From contig CAWANJ010000001.1 of assembly GCA_963783385.1 (NCBI GenBank), forward strand, positions 320,001 through 384,000: 64,000 nt of DNA. Reading direction: 5' to 3'. This document shows, one piece after another, positions 1 through 64,000 of the stretch. The notes beneath the pieces are model-generated. The model was not told the DNA's origin and did no database searches. It worked only from the letters and a program-made list of their open reading frames with translations. Within the stretch, counting starts at the first letter, position 1, and each line of letters begins with the position of its first letter. The stretch is from an uncultured Gemmatimonadales bacterium (GTDB lineage: Bacteria > Gemmatimonadota > Gemmatimonadetes > Palauibacterales > Palauibacteraceae). A program made the translations under genes and the position numbers.

Positions 1-144
1 CGAGGCCGCCTCGGCCTCGACCGCATTGGGGACCCGGCGGTCCTCGGCCTGGATGAGGCGCACGATCTCCGCGGGCCCGGCCCGGTCGATGCCGGTCGTG
101 CGCGGGTTCACCGCCTCGGTCGGGCTCTGCCGTCCGTCCCGCAT
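1..144 (-). CDS. murQ: N-acetylmuramic acid 6-phosphate etherase, N-terminal part (runs off the window edge)
   Basis: Manual translation from ATG at 144: MRDGRQSPTEAVNPRTTGIDRAGPAEIVRLIQAEDRRVPNAVEAE, matching the MurQ N-terminal pattern TE-x-x-NP-x-T-x-x-ID...EI-x-x-LI-x-x-ED-x-x-V-x-x-AV. Not in the ORF track. Confidence 0.8.
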   Translation of the reverse strand, partial: MRDGRQSPTEAVNPRTTGIDRAGPAEIVRLIQAEDRRVPNAVEAEAAS

Positions 145-250
145 GGCCGCCTCCGCACCGCCGGTACCCTTCCTGCGTGCCTCGCTTCCGGCCGCCAAGC
201 TACGGGCACGGCGAGCCGGCCGACAATCGCGCGGCGTCCGGGCGGACCGA

Positions 251-1084
251 CTACGGCCCTCGCGAGGGATCGCGGGTCCACACGACCACCACGCCGCACT
301 CGTCCCCGGTGCGCAGATAGATGGCGGGGACCTCGGATACGCCCCGGTAGACTTCGATGGCCTCGATGTCCATCGGAGACAGCTCGTCGAGACGGAAGGC
401 ATCGGCCAATGGGATCCGGATGCCATCCACGAAGTACCCGATGCGGCAGCCACGGCGCGCCAGGAGCGGGGCGCTGCGGCTCATGGCCGGGTTCCCGGTG
501 CTGCCCGGCCCGGGCGTGACCTGCACGCCGGGCAGGGAGCGCAGCAGGTCGCTGACCTCGCGGGCGCGCCGGGCCTCGATCTGCTCCCGGTCCAGGAAGG
601 ACCCGATGCCGCGCGCGCGCCGCCGGTAGAAGCCCGCCAGCTTCCCCCGGGGGACCTCGTCACGCGTCACCCGGACCTCGAGGGCCGGCTGCGGAATCAG
701 CCGCGTCTCGAGCCGGAGGGAGAGCTCGGTGGGACCGTCCTCCCGGACCTCGGCCGTGAAGGTCGTGGACGGGAGCCCCGGGAGACGCACCTCGAACGTG
801 CGGCGACCCGGCGGGACGCCGTGCAGGAGGAAGCGGCCCGACGTGTCGGTCACGGCCCGGACCCGCCCCGCGTCGCCCCCGGACAGGCGGAGGCGCACCT
901 CCGCGCCGACCACGGGCGTGTCCGCGCGCGCCGCGAGGACGACCCCGCGCACGTCCCCCGCGGAGGCCGTGTCCCCGCCCGACTCACGGATCGCGTCGGG
1001 TGGAAGTTCCTGGGCGGAGACCGGTCCGGCGAGCGCGACCGCGGCCAGCAGCCCCAGGAGGGCGACGGGGCGCGAAACGGCCAC
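251..1084 (-). CDS. Secreted protein with carboxypeptidase-regulatory-like domain and TonB-dependent receptor plug domain, no beta-barrel
   Basis: GTG start, signal peptide ending VSA-QE; VTDTSGRFLLHGVPPGRRT (CarboxypepD_reg-like); plug motifs DLLRSLPGV, YFVDG, DIEAIEVYRG, CGVVVVWTR, then stop. Confidence 0.75.
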   Translation of the reverse strand: MAVSRPVALLGLLAAVALAGPVSAQELPPDAIRESGGDTASAGDVRGVVLAARADTPVVGAEVRLRLSGGDAGRVRAVTDTSGRFLLHGVPPGRRTFEVRLPGLPSTTFTAEVREDGPTELSLRLETRLIPQPALEVRVTRDEVPRGKLAGFYRRRARGIGSFLDREQIEARRAREVSDLLRSLPGVQVTPGPGSTGNPAMSRSAPLLARRGCRIGYFVDGIRIPLADAFRLDELSPMDIEAIEVYRGVSEVPAIYLRTGDECGVVVVWTRDPSRGP

Positions 1085-1092
1085 GGTCGCCG

Positions 1093-1875
1093 TCAGCGCG
1101 GACGGTGGACGGTCACCGGCTCCTTGAGCTGGAGGGTCATCGGGGAATCGGCCGGAAGGACGGCATCCACGTCCTGCGTCCCGAGCACAATGGCCGTGCC
1201 CGCCGCCGCGCCGACCGCCGCGCCGATGAACGTCCCCGTCTTGTTGCCGCCGATGATGCGGCCCAGGATGGCTCCCGCCGCCGTGCCGGCTCCGATCTTG
1301 ACCGCCGCCTCGCCCGTGCTGGTCCGGGACTTCTTCTGGGGCTCGGCCTTCACGAGGTCCGCCGAGATCGGGTAGCTCTCCCCGCCGACCGTGAGGCTGG
1401 TGAAGTCCACCTTGAGCACGGCCGTCTGGCCCGGGCTGCCGGACTTCTGCACGGCCGTGACCTCCCCGTGTACCTTGGCGCCGTCCGGGATCGCCGTCCG
1501 TCCGTCCACCGTGACCGGCCGGGTGACCGTCACCGTGAACCGGTCGCCGACCTTGCTGTCCTGGGTGGACAGCAAGGTGTCCAGTGTGGTCTCGAGCTGC
1601 GTCCCCGAGGCCACGCTCAGGCTCACCGTCGCCGGCGCCGGAGTCGCGGCCGGCTGCCCCTCGGGCGCGCCCGGTCCCGCCGGCTTCGCCTTCGGCGCCG
1701 CTCCCGCGGCCGCCGGCTGGCTGGCTGGCTGCTGGCTGGCTGCCGGCTCCTGTGCCGGCGCGGCCGAAGCGCTGTCGGCCGCTGGGGAGGCCTTGCCGCC
1801 CCCGCCGCCGCAGGCCGACAGAAGCAGGGCCGTCGTCGCCGCCAGGGTCCATCCGATCCTGCCGCTGACCTTCAT
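1093..1875 (-). CDS. Lipoprotein with Pro/Ala-rich linker, TrbI/VirB10-like beta domain and glycine zipper
   Basis: AGGAGG RBS before ATG 1875; lipobox LLSAC; IPDGAKVHGEV and GAAAGAILGRIIGG...GAAVGAAAG motifs. Confidence 0.75.
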   Translation of the reverse strand: MKVSGRIGWTLAATTALLLSACGGGGGKASPAADSASAAPAQEPAASQQPASQPAAAGAAPKAKPAGPGAPEGQPAATPAPATVSLSVASGTQLETTLDTLLSTQDSKVGDRFTVTVTRPVTVDGRTAIPDGAKVHGEVTAVQKSGSPGQTAVLKVDFTSLTVGGESYPISADLVKAEPQKKSRTSTGEAAVKIGAGTAAGAILGRIIGGNKTGTFIGAAVGAAAGTAIVLGTQDVDAVLPADSPMTLQLKEPVTVHRPR

Positions 1876-1971
1876 GATCTTCCTCCTCGTGGTGGTCGCC
1901 CGCTCTCCATACCCGTCAGGGGTGGAGGTACGGCGCAGGAGAAGAGATCCTCCCACTCATTCTGCCGCCTG

Positions 1972-1988
1972 CGCAACTCCGGGGCCAG
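1972..1988 (-). promoter_or_regulatory. Putative sigma-54 (-24/-12) promoter for the 1875 lipoprotein
   Basis: Minus strand CTGGCCCCGGAGTTGCG: GG-N10-GC spacing with TGGC...TTGC, about 100 nt upstream of the ATG. Confidence 0.55.
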
Positions 1989-2163
1989 CCTCCGTGCGAA
2001 CGGCGTCAGGTCCATGCGCGCCCGATCACGCTCCGGGAGCGAACCTTCTGACTTCGATGGTGTCTGTTTTACGCATGGCAGACGAGCGAGCTTCGGAGCA
2101 CGTCACGGCGGCGCCGCATCGGCGCGGGCCCGATGCGCCGGCGCGCGGAGGGAGCCGGGCGTC

Positions 2164-4056
2164 GTGAAGCAGCTTCGTTCGCTGCTCCCTTACCTTCGTC
2201 CCTACTGGCGGGGCATGGCCCTCGGCCTCGTGCTGGTCGTGGTGAGTAACGTGTTCAGCGTCGCGGCGCCGCTGCTCCTCAAGTACGCGATCGACGCGAT
2301 GCAGACCGAACTGAGTCGTTCGGTCATCCTCCGCTATGCGGGCCTCATCGTGCTCGCGGCGCTCCTCGGAGGTGCCACCCGCTACGGCCAGCGGGAGCTC
2401 CTCAACGGCATCAGCCGGAAGATGGAGCGCGACTTGCGCGCCGACCTGTTCGGTCACCTGCTCCGGCTTCCGGCACAGTTCTACGACGAGTGGAGGACCG
2501 GCGACCTCATGAGCCGGGCCACCAACGACGTGCTGGCCGTCCGCCAGGTCGCGGGCCCGGCGATCATGTATCTGGTCAACACGACCACCATGTCCGTGCT
2601 CGTGCTGACGCTGATGCTGCGCACCGACGTCACCCTCACCCTGCTCACGCTGCTCCCGATGGTGATCCTGCCCGCCGCCGTGTACCTGTTCGGACAGGAG
2701 ATCCACCGCCGCTTCGAGCGCATTCAGGCCCAGTTCAGCCAGATCTCCAACTTCGTGCAGGAGAACCTGGCCGGGATCCGGATCGTGAAAGCCTACGGCC
2801 AGGAGGGTTCGCAGACCCGGGAGTTCGGGGGCCAGAACGAGGAGTACCTGGAGCGCAACATGGGCCTGGCCCGGGTGTGGGGGGCGTTCCACCCGGCCCT
2901 CACCGTGTTCACGGGCCTGGCGGCGGTGGTCGTGCTCTGGTACGGGGGACGCGAGGAGATGCAGGGCGCCATTACGCTGGGTGACTTCGTGATGTTCATC
3001 ACCCTGCTCGTCCTGCTCACCTGGCCCATGATCGCCCTGGGCTGGGTCACCAACCTCTTCCAGCGCGGCGCGGCCTCGATGGGTCGGATCAACCAGTTCA
3101 TGGACCTCGAGCCGGCCATCGCGGACCCGCCCCGCCCGCGGCGACCGGACCGGATCCGCGGCTCCATCGAGTTCGAGGACGTCTCCTTCCGCTATCCGGG
3201 AACCGAGCACTGGGTGCTGCGGCACGTAAGCTTCCGTGTCCCTCCCGGCGCCACGGTGGCCATCGTGGGCGGGACCGGGAGCGGAAAGACAACCCTCGCC
3301 CGCCTGATCCCGCGCCTGTACGATCCCACCGAGGGCCGCGTCCTCGTCGACGGGGTCCCGGCGCGGGAGCTGTCCCTGGCCACCCTTCGCGATGCCGTGT
3401 CGGTCGTCCCACAGGAGCCCTTCCTGTTCAGCATGCGACTCCGGCGAAACCTCGTGCTGCCCGGCGCGGGACCGGCCACCGACGGCGAGGGCCCGCCCGC
3501 TGTAGAGGCCACCGGGCCGGGATCGCGGCCGGGGGTCTCCGGATCGAGCGCCAATGGCGGCCCGCCGGCCGCGGGGGGCCTGCCCACGGAGGCGGAGCTG
3601 GAGCACGCGCTCGAGGTCGCCCAGCTGCGGGAGACGCTCGCGGTCCTGCCGGAGGGCCTGGAGACCCGGATCGGCGAGCGCGGGGTGAACCTGTCGGGCG
3701 GCCAGAAGCAGCGGGCGACGCTGGCCCGGGCGCTGCTCCGGAACGCGCCGATCCTCGTGCTGGACGATGCGCTCTCGGCGGTGGACACGGTGACCGAGAA
3801 GGCCATCCTCGAGGGCCTGCGCGGCTATCTGCGGGATCGCACCGCGCTCATCATCTCGCACCGCGTGTCGGCGGTGCGCGAGGCGGACCACATCCTCGTG
3901 CTCGAGGACGGGCGGCTCGCCGAACAGGGCACGCATGGCGAACTGCTGGCCGCCGATGGCGTGTACGCGCACCTCCTCGAGCGTCAGCTCCTGGCCGAGG
4001 AGCTGGCGTCCTATCGGGGCCCAGGATCGCTTGCCGAAACGCCTGCGGACGGGTAG
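2164..4056 (+). CDS. ABC exporter, fused TMD-NBD (MsbA/MdlA-like half transporter)
   Basis: Six hydrophobic segments, Walker A GGTGSGKT, signature LSGGQKQR, Walker B ILVLDD, H-loop ISHR; GTG start at 2164. Confidence 0.93.
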   Translation: MKQLRSLLPYLRPYWRGMALGLVLVVVSNVFSVAAPLLLKYAIDAMQTELSRSVILRYAGLIVLAALLGGATRYGQRELLNGISRKMERDLRADLFGHLLRLPAQFYDEWRTGDLMSRATNDVLAVRQVAGPAIMYLVNTTTMSVLVLTLMLRTDVTLTLLTLLPMVILPAAVYLFGQEIHRRFERIQAQFSQISNFVQENLAGIRIVKAYGQEGSQTREFGGQNEEYLERNMGLARVWGAFHPALTVFTGLAAVVVLWYGGREEMQGAITLGDFVMFITLLVLLTWPMIALGWVTNLFQRGAASMGRINQFMDLEPAIADPPRPRRPDRIRGSIEFEDVSFRYPGTEHWVLRHVSFRVPPGATVAIVGGTGSGKTTLARLIPRLYDPTEGRVLVDGVPARELSLATLRDAVSVVPQEPFLFSMRLRRNLVLPGAGPATDGEGPPAVEATGPGSRPGVSGSSANGGPPAAGGLPTEAELEHALEVAQLRETLAVLPEGLETRIGERGVNLSGGQKQRATLARALLRNAPILVLDDALSAVDTVTEKAILEGLRGYLRDRTALIISHRVSAVREADHILVLEDGRLAEQGTHGELLAADGVYAHLLERQLLAEELASYRGPGSLAETPADG

Positions 4057-4132
4057 TCTACGGCGTTCGGGGCCAGGGCTTGAGTCACCCGTCCCGAACG
4101 TTCCGGTGATCCCTCCCGCATAGGACGCTCCC

Positions 4133-4965
4133 TTGCCGTACGATGCATCGGCCGCGGATACGGAGCACATCGACGCGCTGGAGCGGGAGATCCGCGTGCT
4201 GCGCAACCTGGAGGCTGCCCGCATCCAGTTTCTCACGCTCGTCTCGCACGAGCTCCGCACGCCCCTGACCTCCATCCTGACCTACGCCGAGGCCCTCGAG
4301 GACGAGCGCCTCGGTCCCCTGCGCCACGAGCAGCAGGAGGCACTCGCCTCGGTCACCCGGGCCGCGCGCCAGACGCTGGAGCTGGTCGACGAGATCCTGC
4401 GATACTCGAAGAGCGGCGGGCAGTCGGCGGAGCTCCGGCCGGAGAGCTTCGACATCGGCACGATGGTCGAGCAGCTCGAGACCAGCCACCAGTCCCTGCT
4501 GGCCCGCAAGAGGCTGGAATTCCGCAGGCTGATCGAGGAGGACCTGCCCCGCGTGTACGCCGACCACGCCAAGGTCTCGCACGTGCTCGGCAACCTGATC
4601 AGCAACGCCATCGAGTTCACGCCCCCGGGCGGGCGCATCGAGGTGAGCGCGGAGGCGGACGAGGAGGGGGCATGGATGCGCGTCCAGGTCGCCGACACCG
4701 GCATCGGCATCCCCCCGAGGACCAGGAGCGGATCTTCGAGGAGTTCGTGAGCCTCGACCGCGGCGTGGACCGCCGGCTGGGGGGCAGCGGGCTCGGGCTG
4801 TCCATCGCCCGCCGACTCATCGAGATGCACGGCGGACGGCTCGGCCTGGAGAGCGCTCCGGGTGAGGGAAGCATCTTCCACTTCACCCTTCCGACCGAGC
4901 GTAACCCTTCCGCGCTGGCCGCCTCGGGCGGACGGAGTCGCAGCCGGGGGGGCGCGGAGCGCTGA
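4133..4965 (+). CDS. Sensor-less histidine kinase (HisKA + HATPase), split by a frameshift at about 4716
   Basis: H-box SHELRTPL, N-box NLISNAIEF and G1 DTGIGI in ORF 4133-4750; EDQERIFEEF, GSGLGLSI and GEGSIFHFTLP continue in ORF 4672-4965. One extra C in the C6 run at 4711-4716 joins them. Confidence 0.85.
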
Positions 4966-4968
4966 CCG

Positions 4969-5346
4969 GTGCCCGCCGCCGACGCCGTGCGCGTCCTCCT
5001 CGTCGAGGATGACGACGGGCTCAGGAACGCCTACCGGATCGTGCTGGCCGCGCGCGGCTTCGACGTCGGGATGGCCTCCACGGGAGAGGAGGCGCTCGAG
5101 CGGCTCGAGGTCCCTTCCGGACATCCCGCCGCCATCGTGGCCGATCTGGGCCTTCCCGGCCTCTCCGGACCCGATCTCGTGACGCGGCTCCGGGAGAAGG
5201 CGCCCGGGTCCGTCCTCCTGGTGCTGACCGGCACGAGGGACGACGCCGTGCGCCGCCAATGCCTGAGCGCCGGAGCCACGCGGTTCATGGTCAAGCCCGT
5301 CACCGGCGGCGAGCTCGAGGCCACCCTGCGGGAGACGTGCGGCTAG
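4969..5346 (+). CDS. Single-domain response regulator (REC)
   Basis: VLLVEDD, phosphoacceptor IVADLGLP, VLTG and KP motifs. Confidence 0.9.
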   Translation: MPAADAVRVLLVEDDDGLRNAYRIVLAARGFDVGMASTGEEALERLEVPSGHPAAIVADLGLPGLSGPDLVTRLREKAPGSVLLVLTGTRDDAVRRQCLSAGATRFMVKPVTGGELEATLRETCG

Positions 5347-5356
5347 GGGCGCCCGA

Positions 5357-6085
5357 CTAGATCCGCCGGAGCAGGAAGCCGGGGGTGAAGCGGGTGGCCC
5401 ACGAGGCCAGGACCGTGAACTCCCCCGTCACCAGCAGCAGGCCCACGGCGACCAGCAGCGCGCCGCTGACCCGCTCCACCCACGGAATGTAGCGCCGGAA
5501 CCGCCGAAACACAGTGAGGAAGCGCGACAGGGCCGCGGCCGCCAGGAGGAAGGGCACCGCGAGTCCGGCCGAGTAAACGGCCAGGAGGCCGACGCCCTCC
5601 GCCAGCCGCTCCTGCGTGGCGGCGTAGGTGAGGATCCCCCCGAGCACCGGCCCGATGCACGGCGCCCAACCCGCCCCGAAGGTCACGCCCACGACCACCG
5701 CGCCCAGCATGCCCACGGGGCGGTTCTGCAACTGCACCCGGCGCTCGCGGAGCAGGAAGCGGAGGGGCGTGATCCCGAGGAGGTGGAGCCCGAACACGAT
5801 GACCAGGATCCCGCCGATGCGGGCAATCCACAGCTGGTAGTTGTGGAGCAGGTGTCCGAACGCGCTCGCCGAGGCGCCCAGACCCATGAACACGATGCTG
5901 AACCCGGCCACGAACAGGAGCGCGTGCACGAAGGCCGTGCGCCGCACCTCTCCACCCCCCGCCTCGAGCTCCTCGAGTCCCACGCCCGCCACGAAGGACA
6001 GGTAGGACGGGACCAGCGGGAGGACGCACGGGGAGAGGAAGGAGAGGATGCCGGCCAGGAAGGCCACGAACACGCCGACGGTCAC
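5357..6085 (-). CDS. ccdA: Cytochrome c biogenesis protein CcdA (DsbD transmembrane domain)
   Basis: FLSPCVLPLVP and WAPCIGPVLG motifs; six TM segments. Confidence 0.92.
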   Translation of the reverse strand: MTVGVFVAFLAGILSFLSPCVLPLVPSYLSFVAGVGLEELEAGGGEVRRTAFVHALLFVAGFSIVFMGLGASASAFGHLLHNYQLWIARIGGILVIVFGLHLLGITPLRFLLRERRVQLQNRPVGMLGAVVVGVTFGAGWAPCIGPVLGGILTYAATQERLAEGVGLLAVYSAGLAVPFLLAAAALSRFLTVFRRFRRYIPWVERVSGALLVAVGLLLVTGEFTVLASWATRFTPGFLLRRI

Positions 6086-6089
6086 CGGC

Positions 6090-7013
6090 CTACCCCATCA
6101 TGAAGCGATAACCGACCATCTTGTAGGCCAGCTTGGCCGCCACGACGCCGCACGCCATGGGACCGAGGTCGGGAGCCAGCTCCACGATGTCAGCGGCCAC
6201 CACGTTCCGCTCGCGGAACACGGCCCGCAGGAGGTCGAGGGCCTGCCACCAGCTCCCACCTCCGGGCTCGGGGGTCCCGGTGGCGGGCATGACCGCCGGG
6301 TCGAAGAAGTCGACGTCGAAGGTCACGTATACGTTGGGACCGAGGGCGGCCAGCGTCTTGTCGATCCAGGCGTCGTGGCGGAGCTCCTCGGCGAACACCG
6401 TGGTGATCCCGACCTCCTCGATCAACCGCCGCTCCTCGCCGGTCAGGGACCGGATCCCGACCGCGGCGATCCTGGACGTCCGATCCAGGATCCGCCGCAT
6501 CACGCACGCGTGGCTCCATGGCGTGCCGTGGTAGCTGGCGCGCAGGTCGGAGTGCGCGTCGAGCTGCAGGACCGAGAGGTCGTCCCCGAGTCGGTCCAGC
6601 CACGCGTGGACCGGCGCGCTCGAGATCGAGTGCTCCCCACCGAGGGTGAGCAGGAAGCGGTCCCCCGAGGCCTCGAGGATCCTGCCGTACGCGTCGCGGA
6701 GCGTCCGCACGGCGGTCTCGGGACCGGCCGCCGGCAACTCCAGGCAGGGGAGCGTGCAGATCCCCGCCTCCCACGGCTCCCCGTCCAGCTCCTCGTCGTA
6801 CAGCTCCACGTAGCGCGACGCCTCGAGGATCGCCTCGGGCCCGGACCTCGTGCCCGGGCCGTAGCTGGTCGTCGCTTCGTACGGCACCGGCAACACGACG
6901 GCCCGCGCCTCCTCCCACGTGGAAGCGTCGGCGCCGTGCCCCATGAAGTTGTCCGCGGTCGTCCACGGCAGCTCGTCGAGCGCGGCGGGGTAGGGGCAGC
7001 GATCGGAGGCCAC
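6090..7013 (-). CDS. speB: Agmatinase (ureohydrolase family)
   Basis: PYEATTSY, GGEHSIS, DAHSD, DVD, GTPEPGG; adjacent to arginine decarboxylase. Confidence 0.92.
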   Translation of the reverse strand: MASDRCPYPAALDELPWTTADNFMGHGADASTWEEARAVVLPVPYEATTSYGPGTRSGPEAILEASRYVELYDEELDGEPWEAGICTLPCLELPAAGPETAVRTLRDAYGRILEASGDRFLLTLGGEHSISSAPVHAWLDRLGDDLSVLQLDAHSDLRASYHGTPWSHACVMRRILDRTSRIAAVGIRSLTGEERRLIEEVGITTVFAEELRHDAWIDKTLAALGPNVYVTFDVDFFDPAVMPATGTPEPGGGSWWQALDLLRAVFRERNVVAADIVELAPDLGPMACGVVAAKLAYKMVGYRFMMG

Positions 7014-7016
7014 AGC

Positions 7017-7580
7017 TCAGCCGCAGAAGATGGCGGCCGACACGACCGTCGCCCACCGCCCGTCGTCCGGTCCCTCGACCGCGGCCGTGATGTTGGTCGT
7101 CCGCACGATCTGGTCGGAGAGGCTCCATACCTGACGCTGCTCGTCCCAGGCCGCGTCCGGATCGAACGGAATGCCGAGGACCGTGGCCAGCATGCTGGCC
7201 GCCAGATCCTCCGCGTAGTTGCCCGCGTGCCCGGCCGTCTCCCCGTAGCTGTGGTGCTCGGAGAGGTAGCCGAACTGGTCGGGGTTCTTGGGAATGGCGA
7301 GACCTATGCTGGAGGCGATGAGTCGGCTGGGCTCGTTCGTCTCCGAGCGGGCCATCACCGAGAACACGATCTGGCCGGGCTGCAGGAGCTCGAGCCCGTC
7401 CTCCACGTCGACCACCTCGCAGCCGGGCGGGAAGATGGAGGAGACGCCGACCAGGTTGTAGCGCGCCACGCGGGCGTCGCGCAGGGCCATCTCGAACGAG
7501 GACAGCCGTTCGCGATGGATGCCCACACCGGACGTGAGGAAGATCCTGGACGGCACGAAACTCACCGCTTCGAACGGCAC
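7017..7580 (-). CDS. pdaD: Pyruvoyl-dependent arginine decarboxylase
   Basis: SFEMALRDA, YNLVGVSSIFPP (Ser-Ser autocleavage site), GYLSEHH, AEDLAASMLA. Confidence 0.88.
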   Translation of the reverse strand: MPFEAVSFVPSRIFLTSGVGIHRERLSSFEMALRDARVARYNLVGVSSIFPPGCEVVDVEDGLELLQPGQIVFSVMARSETNEPSRLIASSIGLAIPKNPDQFGYLSEHHSYGETAGHAGNYAEDLAASMLATVLGIPFDPDAAWDEQRQVWSLSDQIVRTTNITAAVEGPDDGRWATVVSAAIFCG

Positions 7581-7719
7581 TTCAGCCTCCGGTCGGGGTC
7601 AGGTCGGGTCCGAGGAGCGACCGGGGCGCGCGTACGCGCGCGCCCCGGGGACGGGAATCGCCGGCGAAAGACGGCCCGAAGCGCGAGGCGGCGCCCGGCG
7701 ACCCGGCGGAGAGCCGTGG

Positions 7720-8184
7720 TCAGTTCCGACAGTGCGAGCAGTGTCCCAGGAGCTCCAGGCGATAATTGACGATATGGAAGTCCGTCTTCCTCGCCACGGA
7801 GTCCAGCCACGAGGCGAGGCTCACGTCATCGACGTCGGAGACACGGCCGCAGCCGAGACAACGAACGTGCTCGTGCTCGTCCGTGCGCCCATCGTAGCGG
7901 GCCGGGCCCTCGCCGATCGTGAGTTTCCGGGCGAGCCCGCAGCTCACGAACGCCTCGAGCGCCTTGTAGACGGTGGCCAGGCTGATGTCGGGAATCTGCT
8001 CGCGGACGCAGGTGAAGATCTCGTCCGCGGTGGGATGGGAGAGCGAGCCGCCCAGCACCTCGTACACGGCCGCTCTCTGCGCCGTGAACCGGTGCCCGTC
8101 CGCCTCGAGAGCCTCGCGGAGCTCCGCTTCGAGCTCCTCCGGACTCCTGCGCTGTGTGACGCCCTCAGCCACGACTCGCCGCAT
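7720..8184 (-). CDS. Fur-family transcriptional regulator (PerR-like)
   Basis: TAQRAAV, HPTADEI, ISLATVYKAL, HEHVRCLGCG, C-terminal CSHC. Start codon uncertain. Confidence 0.9.
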   Translation of the reverse strand: MRRVVAEGVTQRRSPEELEAELREALEADGHRFTAQRAAVYEVLGGSLSHPTADEIFTCVREQIPDISLATVYKALEAFVSCGLARKLTIGEGPARYDGRTDEHEHVRCLGCGRVSDVDDVSLASWLDSVARKTDFHIVNYRLELLGHCSHCRN

Positions 8185-8242
8185 CCGCTCGCGTCCACCG
8201 GCCGCGGTCGCCGGAGAGGCGGCCGCCATCGACCGAACCAAG

Positions 8243-8803
8243 CTAAGGATTTTCCACCCCGTCATCAATGACCGGAACGGCCGGGGATCCGGGATCTTCC
8301 GCGTCCGCGGCGCACACGAGCGCGCGCCACCGCGCCTCCGAGCCCTCGACCCTCACGTGCACCGGGTCGTGCTCCGTCCCGACGCGGCGCTGGAAGCGCT
8401 CCAGGAGGCGCGGGACCCGATCGGCCGGCACCACCCCGTGCGCCCGCACGTCCTCGTCCAGCGGGACATCGGCGGGGGTCACGGTCGCCCCGGTCCGGGG
8501 TCGCTCCTCGCCCACGGCCGACAACTCCCGGTCCGGACGCGGCGCAGTCGGCTTGCGGGCCGTGTACAGGCGCAGGCGACCGTCGGCGACGTAGCGCGTC
8601 AACACCAGGAACTCGGCGGAGGCCTCCACCTCCGGGAGAGGGGGGAAGATCCACAGCTCGCCGATCTCCCGCGGCGCGATCCGGCGCGCCACCTCGAGCA
8701 GGCGCCGCGCTACCGGCAGAGGCGCCGGCTCGGGCAGGCCGTCCTCCGGCCCCGTCGACCCGGGGGACGGCGCGCCCGGTGACGCGTCGTCGGGTCGGCT
8801 CAC
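8243..8803 (-). CDS. Hypothetical protein
   Basis: GTG overlaps the upstream DHH stop (GTGA coupling); globular-looking core EIGELWIFPPL...HGVVPADRVPRLLERFQRR. Confidence 0.65.
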   Translation of the reverse strand: MSRPDDASPGAPSPGSTGPEDGLPEPAPLPVARRLLEVARRIAPREIGELWIFPPLPEVEASAEFLVLTRYVADGRLRLYTARKPTAPRPDRELSAVGEERPRTGATVTPADVPLDEDVRAHGVVPADRVPRLLERFQRRVGTEHDPVHVRVEGSEARWRALVCAADAEDPGSPAVPVIDDGVENP

Positions 8804-9855
8804 CCCGCCTCCACCTCCCGACGTACCCGCTCCACGACCAGGCGCCGCGCCTCCTCGAGCGGTCGGCTCAGGAGGGCTCCGGAAGCCTGGGTGTGGCCTC
8901 CGCCACCGAAGTCGCGGGCCACCTCGTTCACGTTGATGCGGCCGTTGGAGCGCAGGGAGATCTTGGTCCGGCCGTCGGACAGCTCTCGGAACAGGATGGC
9001 CACCTCGATCCCCTCGAGCCGGCGCGGATACTCGACCAGGCCCTCCCGGTCCTCGGGTCCCGCGCCGGTCTCCTCCACGTCGCGTGAATGCAGGGCGACC
9101 CAGGCGATGGCGTGCTCCGCGTCCACCTCCAGCGAGTCGAGGGCCCGCTTGAGCAGCTCGAGCCCTGCCGACGTATACCGCGCGAACAGGCGCCGGAACA
9201 TGGGCTCGATCTCCACACCGGCACGCAGCAGCTCGGCCGCGATGGCGTGCGCGCGCGGTGTCGTATTCCCGAACCGGAAGGAGCCCGTGTCGGTGACGAT
9301 GGCCACGTACAGGCCGCGCGCCTGTGCGGCCGTGGGTCGCCGGCCCTCGAGCGTGATGAGGTCGTAGACGAGCTCGCCGGTGGCGCAGGCGGAGGGGTCG
9401 AGTACCACCGTCTCCCCGATCGCCCGCGGAGTGGGCGGATGGTGATCGATGACCAGCACCCGGAGGCCGTCCATGCGCTCGGCGACGGATCCGATACGGG
9501 ACGTTTCGGACGTATCGAGCACCAGGATCGCGTCGGCCTCCTGCAGCGCGCGCCGACCGTCCTCCTGGTCGGGCGTCCACGCCCGACGGCCCTCGAGCAG
9601 GAACGCGAAGGCCTCGGGGAAGGGAGAGGGGTTCACGATCGCGACCTCGAGGCCGGCATCCTCGAGCCAGAGGGCGACCGCCGCCTCGCTGCCCGCCCCG
9701 TCCCCGTCGGCGTTGACGTGCGTCGACAGCACGACGCGGTGAGATCGCTCGAGGACGGATCGGAGCTCGGCCAGGGCCTCCCGGCGCCCCGGCTCGGGCG
9801 GCGGGACCGAAGCGGACCCGCGGCCTGGACGGTCCTTCATGGACACGGTCGGCAC
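8800..9855 (-). CDS. nrnA: DHH/DHHA1 phosphoesterase, NrnA-type oligoribonuclease/pAp phosphatase
   Basis: HVNADGD, IDHH, TDTGSF, KISLRS, GGGGHTQASG. Confidence 0.88.
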   Translation of the reverse strand: MPTVSMKDRPGRGSASVPPPEPGRREALAELRSVLERSHRVVLSTHVNADGDGAGSEAAVALWLEDAGLEVAIVNPSPFPEAFAFLLEGRRAWTPDQEDGRRALQEADAILVLDTSETSRIGSVAERMDGLRVLVIDHHPPTPRAIGETVVLDPSACATGELVYDLITLEGRRPTAAQARGLYVAIVTDTGSFRFGNTTPRAHAIAAELLRAGVEIEPMFRRLFARYTSAGLELLKRALDSLEVDAEHAIAWVALHSRDVEETGAGPEDREGLVEYPRRLEGIEVAILFRELSDGRTKISLRSNGRINVNEVARDFGGGGHTQASGALLSRPLEEARRLVVERVRREVEAG

Positions 9856-9862
9856 CGCGCCG

Positions 9863-10039
9863 TCAGCTCCGGTCTCCCGCGGCGCCCGTCGGTCCGCTTC
9901 CCGGGCCGCCGTCGGTCGGACCGCCGTGGCCCGGCTCGGCCACGATGCGATAGAAGCACCAGACCATGAGGAGGGTCACCGAGCCCATGCTCACGAACAT
10001 GAACACGGCGGCGAACGTCGTCAGACCCGTTCCCTGCAC
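9863..10039 (-). CDS. Small single-pass membrane protein (58 aa), probable partner subunit of the NSS transporter
   Basis: AAGGAGAGG RBS, GTG start: MQGTGLTTFAAVFMFVSMGSVTLLMVWCFYRIVAEPGHGG...; lies just downstream of the transporter; below the ORF-track cutoff. Confidence 0.7.
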   Translation of the reverse strand: MQGTGLTTFAAVFMFVSMGSVTLLMVWCFYRIVAEPGHGGPTDGGPGSGPTGAAGDRS

Positions 10040-10075
10040 GCTGCACCTCTCCTTTCAGGCCCGGTCCGGCGGAGC

Positions 10076-11644
10076 TCAGAGCTCCGCCGGTCCGGGCGTC
10101 TTGTTCTCCCATGCCTTGCGGATCAGGAACAGGCCGACCAGGCCCATCAGCACGATGAGCCCCCGGCTGGCCCACCGGTAGGGGATGTTCTGCGGGTTGG
10201 CGACCCCGTGCATCAGGAAGGTGGGGATCGCCTCGCTCCATCCCCACCAGGCGAACAGGAGCACGAGGAATGCCGGGGTCACCCACTTCATGATCGGTTT
10301 GAAGATGCCCGGCACCCGCAGGTCCGCCCCGTGGTGCATCTCCTCCCACCCGCGGTCGATGCCGAACACGAACGCGAACAGGAAGATCTCGATCGTGGCG
10401 AGCACCACGAGTCCGAAGGTCCCGGCCCAGTAGTCCCACTCCGACATGAAGCCGTGCTGATAGAAGACCACGTGCGTGAGGCCCAGGAGCAGGGCCACCG
10501 ACATCACCCCGTAGGACGCCTTCTTCCGCGTCCAGTCGAACTCCTCCTGCAGGAAGCTGATCGTGGGAGTGGCCAGAGCCACGCAGGACGTGATCCCGGC
10601 GATGAACAGGAGGAAGAACCACAGGAAGCCGAAGATCTGGCCCCAGATCGCCGGTCCCGGCAGTCCCTGGAACACGACCCCCATGGCCACGATGCCCAGG
10701 TCGAAGGTCCCGCCCTTGGCGATGGACACGGCCCCCGTCACTCCGAAGAACACCACCGCCGCGGTGATCGCGATCGTGCCTCCCAGAACGACCTCGGCGA
10801 ACTCGTTCGTGGCGGCCGTGGACAGCCCCGTCAGCGTGACGTCATCGTTCGCGTCCAGGTAGGAGGCGTAGGCGTGGATCTGCCCCGCGCCCAGCGACAG
10901 GGTGAAGAACATCTGGCCCGCCGCGGCCAGCCACACCTTGGGATCGGAGAGGCTGGTCCAGTGCGGGTTCCAGATGAAGTTGAGCCCGTCCGCCGGAGAG
11001 GCCTTCATGGCCGGCAGGGTGAGGACCCGGATCATCAGCACCACCGCGAAGATGAACAGGAGCGGCATCCCGATCAGGGCCAGCTTCTCGATGCCGCCGC
11101 TGATGCCCCGGGACAGCACCCAGCCCAGGAAGACCAGGGTGACGATGAAGAAGGCCAGCGCCAGCCAGCCGCCGTGCATCGAGGGGTCGAAGATGTTCTG
11201 GAAGGAGTAGAGGTAGTGCCGCATCTGGTCGACCTGGCCGAGGCCGAAGTAGTCCCCGGTGGCGCTGAAGAAGCTGAACCCCAGCATCCAGGAGACCACG
11301 TAGGTGTAATAGATGAACACCACCAGCGGCGTCACGAGGCCGAGCACGCCCAGGTACTTGGCCCACGGCTTCTTCCGGTCGGTGAGCTCGTCGAACATCC
11401 CCGGAAGGCTGGCGTGCCCGAACTTCCCCCCGAACCGTCCGATCGTCCACTCGATCCACATGAGCGGGATGCCAAGGATCAGGAAGGACACGAAGTAGGG
11501 GATCATGAACGTGCCGCCGCCGTTCTGGGCGGCCTGCACCGGGAAGCGCAGGAAGTTGCCGAGGCCGACCGCGTTCCCGGCCATCGCCAGGATGAGGCCG
11601 ATGCGTGTCCCCCACTGCTCCTGCTGGTGCTTCTCGACGCTCAC
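10076..11644 (-). CDS. Sodium-dependent amino acid transporter, NSS/SNF family (LeuT-like)
   Basis: GLILAMAGNAVGLGNFLRFP, GIPLMWIEW, QMFFTLSLG, NEFAEVVLGG, DYWAGT, all close to LeuT. Confidence 0.95.
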   Translation of the reverse strand: MSVEKHQQEQWGTRIGLILAMAGNAVGLGNFLRFPVQAAQNGGGTFMIPYFVSFLILGIPLMWIEWTIGRFGGKFGHASLPGMFDELTDRKKPWAKYLGVLGLVTPLVVFIYYTYVVSWMLGFSFFSATGDYFGLGQVDQMRHYLYSFQNIFDPSMHGGWLALAFFIVTLVFLGWVLSRGISGGIEKLALIGMPLLFIFAVVLMIRVLTLPAMKASPADGLNFIWNPHWTSLSDPKVWLAAAGQMFFTLSLGAGQIHAYASYLDANDDVTLTGLSTAATNEFAEVVLGGTIAITAAVVFFGVTGAVSIAKGGTFDLGIVAMGVVFQGLPGPAIWGQIFGFLWFFLLFIAGITSCVALATPTISFLQEEFDWTRKKASYGVMSVALLLGLTHVVFYQHGFMSEWDYWAGTFGLVVLATIEIFLFAFVFGIDRGWEEMHHGADLRVPGIFKPIMKWVTPAFLVLLFAWWGWSEAIPTFLMHGVANPQNIPYRWASRGLIVLMGLVGLFLIRKAWENKTPGPAEL

Positions 11645-11769
11645 TCGTCCTCCCCCGCTGCCTTCTCCGGGTGGCCATCGGAGCCGGGAGCCGGCTCGCG
11701 CCCCCTCACGCCCGACCGTTGGTCGAGGACCCTAGCCCCCGCCCGACCGCCACGTCAAGGAAATCGGCG

Positions 11770-12438
11770 TCAGATCGGCAGGCGCCCGCGCAGCCGCGCC
11801 CAGGTGGAACCGAGGTGGACCCAGCGCCCGGAGGCCGTGCCCTCCACGCGGCCGGCCGCCAGAGCTTCCAGAAGCTCGGCCGGCCCCTCGAAGGGCGGCA
11901 CGTGCACCCGGCCGCGGCCGATCTCGGACAGCAGGTGCGCGTCGCTCCCGGCCCCGAGCGGAAAGCCGCGACTCCGGCCCCAGAGCGCCGCGCATTCGTT
12001 GGCCGCGGGGTCGTGGATCCGGGCGTTGAAGGCCTCCACGGCGTCGACGCAGTCCGCCACGCCCTCGAGGAACGCCTCGTCGGTCCCCCTGCGGGCATCG
12101 AAGGGGTGGGGCAGGTAGACCACCCCGCCCTGCCGGTGGATCGCATCGGCCACCTCGCGGAACGGGGCACCCGGCTCGATCCGATGCCGCAGGTAGAGGC
12201 CAATGAGGTCGAGACCCTCCGCCGTGCGCACTTCCTCGCCCACGATCACGCGCTCCGGGTCGAGGTCCCGTGCCGCGAACGCCCCGTCGATTTCGTCGTG
12301 GTCCGTGATCGCGATCCGGTCCAGGCCCACGGCGCGGGCCCGCGCCACCACCTTCGACGGCGCGCTCCGGCAGTCCACCGAGGCGCTGGTGTGCATGTGG
12401 AGATCCACCGCCCAGGTCGGAGGAGTCGACCCGCTCAA
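11770..12438 (-). CDS. PHP-domain phosphoesterase
   Basis: DLHMHT, AITDHD, GEEV, PHPFD, GSDAH; TTG start overlaps the coaE stop. Confidence 0.88.
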   Translation of the reverse strand: MSGSTPPTWAVDLHMHTSASVDCRSAPSKVVARARAVGLDRIAITDHDEIDGAFAARDLDPERVIVGEEVRTAEGLDLIGLYLRHRIEPGAPFREVADAIHRQGGVVYLPHPFDARRGTDEAFLEGVADCVDAVEAFNARIHDPAANECAALWGRSRGFPLGAGSDAHLLSEIGRGRVHVPPFEGPAELLEALAAGRVEGTASGRWVHLGSTWARLRGRLPI

Positions 12439-13046
12439 CGGGCACCTGCCTCGCGCTCCAGGATGACGTCCCAGGCCGAACGGGCGCGCCGCTCGAGCTG
12501 CCCGAGGTCGCCGTCGTTGACGATCACGAGATCCGCCGCGGCGCGCTTGCGCGCGGCGGGCCACTGCGCCGACTCGATGGCCTCGAAGGTGCCCGACTCG
12601 AGCCCGCGCTCCGACTGGATCCGACCGCGGCGGACCTGCTCGGGCGCGTCGACCACCACGATCACGTCGAAGTCGTCCTCCAGCTCCTTCTCGAGCAGGA
12701 GCGGGATCTCGGCCACCAGCGCGCGGGCGCCGGCATCGCGCGCCGCCTCGAGGGCGTCCGCCCGGAGGGCATGCACCGCCGGATGAACGATACGCTCGAG
12801 CGCCTCGCGCTCCTCCGGACGGCCGAACACGCGCCGGCGAAGCGCGGCCCGGTCGAGGCGTCCGTCGGACCCGATGACGGCTTCCCCGAAGCGCTCGCGG
12901 ATCGCCTCCAGCGCCGGCGAGCCCGGCTCGACGGCCCGCCGTGCCAGGTCGTCGGCGTCGACGCGCCACGCGCCCCACCGCTCGAACATCCGGCCGACGG
13001 TGCTCTTGCCGGCGCCCACCGTGCCGGTGAGCCCGACGCGGATCAC
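12435..13046 (-). CDS. coaE: Dephospho-CoA kinase
   Basis: VGLTGTVGAGKST, DAD, LDRAAL, LERIVHP, EIPLLLE. Confidence 0.95.
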   Translation of the reverse strand: MIRVGLTGTVGAGKSTVGRMFERWGAWRVDADDLARRAVEPGSPALEAIRERFGEAVIGSDGRLDRAALRRRVFGRPEEREALERIVHPAVHALRADALEAARDAGARALVAEIPLLLEKELEDDFDVIVVVDAPEQVRRGRIQSERGLESGTFEAIESAQWPAARKRAAADLVIVNDGDLGQLERRARSAWDVILEREAGAR

Positions 13047-14257
13047 TCCGACGGCTCCGCGGACCCGCTCGCTCCGCTCCCCGGACCGGCACCGGCGGAT
13101 CCCGCCTCGGCCTGCGGGCCGGCGCCGGAGCCGCCGGGGGGCTCGATGATCGATCGGGCCTCTTCCCCGCCCACGCCGAGCGCCACCCGGAACTCCTCGA
13201 ACAGAGAGGCCACGAGCTCGTCCACCTCCGCGTCGGACAGCCCCTTCAACGGCAGCTGGGCGCCGGCCAGCATACCGTGGCCGCCCGCGGAGCCCCGGTC
13301 CCGGACCACCTGCTGGACGAGGTCACCCGCGTGGGCCTCCAGCTGATAGGTCCGCACCGACAGGAGGAGGTCGTCGTGATAGCGGCCGGAGGCGATGGTC
13401 CATTCGACGCCGTCCACCCGCATGAACATGTCGGCCAGCTCCGCACCCAGATCGGGGTAGTCGAGCCGACCCATCGGCACGCACATCACGCCGCCGTAGC
13501 CGCGGGCTCGCTCGAGCGCCTCGTGCACGGACTGCAGGTAGCTTGCCGGAACCCGCGCGTGCCGGATGCGGGAGATGGACTCGGGATCCGAGCGGGGATA
13601 CAGGTACAGGCTGGCTTCGACGTCGGCGGCGGAGACCTCGCGCCCCAGGTCCATGGTCTCCGACTGGATGCCGTAGAACAACGCCGTGGCCAGCGCACGG
13701 TCGGGCTCGAGGCCCGCCGCCCGCAGGTACTCGACCAGGATCGAGCAGCTGGCCCCGTACTCCGGCCGCACGTCCGAGAAGGTGGTGGCCGCCGTCTCCG
13801 GCCGGACGGGATGATGGTCGATCACGATGCCGGCGATGCGGCCCTCGGGGAGGGAGTTGTTCCCGGTCCGCGGCTGCGTGTCGACCAGGGCGACGACCGC
13901 GCCGGCCGGGATCTCGATCGAGCCCATCCGCTGGAAGGAGACGCCCGTCTCCGCGATCAGGGCACGATTCTCCGCCCGGCCGACGATGCCGCCGAACGCC
14001 ATCTTGGTGGAGACACCGGCGGCCTCCCGGAGGAGGAAGGAAAGCGCGGCTGCCGAGGCGATCGCATCGGGATCGGGATTGTCGTGCGTGAGCACGAACA
14101 CGTCCGTGGCGTCCTCGAGGGCGCCGAGCAGGCCGGCAAGCCGAACCGCCTGGTCCACGGTGGTCTCTCCGGGCTGCATGGGGCCGACCGGCTCGGACCC
14201 CGACTCTCCTCCCGACCCGGTGTCACGGTCCGCCGTGGACTCACGCTCCGCGCCCAC
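13043..14257 (-). CDS. Second DHH-family phosphoesterase
   Basis: THDNPDPDAIAS, GRAENRA, IDHHP, DVRPEYGA, SAGGHGMLAG. Start may be further downstream. Confidence 0.85.
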   Translation of the reverse strand: MGAERESTADRDTGSGGESGSEPVGPMQPGETTVDQAVRLAGLLGALEDATDVFVLTHDNPDPDAIASAAALSFLLREAAGVSTKMAFGGIVGRAENRALIAETGVSFQRMGSIEIPAGAVVALVDTQPRTGNNSLPEGRIAGIVIDHHPVRPETAATTFSDVRPEYGASCSILVEYLRAAGLEPDRALATALFYGIQSETMDLGREVSAADVEASLYLYPRSDPESISRIRHARVPASYLQSVHEALERARGYGGVMCVPMGRLDYPDLGAELADMFMRVDGVEWTIASGRYHDDLLLSVRTYQLEAHAGDLVQQVVRDRGSAGGHGMLAGAQLPLKGLSDAEVDELVASLFEEFRVALGVGGEEARSIIEPPGGSGAGPQAEAGSAGAGPGSGASGSAEPSE

Positions 14258-14260
14258 CGG

Positions 14261-14374
14261 TCAGTCCGAACAGTCGCCGTGAGGATAGGGATGGCCACAG
14301 TTGGGACAGCGACCCCCACGACAGCCCATCCGCCGCACGGCGAGGGGCGTCCCGCACCGCAGGCAGGGCAACAT
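14261..14374 (-). CDS. Cys-rich microprotein (37 aa), putative zinc ribbon
   Basis: GGAGG upstream of ATG 14374: MLPCLRCGTPLAVRRMGCRGGRCPNCGHPYPHGDCSD; stop lies 3 nt before the next gene start. Confidence 0.7.
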   Translation of the reverse strand: MLPCLRCGTPLAVRRMGCRGGRCPNCGHPYPHGDCSD

Positions 14375-14457
14375 CGGTCCGCCCTCGCCTCCCGTCGATC
14401 GTGGCGGCCGGGACGGCGGGACGGCCCGAGTCCGCGCTGCCACCTCCGCGCCCGTCC

Positions 14458-15120
14458 TCATCCGCTCCACCCGAAGGCGCCGCTCAGGAAGGGGTTGGTG
14501 CGCGCCTCCCGTCCCACGGTCGTCTCGGCCCCGTGACCCGACCACAGCACCGTGTCCTCGGGCAGGACGAGGATCTTCTCCCGGATGGAGCGCAGGAGGG
14601 TGGCCGCGTCGCCACCCGGGAGGTCCACCCGACCCACCGAGCCCGCGAACACGCAGTCGCCCACGAAAGCGTTCCCCGGAAGCACGAACACGACCCCTCC
14701 GGGCGAATGCCCGGGCGTGTGACGCACCTCGAAGGACAGGTCCGCCAGCTCCAGCCGCTGCCCGTCGGCGAGATCCCGGTCGGGTGCCGGAGGCGCCTCG
14801 ATCTCGAGCCCGAACATGCGGCCCTGGTCCACGACCGTATCGTACAGGGGTCGATCATCGGGATGGAGGTAGATGGGCACCTCGAAGCGGTGGCGCACGC
14901 CGGCCACGCCCCCCACGTGGTCCAGGTGGGCGTGCGTCAGGAGGATGGCCACGGGGTCCGTCTCCCAGTCCTCGAGCGCGGCGATCACGACATCGGAGTC
15001 GGCACCCGGATCGATGACCACGCACCGCGAGCCGTGCCTGCGGCGGACCAGGTATCCATTCGCCTGGATCGGGCCGAGAACGAGGCGGCGTACCTCGATC
15101 GCCTCGCGAGTGCCATCCAT
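14458..15120 (-). CDS. MBL-fold metallo-hydrolase (glyoxalase II/YcbL-like)
   Basis: IDPG, THAHLDHVGG, TPGHSPG, GDCVF, GRVDLPGG, SGHG. Confidence 0.92.
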   Translation of the reverse strand: MDGTREAIEVRRLVLGPIQANGYLVRRRHGSRCVVIDPGADSDVVIAALEDWETDPVAILLTHAHLDHVGGVAGVRHRFEVPIYLHPDDRPLYDTVVDQGRMFGLEIEAPPAPDRDLADGQRLELADLSFEVRHTPGHSPGGVVFVLPGNAFVGDCVFAGSVGRVDLPGGDAATLLRSIREKILVLPEDTVLWSGHGAETTVGREARTNPFLSGAFGWSG

Positions 15121-15145
15121 GCGCGCGGGTCCGTTCCGCGCCCCT

Positions 15146-15514
15146 TCAGACCGCGAAGGAGCTCCCGCAGCCGCAGCCGCCGGTGGCGTTGGGGTTCTCG
15201 AAAGTGAACCCCGATCCCTGGAAGGTGCTCTTGTAGTCGATCGACACGCCTTCCAGGTATTGCGCCGAAAAGGGGTCGATGAACAGCCGCACGCCGTGGC
15301 TGTCGATGACGAAGTCGTCGTCGCGGGCCTCCGGCTCCAGGTTGAGGGCATACTCGAAGCCCGAGCATCCGCCCGGCACGACGCTCACGCGCAGACCGGC
15401 GGCTTCGCCTTCCATCTTCTCATCGGACATGAACTTCCGGACCTCTCCGGCCGCCATCTCGGAGAGCGTGATCCCGAGTGCCTCACCCTGTCCCGACTGT
15501 ACCGTAGTATCCAT
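15146..15514 (-). CDS. A-type iron-sulfur carrier (IscA/ErpA/HesB family)
   Basis: GGCSGFEY, FENPNATGGCGCGSSF. Confidence 0.93.
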   Translation of the reverse strand: MDTTVQSGQGEALGITLSEMAAGEVRKFMSDEKMEGEAAGLRVSVVPGGCSGFEYALNLEPEARDDDFVIDSHGVRLFIDPFSAQYLEGVSIDYKSTFQGSGFTFENPNATGGCGCGSSFAV

Positions 15515-15590
15515 GATCCCACCCTTCGGTGTGTCGATTCCCGCGGAGGACGGCCCCCGCGCCACGTGCCCCCGCCCAACGCGACGCGCG

Positions 15591-16598
15591 TCAGGCGCTC
15601 GTCGCGCCCGCCGGCGCCGCCGCTCCATCGGAGCCGGCCGCGGTCGACCCGGATCCCTCGCGCTCGGCCAGGTCGACCAGGTACTTCTCGGCCGCGAACA
15701 CGGCCGTGGTCGCATCGCCCACCGCCGTCGTGATCTGGCGCACGAGCTGCGAGCGGACGTCCCCGGCCGCGAACAGGCCCGGCACCGAGGTCCGCATGTC
15801 CCGGTCCGTGAGCAGGTACCCGCCGGCGTCGTGCTCGACGTGCTCCGCGAGGACCGTCGTGTTCGGGTCGAACCCTATGAATATAAACACTCCGGTGACG
15901 GGGAGTTCCAATGCCTCACCCGTCCCGACGTCGCGCAGCGCGAGGGACGTGACCCCCGAATCGTCGCCGCGGATCTCCTCGACGACCGTGTTCCAGATCA
16001 CCTCGGCCCTCGGGTTTCGCAGGAGCCGATCCTCGAGCACCGCCTGCGCCCGGAAGGCCTCCCGTCGGTGGACGACGTACACCTTCTCCGCGTAACGGGT
16101 CAGGAACTCTCCCTCCTCTACCGCGGAATCCCCACCTCCCACCACCGCGATGGTCTGGCCCTTGAAGAAGGCGCCGTCGCAGATGGCGCAGTAGCTGACG
16201 CCCTTCCCCCGGAACTCCTCCTCACCGGGGACGCCCAGCCGGCGGGGCGTGCCGCCCGCCGTCAACACGACGGCGGGGGAGCGGTACACGGTCCCATCCG
16301 AGACCGCGACCAGGAAGCGGCCCTCCTCGTCGCGCCGGATGGACTCCACCACGCCGTAGGTGGCCTCCACGCCGAACCTGGCCGCGTGCTCCGTCATGCG
16401 CTCGGCCAGCTCCAGCCCACCCACCTCCTCGAGTCCGGGATAGTCGTCCACCAGCTCCGTGAGAAGGAGCTGTCCCCCGGGAGCACCCTGCTCGAGGAGG
16501 ACGGCGTCCATCTCCGAGCGTCCGGCATACAGGGCGGCGCACAGACCCGCCGGGCCCGCACCCACGATGATCAGCTCGTGATCCTGCGTCGTCGTCAT
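15591..16598 (-). CDS. trxB: Thioredoxin-disulfide reductase
   Basis: GAGPAG, GVSYCAICDG, GGGDSAVEE, VHRR, FAAGD, QITTAVGD. Confidence 0.96.
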   Translation of the reverse strand: MTTTQDHELIIVGAGPAGLCAALYAGRSEMDAVLLEQGAPGGQLLLTELVDDYPGLEEVGGLELAERMTEHAARFGVEATYGVVESIRRDEEGRFLVAVSDGTVYRSPAVVLTAGGTPRRLGVPGEEEFRGKGVSYCAICDGAFFKGQTIAVVGGGDSAVEEGEFLTRYAEKVYVVHRREAFRAQAVLEDRLLRNPRAEVIWNTVVEEIRGDDSGVTSLALRDVGTGEALELPVTGVFIFIGFDPNTTVLAEHVEHDAGGYLLTDRDMRTSVPGLFAAGDVRSQLVRQITTAVGDATTAVFAAEKYLVDLAEREGSGSTAAGSDGAAAPAGATSA

Positions 16599-17452
16599 GG
16601 TCGTTCGTCCGTCGTCTCGTCCCCGGCGGCCCGGGCCTCGATCCTCTCCAGCCACTCCACGGGTACCTCTTCGGAGCCCGGCATCGCCTCGTGTACCTGG
16701 TCGCGCCCGTGCCAGTCGGATCCGCCGGCCATCAGGAGTCCGTCCTCCTGCGCCAGGGACCTCAGTGCACGGCGCGTGCCCTCATCGTGGGAGGGATGGA
16801 GCACCTCCACGCCGTCGAGGCCCTGCTCGATCCAGCGTCGAATGTCCGCGGTGGAGTGCTCCCGGCCCGGATGGGCCACGAGCACGACACCCCCGGCCGC
16901 GTGGATGAGGTCGATCACCTCGGTCGGCGGCGTGGGTCGCTTGTCGACGAACGCCGGTCGACCCCGCGAGAGGTAGCGCCTGAACACGGTGCGCTCGTCC
17001 CGCACCAGCCCCTCCTCGACCAGCGCCCGCCCGATGTGCGCCCGCGTGGGGAGTCCTCCGACCGCCTGGCGCTCCACCGCCTCGTACGGGAGCGGGACAT
17101 CCAGGTCGTGCAGGCGCCCTACGATCGCATGGGCCCGGCGCACGCGCTCCCCCCGGTAGTCAGCCAGGTAGCCCAGCAGCTCCGGGTCGGTCGGGTCGAA
17201 CGCATACGCCAGCAAGTGGATGGAGCGGCCCGGCTCGTTGGCGGACATCTCCGCGCCGACCAGGAGCCTGATGCCCTGCCGCTCCGCTTCCCGAGCCGCC
17301 TCTTCGAGCCCGGCCACGGTGTCGTGGTCCATGAGGGCCATCCCCGCGAGCCCGGCTTCGGCGGCTCTACGTACTACCGAGGCGGGCGCCTCGGTTCCGT
17401 CGGATGCGGTGCTGTGCAGATGGAGGTCGACGCGCTCTCGCTCCGACGTCAC
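16595..17452 (-). CDS. PHP-domain protein (YciV/TrpH-like 3',5'-nucleoside bisphosphate phosphatase)
   Basis: DLHLHSTASDG, DHDT, HLLAY, RAHIGRAL, AHPG, GGSDWHG; GTGA coupling at the start. Confidence 0.9.
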   Translation of the reverse strand: MTSERERVDLHLHSTASDGTEAPASVVRRAAEAGLAGMALMDHDTVAGLEEAAREAERQGIRLLVGAEMSANEPGRSIHLLAYAFDPTDPELLGYLADYRGERVRRAHAIVGRLHDLDVPLPYEAVERQAVGGLPTRAHIGRALVEEGLVRDERTVFRRYLSRGRPAFVDKRPTPPTEVIDLIHAAGGVVLVAHPGREHSTADIRRWIEQGLDGVEVLHPSHDEGTRRALRSLAQEDGLLMAGGSDWHGRDQVHEAMPGSEEVPVEWLERIEARAAGDETTDERP

Positions 17453-17694
17453 GCGTACGTGCGCGGGGAGCCCAGAGACCGGCTCTGGCGGAAGAGATGG
17501 CTGAGATCGGCCTCCGACAGCGCCTCGAGGTCCTCCGGACCCGCGACCCGCTCGGACGGCACCTCGACCACCCGGTAGGGGCGCTGACGGGTGGTCACGC
17601 AGAAGAACACGACCGCCTGCACGCCCGCTCGAGGGGGGTGCGCGCTGAGCTGCGCCCGCCACGCGTCTCCATCCGCCCTGATCTTCCTGGCCAT
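17449..17694 (-). CDS. Hypothetical protein (81 aa)
   Basis: AGGGAAGG RBS; fills the operon gap; stop overlaps the next start; VVFFCVTTRQRPYRVVEV core. Confidence 0.7.
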   Translation of the reverse strand: MARKIRADGDAWRAQLSAHPPRAGVQAVVFFCVTTRQRPYRVVEVPSERVAGPEDLEALSEADLSHLFRQSRSLGSPRTYA

Positions 17695-17734
17695 CGACCC
17701 TTCCCTGTCGTTCTCGGCCCGTACCGGTCGGCAC

Positions 17735-18469
17735 TCAGGCGCGGCGCACGGCCACCGCGGCGGCCACGTTCCGGTCCACCGTGTGCCGGTGTCCGTCGAC
17801 CACGATGTCCAGCGATCCCTCGTCTCGGCCCGGTCCGATCACGGTCACGCGAGCACCCGGAAAGAGACCCACGGCCCCGGCCTCTCGCAAGCGGTCGGGC
17901 TGCTGGTCCTGTACCTCGCCGACCACGAAGGGCTCGTCGCGCGGGACCTCGAGGAGAGGACGGAGCGCGGTACGCTCCACCTTGCCGTCCGCGGCGGGGA
18001 TCGGTGAGCCGTGCGGATCGTGGTCCGGGCGACCCAGCGCCTCGTCCATGCGGGCGATGAGCTCGTCCGACGCAGCGTGCTCCAGCCGCTCGGCCTCGGC
18101 GTGGACCCCGTCCCACGCATATCCGAGCTTCTCGATCAGGTAGGACTCGAGCACGCGGTGACGCCGCAGGATGCGGAGGGCGGCCTCCCGTCCCTTGCCC
18201 GTGAGCCGCACCCCGTGATAGGGAGCGTGCTCCACCAGTCCTCGCGTGGCCAGCCCCTTGATCATGTTGGTGACCGACGGAGCCGCCCGCTCGAGGACGT
18301 CGGCCAGGTCCGACGTGGATACCGGACTCGAGGGCCGCTCCAGACGGTAGATGGCCTTCAGATAGTCCTCGGCGGCTCGCGATGCCGGCCGTCGTCCTTC
18401 CTCCGCGTCCCGAACCTCGCCCCGCACGCTCACCGTACCACCTCCTGTGTCCTCCGGGACCGACGTCAC
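17735..18469 (-). CDS. DtxR/MntR-family metal-dependent repressor with FeoA domain
   Basis: EDYLKAIY, RRHRVLESYL, VHAEAERLEH, DPHGSPIP, C-terminal GLFPGARV. Confidence 0.93.
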   Translation of the reverse strand: MTSVPEDTGGGTVSVRGEVRDAEEGRRPASRAAEDYLKAIYRLERPSSPVSTSDLADVLERAAPSVTNMIKGLATRGLVEHAPYHGVRLTGKGREAALRILRRHRVLESYLIEKLGYAWDGVHAEAERLEHAASDELIARMDEALGRPDHDPHGSPIPAADGKVERTALRPLLEVPRDEPFVVGEVQDQQPDRLREAGAVGLFPGARVTVIGPGRDEGSLDIVVDGHRHTVDRNVAAAVAVRRA

Positions 18470-19536
18470 TCCGGGAGAAAGCTCTCCTCGCCCGTCAGCC
18501 CCGCCAGGAACGTGGCGATGAGCTCGGCCGCTGCCTCGACGTCGGAGGCCGCCACCATCTGGCTGGGGCTGTGCATGTAACGATTAGGAACGGACACCAC
18601 CGCCGCGGCCACCCCGGAGCGCGAGGTGTACATGGAATCCGCATCGGTTCCCGTGGCCGAAGGCGCCGCGTGCACCTGGAGCGGGACGCCGGCCCGACCG
18701 GCCGCCTCCTTCAGCAGGCCGTAGAGCACCGGATTCACGACAGCGCCCCGCGTCAGCACCGGGCCGCCACCCATCTTGACGTCCCCGAACTCCTTCCTGT
18801 CCACGGACGGGTGGTCGGTGGCATGCGTCACGTCCACGGCCAGGGCAGCCACGGGATCGACCCCGTAGGTGCCCGTCGCTGCCCCGCCTCCGGAGCGGTA
18901 GCCGATCTCCTCCTGCGTGGTGGCCGCGGCCACGGCGCGGACGGCGAGGCCCTTCTCGGCTGCCCGGCGCAGGGCTTCCAGGACCACGAGCGCTCCGATC
19001 CGGTCATCGATGGAGCGCGCCGCGAACCGGTCGTTGGCGAGCTCCACCGTATCTCCATGGAGCACGGCCACGTCGCCCACCGAAACCCGGCTGCGCGCCT
19101 CGTCTCCGTCCCGCGCCCCGATGTCGATCCACAGGTCCTTGAGTTTGACGGCCTTCTCGCGCTCCTCGCGGTCGATGAGATGGATGGCCTTCCGGCCGAT
19201 CACGCCGGGTACGTCGCCGTCGTCGGTGAGGATCGCCAACCGCTGACCCACCAGCACCTGCGGATCCCATCCCCCGATGGGCTGCACATACAGGTACCCG
19301 TCGTCATCAATGTGGTGTACCATGAGGCCGATCTCGTCGATGTGACCGGCGACCATGATGCGCGGGGCGTCCTCGGGTCCCGACGCCGCGAAGCTGTTCC
19401 CGTGCACGTCCAGCCACACCTCATCCGCGAAGGTGGCCGCCTCTTCCCGCCACACGCGGGCCGGCATCGCCTCGGCGCCGGAAGGCCCCCGGGCATCCAG
19501 AAGCCGGGTGAGGAACTCACGCATCCTGTCGTTCAT
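18466..19536 (-). CDS. M42-family metalloaminopeptidase
   Basis: GPSGAE, AGHIDEIG, IGGWD, DDRIG, QEEIG, VDVTH, RYMHSP. Confidence 0.93.
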   Translation of the reverse strand: MNDRMREFLTRLLDARGPSGAEAMPARVWREEAATFADEVWLDVHGNSFAASGPEDAPRIMVAGHIDEIGLMVHHIDDDGYLYVQPIGGWDPQVLVGQRLAILTDDGDVPGVIGRKAIHLIDREEREKAVKLKDLWIDIGARDGDEARSRVSVGDVAVLHGDTVELANDRFAARSIDDRIGALVVLEALRRAAEKGLAVRAVAAATTQEEIGYRSGGGAATGTYGVDPVAALAVDVTHATDHPSVDRKEFGDVKMGGGPVLTRGAVVNPVLYGLLKEAAGRAGVPLQVHAAPSATGTDADSMYTSRSGVAAAVVSVPNRYMHSPSQMVAASDVEAAAELIATFLAGLTGEESFLPE

Positions 19537-19692
19537 GGCATCGCCGTCGTCTGGTGGGAGTGGTTCCTCGCGGCCACGTCTCGCCGACCCAGCGCGCGGT
19601 GCGCCCCCGCATGCTCACGTACCCCTCGCCCGCACGGTCGCCGGCCTCGCCAGCCGCGAAGCTGTGCAAGGCTACGTGACGGGCCGCGGGTG

Positions 19693-19708
19693 AGCAAGGC
19701 CCGGGCCA
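19693..19708 (-). promoter_or_regulatory. Putative sigma-54 promoter heading the long minus-strand gene run
   Basis: Minus strand TGGCCCGGGCCTTGCT, one mismatch from TGGCACG-N4-TTGCW, with an AT-rich patch immediately upstream (19711-19732). Confidence 0.65.
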
Positions 19709-20073
19709 CCATAGAAGATTTCAAATATTGTCTCGCCACTATCGACCGGGCCGGTCGGGACCGGCCGGCGAGGCGAACAGCGAGTCGTCGAGGGAGGATT
19801 CATCGTCAGGTCGCTGATCCGAAGCTCCTTCGTCGCCCCTCCCCGCCCGTCCACGTAGCGACGGGTCCCTCCCGCTGGCGCGATCCCGACGATCGCCCTC
19901 GCCGGCCCTCGCCGGCCCCAACGTACGCCGTGCCCCGGCGGAGTCAACGTCGGAGCCAGGATCGGACTCCCTGCGTCGAGCGCGACTATTGCATGTCTAT
20001 CAATGATTGTTCAGTGTTCTATCATCGACTTATCGACACCCGACCACAGTCCGAATCAACGGAGCGACGTGGC

Positions 20074-20475
20074 ATGGCCAAGACGATCGACAGTGTAATG
20101 TCCATGGTGGAGGCGGAGCTCAAGAAGAACTCCAATGTCTCGAACGAGACACTGTTCCAGAAGGCGCAGAAGATCGACGGCTCGATCAAGGACCTCACCC
20201 TGCGCCAGTTTCACGCCCGCTATCCGCTGCAGGTCAAGCGCCGGAGGGCGGCCTCCAGCGGCCGTCGGAAGAGCCGCAAGAAGGCGCGGCCAGGCACCCG
20301 GGCGAAGACGGCGGCCACGCCCGACGCGGGTCGACAGGCCGTACGCGACGTGCTGCTGCGCTTCGCCCGGGACGTGAGCGCCGCCAATGGCAAGGCCGCA
20401 ATGATCGACCTGGTGACCGGGCTGGACAAGTACGTGGACCAGGTCCTGCGAGCCGCGGACGGCGCCCGGCGCTGA
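20074..20475 (+). CDS. Small basic hypothetical protein (133 aa), possible DNA-binding protein
   Basis: GGAG RBS; MAKTIDSVMSMVEAELKK...LRQFHARYPLQVKRRRAASSGRRKSRKKAR...LDKYVDQVL; AT-rich upstream region; downstream hairpins. Confidence 0.8.
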   Translation: MAKTIDSVMSMVEAELKKNSNVSNETLFQKAQKIDGSIKDLTLRQFHARYPLQVKRRRAASSGRRKSRKKARPGTRAKTAATPDAGRQAVRDVLLRFARDVSAANGKAAMIDLVTGLDKYVDQVLRAADGARR

Positions 20476-20534
20476 CCATCACGCGCGGCCCTGTTTCGGC
20501 CGCGCCCGGAGTCCGTCGGTCGAGCGACCGACTA

Positions 20535-20571
20535 CGGGAGCCCCCGGGCCGAGCGGCCGCGGGGGCTCCCG
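20535..20571. terminator. Hairpin between convergent genes
   Basis: CGGGAGCCCCC...GGGGGCTCCCG inverted repeat; no U-tract. Confidence 0.55.
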
Positions 20572-20575
20572 CGCT

Positions 20576-21820
20576 TCACTCGTAGCGCAGGGATTCCACC
20601 GGGTCGACCGCCGCCGCCTTCCGGGCCGGCAGGATGCCGGCTACGAGCCCGATGACCACCAGGATGCCCACCGAGATGAACGCGATGGGCCAGGAGAGTC
20701 GGGGGTTGAGGAGATAGACGAGGGCCGGATTCCCGGCGGGCACGGCGTCCACGCCGACCACGATGAGGCAGGCGATCAGCAGGCCCACCAGCCCGCCCGC
20801 CAGCGCCAGGAGCAGGGCCTCGAACACGAACTGGCCGACAATGTGCCGCCGTCGCGCCCCGATGGCCAGCTTGACGCCGATCTCCGGCGTGCGCTCCCGC
20901 ACCACCACCACCATCACGTTGGCCAGCCCCACTCCCGCCACCACCAGCGTGAACGCCCCCACGAGCCCGAGGAAGATCTGGATCCCCAGGCCGATGGCCC
21001 GGTTCTGTTTCGCGTCCTCAATGAAGTCCCAGATCCCCAGCGCGTGGGTGTCCGCCGCCGCGAACCGGTGGCGCGCCCCGAGCACCCGGAAGATCTCCCG
21101 CTTCACGAACGCCGCCTGGTTCACGTCCCGCGGCCGGACCAGGAGGTGGTCGACGTAGCGGTCCCCGTAGATGGAGCGGAAGGTGGACGCCGGGATGATG
21201 GCGCGCTCGGCGTCCGGACCGTTGTTCTGGCTGTCCTGGAACTTGGTCTCCATGACGCCCACAACCGTGAACGGCAGCCCATCGAGATTCACCGTCCGCC
21301 CCACCGGATGCCCGCCCGGGAACAGCCTGGCGGCGATGGAGTCCCCCAGGAAGAGCGATCGCCGCCGCTCCGTCAGGTCCTTCTCGTCCAGGAAGCGGCC
21401 GCCGGCCGCCGGGTACATGTGCCGCATGTCCCCGAAGGAGGGATCGACGCCCTCCATGTAGGTGTTCGTTCGTATGCCGTCGACCTCCAGACTCGTCCTC
21501 CCGCGACCATACGAGGGGCTGACCATGTCCACGTCGGGGATGGAGCGCTTCAGGAGGGTGAGGTCCTCCTCGGTGAGGCGGATCCTGCGGCCGCGCGGCA
21601 GCCCCTCGAAGGGCTGGCTGGTGGTGCCGCCCCAGATCATGAACATCTTCTCGCCGGCGTTGAGGAGCCCGGTCGTCACCTCGTGCTTGAGCCCCTCCCC
21701 GAACGCCAGGAGGAGGACGACGGACATACTGCCCCACACGACCGCGAAGGTGGTGAGCAGGGCGCGCGTCTTCTGCGCCACCAGGTCACCCCAGAACTCC
21801 TCGAGCAGGATGCGCCACAT
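20576..21820 (-). CDS. MacB/FtsX-family ABC permease
   Basis: GVGLANVMVVVVRERTPEIGVKLAIGA, PARKAAAVDPVESLRYE. Confidence 0.93.
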   Translation of the reverse strand: MWRILLEEFWGDLVAQKTRALLTTFAVVWGSMSVVLLLAFGEGLKHEVTTGLLNAGEKMFMIWGGTTSQPFEGLPRGRRIRLTEEDLTLLKRSIPDVDMVSPSYGRGRTSLEVDGIRTNTYMEGVDPSFGDMRHMYPAAGGRFLDEKDLTERRRSLFLGDSIAARLFPGGHPVGRTVNLDGLPFTVVGVMETKFQDSQNNGPDAERAIIPASTFRSIYGDRYVDHLLVRPRDVNQAAFVKREIFRVLGARHRFAAADTHALGIWDFIEDAKQNRAIGLGIQIFLGLVGAFTLVVAGVGLANVMVVVVRERTPEIGVKLAIGARRRHIVGQFVFEALLLALAGGLVGLLIACLIVVGVDAVPAGNPALVYLLNPRLSWPIAFISVGILVVIGLVAGILPARKAAAVDPVESLRYE

Positions 21821-21828
21821 GGCTCAGC

Positions 21829-23061
21829 TCACGTGCGCAGGCATTCGACCGGGTCCAGCGCCGCCGCCCGGCGGGCGGGGAACAGGCCGGCCAGGAAGCC
21901 AATGAGGCCGAGGAGCGACACCGTGGCCACCAGCACCGGGACGGAGATGACGGGCGTCCCCACGAATTCCTGCATCGGGACGAGTCCGAGCAGCTTCACG
22001 ATTCCCACCGAGAGGCAGAGCCCGCACAGAGCGCCCAGGCCGACGATCGCGAAGGTCTCGGCGAAGAAGGCACCCAGGATGTCGCGAGACCGGGCCCCCA
22101 CCGAGCGGCGGATCCCGATCTCCCGCGTTCTCTCCCGCACCACGATGTACATGATGTTGGCCACGCCCACGCCGCCGACGCTCAGCGTGAAGGAGCCCAC
22201 CAGCGCGAAGAACAGGTTGAAGCCCAGGAAGAGGTAGGAGAACTGCTTCTCCCAGTAGCTGGTGTCCCACACGCCGAGGGCGTCCTTGTCCGTGGGATCG
22301 AACTTGTACTTCCGGCCGAGAATCTCGTACACCTGCTTCTCGACGCCCTTCGTGACCAGGGGATCGCGCGTGCGGTAGACCAAGTTGCCAATGTACTGGT
22401 GGCCGAGCACGGCCCGGTGGGTGCTGGCCGGAATGAAGATGCGGTCCTTGTCCCGCCCGTTGTACGAGGAGTTCTGCTGCTTGGGCTGCATGACCCCGAT
22501 CACGGTGAACGGCACGTCGCCCACGTACACCCGCTTGCCCAGGGCGGGAGAGTCCCCGAACAGGAGCTGGGCGAGCTCGTCCCCCAGCACCGCCACCCGA
22601 CGACGCTGGGCCTCGTCCAGCCGATCAATGAAGCGACCGCCCGGAGCCGGAATGACGTTCCGAAGCCGGCTGTAGACGGGATAGACGCCGGTGATGTTCG
22701 GGTTGGCCGAGTGGGACCCGTAGCGCACCGGGACGCTCCTGTCACTGTACTCGGGGCTGATCTCGACGATGTCGGGGATCTGCCGCTGGAGGAGGTCCAC
22801 GTCCTCCTCGCGCAGGTGGATGGTACGACCGTCGGGGAAGCCCTCGTAGGGCCTGGTCGTGCGCCCCCCGAACAGGAGGACAATGCGGTCGCCGAGACCG
22901 TGGAAGCGCTTGATCGTCTGGCGCTCCAGCCCGACCCCGAACGCCAGCAGGACCACGACGGACACCGTGCCCCAGGCGATGCCGAGCACGGTGAGCGACG
23001 TGCGCAGGCGCTGGTGGCCCAGGTCCCACATTAGGTCCCGGAGGACGGCACGAAGGCGCAT
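21829..23061 (-). CDS. MacB/FtsX-family ABC permease
   Basis: LTVLGIAWG, GVGVANIMYIVVRERTREIGIRRSVGA, PARRAAALDPVECLR. Confidence 0.93.
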   Translation of the reverse strand: MRLRAVLRDLMWDLGHQRLRTSLTVLGIAWGTVSVVVLLAFGVGLERQTIKRFHGLGDRIVLLFGGRTTRPYEGFPDGRTIHLREEDVDLLQRQIPDIVEISPEYSDRSVPVRYGSHSANPNITGVYPVYSRLRNVIPAPGGRFIDRLDEAQRRRVAVLGDELAQLLFGDSPALGKRVYVGDVPFTVIGVMQPKQQNSSYNGRDKDRIFIPASTHRAVLGHQYIGNLVYRTRDPLVTKGVEKQVYEILGRKYKFDPTDKDALGVWDTSYWEKQFSYLFLGFNLFFALVGSFTLSVGGVGVANIMYIVVRERTREIGIRRSVGARSRDILGAFFAETFAIVGLGALCGLCLSVGIVKLLGLVPMQEFVGTPVISVPVLVATVSLLGLIGFLAGLFPARRAAALDPVECLRT

Positions 23062-23068
23062 GGACGGC

Positions 23069-24160
23069 CTACTCGATCTTGCGGGTCGGCTTCTCGAGCA
23101 CCCGGTCGCCCTCGGACAGGCCCGAGACGACCTCGATCTGGATCGCGTCGCTCAGTCCGGTCCGGATGGCCCTCTGGTCCGTCTGCCCGTCGGCGAGCTG
23201 CACGGTCACCCAGGCCGAGTCTCCCTCGAAGCTGACGACCCTCTCGGGGATCGAGAGGACGCTGTCGCGGCGGGCCACAATGATCTCGGCGTTGGCCGAA
23301 TAGCCCGCCCGCAGGTGCTGGGCGCTGTCCGGATCCAGCGCGATCTCTACCGGGAACACGGTGGCGTTCTCCTCCTTCTTGGCCTTGGGGAAGATCTTGG
23401 TCACGGTGCCGGTCACGTGGGCGTCCGGGAGAGCGCCGATCTTGATGTCGGCCTTCATCCCCTCCCGCAGCTTGCCGACGTCGATCTCGTCCACGGTGCC
23501 CCGGAACAGCAGGCTCTTCATGGACGCCATCGTCATGACGGCGGTGCCCTCCTGGTAGGTGGTGAGGGGCACCACGGGGTCGCCGATCTCGACGCTCTTG
23601 GTGAGCACGATGCCGTCGATCGGGGCCCGGACGACGGTCTCCACGTCCCCGGCCGAGCTCCGGACGCGCCCCTTCTCGAGCAGCGCCAGGCGCTCGCGGG
23701 CCAGCTGCAGCTGGAGCCTGGCCTGCTCGTACTTCTGCTGTGCCGCCTCGAACTCCTCGGCCGTGATGAACTGCTCCTTCCGGAGCGGACCGAGCCGGTC
23801 GTAGTCCTTCTTGGCCTGGTCCAGGGTCACCGTCTGGATCTCGACCTGGCGCCGGGCCTCGACGAGCTCGAGGGGCGTGGGGTTGGGGCGGATCTCGAGC
23901 AGCGGGGTCCCGGCACGCACCTGCTTGCCGACGTCCGCATAGATCTTCTGGACGACGCCGGCAAGCTGGGACTTGACGTCCACCTCGACATCGGGCTCGA
24001 TCGTCCCGACCGCGAGCGCCTTCTCGACGATATCCTGGCGGCCCACCGTCACCACGCTGGCGCCGGCGTGACCGCCGTCCTCCGAGACGACCGCGGCCAC
24101 GACGGCGCCCGCCGTGAGCACGACGAGGCCGCCGACAATGATCCCCGTACGTCGCTTCAT
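23069..24160 (-). CDS. MacA-like periplasmic adaptor (efflux MFP) subunit
   Basis: N-terminal TM anchor, GTIEP, helical hairpin, RAPIDGIV, VDEIDVGKL, LRAGYSANAEI, TGLSD. Confidence 0.92.
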   Translation of the reverse strand: MKRRTGIIVGGLVVLTAGAVVAAVVSEDGGHAGASVVTVGRQDIVEKALAVGTIEPDVEVDVKSQLAGVVQKIYADVGKQVRAGTPLLEIRPNPTPLELVEARRQVEIQTVTLDQAKKDYDRLGPLRKEQFITAEEFEAAQQKYEQARLQLQLARERLALLEKGRVRSSAGDVETVVRAPIDGIVLTKSVEIGDPVVPLTTYQEGTAVMTMASMKSLLFRGTVDEIDVGKLREGMKADIKIGALPDAHVTGTVTKIFPKAKKEENATVFPVEIALDPDSAQHLRAGYSANAEIIVARRDSVLSIPERVVSFEGDSAWVTVQLADGQTDQRAIRTGLSDAIQIEVVSGLSEGDRVLEKPTRKIE

Positions 24161-24358
24161 GGTCTGGATCCGATCTTCCATCCCGCGAGGAGCGCGGCGA
24201 TTCGACGCCGGGGGAGCGCACGGCCGCGGGCCTATCCGGCGCGCCCCCGGGAGGGGCCGCTGGGGCCGCCTCTGCCGGACGCACCTCCGTACGGAAACGG
24301 GATCCGGAAAGATTCAGGGACTTCCCGGGGGAGAGGAGGGTCCCCGGCGAGCGGGCGT

Positions 24359-25540
24359 CTAGCCTCCGGAGGCCTCCGCCTCCAGGATCCGCAGCAGGGC
24401 GTCGACGTCGGCCTGGTCGTTGTAGACGTGGGGCGCGACCCGGAGCCCGTCTCCCCGCCTGGACACGAGGACCCGGGCCTCGGCCAGGCGGCGCTGCACG
24501 CGCTCGATCTCCCAGCCGGAGGGCAGCCGGAGCCCGACAATGTTGGAGCAGCGGCCCTCGTCGGACTCTACGGTGCAGCCCAGGGCGGCGGCGCCGGCCG
24601 CCGCCCTGGAGGTGAGCGGCGCGCAGTGGCCCGCGACGGCGGCCACGCCCCACTCCGACAGCAGCTCGAGGGCGGTGGCCAGCATGGGGGCCAGGATGAA
24701 GGTCGAGTGCCCGCCCGCGTCGAGCCGGCTGGCGTCGGGGCGATACGCCTCGCGGTAGTCCACCAGGGCGGCGAAGTCCTCGCTCCCCTCCCGGGCCATC
24801 CACGACTCCTCAATGGGCCGCGCGTCCTCGAAGCGCGGACCCAGCCACACGACGCTCAGGCCGTAGGGCCCCAGCAGCCACTTGTAGCCCGCGCACAGCA
24901 CGACGTCGGGCCGGATGCGCGCGACGTCGAACGGATGGGCCCCCACCGTCTGCGTCCCGTCGATGACGAAGGCGGCGCCGACCTCCCGTGCCCTGCGGCC
25001 GATGGCCTCCAGGTCGAACAGGGTCCCGTCCGCCCAGTGTGCCTGGGGGAGGGCCACCAGCGCGGTGCGTGCATCGATCGACGCCAGGATCCGCTCCGAC
25101 CAGGTCCGGGCCGACCGGACCAGGCCCTCCCCGCCCGCCGCGGAAGCGGGCCGGGCCACCCTCACCAGCTCGGCCCGCTCACGACGGGCGAGCGCATCCC
25201 AGGCGTAGACGTGGCTCGGGAACTGGCCTTCCACCAGCACGACGCTGCGGCCCGGGCCCAGCTCCAGGTTCCGGGCCACGACGGCCGCCCCGTAGGAGAC
25301 CGCCGGCACGACCGCCACCCGCCCGGGACGGTCGTCGCCCAGGAGCCCCGCGAACGCGCTCCGGATGCGGTCGGCGTGCCGGAAGAAGTCCTCCACCCCG
25401 AGGGTCCACGGCGCCCGCTCGTGCGCCATTCCCTCGAGTCCGGCCTCCTCGACCACCCGGGGAAGCGGCGTCATGTAGGCGGCGTTCAGGTAGTGGATGT
25501 CCTCCGGGAGAGAGAAGGCACCGTCGTACGGCTTCGGCAT
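24359..25540 (-). CDS. Class V PLP-dependent aminotransferase/lyase
   Basis: YLNAAYM, QFPSHVY, DGTQTVG, PLP lysine AGYKWLLGPYG, LRVAPHVYN. Confidence 0.88.
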   Translation of the reverse strand: MPKPYDGAFSLPEDIHYLNAAYMTPLPRVVEEAGLEGMAHERAPWTLGVEDFFRHADRIRSAFAGLLGDDRPGRVAVVPAVSYGAAVVARNLELGPGRSVVLVEGQFPSHVYAWDALARRERAELVRVARPASAAGGEGLVRSARTWSERILASIDARTALVALPQAHWADGTLFDLEAIGRRAREVGAAFVIDGTQTVGAHPFDVARIRPDVVLCAGYKWLLGPYGLSVVWLGPRFEDARPIEESWMAREGSEDFAALVDYREAYRPDASRLDAGGHSTFILAPMLATALELLSEWGVAAVAGHCAPLTSRAAAGAAALGCTVESDEGRCSNIVGLRLPSGWEIERVQRRLAEARVLVSRRGDGLRVAPHVYNDQADVDALLRILEAEASGG

Positions 25541-25666
25541 GGCGACCTCGGCGCGGGGGAGAAGGTGACTACGGTCCGACACAGTAGAGCCGCGCGCGGC
25601 GAGCCTCAACGGGCGGCCGGTCCGCTCGCTCGACGGCCTGGCGCGCCCGGCGTGGGAAGAACCTCG

Positions 25667-27055
25667 CTATCCCCCGAAGGCGGCCTTCCCGACCACGACC
25701 CGCGTGCGGTGCCGCGAGCCGTGCACGCCGGCGGCGGCGGCGCCCGCCGCGCCCGACGGCGGGACGTCCGTCCACGCGCCGTAGGCCACGCCGGCGCGCA
25801 CATCCACGCCGGTATAGTCTCCGAGGAACTCTCCGGCCGGCCGGAAGGGCGCCGCGCTCCACTGTTGATGGGAGAAGGTGGCGCCGCCGTCGGCGGACCA
25901 GGCCAGCCTGTAGCGCAGCGACGGCTCGCCTCCCGCCGACGGCTCGCCGCGGTAGTAGCCTGTCACTACGAGCCCCGTCACCGGGTCCACGCTCGTCCAG
26001 GCGAAGAAGTGGTCGGTCCCCGAACCGGGGGCGTCGCCACTCACCACGACCGGTTCCGACCAGGTCCTCCCACGATCGGTCGACGTCACCAGGTAGACGT
26101 CGGCCTCCCCGGCACTCCGATCGACCCAGGTCACGTACAGCTTGCCCGAGCGGGGATCGAGCTCCAGCGACGGGTATCCGTTGGCTCGCGCCACGCCCCG
26201 TACGGGGAACACGATGGGGCCCGTCGCCCGGATGCGGCGGTCGCGCCCGAAGGTGCGGCCACCGTCGTGGGAACGGTCCACGAGGAGACCGGTCGAATCG
26301 CTCCACACCACGTACACCGTGCCGCCGGGACCGACCGCCAGATCGGTGCCTTCGTCGGCGCCCAGGGTGTCCTGCGGCGAGCCGGGGGCGTCGCTGATCT
26401 CGATCGGCGCGCTGAAGCTCTCGCCCCCGTTCGTCGAGCGGGCGAAGCGGATGCCCGAGCTCGCCGACCGGAACTGCGTCCAGGCCACGTACAGGTTCCC
26501 GTGCCAGGGAGAGTCCGACCACCGGTCCGTGGTCATCATCGGCTTGTCCTCGAACGGGATCCCGGGCGCCTCGCCGTGCTCGACCACGGCCGACGGGTCG
26601 CTCCAGCTGCGACCGCCGTCGCCCGAGCGGCCGACAAAGATCCCGTTCCGGTGGGCGGCCCGGCCCAGGAACCGGTAGTCGTCCGGCCGGTCGAAGGCGA
26701 TGAACAGGGCGAAGGCGCGTCCCTCCCCGTCGAAGGTCACGACCGGATCGCCGGCCAGCTCCCACCGGCCGGTGCCGGGCAGGACCACGCTCTTCCAGGT
26801 GGCCCCGGCGTCGGCCGACCAGGCCACCGTGGCCGGGACCTGCCACGAGGCGAGGACACCGCCGGGACGGACGGGATCGATGGCCACGGATGTCTCGTTG
26901 TGGTAGCCGGGACCGCTCACCGCCACCGAGGACACCCGCGGCCGGGCGCCGGCCGGGAGACCCGGCCACGCGACCGGCCCTCCTCCGGCGCAGCCGACCA
27001 ATGCGGCGAGCCCCCAGGCCGCCGCGACCCGCACCGCCCCTCGGAGCGCCCTCAT
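25667..27055 (-). CDS. BNR/Asp-box (sialidase-like beta-propeller) lipoprotein
   Basis: Own ATG at 27055 overlapping the upstream TGA; lipobox LVGC; repeated S-x-D-x-G-x-[TS]-[WF] boxes; FLGDYTG near the C-terminus. Confidence 0.85.
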   Translation of the reverse strand: MRALRGAVRVAAAWGLAALVGCAGGGPVAWPGLPAGARPRVSSVAVSGPGYHNETSVAIDPVRPGGVLASWQVPATVAWSADAGATWKSVVLPGTGRWELAGDPVVTFDGEGRAFALFIAFDRPDDYRFLGRAAHRNGIFVGRSGDGGRSWSDPSAVVEHGEAPGIPFEDKPMMTTDRWSDSPWHGNLYVAWTQFRSASSGIRFARSTNGGESFSAPIEISDAPGSPQDTLGADEGTDLAVGPGGTVYVVWSDSTGLLVDRSHDGGRTFGRDRRIRATGPIVFPVRGVARANGYPSLELDPRSGKLYVTWVDRSAGEADVYLVTSTDRGRTWSEPVVVSGDAPGSGTDHFFAWTSVDPVTGLVVTGYYRGEPSAGGEPSLRYRLAWSADGGATFSHQQWSAAPFRPAGEFLGDYTGVDVRAGVAYGAWTDVPPSGAAGAAAAGVHGSRHRTRVVVGKAAFGG

Positions 27056-29614
27056 CCGCCGCTCCCGCCGGCTCCCGCGCGGCTCCGGAGCCGTTGGAGA
27101 AGGGCCTCCACGGCGCGGCGCGCCGCCGGGTCCTCCACACTCGAGCGGGCGGCTTCGAGTCGGGCCCGGGCCACCGCCGGCGGCACGGTGGTGGAGAAGG
27201 CCTGCAGCACGGCCCGTCGTACCCGCCGGTCCGGGTCGCCCAGAATGCGCGGCCAGTGCGTCCAGGGCCCGGGCGTCCCCGCGGGCGCCCAGCGCCCCGA
27301 GGGCCTGCGCCGCCACGGGCGTGTCGGCCAGGCGGTCCACGAGGTCGTCCACGAAGCTCGTGTCCCGTCGGAGCACGATGGCCACCATCGCGGACTGGGC
27401 GATCTCGTCACGGTAGGAGGGCGTGCGCAACCCCCTGCGGATGAGATCCCGCACAACGGCCGTGTCGGCCGCGGCTCGATCGGCCCGTGCGACCGCTTCC
27501 AGGGCGGCGGCCCGCACGCCGTAGCTCGAGTCCGTCTCGAACGCCCGGAGCGCCATCCGCACCGCTGAGGCCCCGCCCAGCTCTCCGATCGCGGCGACGG
27601 CCGCGGCCCGCACCCGGGCCGAGCTGTCGGCCAGCGCCGCCTCCAGCGGGGGGAGCGCGCCGGCCGCCGGGAAGCCGGCCAGCCCCTCGGCCACCGCCGC
27701 CCGGAGCGCCGGGGGCCCATCCCCGCCCAGGGCGGTGGCGAGGGCCGCCAGCGCCACGGTGTCACCGGTGCGCCCGGCCAGCCTCTCGGCCGCCCAGCGC
27801 CGGTTCCACAGGGCGGTGGGGCCGGCCAGCTCCCCGGCCAGCCAGGTGGTGGGCTGAGGAAAGTCGATCGATTTGACGACCGCGTCGCCGTCGTCGAACA
27901 CCACTGCGCTCGGAGAGGCGTCCACGCCCTCGATCCGGACCGTGTCGACGGCGCGATCCACCACGACCCGGCGCAGGAGGGTGCCGCGCGGGGTGGACAC
28001 CCGGACCGTGACCGGCAGCCGAAACACGCGGGGCGTCACCAGGGCTCGCGCGGAATCGGCCGAATCCGCCTGGACCTGGCGTACCTCGAGCGCCAGTCGG
28101 CTGGCCGCGGAGTCCCAGCGCGCGTGGACCTCGAGCTGGGGGTAGCCCCCGCTGTATACCCACTGGTCGAAGAACCAGGCCAGGTTCCGGCCGGTCGCCG
28201 CCAGGATGGCCTGACGCAGGTCGTCCGTGGTGGCGTTGGCGTAGGCGTGCCGAACCAGGTATTCGTGAACGGAGCTCCAGAAAGGCTGGGGGCCCAGCAT
28301 CGTCTCCAGCATGCGGAGGACGAGCGCCCCCTTCGGGTAGATCACGTTGGAGCTGGGGGCGGCCAGCGGCACGCGTCGCCGCGCGTCGGCCGCCACGAAG
28401 TCGTCGTACTCGTTCAGATAGTAGCTCTCGGCCGCGTCTTCGCCGCGGGCCCGGGCCCAGTACTGACCGGGCATGAACTCGGCGAAGCCCTCGTTCAGCC
28501 AGAGGTTCGCCCAGTCCGCGGTGGTGACGTAGTCGCCGAACCACATGTGGGCGAGCTCGTGCGGGATGAGGTCGGTCAGGAACCAGGGATCGTCCCGGTA
28601 GGCACGCTCGTCGGGGAGCCAGTCCACCAGCGTGGTCGCGGAGACGTTCTCCATGCCGCCGAAGAAGTCGGCCACCGTGGTCTGGGCGTACTTGGACCAC
28701 GGGTAGGGGATCCCGGTGAGGCGCGAGTATGTGTCGATCATGTCCGGCGTCACCCGGAACAGCCGCCGCCCGCGGACCGTATCGGCCGGGTACACGTAGT
28801 AATCGACCGGCGTGCCCCGCCAGGCGTCTTTCAGACGGACGAGCCTCGACACGATGAGCGACACCAGATACGTGGAGGCCGGGTGGTCCTCCCGCCAGGT
28901 CACGGTGTGGGTCCCGTCGCCGCGGTCCCGGTCCCCGACGCTCCGGCCGTTGGATACCACCGTGAAACCCGTCGGTACCGTGGCGCTCAGCTCCCAGGTC
29001 ATCTTGTCGTTGGGAAAGTCGTACGTCGGGAACCACAGGTGGTTGTTGTGCGATTCACCCTGGCTCCAGAGTTGCCGCGGATGATCGGGCCCGGCCTCCA
29101 GGAAGGTGAGGCCCCTGCCGTTGCGAATCCGGGCCCGATAGTCGATTCGGAACCGAACCGTGTCCCCGAACGAAGCGGAGCCCGCCAGGTGGACCACGAG
29201 CGTGTCCCCGGGATGGCTCCAGCGGAGCGACCGCCCGCCCGCTCCGGTCACGGAGTCGACCTCCAGACCGGCTCCCGCGTCGAGCACCACCGAGTCCAGT
29301 CCGGGACGCAGGGAGCGCAGCGTGGTCTCGACGCGGCCTGCGAGGGAGGTCGATTCCCAGTCGAAGGCGCGGAGCGCGATGGACTGGCGCAGGAGGTCGT
29401 AGTCGTGGGAGCGCTGGTACGCCTCGTTGACGCTCCACCCGGGCCGGGCGTCGGGCGACGCGGCGGCGCTCGTCGCCTGGGCGGGAAGGCCCCGCGGAGC
29501 GAGCGTCAACATCGGCGCCAGCGTCGCCACGAGACCCAGGAGCTTCGCGAGCGTGGAGCCGCGCGCCGGGCGGGCGGCCGGTGGGGGCGGACCGTGGGGC
29601 GGACGAGGCGACAT
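27052..29614 (-). CDS. Secreted M1-family aminopeptidase with C-terminal HEAT repeats (frameshift at about 27245)
   Basis: Signal peptide, GGMEN, HELAH-x18-E (WLNEGFAE), IYPKGA; HEAT repeats; removing one base at 27244-27245 gives ALAAH-LGDPDRRVRRAV ending at TGA 27052. Confidence 0.88.
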
Positions 29615-29910
29615 GTGGCTCTCCCTTGCTCCTTCCTGGATCGCTCCCACCGCGAGGTCGTGGGCCCGAAGCGCCGGGTCGCGCGCTGGAAGGTAATCGA
29701 GCGCGGGGTGGCCCGCCGGGGCGCGGGCCTGCGGCGCGCCGCCACGCCCCGGGGAACTCGGACGCGCGTGCGGGTATACGTCGCCCTGTCTACAACTGTG
29801 GTAGTGGCCGCGGCGGACCGGATCATCCCCCGCGGTGCGGCGGTCGGGGAGGCTCCGGTGGCGCCGCAGGCTCGATACTCGCCCCTCGCGGTCCGTGAAA
29901 CTGGAGTAAC

Positions 29911-31020
29911 ATGCGCGTCGCGCTGGTCACCGAGTACTATCATCCGCACCTGGGCGGCGTCACCGAGCACGTCCAGGCCCTCCAGCGCCAGCTGGCTCGC
30001 CGTGGCCACGAGGCCCTGGTCGTCACCGCCGACATGCGAGGCCAGGACCCGTCCGAGACGGGGGTGCGCCGGGTGGGCCGCAGCCAGGTCGTGTTCAGCA
30101 ACGGCTCCTTCGCCCGCATCACTCTCGGCTGGAGGCTCGGATCCCGGCTCGAGGAGCTGTTCCGGGAGGAGCGGATCGACATCGTGCACGTCCACGGGCC
30201 CCTGGCGCCGGTCCTCGGGCTGGTGGCCCAGTCAGCCGCCGATCGTCTCGGGATTCCCGTGGTGGGGACGTTCCACTCCTGGTTCCCGCGCTCGGTGGCC
30301 TGCCGGGTCTTCCGCGGGCCGCTGCAACGACGCCTGTCGAGCATGGCCGCCCGCATCGCCGTGAGCCCCTCGGTGGTCGAGGCCCACGACCGCTACTTCG
30401 AGGCGGAGTTCGAGGTGATCCCCAACGGCGTCGACGTCCGCTACTTCCATCCGAATGGACGGCCGCCCGGCCCCCTCGGGCCCGAAGACCCCCCCCGCCT
30501 CCTGTTCCTGGGCCGTCTCGATCCGCGCAATGGACTGGAGACCCTTCTCGAGGCCATGCCCCGGGTGGCGCGGCGCTACCCCAATGCGGTGCTGACCGTG
30601 GTCGGCGACGGGCCCCTGCGCGCCCACTACGAGCGCCTGGCCGCCCCCCTCGGGTCCTCGGTGCGCTTCGTCGGCCGCATCTATCGCGAACGGCCCGACT
30701 ACTACGGCGGCACGGACCTCTACCTGGCGCCGACCCGACGGGCCTCGTTCGGCATCACGCTGCTCGAGGCCATGGCCTGCGGGGCGCCCGTGCTGGCCGC
30801 TGACCTGGACGGGCACCGGTTCGTGATGGGGGAGTCCGGCGCCGGCCGGCTCCTGCAACCGGACCAGCCCGCCGCGTGGGCGGACGCGATCGTGGACCTC
30901 CTGTCCAACGTCCCACAGCGGGCCCGCATGCGGGGCCGGGCCCTGGAGCGGGCGTCCGCGTTCGCCTGGTCGGGCGTGGCGGAGCGGGTCCTGGAGACGT
31001 ATCGACGAGTCGCCCGGTGA
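29911..31020 (+). CDS. GT4-family glycosyltransferase
   Basis: GGAG RBS; YYHPHLGGV, VIPNGVD, FLGRLDPRNG, SFGITLLEAMACG. Confidence 0.92.
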   Translation: MRVALVTEYYHPHLGGVTEHVQALQRQLARRGHEALVVTADMRGQDPSETGVRRVGRSQVVFSNGSFARITLGWRLGSRLEELFREERIDIVHVHGPLAPVLGLVAQSAADRLGIPVVGTFHSWFPRSVACRVFRGPLQRRLSSMAARIAVSPSVVEAHDRYFEAEFEVIPNGVDVRYFHPNGRPPGPLGPEDPPRLLFLGRLDPRNGLETLLEAMPRVARRYPNAVLTVVGDGPLRAHYERLAAPLGSSVRFVGRIYRERPDYYGGTDLYLAPTRRASFGITLLEAMACGAPVLAADLDGHRFVMGESGAGRLLQPDQPAAWADAIVDLLSNVPQRARMRGRALERASAFAWSGVAERVLETYRRVAR

Positions 31021-31718
31021 TCGGGGCGCTGGCGGGGGCGTGCGGCGTGCTCGGCGCCGGGGGGCTGGCCGCCGGAGCCCTGCTGCCCAATGCACGACTG
31101 TTCGGCCCCGTCGTGGGCCGAGGGGCCCCGGATGGGCGCTCCGTATACCTGACCTTCGACGACGGTCCCAGCCCCCGGGCCACGCCCTCGATCCTCGACA
31201 CGCTGGCGCGCGAGGGAGCCCCGGCCACCTTCTTCATGGTGGGACGCTACGCGGAGAGCCACCCCGATCTCGCTCGGGCGGTGGCGTCCGCGGGCCACCT
31301 GGTGGGCAGTCACACCTACTCGCATCGCAAGCTCACCTTCCTGGGGCCGGCGACGGTCCGCCGCGAGATCGGCGAGGGCCACCGGGCGGTGGCGCATGCC
31401 GCCGGAGTGGAGCCGGAGGCCTTCCGCGCTCCGCACGGGCACCGGAACCCGTTCGTGGACCGCACGCTGAGGAGAATGGGCTGCCCGCTGGTGGGCTGGA
31501 CGCTCGGCGTGTGGGACTCCGACCGTCCGGGCGCCGACGAGATCCGGCGCCGGGCCCGATCCGGAATGCGGCCCGGAAGCGTGCTCCTCCTGCACGACGG
31601 TGACGGCTACGATCCCGACGGCGATCGTTCGCAGACCGCCGAGGCTTTGCCCGGGATCCTGGACGACCTGCGGCAGGACGGCTACGCGGTCCGGCCCCTC
31701 GCGGAGCTGCTCGCGTGA
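31017..31718 (+). CDS. Polysaccharide deacetylase (CE4/NodB) with N-terminal membrane anchor
   Basis: LTFDDGP, ATFF, HTYSH, FRAPHG, LLHDG; GTGA coupling. Confidence 0.92.
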   Translation: MIGALAGACGVLGAGGLAAGALLPNARLFGPVVGRGAPDGRSVYLTFDDGPSPRATPSILDTLAREGAPATFFMVGRYAESHPDLARAVASAGHLVGSHTYSHRKLTFLGPATVRREIGEGHRAVAHAAGVEPEAFRAPHGHRNPFVDRTLRRMGCPLVGWTLGVWDSDRPGADEIRRRARSGMRPGSVLLLHDGDGYDPDGDRSQTAEALPGILDDLRQDGYAVRPLAELLA

Positions 31719-32749
31719 GCGGGTCCGCCCCGGCCCAACCGGTCGCCGCGGGGTGGCGCCGCTGGCTCCGGATCGGCGCGCTGGCGCTCCTGGCGGCCTT
31801 CACTCTCCGGGTGGGACTCCACTTCCCGTGGGCGCGCACGGGGGCGGCGCTGCTGAACACGAACCGGCTCCTGCTCGCCGGCGCCCTGCTGGTGAACCTC
31901 CTGTCCCTGATCGCCAAGGGCTGGGGCTGGCACCGGCTCCTGCGGCCCAACACGAACGCCGGCTGGATGAACGTCCAGCGAGCCAACCTCCTGGGCTCCG
32001 CCGTCGGCGACGTCTCCGTCGCCCTCGTGGGCGAGGCGGCGAGGGTTCGAGCGCTGGCGAAGGAGGAGAAGATCCCGGTGGGCCTCACGGCCATCTCGGT
32101 CGCGGCCGCGCGCCTCGCCGAGGCCGTCGCTCTCGGGATCGTGATCGCCGTCGCCTTCCTGGCCTTCCCCCTTCCCTCCTTCCTGGCCCGGGCGGGGCTG
32201 GTCGCGGGGGCGCTGCTGGCGACGGGCGTCGTGGTCGTCCTGGCGGTGCGGCGGCCGCCGGTGGCCGAGCGGCTACGCCGACACCTTCCGTCCCGGATGG
32301 TGGACGCGATGCGGACCGTCGGCCGCCGGCCGTTCGGCGAGGCCGTCGCCCTGGCGCTCGTCAACTGGGGGGCGCAGTGGGCCACCTACGCGCTGGTGCT
32401 CGCCGCCACGCACGTCACCCCGTCGCCCGAGGCGGCGTTCGCCGCACTGCTGGCCGCCAACCTGGGCGGCGTGCTGCGACTCACGCCGGCCAACGTGGGG
32501 GTGTTCCAGGCCTCCCTGGTCGTGGGGCTGGCGCCCTTCGGTGTGGATCCCTCGTCCGCCATCCTGGCCGGACTCGTGCTGCAGGCGGTTCAGGTCCCGC
32601 CGGTCATCGGGCTCGCCAGCCTGGCGGCCGGCGTGGACGGCCTAGCGCGGCTCCGGCGCCAGAGCGCCGGTGAGGAAGAGGCCACGGCGGGGGAGGCGGC
32701 GTCCGCCGGGCGAACCGGCCGGCGCTTCACGGAGGTGGCCGAGACCTAG
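31715..32749 (+). CDS. LPG_synthase_TM (MprF-flippase-like) membrane protein
   Basis: Multiple TM segments, GEAARV, TPANVGVFQA; GTGA coupling. Confidence 0.8.
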   Translation: MSGSAPAQPVAAGWRRWLRIGALALLAAFTLRVGLHFPWARTGAALLNTNRLLLAGALLVNLLSLIAKGWGWHRLLRPNTNAGWMNVQRANLLGSAVGDVSVALVGEAARVRALAKEEKIPVGLTAISVAAARLAEAVALGIVIAVAFLAFPLPSFLARAGLVAGALLATGVVVVLAVRRPPVAERLRRHLPSRMVDAMRTVGRRPFGEAVALALVNWGAQWATYALVLAATHVTPSPEAAFAALLAANLGGVLRLTPANVGVFQASLVVGLAPFGVDPSSAILAGLVLQAVQVPPVIGLASLAAGVDGLARLRRQSAGEEEATAGEAASAGRTGRRFTEVAET

Positions 32750-32779
32750 GACGAGGCGCCGGCCGCGCTCGCCGCCCGC

Positions 32780-33592
32780 TCACAGGGCGCGGCCGAGCAC
32801 CTCCTCCAGGCGTCGGCGTCCGCTTCGGCTCAGGTTGCGGCGGGTCCCGTCCTCCAGCAGGACGACGTACTGGCCCGTGCCCGTCGTGCGGATCTCCTTC
32901 ACGAAGCCAATGCGGACGATCGTGGATCGGTGGATCCGGACGAAGACGTCCGGGTCCAGGCTGTCCTCCAGCTCCTTCATCGTCTCCCGCATGAGGTGCG
33001 AGCGCTCCCCGGTGTGGAGCCGCACGTAGTCGCCCGCCGCCTCGACCCAGTCCACCTCCCCCACATCCACGAAGTGGATGCGGCCCGAGGAGCGCACGAC
33101 GAAGCGCTCGACCGGCCCCTCGCGCTCCTCCCCGACGGCGCTCTCCTCCCCCTCGGCGGCGGCCCGATGGTCGGCCAGCAGGGCCTCGATCCGCGACGCC
33201 ATGGCGGCGTCCTGGCGCCGGGACAGCTCCAGCTTGGCCCGCTCGAGAGCGCGCTCGAAGCGCTCGTCGTCGAACGGCTTGAGCAGGTAGTCCAGGGCGT
33301 GCACCTCGAAGGCGCGCAGCGCGTACTGGTCGTATGCGGTGACGAACACGATGGTCGGGATGCGGACCCCCTCGACGGCCAGCGTCTCCAGCACGTCGAA
33401 CCCGTCCATCTCCGGCATCTGGATGTCCAGGAAGACCAGGTCCGGCTCGAGCTCGAGGGTGCGGTCCACCGCCTCGGGCCCCGAGCGGCATTCCCCCACC
33501 ACGTCGACCTCCGGGTCCGCCCTCAGCAGGACGCGCAGGGTCTCCCTCGCGAGCGGCTCATCGTCTACGATCAGGGTGCGGATGGCCTTCAC
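32780..33592 (-). CDS. LytTR-family response regulator
   Basis: IVDDEPLAR, FLDIQMP, VTAYDQYA, DYLLKPF, FVRIHRSTIV, LSRS. Confidence 0.95.
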   Translation of the reverse strand: MKAIRTLIVDDEPLARETLRVLLRADPEVDVVGECRSGPEAVDRTLELEPDLVFLDIQMPEMDGFDVLETLAVEGVRIPTIVFVTAYDQYALRAFEVHALDYLLKPFDDERFERALERAKLELSRRQDAAMASRIEALLADHRAAAEGEESAVGEEREGPVERFVVRSSGRIHFVDVGEVDWVEAAGDYVRLHTGERSHLMRETMKELEDSLDPDVFVRIHRSTIVRIGFVKEIRTTGTGQYVVLLEDGTRRNLSRSGRRRLEEVLGRAL

Positions 33593-34743
33593 GACGGCTC
33601 CCTCCACCGGGTCCACGGCAGCTCGATCACCGACACGACCCCCGCCCGGGTGCCCGGGCCCACGTGCAGCCGGGCCTCGTCGCCGTACATGCGCGTCAGC
33701 CGCTCGCGCACGTTGCGGAGCCCGACGCCCGACTCTTCGTTGGGTTTCCACCCGGCCTGCGGGAGGGGGCCGTCGTCCTCGACCTTGAGGCGCAGGAGTC
33801 CGTCGGACCGGCACGCAACCACCGACACCTCGCGGCTGCCCGCGTGTGGGCTCACGCCGTGGCGGATCGCGTTCTCGACGAGGGGCTGCAGGATCATGTT
33901 GGGCACGGCGGCGAGCAGGGCCTCCTCATCCACGTCGAAGCGCACCCGCAGCCGATCCGAGAAGCGCATCTGCTCCACCTCCAGGTAGCGGCGCAGGAAC
34001 TCCATCTCCTCCTGAAGCGGGGCCTTCTGACGCTCCTCGTTCTCCAGCGAGTAGCGCAGAAGGTCCCCGAGCCCGGCCAGCATGCCCAGGGCACGGTCAC
34101 GCTCGCCGGTCCGAACCAGTGACCCGATCGAATGCAGGGTATTGAACAGGAAATGGGGGTGGAGCTGCATCTTCAGCGCACGGAGCTGGGCTTCCACGAC
34201 CCGACTGCGGAGGTCCGCGGCCTCCACCTCGTGCTCGCGGAGCCGGCGGTAATTGTGGTACGCCTGGCCGGCCGCGAGGATGAAGAGGTAGATGATCAGC
34301 CCCCACAGGAAGTAGCTGCGCGCGATCGTCGTGTAGTAATCCCAGAATCCGCTGTACCGGGGCGGGACCATCGCGATGATCGAGATGATCCAGCAGGAGA
34401 GCAGGAGCTCGACCTGCAGGAGGACGGCGGCGGCCGCCACGTGCAGCACCAGGTTTCGAGCCCAGTGGCGCCGCTCCAGCGGGAGGCGCCGGCCGAGCCA
34501 CAGGATGAGCGGTGCGAGAGCGGCCCACAGGTAGTAGTCCGGGAGCCAGTACTTGGTCATCTCCCAGAAGGAGATCGGCTCCCGGGAGGGCATCCCGAAG
34601 AAGGCCTGCACGGTGGCCACCAGGCCCAGCGCGGTGGCGCCTCCCAGCACCAGGAGAATCCACACGACCAGGCGACGGGACTCGTCGCCGCGCTCGACCT
34701 TCCGGCCCGGAGGCGGGGCCGATCCTCGGGAACCCGGGGACAT
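33589..34743 (-). CDS. LytS/YehU-family sensor histidine kinase
   Basis: Four TM segments, LKMQLHPHFLFNTL, LLRYSL, LQPLVENAIRHG, GVGLRNVRERL. Confidence 0.93.
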   Translation of the reverse strand: MSPGSRGSAPPPGRKVERGDESRRLVVWILLVLGGATALGLVATVQAFFGMPSREPISFWEMTKYWLPDYYLWAALAPLILWLGRRLPLERRHWARNLVLHVAAAAVLLQVELLLSCWIISIIAMVPPRYSGFWDYYTTIARSYFLWGLIIYLFILAAGQAYHNYRRLREHEVEAADLRSRVVEAQLRALKMQLHPHFLFNTLHSIGSLVRTGERDRALGMLAGLGDLLRYSLENEERQKAPLQEEMEFLRRYLEVEQMRFSDRLRVRFDVDEEALLAAVPNMILQPLVENAIRHGVSPHAGSREVSVVACRSDGLLRLKVEDDGPLPQAGWKPNEESGVGLRNVRERLTRMYGDEARLHVGPGTRAGVVSVIELPWTRWREPS

Positions 34744-34890
34744 CAGCGCATTCACGGCCAGTGGCACGGTGAGCGGCTCGCGGCCCGCTCTTCGGGCCGG
34801 GCCCTGAACCTCACGAGGATACGGTTCGAGGGGCGCTCCCCGCCAGCCCTCGGGCCGTCGAGCCGTGCCGGGCCGTTCCCCCCCGCGCGC

Positions 34891-35430
34891 TCAGGAAGGC
34901 CGGTAGCGGCCGTCGAACGCCATCTTCCAGGTGGACCCGCCGTCCACCGACACCTCCCACCGCTGCCGCACCCCGCCGTCCGGCGTGGGAGTCCAGGTGA
35001 TCCGGTCGAGCACCTCGCCCCGGGGTCCGGTGCGCCGGCCCGAGAGCACCATGGAGGAGCCCCGCAGCGCGCCGCTGAGGTGGAGTACGAGCCCCCCTTC
35101 GCCCACCCAGAACTGGGTCCAGTGTCCCGAGGTCGGATCGTAGGCGTTGAGACTCCTGCCGCCCACACCGTCCCGCCCCATCCAGTGTTCGAGGATGCCG
35201 CACCCGCCCGAAACCGGGGTGACCTCGCTGCGACCCACCACCCGTCCCGCCGTGTCGGTCACGGTCCAGCGGCCCACCCAGAAGTCGAACTGGCGTCGCT
35301 CCGGAGCCCGGCACCGGGAGGCGATCGTGTCCGATCGGGCGGACGGAGCGCCCGGGGCAGACCCTCCGCGCGGCGCCCCGGAGGTGACGAGCGGCAGGAG
35401 GACGAGCGCGGCCAACTCCCATCGAGGCAT
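34891..35430 (-). CDS. Secreted hypothetical protein (DUF1579-like beta-barrel)
   Basis: Signal peptide; RQFDFWVGRW, GCGILEHW, GRSLNAYD, SVDGGSTW. Confidence 0.7.
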   Translation of the reverse strand: MPRWELAALVLLPLVTSGAPRGGSAPGAPSARSDTIASRCRAPERRQFDFWVGRWTVTDTAGRVVGRSEVTPVSGGCGILEHWMGRDGVGGRSLNAYDPTSGHWTQFWVGEGGLVLHLSGALRGSSMVLSGRRTGPRGEVLDRITWTPTPDGGVRQRWEVSVDGGSTWKMAFDGRYRPS

Positions 35431-35571
35431 GATCGAACCTCCCGGACGCGGTCCACGGGGTGGGGGCGCCGTCCGTCGACGCCCGTGCGAACCGCCAGAA
35501 TGTCGGGCGCAGGGGCGCCCGCGACACCCGTCCGTCGACGAACGGACGTTCGGCGCCGACGAGCTACCGTC

Positions 35572-38343
35572 TCAGAAGGCCGTCCACCAGGTGATCTTGG
35601 CCAGGAAGGTGTCGGCGGGGGGACGGTCGAAGATGCGGCCGATGTCGGGCCCCAGGGCCAGGCTTCCCGTAGCGGCGGTGCCACTCCGGTCCTGGGTCCA
35701 CACCAGGTAGAGGGTCGAGCCCGGCCGGAACTGCCAGCGGAGGATCGCGTTGCCGCGCAGGGAGTGGAGGGTGAAGTTGGGGTCGTCGAACGAGAAGGGC
35801 CGAGCCGGCCCCGACCCGTCCGGGTCCACCGAGTACTCGCGCCCGCCCGAGGCCGACGTCGTGGTCGAGATCGTCCCCACGTCCCGACCGTACGCCAGGG
35901 TCCGGAGGCTACGGGGCGCCGCGTACTCCTTGAAGGAAGAGAACCGGTTGCCGGACACGAGCGGCTGCAGGTAGACCTCCAGCGACAGGTCGGGCGTGAA
36001 CGTGATGCTGGCCCGGGTCTCCATGGAGAACTGCTGCTGGAGCAGGTCCGCGAACACGTACCGCGTGCCGTAGAAAGCGCTCGCCGTGGGGTCCTGTACG
36101 GCCGTGACATACTGCACGGGGGACGTGGATCGCCGGTAGGCCGGGCCCGCCGACAGCGACACGTTGGAGGCCGGCTTGAAGCGCAGCGACAGGGAGGCGC
36201 TGTAGGAGGGGGGACCTACGGCCCGGTCGGTGAGGTTTCCCGACAGGCCCACCACCAGTGAATTCCGACTGTCGGTGTTGAGCTGGAGGCTGTAGTACGT
36301 GTAACCGGGGACCTTGACGACGGGCCCGCCCCGCGTGCGCCCGTCGTCGAAGGTCGACGGCGAGTGGATCACGAAGGCATTCGCGCCCCAGTAGTTCAGG
36401 GTCGTGAGCCCGACAAAGCCGTGCAGGTCGCGGTACGTGAGGTTGCCCTCAAAATCGTACTCCTGCTGACCCCCGGCGATGAAGCTCAACGTCCGGTACC
36501 AGGAGGTCGGCGTCGTCAGGTGGCGGAACAGGTTCGCGTTCATCCACCAGTAGTCCGCGCGGTTCATGAAGCCCAGGTCGTTGGACTCGAACCCGGGGCT
36601 GCGCACGTTGAGCCCCGTCTCCCACAGCCATTCGCCCGACTCCTTGGCGACCCGCACGTGGCCGGCCCAGCCCCGCAGCGAGGTGGCCGTGGGGTCGAAG
36701 GCGTCGGAGAACAGCCCGTTGCCGCCCCCCTTCCGGTCCGGGCGCTGGAAGTAGCGCGCGCTCGACTCCTGCTCGCGGCGGATGGCGGCGGTATCCCCCC
36801 ACAGGCCGCTCCCGGCGATCTGCGCCCGCACCCGGTACGTCTTCCCGCCCCACCAGTACTGCGCGTCCAGCCCCGCCGTCTCGGCGTGCCGGGGGAGGAG
36901 CGACTCGAGGCCCGGGTCGCTCATGCCGCGCAGCACCGACGTGAGGATGCCCCCGACCACGAGGTTGCCCCCGGCGAAGTCGCGCTTCGCCCGTCCCACG
37001 AAGTAGTTGGTCGGGGCCGCCACCGGCTGCTGGAAGCGCTCGCCCGACGAGGAGACCACGGTGGCCCGCTCGCGCGCCGTGACCGCGTCCAGGACGCCCA
37101 CCGACAGCCCACCGGACTGGCGGCCCGTCAGCTTGACCGCGCCGAGGATCGAGGTGTTCTCGGGAACGGAGGCGTACTGGCCCGCATCCTCCGCGAGGGA
37201 AGCGCCCCGGGGACTGCGCCCGATCCGCCGCGAGTGGAACAGGTCCAGGCTCGAGACGTTGCTGCAGAAAAAGCAGCTGAACCCCCCGAAGCTGAACAGG
37301 TCCGAGCCCTCCACGAAGAACGGACGCTTCTCCGGGTAGAAGGTCTCGAACGCGCTCAGGTTCACGACGGCCGGGTCCACCTCCACCTGGCCGAAGTCCG
37401 GGTTGACGGTGGCCGAGAGCGACAGGCTGGGGCCGAGCTGATAGTCGACGTCGGCCCCGAACCGGTAGTCGGCGGCGTGGGCGCGAGCCAGGGGATCTCC
37501 CGGGTCCGCGATCGGCCGGTTGGCCGAGCTGGCCACCGCGTAGGGGACCAGCTCGACCGGACGGTGGGTCGCGGGCGGACGCAGGGCGGCCAGGTGCCCG
37601 AACCTCGAAGGCCCGCCGACCTGGTCGATGGGCCAGAACGCCCACTCCGAGCGCTCCTTGAGCCGGGCGACGAAGCGCACCACCTGGAGCCCCCACGTCT
37701 CGACCGAGTCGGGCGGGAAGCGGAGCTGCGAGAACGGGATCCGGAGCTCGGCCGTCCAGCCCAGCGAGTCCACGGTCGTCGCGGCCCGCCACACGGGGTC
37801 CCAGGAGGCGTCCAGGTTGCTCCCGCCCAGTGCGAGCGCGTCGCCGCGCACGTCGGACGGATTGATGTCGAACTCGGTCTCGCCCAGGTGGTCGTGGAAG
37901 GTGTCGAAGAGGATCGAGAGCTCGTCGCTCTCCATGTCGGCGTCGCGGCGCACGAGGCGGGTGCGGACGCCGGCCGCGCCCAGCGAATCGTACATGCGGG
38001 CCCCTACGTAAAGGGCACGGTCGTCGTAGGCGAACCTGACCTCGGTCCGCTGCGTGGCCTTGACGCCGGGATCGGGCTGGGTCTGCCGGAAGCCCGTGGC
38101 GGCGGGCGCGGTTCGCCACACGGCCTCGTCCAGTCGCCCGTCCAGCTTCAGCGGCTGGCGGAGGCGCACGGCCCGAATCGAGGGCCGCGTCGCATCGTGG
38201 CGGTCGGAGCCCGCCGATTGGGCCCGGGCCGGTCCCGCGCCCGTCACGCCCAGCAGCAGCGCCAGGAGCCCGGCGGCGCCGCGCCACGGGCACCCTCTCG
38301 AGGCTCGAGGAGCGCCCGTGAGGCGAGAGAGAAGCGGCATCAT
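35572..38343 (-). CDS. DUF5916/CBM9-like outer-membrane protein
   Basis: Signal peptide, LDGRLDEAVW, WTAELRIPFSQLRF, TVNPDFGQVEVD, PEKRPFFVEG, LRWQFRPGSTLYLVW, terminal Phe. Confidence 0.85.
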   Translation of the reverse strand: MMPLLSRLTGAPRASRGCPWRGAAGLLALLLGVTGAGPARAQSAGSDRHDATRPSIRAVRLRQPLKLDGRLDEAVWRTAPAATGFRQTQPDPGVKATQRTEVRFAYDDRALYVGARMYDSLGAAGVRTRLVRRDADMESDELSILFDTFHDHLGETEFDINPSDVRGDALALGGSNLDASWDPVWRAATTVDSLGWTAELRIPFSQLRFPPDSVETWGLQVVRFVARLKERSEWAFWPIDQVGGPSRFGHLAALRPPATHRPVELVPYAVASSANRPIADPGDPLARAHAADYRFGADVDYQLGPSLSLSATVNPDFGQVEVDPAVVNLSAFETFYPEKRPFFVEGSDLFSFGGFSCFFCSNVSSLDLFHSRRIGRSPRGASLAEDAGQYASVPENTSILGAVKLTGRQSGGLSVGVLDAVTARERATVVSSSGERFQQPVAAPTNYFVGRAKRDFAGGNLVVGGILTSVLRGMSDPGLESLLPRHAETAGLDAQYWWGGKTYRVRAQIAGSGLWGDTAAIRREQESSARYFQRPDRKGGGNGLFSDAFDPTATSLRGWAGHVRVAKESGEWLWETGLNVRSPGFESNDLGFMNRADYWWMNANLFRHLTTPTSWYRTLSFIAGGQQEYDFEGNLTYRDLHGFVGLTTLNYWGANAFVIHSPSTFDDGRTRGGPVVKVPGYTYYSLQLNTDSRNSLVVGLSGNLTDRAVGPPSYSASLSLRFKPASNVSLSAGPAYRRSTSPVQYVTAVQDPTASAFYGTRYVFADLLQQQFSMETRASITFTPDLSLEVYLQPLVSGNRFSSFKEYAAPRSLRTLAYGRDVGTISTTTSASGGREYSVDPDGSGPARPFSFDDPNFTLHSLRGNAILRWQFRPGSTLYLVWTQDRSGTAATGSLALGPDIGRIFDRPPADTFLAKITWWTAF

Positions 38344-38391
38344 CCAGCTCCGTGGGTGAGGTCCAGGTCCGGGTTCCTGCATATGGCCCTT

Positions 38392-38418
38392 GGACGACGT
38401 CTACGAGGCGAAGGTTGC
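38392..38418 (-). promoter_or_regulatory. Putative ECF sigma promoter for the DUF5916 gene
   Basis: Minus strand GCAACC-N16-CGTCC. Confidence 0.5.
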
Positions 38419-38570
38419 AAAGGCTGAGGCCCCGGAGCGTGCGCGTGAGACGAAGGGACGAGGGAACGGCATGAATGGGGTGAGGGAAGGGTCGGGCGCG
38501 GGGGCGGACTGGAGGCGGTTGGGGGTGGCGAGGGCGGGGCGCCGTCCGGCGCCCCGCCCTCGCCAGGACC

Positions 38571-39416
38571 TCAGGGTCGATGCAGGTCGACGCCTCCGTT
38601 GGTGGTCTCGGCCCGGATGGTGGGTCCTCCTCCACCCAGGTCGACGGCCAGTCGACGGCCAATGCGGCCCTGCACCGTGATCGGGAAGCCCACGTCGACG
38701 CCCCCGTTCACGGTCGAGGTGACGAGGTGCGCAGCGTAGCCGTCCGGGATGGCGAGGTCGACGCCTCCGTTCGTCGTGCGGACGGCGAGACCGACCCCGT
38801 CCCACGTTCGGCCGGCGAGCACGATGTCGAGCCCACCGTTGGTGGTCGAGCCGCTCACGTCCCCGGCCAGGTTCACCAGGTCGACCCCGCCGTTCAGAGT
38901 GCGGAAGCGCGTCTTGCCCTTCAGGCCCTCAATGGAGATGCCGCCGTTCTGGGCGTGCAGGGACACATCGGTGGTCGCCGGCGCCTCGATGCGGTAGCTC
39001 ACCGACCACCAGCTGTCCCGGTGCGTGTCGGGACCCTGGGCCCGGATCCGGCCGCCGTCCGTGTCGATCGTCACGCGACCGGCCAGAGCCCTGGCCTCTT
39101 CGGCCGACCCGGCGCGCGCCTGGACGCGGGCCTGCATCCGCACGTCCGCGCGGTCGGCCGCCCGCACGCGGATGCCGCCGTTGGGCTGAGCATCCACGTC
39201 GAGGCCGCTCGAGGGCGCCTTCAGGGTGAGCTCACGCACCTCGCAATAGCGGCGGGCGTCGTCGCGGTTGCCGCGCGTCTGGGCGCACCAGTCCGAGCCG
39301 TCCTGGGCCCGAGCGGGGCTCACGACGACCGCGGCGGCGGCCAGGGCCAGCAGGATCCTGTCCAGGGGTCCACCGCGTCGCCTGCGGGGATCGGGCATCG
39401 TACGCTTGCTGCTCAT
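38571..39416 (-). CDS. DUF4097 beta-strand repeat protein (secreted)
   Basis: GAGGAGG RBS; signal peptide; repeated T-x-NGG-[VIL] units. Confidence 0.85.
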   Translation of the reverse strand: MSSKRTMPDPRRRRGGPLDRILLALAAAAVVVSPARAQDGSDWCAQTRGNRDDARRYCEVRELTLKAPSSGLDVDAQPNGGIRVRAADRADVRMQARVQARAGSAEEARALAGRVTIDTDGGRIRAQGPDTHRDSWWSVSYRIEAPATTDVSLHAQNGGISIEGLKGKTRFRTLNGGVDLVNLAGDVSGSTTNGGLDIVLAGRTWDGVGLAVRTTNGGVDLAIPDGYAAHLVTSTVNGGVDVGFPITVQGRIGRRLAVDLGGGGPTIRAETTNGGVDLHRP

Positions 39417-39479
39417 CGTCTTCCTCCTCAACAGTGGATGCGCTTCGTCACACGCGGAGATCGCGGGCGCCGGGTCGCC

Positions 39480-40358
39480 TCAGGAGCCCTCAATGTGCAC
39501 GTCGCCGGTCACGGCCTGCACCGACACGTGCACCGACCCGTTCCCGACCGACAGCCGGTAGTGCCGCCCTCCGCCGAAGTGCTGGCTCCCGAGCAGCTGG
39601 GCCTGGCGATCCGTGACCAGCTCGCCGCTCACGGTCGTGATCTCGTACGAGGCGCCCACACCATCCGGGAGCGCGAGCGTGACCTCTCCGGTCGCCGTCT
39701 GGAAGCTCAGGGTCGCCGAGGAGGTGGGCTGTGCGCGAAAGGTGATGTCGCCCGATGCGCTCGTGAACGTCCCGTCCGAGATCCCGCGGCCGCCGACCTC
39801 GATGTCCCCGTTCGCCGTCGAGATGTCGATGCTCCCCGTGGCCGACGGGACCGTCACGTCCCCGGACACGGTGTTCAGCTTGAGCCGGGCCGGAGAGCCG
39901 TTCACGGTAACGTTGCCGGAGACGCCCGCCACTCGGAGACTCTGCGGATCTCCCTGGACGTGCACGTCTCCATCCATGGACTCGATCGTCACGCGCCCGG
40001 TAAGACCCCGGACGGTCACGTCGCCGTCGCGGGTGTGGACCTCCACCTGCACGGCGCTCGGCAACGAGACCTCGATCGCGTCGTTCGCCCCGTCGTCCCT
40101 CACGCTCAGCCTCCGGCCCGAGCCTTCCAGCCGAATCCGCCGGAGCGTCTCGGGCCGGGCCCGGACCACGAGCGTACGGCCGCTCGAACCGACCACGGTC
40201 ACGTCCGCCTCGCGCGCGGAGATCGAGACCACGCCGTCGGGCGCTACGGAGCGGGCCAAGGAGTCCGGCGACTGCGCCGCAGTCGGGTGCGGTGCCAGCG
40301 CCAACGCCCACGCCACGAGGATCAGCGGGGCCCACCAGCTTCTATCGAGACGGTCCAT
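39480..40358 (-). CDS. DUF4097 beta-strand repeat protein (secreted)
   Basis: Signal peptide; repeated T-x-[SDN]G-D-[VI] units. Confidence 0.85.
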   Translation of the reverse strand: MDRLDRSWWAPLILVAWALALAPHPTAAQSPDSLARSVAPDGVVSISAREADVTVVGSSGRTLVVRARPETLRRIRLEGSGRRLSVRDDGANDAIEVSLPSAVQVEVHTRDGDVTVRGLTGRVTIESMDGDVHVQGDPQSLRVAGVSGNVTVNGSPARLKLNTVSGDVTVPSATGSIDISTANGDIEVGGRGISDGTFTSASGDITFRAQPTSSATLSFQTATGEVTLALPDGVGASYEITTVSGELVTDRQAQLLGSQHFGGGRHYRLSVGNGSVHVSVQAVTGDVHIEGS

Positions 40359-40376
40359 TGCGGGACTCTCCCTGTC

Positions 40377-41054
40377 TCAGGTTCCGAGCTGGAGCGTCTG
40401 CTCCAGCAGTCCGATCTTCTTCCGGTACATCGAGGTCAGGAGTTGTGTGGCCGGCTGACTCGAGGGGTCCGCGGCCAGCGCCGCCGAGGTCGTGGCGATG
40501 GCCCGGTCGATGACTTCGAGGTTGGCCTCGACGGCCTGGACGGTCGCTGGAGACAGCTCCGCTCGCCGCGCCTCGAGCTCGGCCCGCAGCCTGGCCACGG
40601 TGGGCTGGTACTGGGAAGCGACGAAACGGGCCGGCGCCGTGGCCGCCACTCCGGGGCTCCCCGCAGCCGCCGCCACGCTGGTCGGTGCGGCCGGCGACGC
40701 GCTGCTACGGTCTTCACGCCCCACGATCACCGCGGTGACGACCGAGGAGAGGGCCACGAGCACCGTGGCCGCCGCGGCCAGCTGCCAGCGGGCCGAGCGC
40801 AGGGTGCGCGCGGAGGACCGGGCCGGCACACGATCCACGGTCCGGCCGGCGACGCCTTCCCACAGGGTCGCGGGCGGCTCGACGGCGGGGGGCAGCCCGG
40901 CCGCCGCCTCGAGCAGGCGCCGGGTCGAATCCACCCACGCCCGACACGAAACGCACGCCTGCAGGTGCCGCTCGACGTCCGGAACCGCCGCCGGCTCCAG
41001 GAGCCCGTCCACGTAGTCGTTCAGCCGGACCTCATCCGGATGCGGCGCGCTCAT
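40377..41054 (-). CDS. Membrane-anchored zinc-finger (zf-HC2) anti-sigma factor
   Basis: LNDYVDGLL, HLQACVSC (HxxxCxxC), one TM segment; ATGA-coupled to the sigma factor. Confidence 0.88.
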   Translation of the reverse strand: MSAPHPDEVRLNDYVDGLLEPAAVPDVERHLQACVSCRAWVDSTRRLLEAAAGLPPAVEPPATLWEGVAGRTVDRVPARSSARTLRSARWQLAAAATVLVALSSVVTAVIVGREDRSSASPAAPTSVAAAAGSPGVAATAPARFVASQYQPTVARLRAELEARRAELSPATVQAVEANLEVIDRAIATTSAALAADPSSQPATQLLTSMYRKKIGLLEQTLQLGT

Positions 41055-41641
41055 GGTCTCAGCTCCTCGCGCAGCAGCTTCCGGGCACGGTGGAGCTGCG
41101 ACTTCACGGTTCCGACGGTCGTTCCCATCATCTCCGCGATCTCCTCCTGCGGATACCCTTCCACGTCATAGAGCACGAACACCATCCGGGCCCGGTCCGG
41201 CAACGTCCCGATCGCCCGGTCCAGTGCGATCCTGAGGACGGGCGACGACGCGTCCACGCCGCCGTCCAGGAGCTCGAGCGTCTCGGGCTCCTCGGTCCGG
41301 GTCGGGCGGCGCGAGCGGGACCGGAACGCGTTGTAGACCACGTTCACGGTGAGCCTGTGCATCCAGGTCGCGAACCTCGATTCGCCCCGGAACGTGTCGA
41401 GCTTCTCCCACGCCCTCACGAACGCCTCCTGGGCCAGCTCCTCCGCCAGGGCAGGCTCGCCCGCCAATCGGAGGCACAGCGCGTAGACTCGGCCGGCGTT
41501 CTCGTTGTAGAGGCGCTCGAAGCGGGCCCGGCGCTCCGCCGCCGTGTCCGGTGCCGCCGGGACTCCCGGGCCGGCCGCGGGCGGCCCCGGCCGAGGCCGA
41601 TCGCCCGAACCCCTCACCGTGCGAACCGCCTCATGCCCCAC
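41051..41641 (-). CDS. ECF RNA polymerase sigma factor
   Basis: AEELAQEAFVRAW, FATWMHRL, EEIAEMMG, GTVKSQLHRAR. Confidence 0.95.
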   Translation of the reverse strand: MGHEAVRTVRGSGDRPRPGPPAAGPGVPAAPDTAAERRARFERLYNENAGRVYALCLRLAGEPALAEELAQEAFVRAWEKLDTFRGESRFATWMHRLTVNVVYNAFRSRSRRPTRTEEPETLELLDGGVDASSPVLRIALDRAIGTLPDRARMVFVLYDVEGYPQEEIAEMMGTTVGTVKSQLHRARKLLREELRP

Positions 41642-41750
41642 CAGCGCGCTCCTCGGCGACCGGACGGGAGCGCCAGCTCCCGTCCGCCGCTGCGGGCGCG
41701 GGGGCCCGAGCCGACACGGATCGCAGGGTGATCGTCATCGTTCGAGTATG

Positions 41751-41777
41751 GGACACGGTTCGGGTCCGGCAGGTTGG
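41751..41777 (-). promoter_or_regulatory. Putative autoregulatory ECF promoter
   Basis: Minus strand CCAACC-N16-TGTCC, same geometry as the motif at 38392-38418. Confidence 0.5.
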
Positions 41778-41880
41778 AACGGGCGCGGGGCGCTTGCGGA
41801 GCCCTCCCTCGGCGGCCGAACATGGGCCGACACCCGCGGGCGCGCCGCGGCCACACCCGCCCTCGCACAGGAGCCGCCCC

Positions 41881-43605
41881 ATGGGGGACCGACACAGAGA
41901 CACAGACCGCGACGGGCCCTCCGGCCTCAGCCGCCGGTCGTTCGTGCGCAGCGCCGCGATCGGCGGCCTGGCGGTGGCCGCCGGGCCCGGCAGCCTGGCC
42001 TGCGCCCCCGACGCCGACGACGCCCGGTCGCCCGGCGGGGACCCGCCCGGCGACTCCCCGTTCGTCGTGCCCGACTTCGAATACGAGGAGGCGACGATCG
42101 CCGACCTCCAGAAGCGCATGGAGGAGGGTAGTCTCACCGCCCGGCGGCTCACCGAGGCTTACCTGGCCCGCATCGAGGCGCTGGACGGCAAGGGACCGCA
42201 GCTCTCCCAGGTGCTCCAGACGAACCCCGAGGCCCTGGACATGGCCGACCGACTGGACCGGGAGCGCAAGGCCGGCCATCGGCGTGGACCCATGCACGGG
42301 ATCCCGGTGCTCCTCAAGGACAACATCGCCACGGCGGACGAGATGGAGAGCGCCGCCGGCTCGCTGGCGCTGGTGGGCTCGAAGCCGCCGCGCGACGCCT
42401 TCGTGGCCCGGCGGCTCCGGGAGGCCGGGGCGATCCTGCTCGGGAAGACCAACCTGAGCGAGTGGGCGAACTTCCGTTCCTCGCACTCGTCCAGCGGCTG
42501 GAGCGGGCGCGGCGGCCAGGGCCGGAATCCCTACGCCCTCGACCGCACGCCGTGCGGGTCCAGCTCGGGCTCCGGCGCGGCGGCGTCGGCCAACCTGTGC
42601 GCGGTGGCCGTCGGCACGGAGACCGACGGATCGGTGACCTGTCCCTCCAACGCGAACTCGCTGGTGGGGATCAAGCCCACCCTCGGCCTCGTGAGCCGCT
42701 CGGGCATCGTGCCCATCGCCCACAGCCAGGACACCGCGGGCCCCATGGCCCGCAGCGTGAGGGATGCGGCCATCCTGCTCGGCGCGATGGCCGGCGTGGA
42801 CGCCCGCGATCCGGCCACGGCGGTCGCGAAGGGCCACGTCGAGGCCGACTACACCGGCGTCCTGGACGCGAACGGCCTGAAGGGGGCCAGGATCGGCGTC
42901 GTCCGGGACCACTACTTCGGCTACAGCCCCAAGGCCGACGCCATCGCCGAGGAGGCGCTTCAGGCGCTGCGCGACGCCGGCGCGGTCCTCGTCGATCCGG
43001 CGAACATCCCGACGGCGGGCCAGTGGGGGGACTCGGAGTTCGAGGTGCTGCTCTACGAGTTCAAGGCCGACCTGAACGCCTACCTGACCGATCTGGGAGC
43101 CGGCGCACGCGTGCACACGCTGGCCGACGTGATCGCGTTCAACAGGGCCCACGCCGAGCAGGAGATGCCCTATTTCGGCCAGGACATCATGGACCAGGCG
43201 GAGGCCAAGGGCCCGCTCACCGAGGCCGCCTACAGGAAGGCCCTGGAGAAGAACCACCGCCTCACCCGGGCGGGAGGAATCGACAAGGTCATGGACGAGC
43301 ACCGGCTGGATGCCCTGGTGGCACCCACGTCGGGGCCGCCCTGGGTCATCGACCTGGTGAACGGGGATGCGGGGGGCGGGAGCTTCACGTCGCCCGCCGC
43401 CGTGGCCGGCTATCCCCACATTACCGTGCCGGCCGGCTACACCTTCGGCTTGCCCGTTGGCTTCTCGTTCGTGGGCCGCGCCTGGAGCGAGCCGACCCTG
43501 CTGAGGCTCGCCTACGCCTTCGAGCAGGCCACCAAGGTACGGCGTGCCCCGACGTTTCGCCGCAGCGCGGACCTGGCGGCCGTGTCGTCCGGCGGCGCGG
43601 GCTGA
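41881..43605 (+). CDS. Amidase-signature family enzyme with Tat signal, possible lipoprotein
   Basis: SRRSFV twin-arginine motif, SLAC; KDNI, GKTNLSEWAN, GSSSGSG, GTETDGSV. Confidence 0.93.
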   Translation: MGDRHRDTDRDGPSGLSRRSFVRSAAIGGLAVAAGPGSLACAPDADDARSPGGDPPGDSPFVVPDFEYEEATIADLQKRMEEGSLTARRLTEAYLARIEALDGKGPQLSQVLQTNPEALDMADRLDRERKAGHRRGPMHGIPVLLKDNIATADEMESAAGSLALVGSKPPRDAFVARRLREAGAILLGKTNLSEWANFRSSHSSSGWSGRGGQGRNPYALDRTPCGSSSGSGAAASANLCAVAVGTETDGSVTCPSNANSLVGIKPTLGLVSRSGIVPIAHSQDTAGPMARSVRDAAILLGAMAGVDARDPATAVAKGHVEADYTGVLDANGLKGARIGVVRDHYFGYSPKADAIAEEALQALRDAGAVLVDPANIPTAGQWGDSEFEVLLYEFKADLNAYLTDLGAGARVHTLADVIAFNRAHAEQEMPYFGQDIMDQAEAKGPLTEAAYRKALEKNHRLTRAGGIDKVMDEHRLDALVAPTSGPPWVIDLVNGDAGGGSFTSPAAVAGYPHITVPAGYTFGLPVGFSFVGRAWSEPTLLRLAYAFEQATKVRRAPTFRRSADLAAVSSGGAG

Positions 43606-43626
43606 GCCCCGGGAGCCGATGAGCGA

Positions 43627-43650
43627 AGGGGGCGGCCGTGGCCGCCCCCT
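43627..43650. terminator. Hairpin between convergent genes
   Basis: AGGGGGCGGCC-GT-GGCCGCCCCCT perfect inverted repeat. Confidence 0.6.
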
Positions 43651-43676
43651 CCCGGACGTCCGATCGACGGACGGCC

Positions 43677-44597
43677 TCAGCCGCCGGTCGAGTCCTTCTC
43701 CGTGCCCTGCCCGTCTTCGTGGCCGTCCTGGTCGCGGTCCTCGAAACCGCGGAGCGAGCGCCGGATGTTCTGGGCCACCTGCTCGGCGTTCGGCCCGCCG
43801 GCCGCCGCCGTGGCGGGATCGATCAGCCGCCCGTCGGCGTCCACGAACCACGTCCGAACGTCGAAGGTGAGCGTCAGGTTGGTGGGCGTACCGCCGTCGG
43901 TGACCTCGAGCGGTGGCTGCAATGCCACGCGCTCGTGCAGCTCCAGTCGACGTTCCAGCGTGAAATCCTGGCCGTTCCACGTGCCATCCACCCGAACGCT
44001 CACGCTGTCCAGGCCGGGGTGCTCCGACAGGAAGGCGTCGTCGGCCGAGTCCGAGGCGACGGGCGCGTGAATGTCGAAGTCGGCCTTTTCGTAGGTCCCG
44101 ACCGGGAGCTCGAGGCTGGCCACGTGATCCAGCGCCCCGTCGAGCGGGAGGGTGACGAGCATGGGGCCAGGCGCCTGCACCTCGCAGTCTTCGTGCTCCG
44201 ACTCGAGGTCGGCGGATCCAGCGGACCCCTCGGAACCGGAGATCGAGCCGTCTCCCGCCGTCGAATCGGAGCTCGACGTGGAGTCCGCGCTCGAGGCCGA
44301 GTCGGCGCGACTGGCGCTGTCGCCCGCGCAGGAGCCGTCCACGAGCTCGAGCTCGACCTTCTTGACCACCAGCGCGACGTCGCTGAGGACGAGCGTGCTG
44401 TCCCCGGCCGTCTGTGTCACGTCGAACGATGCCGAGCGCGATGGCGAGGCGGAGGGCGTGGAGGCCGGCACCGCCACCGACAGCGACACCGGCTGGCGGC
44501 CTCCGGGTCCCGACGTATTGTTGCAGGCCGCGACCGTGACCCCGGCCGCGAAGAGTGCGGCGGTCCCCGACGCGACCTTCCAACGATGGATCCGCAT
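43677..44597 (-). CDS. Lipoprotein of unknown function with acidic Ser-rich insert
   Basis: AAGGGGAG RBS; lipobox VAAC; beta-rich body; FEDRDQDGHED tail resembling a Ca-binding DxDxDG loop. Confidence 0.75.
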   Translation of the reverse strand: MRIHRWKVASGTAALFAAGVTVAACNNTSGPGGRQPVSLSVAVPASTPSASPSRSASFDVTQTAGDSTLVLSDVALVVKKVELELVDGSCAGDSASRADSASSADSTSSSDSTAGDGSISGSEGSAGSADLESEHEDCEVQAPGPMLVTLPLDGALDHVASLELPVGTYEKADFDIHAPVASDSADDAFLSEHPGLDSVSVRVDGTWNGQDFTLERRLELHERVALQPPLEVTDGGTPTNLTLTFDVRTWFVDADGRLIDPATAAAGGPNAEQVAQNIRRSLRGFEDRDQDGHEDGQGTEKDSTGG

Positions 44598-44951
44598 GGC
44601 ATGCTCCCCTTCCGTGTGACAGGACACCAATGGGGAACGGATGCACGAAGGGGCCAAAGGCCTCACTGGCCCCGGCCCCTTCGCGACGGTGAACCCGACC
44701 CGTCGGTCGAGAGTGCCCGTTCCCCTGGACGGACCGCAGGAGAAGCAGCCTCCGTGCCGGACCACCCGCCGGGTACGGCGCGCGTGCGGTGGCCGCCGAT
44801 CCATCAGGCGAGGCGGGGATTGCGAGCGGTCCGCCGCCGGCGAGGGAGGGGGACGGAGCGCGCGCCGCCCGCGCCCGGGTGTGAAAAGAATGCACACCCC
44901 TTCAACGAATGCGCGAGCCGGGCCTGGAGGCGAGCGCACGGGACCGCTCGA

Positions 44952-44979
44952 TTGACACGGACCCGTCGGATGCTAGGAT
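44952..44979 (+). promoter_or_regulatory. Putative sigma-70 promoter for the 45048 gene run
   Basis: TTGACA-N16-TAGGAT with extended -10 TG. Confidence 0.65.
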
Positions 44980-45047
44980 GGCAGGCCCACGCCGCCGGCC
45001 CTGAGTCGCGAGCCGCCGGCGCGCACCCTCGACCCCCGGGAGGCCCC

Positions 45048-45848
45048 ATGCAGACCCCGTCCCGAGCCCTGTGGGCGACCGCCATCCTGGCCCTGGCGGC
45101 GTCCGCCGCCGGCTGCGGCCGGCAGGATCGATCGGCCGCCGGCCGTACCTTCACCTCCGGCCGAGAGCTCCTGCAGGCCATGCACGACCTCTACCAGGAC
45201 CACTGGCCACGCAACGTCACCTTCGTCCAGCAGACGGTCCGCTACCCGGGCGAGGGGAAGGCGGATACCACGACCTGGTACGAGGCGCTGACGGCCGGGA
45301 AGCTCCGCATCGACATGGAGCCCCTCGAACAGGGGAACGGCGCCCTGTACGTGGACGGGATGCGCTACAGCTACCAGAACGGCCGGCTGGCCGACTCGGC
45401 CGCGGACACCAACCCGCTCGCCGTGCTCCTGGCGGACGTCTACCTGCAACCCGTCGCGCGGAGCGCCAGGGTCCTGGACAGCCTGGGCGTGGACCTCGGC
45501 CCGATCCGCCGGGGCGAGTGGAACGGCGCTCCGGTATGGATCGTGGGGGCTCCCCCCGGAGACTCCACCTCGCCGCAGTTCTGGGTGGACGCGGATCGGC
45601 TCCTCACGGTACGGGACATCCAGCCCCTCGGGCCGCGGCTCCTGGACGCCCGTATCGACGGCTGGAAACGGCTCGCCGACGGCTGGGTGGAGACGCACCT
45701 GGACCTCTACCTGGACGGCAAGCTGTTCCAGACCGAGGACTACTCGAACATCCGATCGCCCGACCGGCTGGATCCCACCCTGTTCGATCCGGCGCACTGG
45801 AAGCCGATCACCGACGACCGCTACTGGGAAGGGGAAGGCGCGTCCTGA
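45048..45848 (+). CDS. Lipoprotein of unknown function (possible LolA-like fold)
   Basis: GGAGG RBS; lipobox AAGC; TFVQQT, TTWYEA, GKLRID, QFWVDADRLL, LDPTLFDP. Confidence 0.75.
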   Translation: MQTPSRALWATAILALAASAAGCGRQDRSAAGRTFTSGRELLQAMHDLYQDHWPRNVTFVQQTVRYPGEGKADTTTWYEALTAGKLRIDMEPLEQGNGALYVDGMRYSYQNGRLADSAADTNPLAVLLADVYLQPVARSARVLDSLGVDLGPIRRGEWNGAPVWIVGAPPGDSTSPQFWVDADRLLTVRDIQPLGPRLLDARIDGWKRLADGWVETHLDLYLDGKLFQTEDYSNIRSPDRLDPTLFDPAHWKPITDDRYWEGEGAS

Positions 45849-45867
45849 GGCGCCCTTGCCGCGCGAG

Positions 45868-45898
45868 CGGGTTCCCCGCCCATTGAGCGGGGAACCCG
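45868..45898. terminator. Intergenic hairpin
   Basis: CGGGTTCCCCGC-N7-GCGGGGAACCCG, perfect 12-bp stem. Confidence 0.5.
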
Positions 45899-45918
45899 AG
45901 CCGAGAGGAGTCCTGCCC

Positions 45919-46296
45919 ATGAGCCGATCCGAGGCCCGGCACTACCGCTGGGATGACATGCCGCGCGAGCCGGTCACGGACGTGATCAGCCGTCGCCTGG
46001 TCACGGGCGAGCGCATGATGCTGGCCCACGTATACCTGGACCGGGGCGCGGTCGTGCCGAAGCACGAGCACGACAACGAGCAGATCACCTACATCCTCGA
46101 GGGGGCGCTCCGCTTCTGGCTGGGCGAGGACGGCCAGGAGGAGATCGTGGTCCGCGCCGGGGAGGTGCTCCACATCCCCTCCCACCTCCCGCACAAGGCG
46201 GAGGCGCTCGAGGACACGCTGGACGTCGACGTGTTCTGCCCTCCGCGCCAGGATTGGCTGGACGGGACGGACTCCTACTTCCACGAACAGGGGTGA
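45919..46296 (+). CDS. Cupin-domain protein
   Basis: PKHEHDNEQITYILEG and IPSHLPH metal-binding motifs. Confidence 0.9.
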   Translation: MSRSEARHYRWDDMPREPVTDVISRRLVTGERMMLAHVYLDRGAVVPKHEHDNEQITYILEGALRFWLGEDGQEEIVVRAGEVLHIPSHLPHKAEALEDTLDVDVFCPPRQDWLDGTDSYFHEQG

Positions 46297-46363
46297 GTCG
46301 GGCCCACGACCCGAGCGTGCCCCCGAAAATCCGCTGCAAGACGACCTGCCGGGAGAGGACCGC

Positions 46364-47140
46364 ATGGACCTGGGATTGAGCGAACGCGTGGCCCTCGTGG
46401 GCGGCTCGAGCACCGGCCTCGGACGGGCGGTGGCCCGAGAGCTGGCCGCCGAGGGCGCCGACGTGGTGCTGTGCGCCCGCGGAGCGGAGCAGCTCGAGGA
46501 GACGCGGGCCGCCATCGAGGCGGAGACGGGCGCCGACGTGGCCGCCGTGACCGCGGACCTGTCCACCCTCGAGGGCGTGGAAGCCGCCGCGACGGGAGCG
46601 GAGCGCGCCTTCGGGCGGGTCGACGTCCTGGTCACCAACACGGGCGGGCCGCCGGCCGGCTCGTTCGAGACGCACGACCTGGACACGTGGCGCTCGGCCG
46701 AGCGGCTCCTGCTCGAGAGCGTCGTGGAGCTGGTGCGGCGCGTCCTCCCGGGCATGAAGGAGCGCCGCTGGGGCCGGATCATCACGATCACCTCCATCGC
46801 GGTCAAGCAGCCCATCCAGAACCTCATCCTCTCGAACAGCCTGCGGGCGGCGGTCACGGGGCTGGCCCGCACGCTGGCCAACGACGTCGCCTCGCTCGGG
46901 ATCACGGTGAACAACGTGATGCCCGGCTACACGCGCACCCAGCGTCTCGAGGAGCTGTCGGGCGGTGCGCCGGGCGACGAGGGGGCCTTCGAGCACTGGA
47001 CGAGGGAGATTCCGATGGGCCGCATCGGAAGACCCCGCGAGCTGGCCGCGCTCGTGGCCTTCCTGGCCTCGGAGCGAGCCAGCTACATCACGGGCACCTC
47101 GGTGCCCGTGGATGGCGGCTGGATCCGGTCGCTGCTGTAG
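46364..47140 (+). CDS. SDR-family oxidoreductase
   Basis: GSSTGLG, NTGGP, SNSLR (no catalytic Tyr), PGYTRT, VDGG. Confidence 0.9.
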   Translation: MDLGLSERVALVGGSSTGLGRAVARELAAEGADVVLCARGAEQLEETRAAIEAETGADVAAVTADLSTLEGVEAAATGAERAFGRVDVLVTNTGGPPAGSFETHDLDTWRSAERLLLESVVELVRRVLPGMKERRWGRIITITSIAVKQPIQNLILSNSLRAAVTGLARTLANDVASLGITVNNVMPGYTRTQRLEELSGGAPGDEGAFEHWTREIPMGRIGRPRELAALVAFLASERASYITGTSVPVDGGWIRSLL

Positions 47141-47166
47141 CGGAACGAACCGAGTGGAGAGCTGAC

Positions 47167-48117
47167 ATGCCTGCGTCGCAGTTCACGGAGACAGAGTGGA
47201 TCTGGAAGGACGGGACGTTCATCCGGTGGGAGGACGCCCGCCTGCACGTCCTGGCCAGCGCCGTGCAGTTCGGCGCCTCGGTGTTCGAGGGGATCCGCTG
47301 TTACGAGACCCCCGAGGGACCGGCGGTCTTCCGGCTCTCGGACCATATCCGCCGCCTGATCGACTCGTGCCGGGTGTACCGTATGGTCCCCGACCACTCG
47401 CCGGAGGCGCTGGAGGAGGCGTGCGGCGCGGCCGTGGCGCGCAACGAGCTCGGCTCGTGCTACATACGGCCCACGGTGCTGAGAGGCTACGGGGCCGCCG
47501 GCCTCGACACCCGCTCCAGCCCGATCGAGACCTACATCCCCACGTGGCCGTGGGGAACCTACCTGGGGGAAGGCGCCCTCGAGAGGGGCGTCGACGTGTG
47601 CGTCTCGAGCTGGCACCGCCCGCACCCGAACACGTTTCCGGCCAGCGCCAAGGCCGGGGGCCACTACACGAACGCCACCCTGATCAAGCTCGAGGCCATC
47701 GCCAACGGCTTCTCCGAGGGGATCGCGCTCGGACCGGGCGGCCTGGTCAGCGAGGGGAGTGGGCAGAACCTGTTCCTGGTGCGCGACGGGGTCCTCGTCA
47801 CGCCGGACCTGGACGGAACCTCGCTACGCGGGATCACCCGGGACGCCGTCCTCACCCTGGCGGGCGACCTCGAGATCCCGGTGCGGGAGCAGCCGGTGCC
47901 CCGCGAGACCCTCTACTCGGCGGACGAGCTCTTCTTCACGGGCACGGCCGCCGAGGTGACGCCGGTTCGCAGCGTGGACCGGATCACGATCGGGGAGGGC
48001 GTCGCCGGGCCGGTGACCCGGGAGATCCAGGCGCGGTTCATGGCCATCGTGCACGGTGAGGCACCGGACGAGCACGGCTGGCTCACCCCCGTCGAGGCCC
48101 TGGCGAGCGCCGGCTAG
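47167..48117 (+). CDS. ilvE: Branched-chain amino acid aminotransferase (class IV)
   Basis: VFEGIRCY, YIRP, AKAGGHY, EGSGQNLF, LRGITR, GTAAEVTPV. Confidence 0.88.
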   Translation: MPASQFTETEWIWKDGTFIRWEDARLHVLASAVQFGASVFEGIRCYETPEGPAVFRLSDHIRRLIDSCRVYRMVPDHSPEALEEACGAAVARNELGSCYIRPTVLRGYGAAGLDTRSSPIETYIPTWPWGTYLGEGALERGVDVCVSSWHRPHPNTFPASAKAGGHYTNATLIKLEAIANGFSEGIALGPGGLVSEGSGQNLFLVRDGVLVTPDLDGTSLRGITRDAVLTLAGDLEIPVREQPVPRETLYSADELFFTGTAAEVTPVRSVDRITIGEGVAGPVTREIQARFMAIVHGEAPDEHGWLTPVEALASAG

Positions 48118-48185
48118 GACCGGGCGCCGCCGTCCGGACGGCCGGCGGCGGGCCGAGAGTCCCGCGGAGGCCGGGGGCCGACCCG

Positions 48186-49829
48186 TCACTCCCGGCCGAG
48201 CTCCCCGGCCCTGTGACGCATGGCCCCCCGGTCCACCTTCCCCAGGTGCGTGCGGGGCAGATCCTCCACCAGCACGACCCGCCTCGGGTACTTGTAGGCC
48301 GCCAGCCGCTCCCGGACCCAGGCCTGGAGCGCCTCGGCGAGATCCCCTTCGCCACCGCCCGAGGGTCGCCCCGCCCCGGCGTCGGTTCCACCGGCCGCGC
48401 CCGACCCCGCGCGCTCGGGCACCACGAAGGCCCACGGCTTGGTGAGGCCGGCCGCGTTGGCGGCCCCCACCACCACCGCCTCGCGCACGGCGGGGTGCTC
48501 CACGAGGCAGTCCTCCACCTCCTTGGGGGAGAGCCACTTTCCCGACACCTTGAGCATGTCGTCTCCACGGCCACAGTAGACGACGTACCCGTCCTCGTCC
48601 TCGCGGACCATGTCGCTGGAGGCGTACCACTCGCCGCGGAAGGCGCGCCGGGATTCGTCCATGCGCTGCCAGTAGCCGATGGCACGTGAGGCGCCCCGCA
48701 CCCACAGCCATCCCGTCTCGCCCCGGGGCAGCTGGCGACCCTCCTCGTCACACACCCGGACCTCGTAGCCGGGCACCGCCTTCCCCAGGGTGCCGGGCCG
48801 CACGTCGCCTCTCCGGTTGGAGAGGAAGATGTGCCACATCTCGGCCGTGCCGAGGCCGTCCAGCAGCTCGACGCCGAAGGTCCCGTCCCAGCGCCGGTGG
48901 AGCTCCACGGGCAGCGCCTCCCCGGCGGACGTCGACACCCGGAGGGACGACAGGTCGCGCGTGGAAGCCGACGGATCGTTCACCAGGCGGTTCACCATGG
49001 TGGGCACGTTGACGAGAACGGTGGGGCGGTGGCGCTCGATGAGGCCGAACAGGCGCTCTGCGGTGCAGCGCTCCGGGAACAGGACCGAGGTGGCGCCGAC
49101 CGCGAACGGGAAGAACAGGTTGGCTCCCATCGCGTAGCCGAAGTAGAGCTTGGGCACCGACAGGGTGACGTCCTCGGGCCCGTAGCCGATCACGTGCCCG
49201 CCGTAGCAGGCGGAGGCGTTGGCGTAGGAGGTGTGTGTCTGGACCGCCGCCTTGGGGCGGCCCGTGGTGCCACCCGAGAACAGCCAGATGGCCGCGTCGT
49301 CCCGGTGCGTGGGGAAGCTGTCGAATTCCTCCGGCGCCGAGGCCAGCGCCTCGTCGAAGGCCGGGTCCCCGACCACCAGCACGGCCTTGAGGAAATCGCG
49401 GCCCCCGCGCGCGGCCCGCTCCCTCGCCTCGAGGAAGGTCCCGACGCGATCCCGGTCGGTCACCAGCGCGGCTGCCCGCGTGTACTCGATGAAGTACTCG
49501 ATCTCCTCGGCCGACAGGCCCGGGTTCACCAGGGCCGCCACCGCCCCCGCCTTGAGCACGGCGAACAGGGTTGCCACCAGCTCGACCCCATCCGGGAGGG
49601 CCAGGAGAACGCGCTGCTCGGGCTCGACTCCGGCATCCCGGAGGCGGTGGGCGAACCGGTTGGCCAGGGCCTGGACCTCCGCGTACGTCCAGCGCCCCGT
49701 GTCGGTGACCACGGCCGTGCGCTCCCCGCGCCCCTCCCGCACGCGGTCGTCCAGGAAGTAGTCGGCGATGTTGAAGCGCTCGGGCGGCACGAACGGCACG
49801 TCGGTCGGGTCGGAAGCGGCTCCAGGCAT
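48186..49829 (-). CDS. Benzoate-CoA ligase family enzyme, probable 2-aminobenzoate-CoA ligase
   Basis: FSGGTTGRPK, KLYFGY, SAGEALP, DGLGTAEMWHIF, GRGDDMLKVSG, LPRTHLGK; divergent from the abm-like operon. Confidence 0.88.
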   Translation of the reverse strand: MPGAASDPTDVPFVPPERFNIADYFLDDRVREGRGERTAVVTDTGRWTYAEVQALANRFAHRLRDAGVEPEQRVLLALPDGVELVATLFAVLKAGAVAALVNPGLSAEEIEYFIEYTRAAALVTDRDRVGTFLEARERAARGGRDFLKAVLVVGDPAFDEALASAPEEFDSFPTHRDDAAIWLFSGGTTGRPKAAVQTHTSYANASACYGGHVIGYGPEDVTLSVPKLYFGYAMGANLFFPFAVGATSVLFPERCTAERLFGLIERHRPTVLVNVPTMVNRLVNDPSASTRDLSSLRVSTSAGEALPVELHRRWDGTFGVELLDGLGTAEMWHIFLSNRRGDVRPGTLGKAVPGYEVRVCDEEGRQLPRGETGWLWVRGASRAIGYWQRMDESRRAFRGEWYASSDMVREDEDGYVVYCGRGDDMLKVSGKWLSPKEVEDCLVEHPAVREAVVVGAANAAGLTKPWAFVVPERAGSGAAGGTDAGAGRPSGGGEGDLAEALQAWVRERLAAYKYPRRVVLVEDLPRTHLGKVDRGAMRHRAGELGRE

Positions 49830-49938
49830 GTGCGAAATGTCGCCCTCGCGCTAGAATTACTCAACGGCGGGCGGAGAACGTGGGCGCGGCCCGCGTCCCC
49901 CGCGAGGCGATGCGAGGCGGTGCCGGCGCAGGAGGAGC

Positions 49939-50712
49939 ATGCCCGTACGGGAGATGTCGGAGTGCACGTGGGAGGAGCTCGGATCCCTGGATCCGGAGCG
50001 CACGGTCGCCCTCCTGCCCATCGGCGCGGTGGAGGCGCACGGTCCCCACCTTCCGCTGTCCACCGACATCATCATGGCGGAGGCGATGGTCGCGGAGGGA
50101 GCTCGCCGCCTGGCGGACCGGGGGTTCGAGGTGCTCGTCCTGCCGCCCCTCGCCTACACGGCCGCCGGCTTCGCGGCCGGCTTCCCGGGCACGATCGACA
50201 TCCGGCCGGAGACGGTGACCGCCCTCGTCGTGGACGTGGCCGCCAGCCTGGCCCGCCACGGCGTGGGGGCCCTGGGCTTCGCCAGTCCGCACGTGGACCC
50301 CACGCACCGGGCGGCGATGCGGGCGGCGCGGGACGAGATCGTCCGGCGCGGCCTCCTCGTCCCGGTCTTCCCCGACCTCGCCTCCCGGCGATGGGCCCCG
50401 CGGCTGGGGGCGGAGTTCCTGTCCGGCGCCTGCCACGCGGGCCGATTCGAGGGCTCGGTCGTCCTGGCGGCGCGCCCCGACCTGGTCCGGGAAGCGGTCC
50501 GACGCTCCCTGCCGCCCGTCGATGCCTCGCTGTCCGACGCGATCCGGGACGGGAAGACGAGCTTCCGGGAAGCGGGGGCGGCGCGGGCCTACTGCGGCGC
50601 ACCGGCGGAGGCCACGGCCGAGGAGGGCCGGGAGACGATCGGGACGCTGGGGGCGATCCTCGAGGAGGCCGTGCTGGCCGAGCTCCCCGAGGGCGCGGAG
50701 AGGGGCGCGTGA
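49939..50712 (+). CDS. Creatininase/ArfB-family metallo-amidohydrolase
   Basis: AGGAGG RBS; LLPIGAVEAHGPHLPLSTD, FPGTI, HAGRFEGS, ATAEEG. Confidence 0.88.
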   Translation: MPVREMSECTWEELGSLDPERTVALLPIGAVEAHGPHLPLSTDIIMAEAMVAEGARRLADRGFEVLVLPPLAYTAAGFAAGFPGTIDIRPETVTALVVDVAASLARHGVGALGFASPHVDPTHRAAMRAARDEIVRRGLLVPVFPDLASRRWAPRLGAEFLSGACHAGRFEGSVVLAARPDLVREAVRRSLPPVDASLSDAIRDGKTSFREAGAARAYCGAPAEATAEEGRETIGTLGAILEEAVLAELPEGAERGA

Positions 50713-51485
50713 GCCTCGCGGGCCGCACCGCCGTCGTCACCGGTGGCGGCCGCGGCATCGGTGCGGCCGCCGTCCGCGCCCTGTCGGAGGCCGGGGCAGC
50801 CGTCGTCGTCAGCGCGCGCACGGCCGGCGAGATCGAGGCCGTGGCCGACGACATCCGCTCCGCCGGCGGACGTGCCGTGGCCGTGCCCTGCGACGTCTCG
50901 GACCCCGACGCGGTCGCGGCCCTCGGCGAGGCGGCGACCAGCGAGTTCGGTCCCGTGGACATCCTGGTGCACGGGGCCGGGATCGCCTCCTCCGCCCCCA
51001 TCGGGCAGCTCGAGCTGGAAGAGTGGCGGCGGGTGCTCGAGGTGAACGCCACCGGCGCCTTCCTCTGCACCCGGGCCTTCCTGCCCGGCATGGCCGAGCG
51101 CGGCTGGGGCCGGGTCGTGTACGTGGCTTCGGTGGCCGGGCTCGCCGGGGCGCGGTACATCGCCGCTTACTCCGCCTCCAAGCACGCCGTGGTGGGGCTG
51201 ACCCGCTGCGCCGCGGCCGAGGTGGCCGGCCGGGGGGTCACCGTGAACGCCCTGTGCCCCGGCTACGTGGACACGGCCATGACACGGGACTCGGTGGCCA
51301 ACATCGCGGCCACCACGGGCCGAACGCCGGAGGAGGCCCTCGGGATCCTCCGCTCCGACAATCCCCAGGGTCGTCTCATCGAGCCCGGCGAGGTGGCGGA
51401 CGCGGCCGTGTGGCTGTGCGGGGAGGGAGCGCGCGGCGTGAACGGACAGGCCCTGGTGATCGACGGAGGAGGACTCCTGGCGTGA
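50709..51485 (+). CDS. SDR oxidoreductase (3-hydroxyacyl-CoA dehydrogenase-like, abm cluster)
   Basis: TGGGRGIG, YSASK, CPGYVDT; GTGA coupling. Confidence 0.9.
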   Translation: MSLAGRTAVVTGGGRGIGAAAVRALSEAGAAVVVSARTAGEIEAVADDIRSAGGRAVAVPCDVSDPDAVAALGEAATSEFGPVDILVHGAGIASSAPIGQLELEEWRRVLEVNATGAFLCTRAFLPGMAERGWGRVVYVASVAGLAGARYIAAYSASKHAVVGLTRCAAAEVAGRGVTVNALCPGYVDTAMTRDSVANIAATTGRTPEEALGILRSDNPQGRLIEPGEVADAAVWLCGEGARGVNGQALVIDGGGLLA

Positions 51486-51892
51486 GTTACCGGATCGTGA
51501 ACCCCGAGGCCCTCGGGGAGCCCCGCGGCTGGAGCAACGGGCTCCTGGCCCCGGCCGGGGGCCGGCTGCTGCTGGTGGCCGGCCAGACGGACCGCGACGC
51601 CGACGGGAGCATCCGGGGCGCGACCTTCGTGGAGCAGTTCCGGGGCGCCCTCTCCAACGTCCTGGCCGTGGTTCGCGAGGCAGGCGGCGCGGCCGGCCAC
51701 ATCGGGAGGCTCACCGTGTACGTCACGGACCTGGCCGCCTACCGGGCCTCGCGCCGGCCGCTGGGCCAGGCGTACCGGGACCTCATGGGCCGACACTACC
51801 CGGCCATGGCCGTGCTCGAGGTGGCCGGCCTGGTGGACGAGGGCGCCGTGGTCGAGATCGAAGCCACGGCCGTCCTGCCGCCCGACGCGTGA
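51482..51892 (+). CDS. RidA/YjgF-family protein
   Basis: NPEALGEPRGWSNG, VAGQ, YPAM, VEIEATA; GTGA coupling. Confidence 0.9.
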   Translation: MSYRIVNPEALGEPRGWSNGLLAPAGGRLLLVAGQTDRDADGSIRGATFVEQFRGALSNVLAVVREAGGAAGHIGRLTVYVTDLAAYRASRRPLGQAYRDLMGRHYPAMAVLEVAGLVDEGAVVEIEATAVLPPDA

Positions 51893-51928
51893 TCCGCGCT
51901 CGACCCGTGACCCGCACAGGAGACACGC

Positions 51929-52729
51929 ATGCCCATTGAGCTCACGTCGTTCCTCTACGAGCACGACGAGGCCACCTCGGTGGCCACCATCACCCTGAAC
52001 CGGCCCGAACGTCTCAACGCACTCACCTTCGAGGTCTACGAGGAGCTCCGGGACACCTTCCGCGCCCTGGACACCGAGCCGGGCGTGCGCGCCGTGCTCC
52101 TGACGGGCCGCGGACGCGGCTTCTGCTCCGGCGGCGATGTGGAGGACATCATCGGCCGCCTGTTCGAACGCGATTACCAGGGGCTCCTCGCCTTCACGCG
52201 GCTCACCTGCGACCTCATCGCCTCGATCCGGGCCTGCCGCCGCCCGGTGGTGGCGGCCCTCAACGGGACCGTGGCCGGGGCCGGGGCGGTGATCGCCTCG
52301 GCCTGCGACCTGAGGATCGCGTCGGAGACGGCGAAGATCGCCTTCCTGTTCGTGCGGGTCGGGCTCTCGGGGGCCGACATGGGCGCCTCCTGGCTCCTCC
52401 CGCGCATCGTCGGGATGGGCCGGGCGACCGAGCTCCTCATGACCGGCGACTTCATCGACGCGGCCGAGGCGCACCGGATCGGCCTCTACAACCGCGTCGT
52501 CCCGCCCGACGCCGTGGTGGCGGAGGCCCGGGCCCTCGCGGAGAAGCTGGCCCGCGGCCCGTCCTTCGCGCTCGAGGTCACCAAGGACGCTCTCAACCGG
52601 GAGGCCACCCTGGACCTGGACAGCGCCCTGGAGGCCGAGGCGAAGGTGCAGGCGGTGTGCATGCAGAACCCCAACTTCCGCGAGTCCTACGAGGCCTTCG
52701 TGGAGAAGCGCGACCCGGCCTTCGAATGA
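51929..52729 (+). CDS. Enoyl-CoA hydratase/isomerase family protein
   Basis: ITLNRPERLNAL, FCSGGD, GAGAVIA, GLSGADMG, KRDPAF. Confidence 0.92.
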   Translation: MPIELTSFLYEHDEATSVATITLNRPERLNALTFEVYEELRDTFRALDTEPGVRAVLLTGRGRGFCSGGDVEDIIGRLFERDYQGLLAFTRLTCDLIASIRACRRPVVAALNGTVAGAGAVIASACDLRIASETAKIAFLFVRVGLSGADMGASWLLPRIVGMGRATELLMTGDFIDAAEAHRIGLYNRVVPPDAVVAEARALAEKLARGPSFALEVTKDALNREATLDLDSALEAEAKVQAVCMQNPNFRESYEAFVEKRDPAFE

Positions 52730-53955
52730 CGGACGCTTCGCGCGCCGGGCCGGACCGGAACGACCGGGGCTTCGGTCCGGACCCCGGGCCGGTGCGAGCC
52801 TTCCTGGACGAGCGCCACCTGGAGCTGGCGGGACGGGCCGCGGCGTTCGGCGCGGAGGTCGTCGCCGCGCGCCCCGAACCCGCCGATGACGCGGCGGCCC
52901 GGCACGAGGCGCGCGCCCTGGTCGACCTCCTGGGGGAGGAAGGGTGGCTCGGCCCGATCGCCGCCCAGGACTTCCGCGCGTGCTGCCTGGTGCGGGAGGC
53001 GCTGGCCGCATCCTCACCGCTGGCGGACGCCGTGTTCGCCCTCCAGGCGCTCGCCGCCACGCCGCTGGTGCTGGAGGGAGAGGGGGCGGCGCGCGAGCGG
53101 TGGCTGGGTCCGGCGGTCCGCGGCCGGGCCATGGGGGCGTTCGCCATGACCGAGCCGGAGGCGGGCTCGGACGTGGCCGCCCTGTCCACGCGCGCGGTCC
53201 GCGACGGCGACGCCTACGTGCTCGACGGCCGCAAGACGTTCATCTCCAACGCCGGCATCGCCGATTTCTACGTGACCTTCGCGGTGACCGACCCGGACGC
53301 CGGGCGGCGAGGCGTGTCGGCCTTCGCCGTCCCGGCGGACGCGCCGGGCCTCTTTTTCGTGGGACCCCAGGTCCTCTCCTCGCCCCACCCGCTGGGCGAG
53401 ATCGCGCTGGAGGGGTGCCGGGTGCCGGCCTCGGCCCGGATCGGGGAGGAGGGACGCGGATTCGGGCTCGGGATGGCCACGCTCGACCGCCTGCGCCCCA
53501 CGGTAGCGGCCGCCGCGTGCGGGATGGCCGCCCGGGCGCTGCAGGAAGCCCTGGGCCACGCCGTGACTCGCCGCCAGTTCGGGAAGCCGCTGGCCGACTT
53601 CCAGCTCGTGCAGGAGAAGCTGGCCCGTATGGCCACCGAGCTCACGGCGGCGCGGCTGCTCACCTACCGGGCCGCCTGGGAGCGGGACCGGGGCGCCGAG
53701 CGCACGTCGGTCGAGTCCGCCATGGCCAAGGCGCACGCCACGGAGGCCGCCCAGCGCATCGTGGACGAGGCGGTGCAGATCCTGGGCGGCCGGGGCGTTC
53801 TGGCCGCGCACCCCGTGGACCGCCTGTACCGGTCGGTGCGGGCCCTCCGGATCTACGAGGGGACGACCGAGATCCAGCGGCTCATCATCGCCGGGCACCT
53901 GATCGAGGCCGCGCGGGAGGCCGCGGCGCCGGGCGGCGCGGAGTCGTCGGCATGA
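52726..53955 (+). CDS. Acyl-CoA dehydrogenase
   Basis: [44 protein letters not shown]. Confidence 0.94.
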
Positions 53956-56232
53956 GGATCGTGTGCGTGGGGGGCGGCCCCGCCGGCCTGTTCTTCTCGA
54001 TCCTCATGCGCCTGCGGGACGACGCGCACGAGGTCACGGTCCTGGAGCGGAACCCTCCCGGGGCGACCTACGGCTTCGGGGTCGTGTTCTCGGACGCCAC
54101 CCTGGAGGAGATCGCGGCCGGCGACCCCCCCAGCTACGCGGAGATCACGCGCCACTTCCACCACTGGGACGACATCGACATCCACTACCGGGGGGAGCTC
54201 CTGCGCTCCACCGGGCACGGGTTCAGCGGGCTGGCGCGCTCGACGCTGCTCGAGATCCTCTCGGCGCGGGCCCGGGAGCTCGGCGTGGACCTCCAGCACG
54301 GCGTCGACGTGACCGACCCCTCGCCCTGGGAGGACGCCGATCTCCTGGTGGCCGCCGACGGCGTGAACAGCACGGTGCGGGAGCTCCATCCCGAGCGCTA
54401 CGAGCCCCGGATCGACCTTCGCCCCAACCGGTTCGTGTGGCTCGGAACGACCCGTCCGTTCCCCGCCTTCACCTTCTACTTCCGGGAGGACGAGCACGGC
54501 CTGTGGCGCGTGCACGCCTACCAGTACGAGCCCGCGGAGGGCGGCGAGGCGCGCTCGACCTTCATCGTCGAGGCGCGCGAGGAGACCTGGGCAGCGACGG
54601 GGCTGCCCGAGGACGACGAGGAGGCGGCGGCCGCCTTCTGCGCCGACCTGTTCGAGGAGGAGCTGGAGGGACACCCGCTCGTCCTGAACCGCTCGATCTG
54701 GCGCCGCTTCCCGACGCTCCGCACCGGGCGGTGGTGGCACGGAAACACGGTGCTCATCGGGGACGCCGCCCACACCGCCCACTTCTCGGTGGGCTCGGGC
54801 ACCCGGATGGCGATGCTGGACGCCATCGCGCTGCGTGACGCGCTCGCGGCGCACGACGGAGAGCCTTGCCGGGCCCTGCCGGCCTACGAGGAGGCGCGGC
54901 GCCCGGAGGTCGAGAGCCTGCAGCGCGCCGCACGGGCCAGCCTGGAGTGGTTCGAGGGCACCGAGCGCTACATGGACGACGAGCCCGAGCAGTTCGCCTT
55001 CAGCCTCCTCACGCGCAGCCTCCGCATCACGCACCAGGACCTGCGCATCCGGGACCCGGTCTTCACCGCGGGGGTGGACCGGCGGTTCGCGGAGCGGGCG
55101 GCCGGGCAGGCGGAGGTGGCGGTGCCGACCGACCCGCCCCCTCCCCCGATGTTCACCCCCTTCCGCCTGCGCGGGCTGCTGCTCCAGAACCGCGTGGTGG
55201 TCTCCGCCATGTGCCAGTACTCGGCGGCGGACGGGACGCCGGACGACTGGCACCTCGTCCACCTGGGGAGCCGGGCCGTGGGGGGTGCGGGGCTCGTGAT
55301 GAGCGAGATGACCAACGTGAGCGCCCGGGGGCGGATCTCGCCGGGGTGCACGGGCATGTACCTCCCCGAGCACGTTCCGGCCTGGAAGCGGATCGTCGAC
55401 TTCGTGCACGACCAGAGCCGGGCCAAGATCGGCCTCCAGCTCGGACACGCGGGCCGCAAGGGCTCCACGAGGCTCTCCTGGGAGGGGGACGTGGAACCGC
55501 TCGAGGAGGGCGGCTGGGACGTCCTGGCACCGTCCGCGCTTCCCTGGAAGCCCGAGAACCCCGTCCCACGGCCCATGGATCGCCAGGACATGGACCGGGT
55601 GCGGGAGGAGTACGTGCGGGCCGCCGAGAATGGCCATGGAGGCGGGCTTCGACCTCCTCGAGATCCACTTCGCCCACGGTTACCTGCTGGCCAGCTTCAT
55701 CTCCCCACTCACCAACACGCGCGAGGACGAGTACGGCGGGCCGCTGGAGAACCGGATGCGCTACCCGCTGGAGGTGCTGCGCGCCGTGCGGGCCGTGTGG
55801 CCCGAGGACCGGCCCATTTCCGTGCGGATCTCGGCGGTCGATTGGGCGCCGGGAGGCATGACGGCCGACGACGCGGTGGAGGTGGCCCGCAGGGTCGCCG
55901 GGGCGGGCGGCGATATCGTGGACGTGTCGGCCGGACAGACGGTCCCGTGGCAGCAGCCGCGCTACGGGCGACAGTTCCAGACACCCTTCGCCGACCGGAT
56001 CCGGCACGAGGTGGGGATCCCGACCATGGCGGTCGGGAACATCTCCTCGTTCATGGACGTGAACACGATCCTCGCGGCGGGCCGAGCGGACCTGTGCTGC
56101 CTGGCGCGGGCCCACCTGTGGGAGCCGTACTGGACGCGCCACGCCGCGTACGCCCTCGGGTACGACCTGCCGTGGCCGAAGCCATACTCGACGCTGGACG
56201 ACTATACCCCCCGCTTCGAATGGGGCTACTAG
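53952..56232 (+). CDS. abmA: 2-aminobenzoyl-CoA monooxygenase/reductase (bifunctional salicylyl-CoA 5-hydroxylase type), frameshift at about 55630
   Basis: [37 protein letters not shown] fused to an OYE domain ([16 protein letters not shown], then HFAHGYLL in the next frame); removing one A at 55629-55630 restores [11 protein letters not shown]. Confidence 0.9.
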
Positions 56233-56234
56233 AC

Positions 56235-57092
56235 GTGGACCGAACCGAGCCTGCCGACAGCACCCGGGCGAGCTCCGGGAGCGACGAGACGCCGCCCGCG
56301 CCGGCCGACGAATCGCGCTACCTCACCTACGCCGGCTATCTCCACCTGGACGAGCTGCTCTCCCTGCAGCGACGCCGGGCTGGAGAGCACGACGAGATGC
56401 TGTTCATCATCATCCACCAGGTGTACGAGCTCTGGTTCAAGGAGCTGCTGCACGAGCTGGACTACGTGGAGCAGCTCCTGGGCCGGGACGACCTGCCGAC
56501 GGCGCTGCACACCATGAAGCGCATCCTCACGGTCCTTAAGGTCATGGTCGCGCAGATCGACATCCTGGAGACGATGACGCCCCGGGAGTTCCTCACCTTC
56601 CGGAACCGCCTCGAGGCGGCGAGCGGTCTAGAGTCCTTCCAGTTCCGGGAGCTCGAGTTCGCCCTCGGCATCAAGCGCCCCGGCATCCTGGAGCGCTACC
56701 CGGAGGGCAGCGAGCCGCGCTCTCGCCTCCAGCAGCGCCTGGAGCGACCCACCCTGTGGGATGCCTTCCTCGAACACGTGAACCGCTCCGGGTTCCCCGT
56801 TCCGAGATCCGCGCTGGAACGGGAGGTGAGCCGGCCGGTCGAGGCCTCGCCCCAGGTGCAGGACGTCCTGGTTCGCGTGTACGCCGAGTCCCCGGCGCTC
56901 GCCCAGCTGTGCGAACGGCTGGTGGATCTGGACGAGGGACTCCAGGAGTGGCGGTACCGACACGTGAAGATGGTCGAGCGCACGATCGGCGCGAAGCGGG
57001 GCACGGGAGGCACGGAGGGCGCCGGCTACCTGCGGACGACGCTGTCCCGACCCGTGTTCCCCGACCTGTGGGAGATCCGGACCCGCCTGTGA
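56235..57092 (+). CDS. kynA: Tryptophan 2,3-dioxygenase
   Basis: [61 protein letters not shown]; GTG start 2 nt after the abmA stop. Confidence 0.95.
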
Positions 57093-57109
57093 GACAGGCA
57101 CCGGCCCCG

Positions 57110-58310
57110 GTGAAGCCGGAGGATCTGTACGCCGATCCCAACGGCCTGGCGCCCGACTACGGCCGCTTCCGCGTCGCCGACCGGCTCCTGCTCACAGGCC
57201 ACTCCCACCAGGCCTGGCCGGACCGGGGCTTCGAGGGGCAGGAGCGGGCCTGGCTGGACGCGGCCGAGTACGTGGACGGGAAGTGGGACCGCGCCTTCGG
57301 GCGTGCCCGACGCGTGCGCGAGGGCTTCGCTGGCTTGCTCGGAGGCGCGGAGAGCGGCGAGATCGCCCTCGGGGCCAGCACCCACGACCTCGTGGTCCGC
57401 TTCCTCTCGGCTCTTCCCCTGGCGGAACGGCCCCGCCTGGTGACGACGGACGGCGAGTTCCACACCCTGCGGCGCCAGCTATGCCGCCTCGAGGAGGAAG
57501 GGATCGAGGTCGTGCGGGTCGCGTCCCACCCCGCGGTCTCGGCGGGCGCGCGGGTCGCCGAGGCGGTGGACGACCGGACCGCCGCCGCCTTCGTGTCGGC
57601 CGTGTTCTTCGAGACGGCCCATATCGTCGGGGGCCTTCGGGAGGCGGCACGGGCATGCCGGGAGCACGGGGCGCTCCTCCTGGTGGACGCCTACCACGCC
57701 CTCGACGCCGTGCCCTTCTCGCTGGCGGGGATCGAAGACGCCTACGTGGTGGGAGGGGGCTACAAGTACTGCCAGCTGGGCGAAGGGAACTGCTTCCTGC
57801 GTCTCCCGCCCGACTGCCGGCTCCGCCCCGTGGTCACGGGCTGGTTCGCGGAGTTCGAGGCGCTGATCGAGCCCGGCGCGAGGCACCGCGTCGCCTACCC
57901 GGACGGGCCGGGTCGCTTCGCGGGCAGCACCTACGACCCGACCAGCCACTACCGTGCCGCCGAGGTGTTCGACTTCTTCGCGGAGCGCGGCCTCACGCCG
58001 ACCTGCTGCGGGAGGTGAGCCGCCACCAGGTCGAGCCTCCTGGCCCGGGGCTTCGACGCCCTGGACCTGGATCCGGCGCTGGCGGACAGGGACCGCGACG
58101 TGCCCCTGGAGCGGGTCGGGCGGCTTCCTGGCGCTCGCGAGTCCCCGGGCCGCCGAGCTCCAGCGGCTCCTGAGCGAGCGGGGCGTGAGGACGGACCACC
58201 GGAGGGGCCGCCTCCGGCTCGGGCCGGCTCCCTACCTCTCGGACCGCCAGCTCCGTGATGCGCTGGCGGCGCTGGGAGAGTCCGTCCTCGCACTGGAGGC
58301 CGCCGGCTGA
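57110..58310 (+). CDS. kynU: Kynureninase (atypical subfamily), three single-base indels near the 3' end
   Basis: Class V PLP motifs DAYH, GGGYKYCQLGEG, TGWF, RLGPAPY; follows kynA; correcting indels at about 58000, 58036 and 58119 gives a continuous protein. Confidence 0.8.
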
Positions 58311-58388
58311 CGCCCCGCGCAGGCGAGCCCGGCCGCCGGGCGACCCCGCCCGTCCGGAGCCGCCTCGCTCAGGCGGGAGCCTCCCGAC

Positions 58389-58970
58389 TCAGTCCGGCGA
58401 CCCGGACGGCTCCCGCAGGCGCTCCAGGAAGTGGCGGCGCAGCCTGGCCACCTTGGGCGCGATCACCACCCGGCAGTAGGCCTGCTCCGGGTTCCGGCGG
58501 AAGTACTCGCGGTGGTACGCCTCCGCCGGATAGAAGACCTCCAGCGGGACGATCTCCGTCACGATCGGATCGTCGAAGGCGCCCTCCGCCTCGAGACCCG
58601 CCACGACCTCCTCCGCCGCCCGCCTCTGGTCCTCGGAACCGTACAGGACGATGGAGCGATACTGCGTGCCGACGTCGGCCCCCTGCCGGTTCGGGGTGGT
58701 GGGATCGTGCACGGTGAAGAACACGGTCAGCAGGTCGCGGAAGGAGAGGACCTCGGGATCGAAGGCGAGGCGGACGACCTCGGCGTGCCCGGTCCCGCCG
58801 CCGCATACGGCCCGGTAGGTGGGGTCGGCGACGTGCCCCCCGGCGTAGCCCGGCTCCACGGACCGGATCCCGCGTAGCCGCTCGTACACGGCCTCCAGGC
58901 ACCAGAAACAGCCTCCGCCCAGCGTGGCCGTCTCTACCCGGGGGCCGGCCGTCCCCTCGTCCTCTCGCAT
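58389..58970 (-). CDS. msrA: Peptide-methionine (S)-S-oxide reductase
   Basis: GGGCFWC, GYAGG, GHAEVV, HDPT, QYRS, FYPAEAYH. Confidence 0.96.
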   Translation of the reverse strand: MREDEGTAGPRVETATLGGGCFWCLEAVYERLRGIRSVEPGYAGGHVADPTYRAVCGGGTGHAEVVRLAFDPEVLSFRDLLTVFFTVHDPTTPNRQGADVGTQYRSIVLYGSEDQRRAAEEVVAGLEAEGAFDDPIVTEIVPLEVFYPAEAYHREYFRRNPEQAYCRVVIAPKVARLRRHFLERLREPSGSPD

Positions 58971-59112
58971 CGACGCCTCCTCTCTGGCTCCTCTGGTCCC
59001 GTCCGGATACCCTGTCCCCTTCGACAGCGCTCGATCCGCCCACCCCGTTCCGGGAGGTTCGCCCCTGTCCGGCACGAATCCCGAGCCGATCGGTCCGGAG
59101 CCCTTCCGCTCC

Positions 59113-60378
59113 GTGCTGCCGGATGCCCTCGCCACGCGGGTCACCCGGGGGCTCGAGACCTTCCTGCGCACCGAAGCCTCGGGGGGCGTCGTCCTTCTGG
59201 CGGCGACCGTGATCGCGCTCCTTTGGGCCAACAGCCCCCTCGCCGGCCTCTACCATCACGTCCGGGAGACGCACCTGGGGTTCCACGTCGGCGGCGACAC
59301 CTTCACCCTCTCCGTCGAAGGGTGGATCAACGACGGCCTCATGGCGGTGTTCTTCTTCGTGGTCGGCCTCGAGATCAAGCGCGAGATCCTCGTGGGCGAG
59401 CTCTCCTCCCTCCGCCGTGCGACGTTGCCGGTGGCGGCCGCCTTCGGGGGGGCCGTCCTGCCCGCCCTCCTGTACCTGGCCCTGAACCACGGAGGTCCGC
59501 ACGCGGCCGGCTGGGGCGTGCCGATCGCCACCGACATCGCCTTCGCCGTCGGCATCCTCACGCTCCTGCGGTCCCGCACGCCGGAGTGGCTCAAGTCCTT
59601 CCTGGTGGCGCTCGCTATCGCGGACGACCTGATCGCCGTGGCCGTCATCGCCCTTTTCTACACGTCGGGGATCTCGGTGGGCCCCCTCCTGGCGGCTGCC
59701 GGCATCCTGGCGGCGATGGTGGCCCTGAACCTCGCCGGCGCACAGCGGTCGGCCTGGTTCGTGGTCCCGGCCGTGGCCATGTGGGCCGCCGTGCTCGCGT
59801 CGGGAGTGCACGCCACGGTGGCGGGGGTAGCGGCGGCGGCCGTGATCCCGGCCCGTCCCCCGTCGTCCCGCTCCGGTACGAGAGGTCCCCAGGACCCGGA
59901 GTCGGAGGAGAGTCCGCTGACCCGGCTCGAGCACCGCGTCCTGCCGTGGACCACCTACCTCGTGCTGCCGCTGTTCGCGCTGGTCAACGCCGGCGTGGCC
60001 ATCCCCGCCTCGGCCCTGGCCCGCACCCTGACGAGCCCCCTCACCCTGGGGGTGGCGGCGGGTCTGGTGCTCGGAAAGCCCGTCGGCATCGTGGCGGCGG
60101 CGTGGTTGGCCCGGGCCGCAGGGCTCGCCCGTCTGCCGGAGGGGGCCCGGTGGAGCGAGCTCGCCGGGGCCGCGTGCCTGGGAGGGGTCGGCTTCACCAT
60201 GTCGATCTTCATCGCCTCGCTGGCGTTCGCGGAGGGCGATACCCTGGACCTGGCGCGGATGGGTATCCTGCTCGGGTCGCTCATCTCCGCCGTGCTCGGC
60301 TTCGGGATCCTGCGGCTCACGACCGCGGGCCGGCGGGACACCCCGGTCGGCGAAGCGGACGAATCCCGGGCCCTCTGA
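59113..60378 (+). CDS. nhaA: Na+/H+ antiporter NhaA
   Basis: WINDGLMAVFF, GLEIKRE, ATDIAFA, AIADD, SGVHATVAG, GKPVG, GFTMSIFI. Confidence 0.95.
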   Translation: MLPDALATRVTRGLETFLRTEASGGVVLLAATVIALLWANSPLAGLYHHVRETHLGFHVGGDTFTLSVEGWINDGLMAVFFFVVGLEIKREILVGELSSLRRATLPVAAAFGGAVLPALLYLALNHGGPHAAGWGVPIATDIAFAVGILTLLRSRTPEWLKSFLVALAIADDLIAVAVIALFYTSGISVGPLLAAAGILAAMVALNLAGAQRSAWFVVPAVAMWAAVLASGVHATVAGVAAAAVIPARPPSSRSGTRGPQDPESEESPLTRLEHRVLPWTTYLVLPLFALVNAGVAIPASALARTLTSPLTLGVAAGLVLGKPVGIVAAAWLARAAGLARLPEGARWSELAGAACLGGVGFTMSIFIASLAFAEGDTLDLARMGILLGSLISAVLGFGILRLTTAGRRDTPVGEADESRAL

Positions 60379-60498
60379 GGCCGCCCTCGCCCACCCACCC
60401 GATCCCCTCGCGGGCTGACTTCTTGCACTTCATGGGAGCGGATGCGAGGTACGGCCGCCGGGACCGGCGGCTTCCTCCTCGCGAGGAAGGAGACTCTC

Positions 60499-60897
60499 AT
60501 GAAGATGGTGCAGGGCTTACCGATCGTGCTGCTGGCGGCGACCCTCGGGCTGACCGCCTGCGCCACGGGACGCAACGTTCAGGTCGAGTCGAGCTCCACC
60601 CCGACCGCCGGGCGGGGCGTGCAGGTCAACGTGCAGAACGACAACACGAACGATGTCGACGTCTACGTGATGGGAGGCGGACAGGTGTGGCGCCTCGGAC
60701 ACGTCACGGGACTGAGCAGCGCGACCGTCACGATCCCGGCGGGGATCGTGGCCTCATCTCCCCAGCTCCGGCTGCTGGCCGACCCCCTCGCCGCGTTCAA
60801 CGCGTACCTGTCCGATCCGATCACCGTGACCACGGGGGACGTGGTACAGTTCCAGATCGGCGCGTCGCTGGGAGTGTCCAGCGTGTCGGTCTTCTAG
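60499..60897 (+). CDS. Small lipoprotein
   Basis: AAGGAG RBS; lipobox LTAC; VNVQNDN...RLGHV beta-sandwich-like body. Confidence 0.8.
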   Translation: MKMVQGLPIVLLAATLGLTACATGRNVQVESSSTPTAGRGVQVNVQNDNTNDVDVYVMGGGQVWRLGHVTGLSSATVTIPAGIVASSPQLRLLADPLAAFNAYLSDPITVTTGDVVQFQIGASLGVSSVSVF

Positions 60898-60952
60898 CGC
60901 CACGGCGGGTCGGCCGGCGCGGGCGCGCGTCCCGTGAGGCGGGCGGGGCCCT

Positions 60953-62335
60953 TCAGGCCCGCGCCCGGCGGGCCGCCCGCGCCTGGTCGGCCAGCAGGCG
61001 CTGGCTGGTCTCGACCGGATAGGGCGGATCGGCCGGCGCCAGCGACCGGAGCCGGTCCGGCAGCAGGGCGATCTCGCGATCGGCCCGCTCCGCGGCCTCC
61101 TCCAGCGCTCCGCGCCCGGCCTCCAGACGAAGGCCATCCTCCATCACGGGCACGAGAAGCGGCCGCCCGGCGTCCTCCTCGTCGGCGCGGGTGAGACGGT
61201 CCCGCACGGCCCGCCCTCCCCTTTCGACGCGGCGCACCTGCTTGGGCCCGGGGAGGAGCTCCTTCCCCGGCGAGAGCTTGATGCGCCCTGCGCCCCCGTA
61301 GGACACGAGCTTGTAAGCAATGTCGAGCGCGGGTGCGTCGCGCGAGACGCCCATGCCCGTGCCGACACCGAAGCCGTCGATCGGCGCGTCCGCCTCCACG
61401 AGCTGCTCGATCCGGTCCTCGTCCAGGCCGCCCGATGCGAAGATCTTCACGTGAGCGAGACCGGCTGCGTCCAGGATCGAACGGCTCTTCCGTGATAGCG
61501 CGGCGAGGTCGCCCGAGTCCAGGCGGATCGCGCCGACCCGGAACCCCTCGCCCGACTCCGAGGACAACCGCGCCACCTTGTGCACGCCCTCGAGCGTGTC
61601 GTAGGTGTCGACCAGCAGGGTCGTGCCCGGATACAGCGAGGCGAAGGCGCGGAAAGCCTCCTCCTCGCTGTCGTGGGCCTGGATGTAGGAGTGGCCCATC
61701 GTGCCGCTGACCGGCATCCCGTAGGCCTTCCCGGCGGCCAGGTTGCTCGTGGCCCGGACCCCGGCCACATAGAACGCGCGGGCCGACTTCAGGCCCGCAT
61801 CCGTGCCGTGCATCCTCCGCAGCCCGAAGTCCACGACCGGGCGCCCCTCGGCGGCGGCCACCACGCGGACGGCCTTGGAAGCAAGCAACGTCTGGAGGTG
61901 GACCTGGTTCATGACATACGTCTCGACCAGCTGCGCCACCGGGAGGGCCGCGCGGATCTCCAGGAGGGGCTCTCCTGCGAACACGGGGGTCCCCTCGGGC
62001 ACGGCGCGCACGGAACCCTCGAAGCGCAGCCCGGACAGCCACTCCAGGAAGTCGTCGGTGAACTCGGGAAGCGTGGAGAGATAGTCGAGCGCCGGTCCCT
62101 CGAAGCGCAGCCCCTCCAGGTAGCTCAGGACCTCCTCGAGGCCGCAAGCCAGAAGGAAGTTCCGGGTGGGCGGAAGGTCCCGCACGAACAGGCTGAACAC
62201 GGCCTCGTCCACCAGGCCCTCACGCCGGTAGGCGCGGGCCATGGTGAGCTCGTACTGGTCCGTGATCAGGGCGGGGTCGGGCGGCCCGGAGCCCGACGTC
62301 CGCCCCGGCGGCCGGGCCGGTCGGTCCTCGCTCAG
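60953..62335 (-). CDS. pncB: Nicotinate phosphoribosyltransferase
   Basis: TDQYELTM, DFGLRR, GTMGHS, LVDTYD, RLDSGD, SGGLDE, FGVGT, AYKLV; start probably CTG at 62335. Confidence 0.93.
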   Translation of the reverse strand: MSEDRPARPPGRTSGSGPPDPALITDQYELTMARAYRREGLVDEAVFSLFVRDLPPTRNFLLACGLEEVLSYLEGLRFEGPALDYLSTLPEFTDDFLEWLSGLRFEGSVRAVPEGTPVFAGEPLLEIRAALPVAQLVETYVMNQVHLQTLLASKAVRVVAAAEGRPVVDFGLRRMHGTDAGLKSARAFYVAGVRATSNLAAGKAYGMPVSGTMGHSYIQAHDSEEEAFRAFASLYPGTTLLVDTYDTLEGVHKVARLSSESGEGFRVGAIRLDSGDLAALSRKSRSILDAAGLAHVKIFASGGLDEDRIEQLVEADAPIDGFGVGTGMGVSRDAPALDIAYKLVSYGGAGRIKLSPGKELLPGPKQVRRVERGGRAVRDRLTRADEEDAGRPLLVPVMEDGLRLEAGRGALEEAAERADREIALLPDRLRSLAPADPPYPVETSQRLLADQARAARRARA

Positions 62336-63225
62336 GCCGAGGCTCCCTCTCGGGATCCGGCCGTCGGAAGCCGAGCCGGGCCGGTCGGCGCGGCGTCGGG
62401 CCCGCTCTCCTCCGCGTACCACTTGAAGAAGATGATGCTCATCACGACCCAGGCCGTGACGCCCATGAGCACCCACATGATGAGCCCGCCCCACTTCTGG
62501 TCCTGGATGGCCGAGAGCCCGAAGGGCCGCGCCCCGGCCGGGTAGACGGTGTAGACGACGTCAGTCGAGAGCGTGATGAGCGCGCCGATCAGCTTCATGA
62601 CCAGACCGAGCAGGAACAGGTAGATCATCTGCATCCCGTAGGACAGCCGATGCCCCTCGTAGGGACTCAGCACAGGCCACCACACGATCACGCCGGTGGT
62701 CATGAGCGCCAGGTGGCCGGCCACGTGGACGGGCCTGTAGGCGATGATCTGGTCGAACAGCGTCGGCACGTGCCACGTCGCCAGCGTGACCAGGAACAGG
62801 GCCGCCGCGATCCCCGGCCGGGTGAGCACGCGGGCGACCGCCGCGACCGGGGGCGACCCGAGCGCCTTCTCGACCACCCAGCGCGGCACGCCGCTGATCA
62901 GTAGCGGGGGCATGATCATGGTCATCAACATGACCTGGACCATGTGCGCGCTGAACAGGAAGTAGTCGCTGAGCTCGTGCACGGGCCCCGTGAGCGCCAC
63001 GAACATGGCCACCAGGCCGAGCACGAAGCGGGTCGTGCGGGCCGCCTGGTCGTCCGGACGCGGGATCCCCAGCCGCCTGCGCAGGGGCCCCGTCACGTAC
63101 AGGTAGCCGCCCAGCCAGGCCAGGACCCCGAGCGCCACGCTGGGAGGCGTGTCCCACGAGGGCCACACGAACGCCACCGGGGCTTCGCCGTGCAGGAGGA
63201 AGAGGGAGGTCAGACCACCAGTCAT
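62332..63225 (-). CDS. ctaG: Cytochrome c oxidase assembly factor, Caa3-type CtaG
   Basis: LFSAHMVQ, WHVP, H...WWPV, DQKWGGLIMW; multiple TM segments. Confidence 0.85.
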   Translation of the reverse strand: MTGGLTSLFLLHGEAPVAFVWPSWDTPPSVALGVLAWLGGYLYVTGPLRRRLGIPRPDDQAARTTRFVLGLVAMFVALTGPVHELSDYFLFSAHMVQVMLMTMIMPPLLISGVPRWVVEKALGSPPVAAVARVLTRPGIAAALFLVTLATWHVPTLFDQIIAYRPVHVAGHLALMTTGVIVWWPVLSPYEGHRLSYGMQMIYLFLLGLVMKLIGALITLSTDVVYTVYPAGARPFGLSAIQDQKWGGLIMWVLMGVTAWVVMSIIFFKWYAEESGPDAAPTGPARLPTAGSREGASA

Positions 63226-63436
63226 CGAACGCCGTCTCGCCTTCGGAGGTAGGCCGGGCCGAGCGCCCGGGCCGCGCGGGACTCCGGCCGACCCGGGTCC
63301 CGCCGTCCTTCAGGCTGCAAGTTGGAGGATCGGGGTCACGGCCTCAAGCGGACGGCTCGGAGCAGAAGGGCCGCGGGCGTTCGGCGTCGGCCGCCCAGTG
63401 CGCAAACAGTGCCGGCGAACGCCCGGGACGGGACGC

Positions 63437-63649
63437 TCAGGCCCCGGCCCTGGCCCCGTACCCGGCCGATTCCACCGCCCGGGCCAACGCCTCCATGGCC
63501 ACGGTTCCGCCGGCCGCCACACGGGCGCTACCGTCGTCCAGCGACACCTCGGCGCTCTCGACCCCCGGAACGCTCTCCAGCGCCTCGGTCACGGCCGCCG
63601 CGCACCCCTCGCACTTCATGCCATCAATGTGGAGCCGAATGTCCGTCAT
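63437..63649 (-). CDS. Heavy-metal-associated (CopZ-like) chaperone
   Basis: IDGMKCEGCAAAV...AVESAGY, 70 aa; ATGA coupling to the upstream gene. Confidence 0.9.
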   Translation of the reverse strand: MTDIRLHIDGMKCEGCAAAVTEALESVPGVESAEVSLDDGSARVAAGGTVAMEALARAVESAGYGARAGA

Positions 63650-64000
63650 GGTTCCTCCCCTGCCGTCCGTGCGGTCTGCTCGCCGGACGAGCCGCCGCTG
63701 CATGGACCGCGCCGCCGCTCCCCCGTCCGGCGCCGACCCGCCGGCTCGAGGCGGGCCAGGCGACGCAGGTTCGCGGCTACGCGCGCGCCGAGCAGCCCCA
63801 GCATCCCGAGCGCCGCGATGCCGCCCGCCACATCGAAGATGGTGGCGCCCGCCCCCGCCACCCCGAACGGAAGCGGCCCCACGGTGAGGGCCAGCGTGTT
63901 GAGACCGATGAGCACCAGGCGCGCCTCCGTCGGCCCCAACCACGCATATCCGAAGCTGAACTCTCCGTAGACGTACGTCTCCAGGTAGACGTTGATGGAG
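63646..64000 (-). CDS. CDP-alcohol phosphatidyltransferase family protein, C-terminal part
   Basis: Open frame from the window edge: SINVYLETYVYGEFSFGYAWLGPTEARLVLIGLN; GPTE-x-R is typical of this subfamily. The catalytic motif is outside the window. Confidence 0.6.
   Translation of the reverse strand, partial: SINVYLETYVYGEFSFGYAWLGPTEARLVLIGLNTLALTVGPLPFGVAGAGATIFDVAGGIAALGMLGLLGARVAANLRRLARLEPAGRRRTGERRRGPCSGGSSGEQTARTAGEEP

What the first reader, a model, noticed from the sequence alone, without database searches (positions are those of the whole stretch)
49939..50712. Creatininase-family enzyme as a candidate non-orthologous kynurenine formamidase filling the kynB gap
Seen: the cluster has TDO and kynureninase but no cyclase-family KynB (no HxGTHxD motif) and no alpha/beta-hydrolase formamidase. 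Its first gene is a creatininase-fold protein with the metal-ligand motifs (ExH, D, H, HAGxxE) and a changed loop (SPHVD in place of the usual NGHGGN). Known: the family member ArfB removes an N-formyl group from a formamidopyrimidine. Inference: it hydrolyses N-formylkynurenine or N-formylanthranilate, which would be a further formamidase class. A role in the poorly defined lower abm pathway is the alternative.
Basis: partly seen in the sequence, partly recalled or inferred. Interest (0 to 1): 0.8.

Follow-up and report, generated by a model that had tools for sequence, protein, structure and literature searches.

The report
Creatininase-fold gene in tryptophan-anthranilate cluster
A metal-dependent hydrolase of unknown function sits in a gene cluster that breaks down tryptophan through anthranilate, and it is a plausible but unproven candidate for the formyl-removing enzyme that these bacteria appear to lack.

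Summary
ORF 49939-50712 (+) is an intact creatininase-family protein (PF02633, E 4.9e-52) with all metal ligands. It is the first gene of the operon creat-SDR-RidA-enoyl-CoA hydratase-acyl-CoA dehydrogenase-AbmA-TDO-kynureninase-like. The cluster holds no cyclase-type or alpha/beta-hydrolase formamidase. The genome's only cyclase-family protein is an isatin hydrolase ortholog, not KynB.

The subfamily is large, spans several phyla and carries only generic names. It occurs almost only in genomes that have both TDO and an AbmA-like gene (49 of 50 each). None of 50 such genomes has KynB.

The function stays ambiguous. Evidence for a formamidase or upper-pathway role:
- In genomes where the pathway is split, the gene stays with TDO, kynureninase and the CoA ligase.
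- Three genomes without AbmA keep it.
- Many otherwise identical abm clusters lack it.

Evidence for a lower-pathway role:
- It is fused to the SDR or to RidA in some lineages.
- It is almost absent from TDO-bearing genomes without AbmA (2 of 48).
- In Acidobacteriota it heads the lower-pathway operon.

The kynB gap is general in these phyla, so it is weak evidence. My odds are arylformamidase about 0.45, lower-pathway hydrolase about 0.27. AbmA and the kynureninase-like gene are frameshifted in this assembly.

The parts
48186..49829 (-). aryl-CoA ligase, benzoate-CoA ligase family (presumed anthranilate-CoA ligase), transcribed divergently from creat
   Evidence: TIGR02262 468.8 bits against a cut-off of 375; AMP-binding domains. 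Homologues lie within 300 nt of creat in 44 of 54 loci with full flanks.
49939..50712 (+). creatininase-family metal hydrolase (the finding, 'creat')
   Evidence: PF02633 E 4.9e-52. Below the cut-offs of MftE, creatininase and IolN. Ligands E32 H34 D43 H118 H166 E171. Model pLDDT 95, TM 0.73-0.74 to 1q3k/3no4/3lub.
50709..51485 (+). short-chain dehydrogenase/reductase; its GTG start overlaps the creat stop (GTGA)
   Evidence: PF00106 E 1.2e-61; 3-hydroxybutyrate dehydrogenase-like, 245 bits against a cut-off of 258; overlap read. Fused to creat in two clades of metagenomic proteins.
51482..51892 (+). RidA/YjgF-family protein; its GTG start overlaps the SDR stop
   Evidence: PF01042 E 6.8e-16 on this frame; translation. 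Fused to creat in P0129.
51929..52729 (+). enoyl-CoA hydratase family protein
   Evidence: NF006107 379 bits against a cut-off of 330; PF00378 E 3.2e-62.
52723..53955 (+). acyl-CoA dehydrogenase
   Evidence: PF00441, PF02770 and PF02771. Start at ATG 52723 read from the translation.
53946..56232 (+). AbmA-like bifunctional aryl-CoA monooxygenase/reductase, split into two frames by one extra base near 55629
   Evidence: NF006101 positions 1-564 (768 bits) and 558-747 (314 bits) lie in different frames. Uncompensated +1 relative to the 88-90% identical locus L011.
56220..57092 (+). tryptophan 2,3-dioxygenase
   Evidence: PF03301 E 2.6e-60; TIGR03036 286 bits, below the cut-off of 390.7; start found.
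57068..58310 (+). divergent kynureninase-like PLP enzyme. The N-terminal part ends at a stop at 58016-18; the C-terminal part is in another frame (57954-58310).
   Evidence: Best PDB match is kynureninase 1qz9, 34.6 bits. The C-terminal piece matches relatives at 46-75% identity. Indels relative to L011. The start is uncertain: GTG 57068, 57089 or 57110.

Best explanation
The gene encodes an active binuclear-metal amidohydrolase of the creatininase fold. I think it most likely serves the upper part of a tryptophan -> N-formylkynurenine -> (kynurenine) -> anthranilate -> anthraniloyl-CoA route as an arylformamidase.

A metal-bound water or hydroxide would attack the formamide carbonyl of N-formylkynurenine, or of N-formylanthranilate if the divergent kynureninase-like enzyme acts first. 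This releases formate and the free arylamine that the neighbouring CoA ligase needs.

Shown: family membership, intact ligands, conserved synteny and the phyletic pattern. Inferred: the substrate, and therefore the step.
For: 1. Enzyme competence. PF02633 at 177 bits. All six metal and catalytic residues are aligned to creatininase and invariant in 40 of 40 homologues. The model is confident and has the creatininase fold.

2. A gap exists. The cluster has no formamidase candidate. The genome's only PF04199 protein is an isatin hydrolase ortholog.

3. Genome-level pattern. TDO is in 49 of 50 creat+ genomes and 42 of 42 creat+ Pseudonocardiaceae. KynB over the cut-off is in 0 of 50 (best 87 bits). 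KynB-like matches of 97 bits or more are in 0 of 42. Among creat- comparators with TDO, 5 of 50 (129 bits or more) and 4 of 80 have one. Raw Fisher test for 0 of 85 against 9 of 130 gives p = 0.013, not corrected for relatedness.

4. One comparator case. The one genome with a true KynB next to a kynureninase-like gene (G076) has an abm cluster without creat.

5. Split pathways. In Solirubrobacterales (L057, L079 against L160, L161) and in G374 and G420 (L184, L185), creat lies with TDO, the kynureninase-like gene and the CoA ligase. AbmA, ECH, RidA, ACAD and SDR lie elsewhere.

6. Genomes without AbmA. Three genomes with no AbmA keep creat beside TDO and the kynureninase-like gene: G049 and G404 and G442. 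Between the last two, creat has dN/dS 0.28, against 0.11 for TDO.

7. The lower pathway runs without it. 50 of 52 AbmA+ genomes in an even sample of Actinomycetota have no creat at E <= 1e-30. Locus L163 is the same operon with AbmA directly followed by the ligase. The other lower-pathway genes do not change.

8. Family chemistry (recalled, not tested here). ArfB removes a formyl group from an aryl-type formamide.
Against: - Long-lived in-frame fusions join creat to the lower-pathway SDR (two clades about 50% identical to each other: P0126/27 and P0128/30/31/32) and once to RidA (P0129).
- In the window, creat, SDR and RidA are translationally coupled.
- In Pseudonocardiaceae creat depends on AbmA: 40 of 74 AbmA+ TDO+ genomes have it, against 2 of 48 AbmA- TDO+ genomes. 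It is therefore not the general formamidase of TDO-kynureninase modules.
- In Acidobacteriota (L012-L014, L009) it heads a creat-SDR-RidA-ECH-ACAD operon, and in Dormibacterota it lies between AbmA and the ligase. In both, TDO and the kynureninase-like gene lie elsewhere.
- KynB is rare in these phyla with or without creat, so its absence says little.
- Relatives without creat show no displaced hydrolase beside TDO and the kynureninase-like gene. One exception is an alpha/beta hydrolase in L135.
- One of the two copies in the AbmA-less pair (G404) has Arg at ligand position E32.
- There are no biochemical data and nothing in print.
Confidence: 0.45

Rival explanations
1. Lower abm-pathway hydrolase. 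The enzyme acts on the AbmA product or its successor. [quoted passage not shown] It would work in sequence with RidA and the SDR.
For: - creat-SDR and creat-RidA fusions.
- GTGA start/stop overlaps link creat, SDR and RidA in the window.
- creat-SDR-RidA-ECH-ACAD operons lie apart from TDO in Acidobacteriota, and AbmA-creat-ligase-ECH-RidA-ACAD operons in Dormibacterota.
- Type-1 AbmA operons of Pseudonocardiaceae hold creat in 28 of 29 genomes. creat is found in 2 of 48 TDO+ genomes without AbmA.
- There is a weak family link to IolN (22 bits).
- A C7H8O4-CoA, read by its authors as cyclohexanedione-carboxyl-CoA, was seen in anthranilate-grown Arthrobacter (PMC3534580, passages read).
Against: - 50 of 52 AbmA+ Actinomycetota genomes and 34 of 74 AbmA+ TDO+ Pseudonocardiaceae lack creat, yet keep the same SDR, ECH, RidA and ACAD set, with no replacement gene seen.
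- Three genomes without AbmA keep creat, one pair of them under purifying selection.
- In split genomes of Solirubrobacterales and in G374 and G420 it sits in the TDO/ligase module, not the AbmA module.
- No ortholog was found on plasmids (best 37% identity).
Confidence: 0.27
2. Another amidase that feeds or protects the anthranilate-CoA ligase step. It might hydrolyse some other N-acyl-anthranilate, anthranilamide or a lactam that forms spontaneously from pathway intermediates. That would make it an accessory or repair enzyme.
For: - The ligase is the commonest and closest neighbour: present in 49 of 54 loci and adjacent in 44.
- Ligase-creat pairs stand alone in Nannocystis (L028). In Planctomycetota they lie with a thioesterase.
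- The patchy distribution fits an accessory role.
- An isatin hydrolase subfamily also associates with AbmA clusters (L088, L134, L160, L161). This shows that feeder amidohydrolases do join these clusters.
Against: - No specific substrate is indicated by any search.
- The near-perfect co-occurrence with TDO (49 of 50, 42 of 42) points to a tryptophan-derived substrate.
- Two loci hold only creat, TDO and the kynureninase-like gene, with no ligase beside them.
Confidence: 0.15
3. In this particular genome the gene is part of a decaying, non-functional cluster.
For: AbmA, the only full copy in the genome, and the kynureninase-like gene each carry a frameshift.
Against: - creat, SDR, RidA, ECH, ACAD, TDO and the ligase are intact.
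- The frameshifts could be assembly errors. Reads could not be consulted.
- This reading says nothing about what the subfamily does.
Confidence: 0.08

Closest known systems
ArfB (archaeal FAPy deformylase, creatininase family; recalled, no sequence or model compared here)
   Same: Same Pfam family. The chemistry I propose is the same: metal-dependent removal of a formyl group from an aromatic-type amine.
   Different: Different substrate and pathway (riboflavin/F420 biosynthesis against tryptophan catabolism). No ArfB model appeared among the NCBIfam matches at E <= 0.001, so kinship within the family is untested.
Creatininase (EC 3.5.2.10; PDB 1q3k, 1j2t)
   Same: Same fold (TM 0.73). The same six metal and catalytic residues.
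   Different: 22-26% identity. TIGR04448 gives 73 bits against a cut-off of 235. The loop is N-x-H-x-x-P rather than the creatininase loop. The genomic context has no creatine or creatinine genes.
KynB (cyclase-fold kynurenine formamidase, TIGR03035; PDB 4cob, 4co9)
   Same: This would be the same reaction if the best explanation is right. Like KynB, creat sits beside kynA- and kynU-type genes in some genomes.
   Different: Unrelated fold and family. creat is usually embedded in the anthranilate-CoA operon rather than in a kynA-kynB-kynU trio.
IolN, 3-dehydro-scyllo-inosose hydrolase (NF041098)
   Same: Same superfamily. It opens a cyclohexanedione ring by hydrolysis, which is the chemistry the lower-pathway rival needs.
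   Different: Only 22 bits against a cut-off of 245, over residues 21-106. Different pathway.
MftE, mycofactocin peptidase (TIGR03964)
   Same: Best-scoring named subfamily (101 bits).
   Different: Below the cut-off of 172. No mycofactocin genes were found among the cluster genes scanned.

Membership tests
Creatininase family (PF02633 / COG1402) | Profile match above the curated cut-off | tested here: met
   177.2 bits against 31.3, residues 8-242 on profile positions 2-235 of 238.
Creatininase family (PF02633 / COG1402) | Binuclear metal ligands (E, H, D, H, E) and the catalytic His | tested here: met
   E32, H34, D43, H118, H166 and E171 are aligned to the 1q3k residues and invariant in 40 of 40 homologues.
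Creatininase family (PF02633 / COG1402) | Fold | tested here: met
   AlphaFold model with pLDDT 95 and pTM 0.92. Foldseek TM 0.73-0.74 to 1q3k, 3no4 and 3lub, E about 1e-13.
Creatininase proper (TIGR04448) | Equivalog score at or above the cut-off | tested here: not met
   73.4 bits against 235.
MftE (TIGR03964) | Equivalog score at or above the cut-off | tested here: not met
   101.4 bits against 172.
IolN (NF041098) | Equivalog score at or above the cut-off | tested here: not met
   22.4 bits against 245.
ArfB-type deformylase | Closer kinship to ArfB than to other family members | not tested
   No ArfB sequence or model was available from any call. The resemblance is recalled chemistry only.
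Kynurenine formamidase (function, EC 3.5.1.9) | Hydrolysis of N-formylkynurenine to kynurenine and formate | not testable with these tools
   Context and phyletic evidence only.
Kynurenine formamidase (function, EC 3.5.1.9) | Complementary distribution with known formamidases among genomes that have TDO | tested here: inconclusive
   KynB-like matches in 0 of 85 creat+ genomes against 9 of 130 creat- TDO+ genomes (raw p = 0.013). Most creat- genomes also lack KynB. Alpha/beta-hydrolase formamidases cannot be recognised by profile.
KynB / cyclase family (PF04199, TIGR03035) | Profile match | tested here: not met
   Pfam-A returned only PF02633 for this protein. In the genome search the creat region gave only a chance-level TIGR03035 match of 12.7 bits, E 0.155.

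The most novel reading that the evidence does not exclude
The creatininase-fold enzyme is a third, unrelated class of kynurenine-pathway formamidase that works at the junction with the CoA pathway. The divergent kynureninase-like enzyme would cleave N-formylkynurenine directly to N-formylanthranilate plus alanine. creat would then deformylate N-formylanthranilate to hand anthranilate to the adjacent CoA ligase. That would be a re-ordered kynurenine route in Actinomycetota, Gemmatimonadota, Acidobacteriota, Dormibacterota and Planctomycetota.
Probability: 0.15. Interest if true: 0.8.

Novelty: new variant of a known kind. Interest (0 to 1): 0.55.

Why it matters
More than 3000 database proteins of this subfamily are named only 'creatinine amidohydrolase' or 'creatininase family protein'. 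They sit in what appears to be the main tryptophan and anthranilate catabolic cluster of several soil and water phyla.

A formamidase would fill a missing-gene step: TDO and a kynureninase-like gene are present without KynB in almost all genomes examined here. It would also add a new fold to that reaction.

A lower-pathway hydrolase would instead supply a step of the 2-aminobenzoyl-CoA route. As far as I recall, that route has not been worked out beyond the AbmA product.

Either result is directly testable with one purified protein and two or three substrates.

Tried and rejected
- **Complex prediction.** Complex prediction of creat with the SDR (alignments A1 and A2) gave no answer, score 0.00. 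It carries no weight either way.
- **Reads.** The look-up of sequencing runs was unreachable five times, so the two frameshifts could not be checked against reads.
- **Literature.** Searches for 'creatininase' with '2-aminobenzoyl-CoA' (0 papers), 'creatininase' with 'kynurenine formamidase' (1 unrelated paper) and 'creatinine amidohydrolase' with 'anthranilate' (1 unrelated paper) found nothing relevant. A search on kynB and non-orthologous terms listed 15 papers, none on this family. I read passages of one of them, PMC5391158. The Azoarcus evansii abm paper was not held, so what I say of its gene content is recalled.
- **Plasmids.** A tblastn search found no ortholog (314 records, best 37% identity).
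- **ESM Atlas.** It gave generic names only.
- **ORF clustering.** Single-linkage clustering of ORFs from the 80 loci merged families, because stop-to-stop ORFs are long in high-GC DNA. I replaced it with tblastn maps.
- **Search for a displaced hydrolase.** I looked beside TDO and the kynureninase-like gene in 20 creat- Pseudonocardiaceae loci. One region was mistyped and missed its TDO. No recurrent hydrolase was found, only a weak alpha/beta-hydrolase hit in L167.
- **Rejected readings.** creat is not a true creatininase, MftE or IolN (cut-offs not met). The contig-9 cyclase is not KynB; it is an isatin hydrolase ortholog. P0124 and P0133 are not true fusions; they are frame artefacts.

Full report
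**What is there**

The window has 72% G+C. Codon-position G+C marks a run of plus-strand genes from 49939 to about 58310, transcribed divergently from a minus-strand gene at 48186-49829. Profile scans name them as follows:
- benzoate-CoA-ligase-family ligase (TIGR02262, 469 bits, over its cut-off);
- the creatininase-family ORF 49939-50712 (PF02633, E 4.9e-52);
- an SDR;
- a RidA/YjgF protein;
- an enoyl-CoA hydratase (NF006107, over its cut-off);
- an acyl-CoA dehydrogenase;
- a bifunctional AbmA-like aryl-CoA monooxygenase/reductase (NF006101);
- tryptophan 2,3-dioxygenase;
- a divergent kynureninase-like PLP enzyme, whose best solved relative is kynureninase 1qz9 at 34.6 bits.

The creat stop overlaps the SDR start, and the SDR stop overlaps the RidA start, each as GTGA. 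The next gene on the far side is msrA. No cyclase-family or alpha/beta-hydrolase gene lies in the cluster.

**The protein**

It aligns to creatininase 1q3k with E32, H34, D43, H118, H166 and E171 on the metal and catalytic positions. These residues are invariant in 40 of 40 homologues of 54-83% identity. They are at least 97% conserved in a wider set of 113 that includes actinobacterial orthologs.

The model is confident (pLDDT 95). It matches only creatininase and two structural-genomics relatives, at TM 0.73-0.74. It falls below the NCBIfam cut-offs for MftE (101 against 172), creatininase (73 against 235) and IolN (22 against 245). It is therefore an uncharacterised subfamily of a known fold.

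The homologue search found 3356 proteins with E <= 0.001 among 8000 scored candidates. The 120 listed are 56-100% identical and carry only generic names. The ESM Atlas adds nothing.

**Is there a kynB gap?**

In the window's genome there is one PF04199 match. It has the HxGTHxD motif but scores 26 bits on the KynB equivalog, whose cut-off is 223. It scores 279 bits against solved isatin hydrolases and 27-29 bits against solved KynB. So no KynB ortholog was found in a genome estimated 92% complete. Alpha/beta-hydrolase formamidases cannot be excluded by any profile I have.

**Context elsewhere**

A scan of species-representative genomes found 185 stretches that encode relatives, and 80 loci were kept. 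I mapped them by tblastn with the window's cluster proteins. The typical actinobacterial arrangement is KynU< TDO< PaaX< | LLM> AbmA> creat> ligase> SDR> ECH> RidA> ACAD>.

Only 54 of the 80 loci have at least 7 kb on both sides; the other 26 were dropped from these counts. In the 54:

| Gene | Present in locus |
|---|---|
| CoA ligase | 49 (44 within 300 nt of creat) |
| ECH | 47 |
| SDR | 40 |
| ACAD | 38 |
| RidA | 36 |
| TDO | 33 |
| kynureninase-like | 29 |
| AbmA N-domain | 25 |

Whole-genome searches of 50 of the 80 host genomes (the tool takes at most 50) gave:
- TDO in 49 of 50;
- an AbmA-like gene at E <= 1e-60 in 49 of 50;
- KynB over its cut-off in 0 of 50, best score 87 bits.

**Controls**

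In an even sample of 301 Actinomycetota genomes, creat was found at E <= 1e-30 in 2 and an AbmA-like gene at E <= 1e-150 in 52. I then searched 51 of those 52 (all but G036, which was already in the creat+ set):
- 50 have TDO;
- 1 has KynB over the cut-off and 4 more score 129-156 bits.

TDO and AbmA therefore travel together in general. KynB is rare in general. Most such genomes have no creat.

Twenty AbmA loci without creat carry the same LLM, SDR, ECH, RidA and ACAD genes. They often have a phenylacetate-type ligase. One of them, L135, has an alpha/beta hydrolase directly after TDO and the kynureninase-like gene.

In an even sample of 151 Pseudonocardiaceae genomes, the counts (cross-tabulated) are:

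| Genome class | creat+ |
|---|---|
| AbmA+ TDO+ | 40 of 74 |
| AbmA+ TDO- | 0 of 4 |
| AbmA- TDO+ | 2 of 48 |
| AbmA- TDO- | 0 of 25 |

KynB-like matches of 97 bits or more occur in 5 of the 151 genomes, none of them creat+. Two partial matches (G426, G487) were counted as AbmA-.

**Evidence pointing to the upper pathway**

- Where the pathway is split between loci, creat stays with TDO, the kynureninase-like gene and the ligase. This holds in Solirubrobacterales (L057 and L079, against the AbmA modules L160 and L161) and in G374 and G420 (L184, L185).
- In Amycolatopsis it lies in KynU< TDO< PaaX< creat> ligase> SDR> ECH>, while AbmA, RidA and ACAD lie elsewhere (L158, L159).
- G049 has no AbmA, only OYE paralogs, yet keeps KynU-TDO-PaaX-creat-ligase (L072).
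- G404 and G442 have no AbmA N-domain. They keep only creat, TDO, the kynureninase-like gene and a Glu/Leu/Phe/Val-type dehydrogenase.
  - Their creat ORFs are intact, with dN/dS 0.28 against 0.11 for TDO.
  - G404 has Arg at position E32.
- L163 is the standard operon with creat missing between AbmA and the ligase.
- G076, the one genome with a true KynB beside a kynureninase-like gene, has an abm cluster without creat.

**Evidence pointing to the lower pathway**

- A search for longer proteins found genuine in-frame creat-SDR fusions in two clades about 50% identical to each other, and one creat-RidA fusion.
- In Acidobacteriota and one other lineage the operon is creat-SDR-RidA-ECH-ACAD, with TDO and the kynureninase-like gene at another locus (L154-L156).
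- In Dormibacterota creat lies between AbmA and the ligase, with TDO elsewhere.
- creat is nearly confined to AbmA+ genomes.
- Relatives without creat show no replacement hydrolase next to TDO and the kynureninase-like gene.

**Weighing**

No call measures activity. The family's known chemistry covers both readings: aryl-formamide hydrolysis in ArfB (recalled) and ring C-C hydrolysis in IolN.

I weigh three observations somewhat above the fusions and the dependence on AbmA: retention without AbmA, dispensability in otherwise identical abm operons, and placement in TDO modules. The dependence on AbmA can arise from physical linkage within the operon.

That gives about 0.45 for an arylformamidase, acting on N-formylkynurenine or, at the junction with the ligase, on N-formylanthranilate. 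It gives about 0.27 for a lower-pathway hydrolase and about 0.15 for another anthranilate-feeding or repair amidase. All counts are raw. The genomes are related, many are metagenome bins, and the search's first-look filter can miss genes.

**State of the cluster in this genome**

Against the 88-90% identical locus L011, the window has an uncompensated extra base at 55629 in AbmA. It also has a net +1 shift with a premature stop near 58002-58121 in the kynureninase-like gene. The genome search sees AbmA in two frames and finds no second full copy. It finds no canonical kynureninase. Reads could not be consulted, so error and decay remain undistinguished.

**Literature**

Nothing in the searchable library links this family to kynurenine or 2-aminobenzoyl-CoA metabolism. 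Passages of PMC3534580 report anthraniloyl-CoA, a C7H7NO3-CoA and a C7H8O4-CoA in anthranilate-grown Arthrobacter.

**Unpublished genomes**

- The counts include G068, G138, G224, G289 and G318.
- The counts include G354, G385, G408, G467 and G473.
- G354 is one of the 42 creat+ genomes.
- L118 (G138) is one of the 20 loci without creat. Three of its ORFs were scanned, and G138 is one of the four near-cut-off KynB-like genomes.
- Removing these genomes changes each count by at most those numbers and alters no conclusion.

Noticed in passing
window 55600-55660 (AbmA-like gene, 53946-56232): One extra base (GAGAATGG against GAG-ATGG in the 88-90% identical locus L011) splits the genome's only full AbmA-like gene into two frames. 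NF006101 positions 1-564 and 558-747 match in different frames.
   Followed up: partly
window 57990-58310 (kynureninase-like gene): Relative to L011 there is a net +1 shift between 58002 and 58121, and a stop at 58016-18. The C-terminal ~60-90 residues are readable only in the 57954-58310 frame. No canonical kynureninase (TIGR01814) is found elsewhere in the 92%-complete genome.
   Followed up: partly
L001 1447-2217 (own genome, contig 9:107045-107815) and L001 98-1429: The genome's only cyclase-family protein is an isatin hydrolase ortholog (PDB 5nmp, 279 bits). It follows directly after a ThDP-dependent enzyme, possibly an isatinate decarboxylase. The same hydrolase subfamily (59-67% identity) lies beside AbmA clusters in L088, L134, L160 and L161. 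This suggests an isatin/indole feeder into the anthranilate-CoA route.
   Followed up: partly
window 57068-58018 and relatives (e.g. L021 4224-5093, L154 9151-10329): The kynureninase-like gene belongs to a divergent subfamily that TIGR01814 misses and Pfam only partly catches. It is conserved at 58-69% identity across Actinomycetota, Gemmatimonadota and Acidobacteriota. A second, more distant type (26-32% identity) accompanies a second TDO type in Dormibacterota and some actinomycetes.
   Followed up: partly
own genome, contigs 6, 2 and 3 (L002, L004, L005): Three further creatininase-family paralogs lie in this 3.5 Mb genome. The contig-6 copy scores 246 bits. Their contexts were not examined.
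   Followed up: no
L021-L087 (e.g. L021 6942-7750): A luciferase-like (LLM-class) oxidoreductase gene precedes AbmA in most actinobacterial clusters, whether or not they hold creat (16 of 20 creat- loci). It is absent from the window's cluster. Its role in the pathway is unknown.
   Followed up: no
L118, L121, L127 (e.g. L127 6820-8244): AbmA clusters without creat often carry a phenylacetate-CoA-ligase-type enzyme (AMP-binding plus AMP-binding_C_2, about 440-470 aa) instead of the benzoate-type ligase that accompanies creat.
   Followed up: partly
window 46019-48117: The coding frame changes near 47100. An aminotransferase class IV domain occupies residues 271-502 of a 548-aa ORF. This may be two genes or a fusion of the PabB/PabC kind. 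It lies just upstream of the ligase.
   Followed up: no
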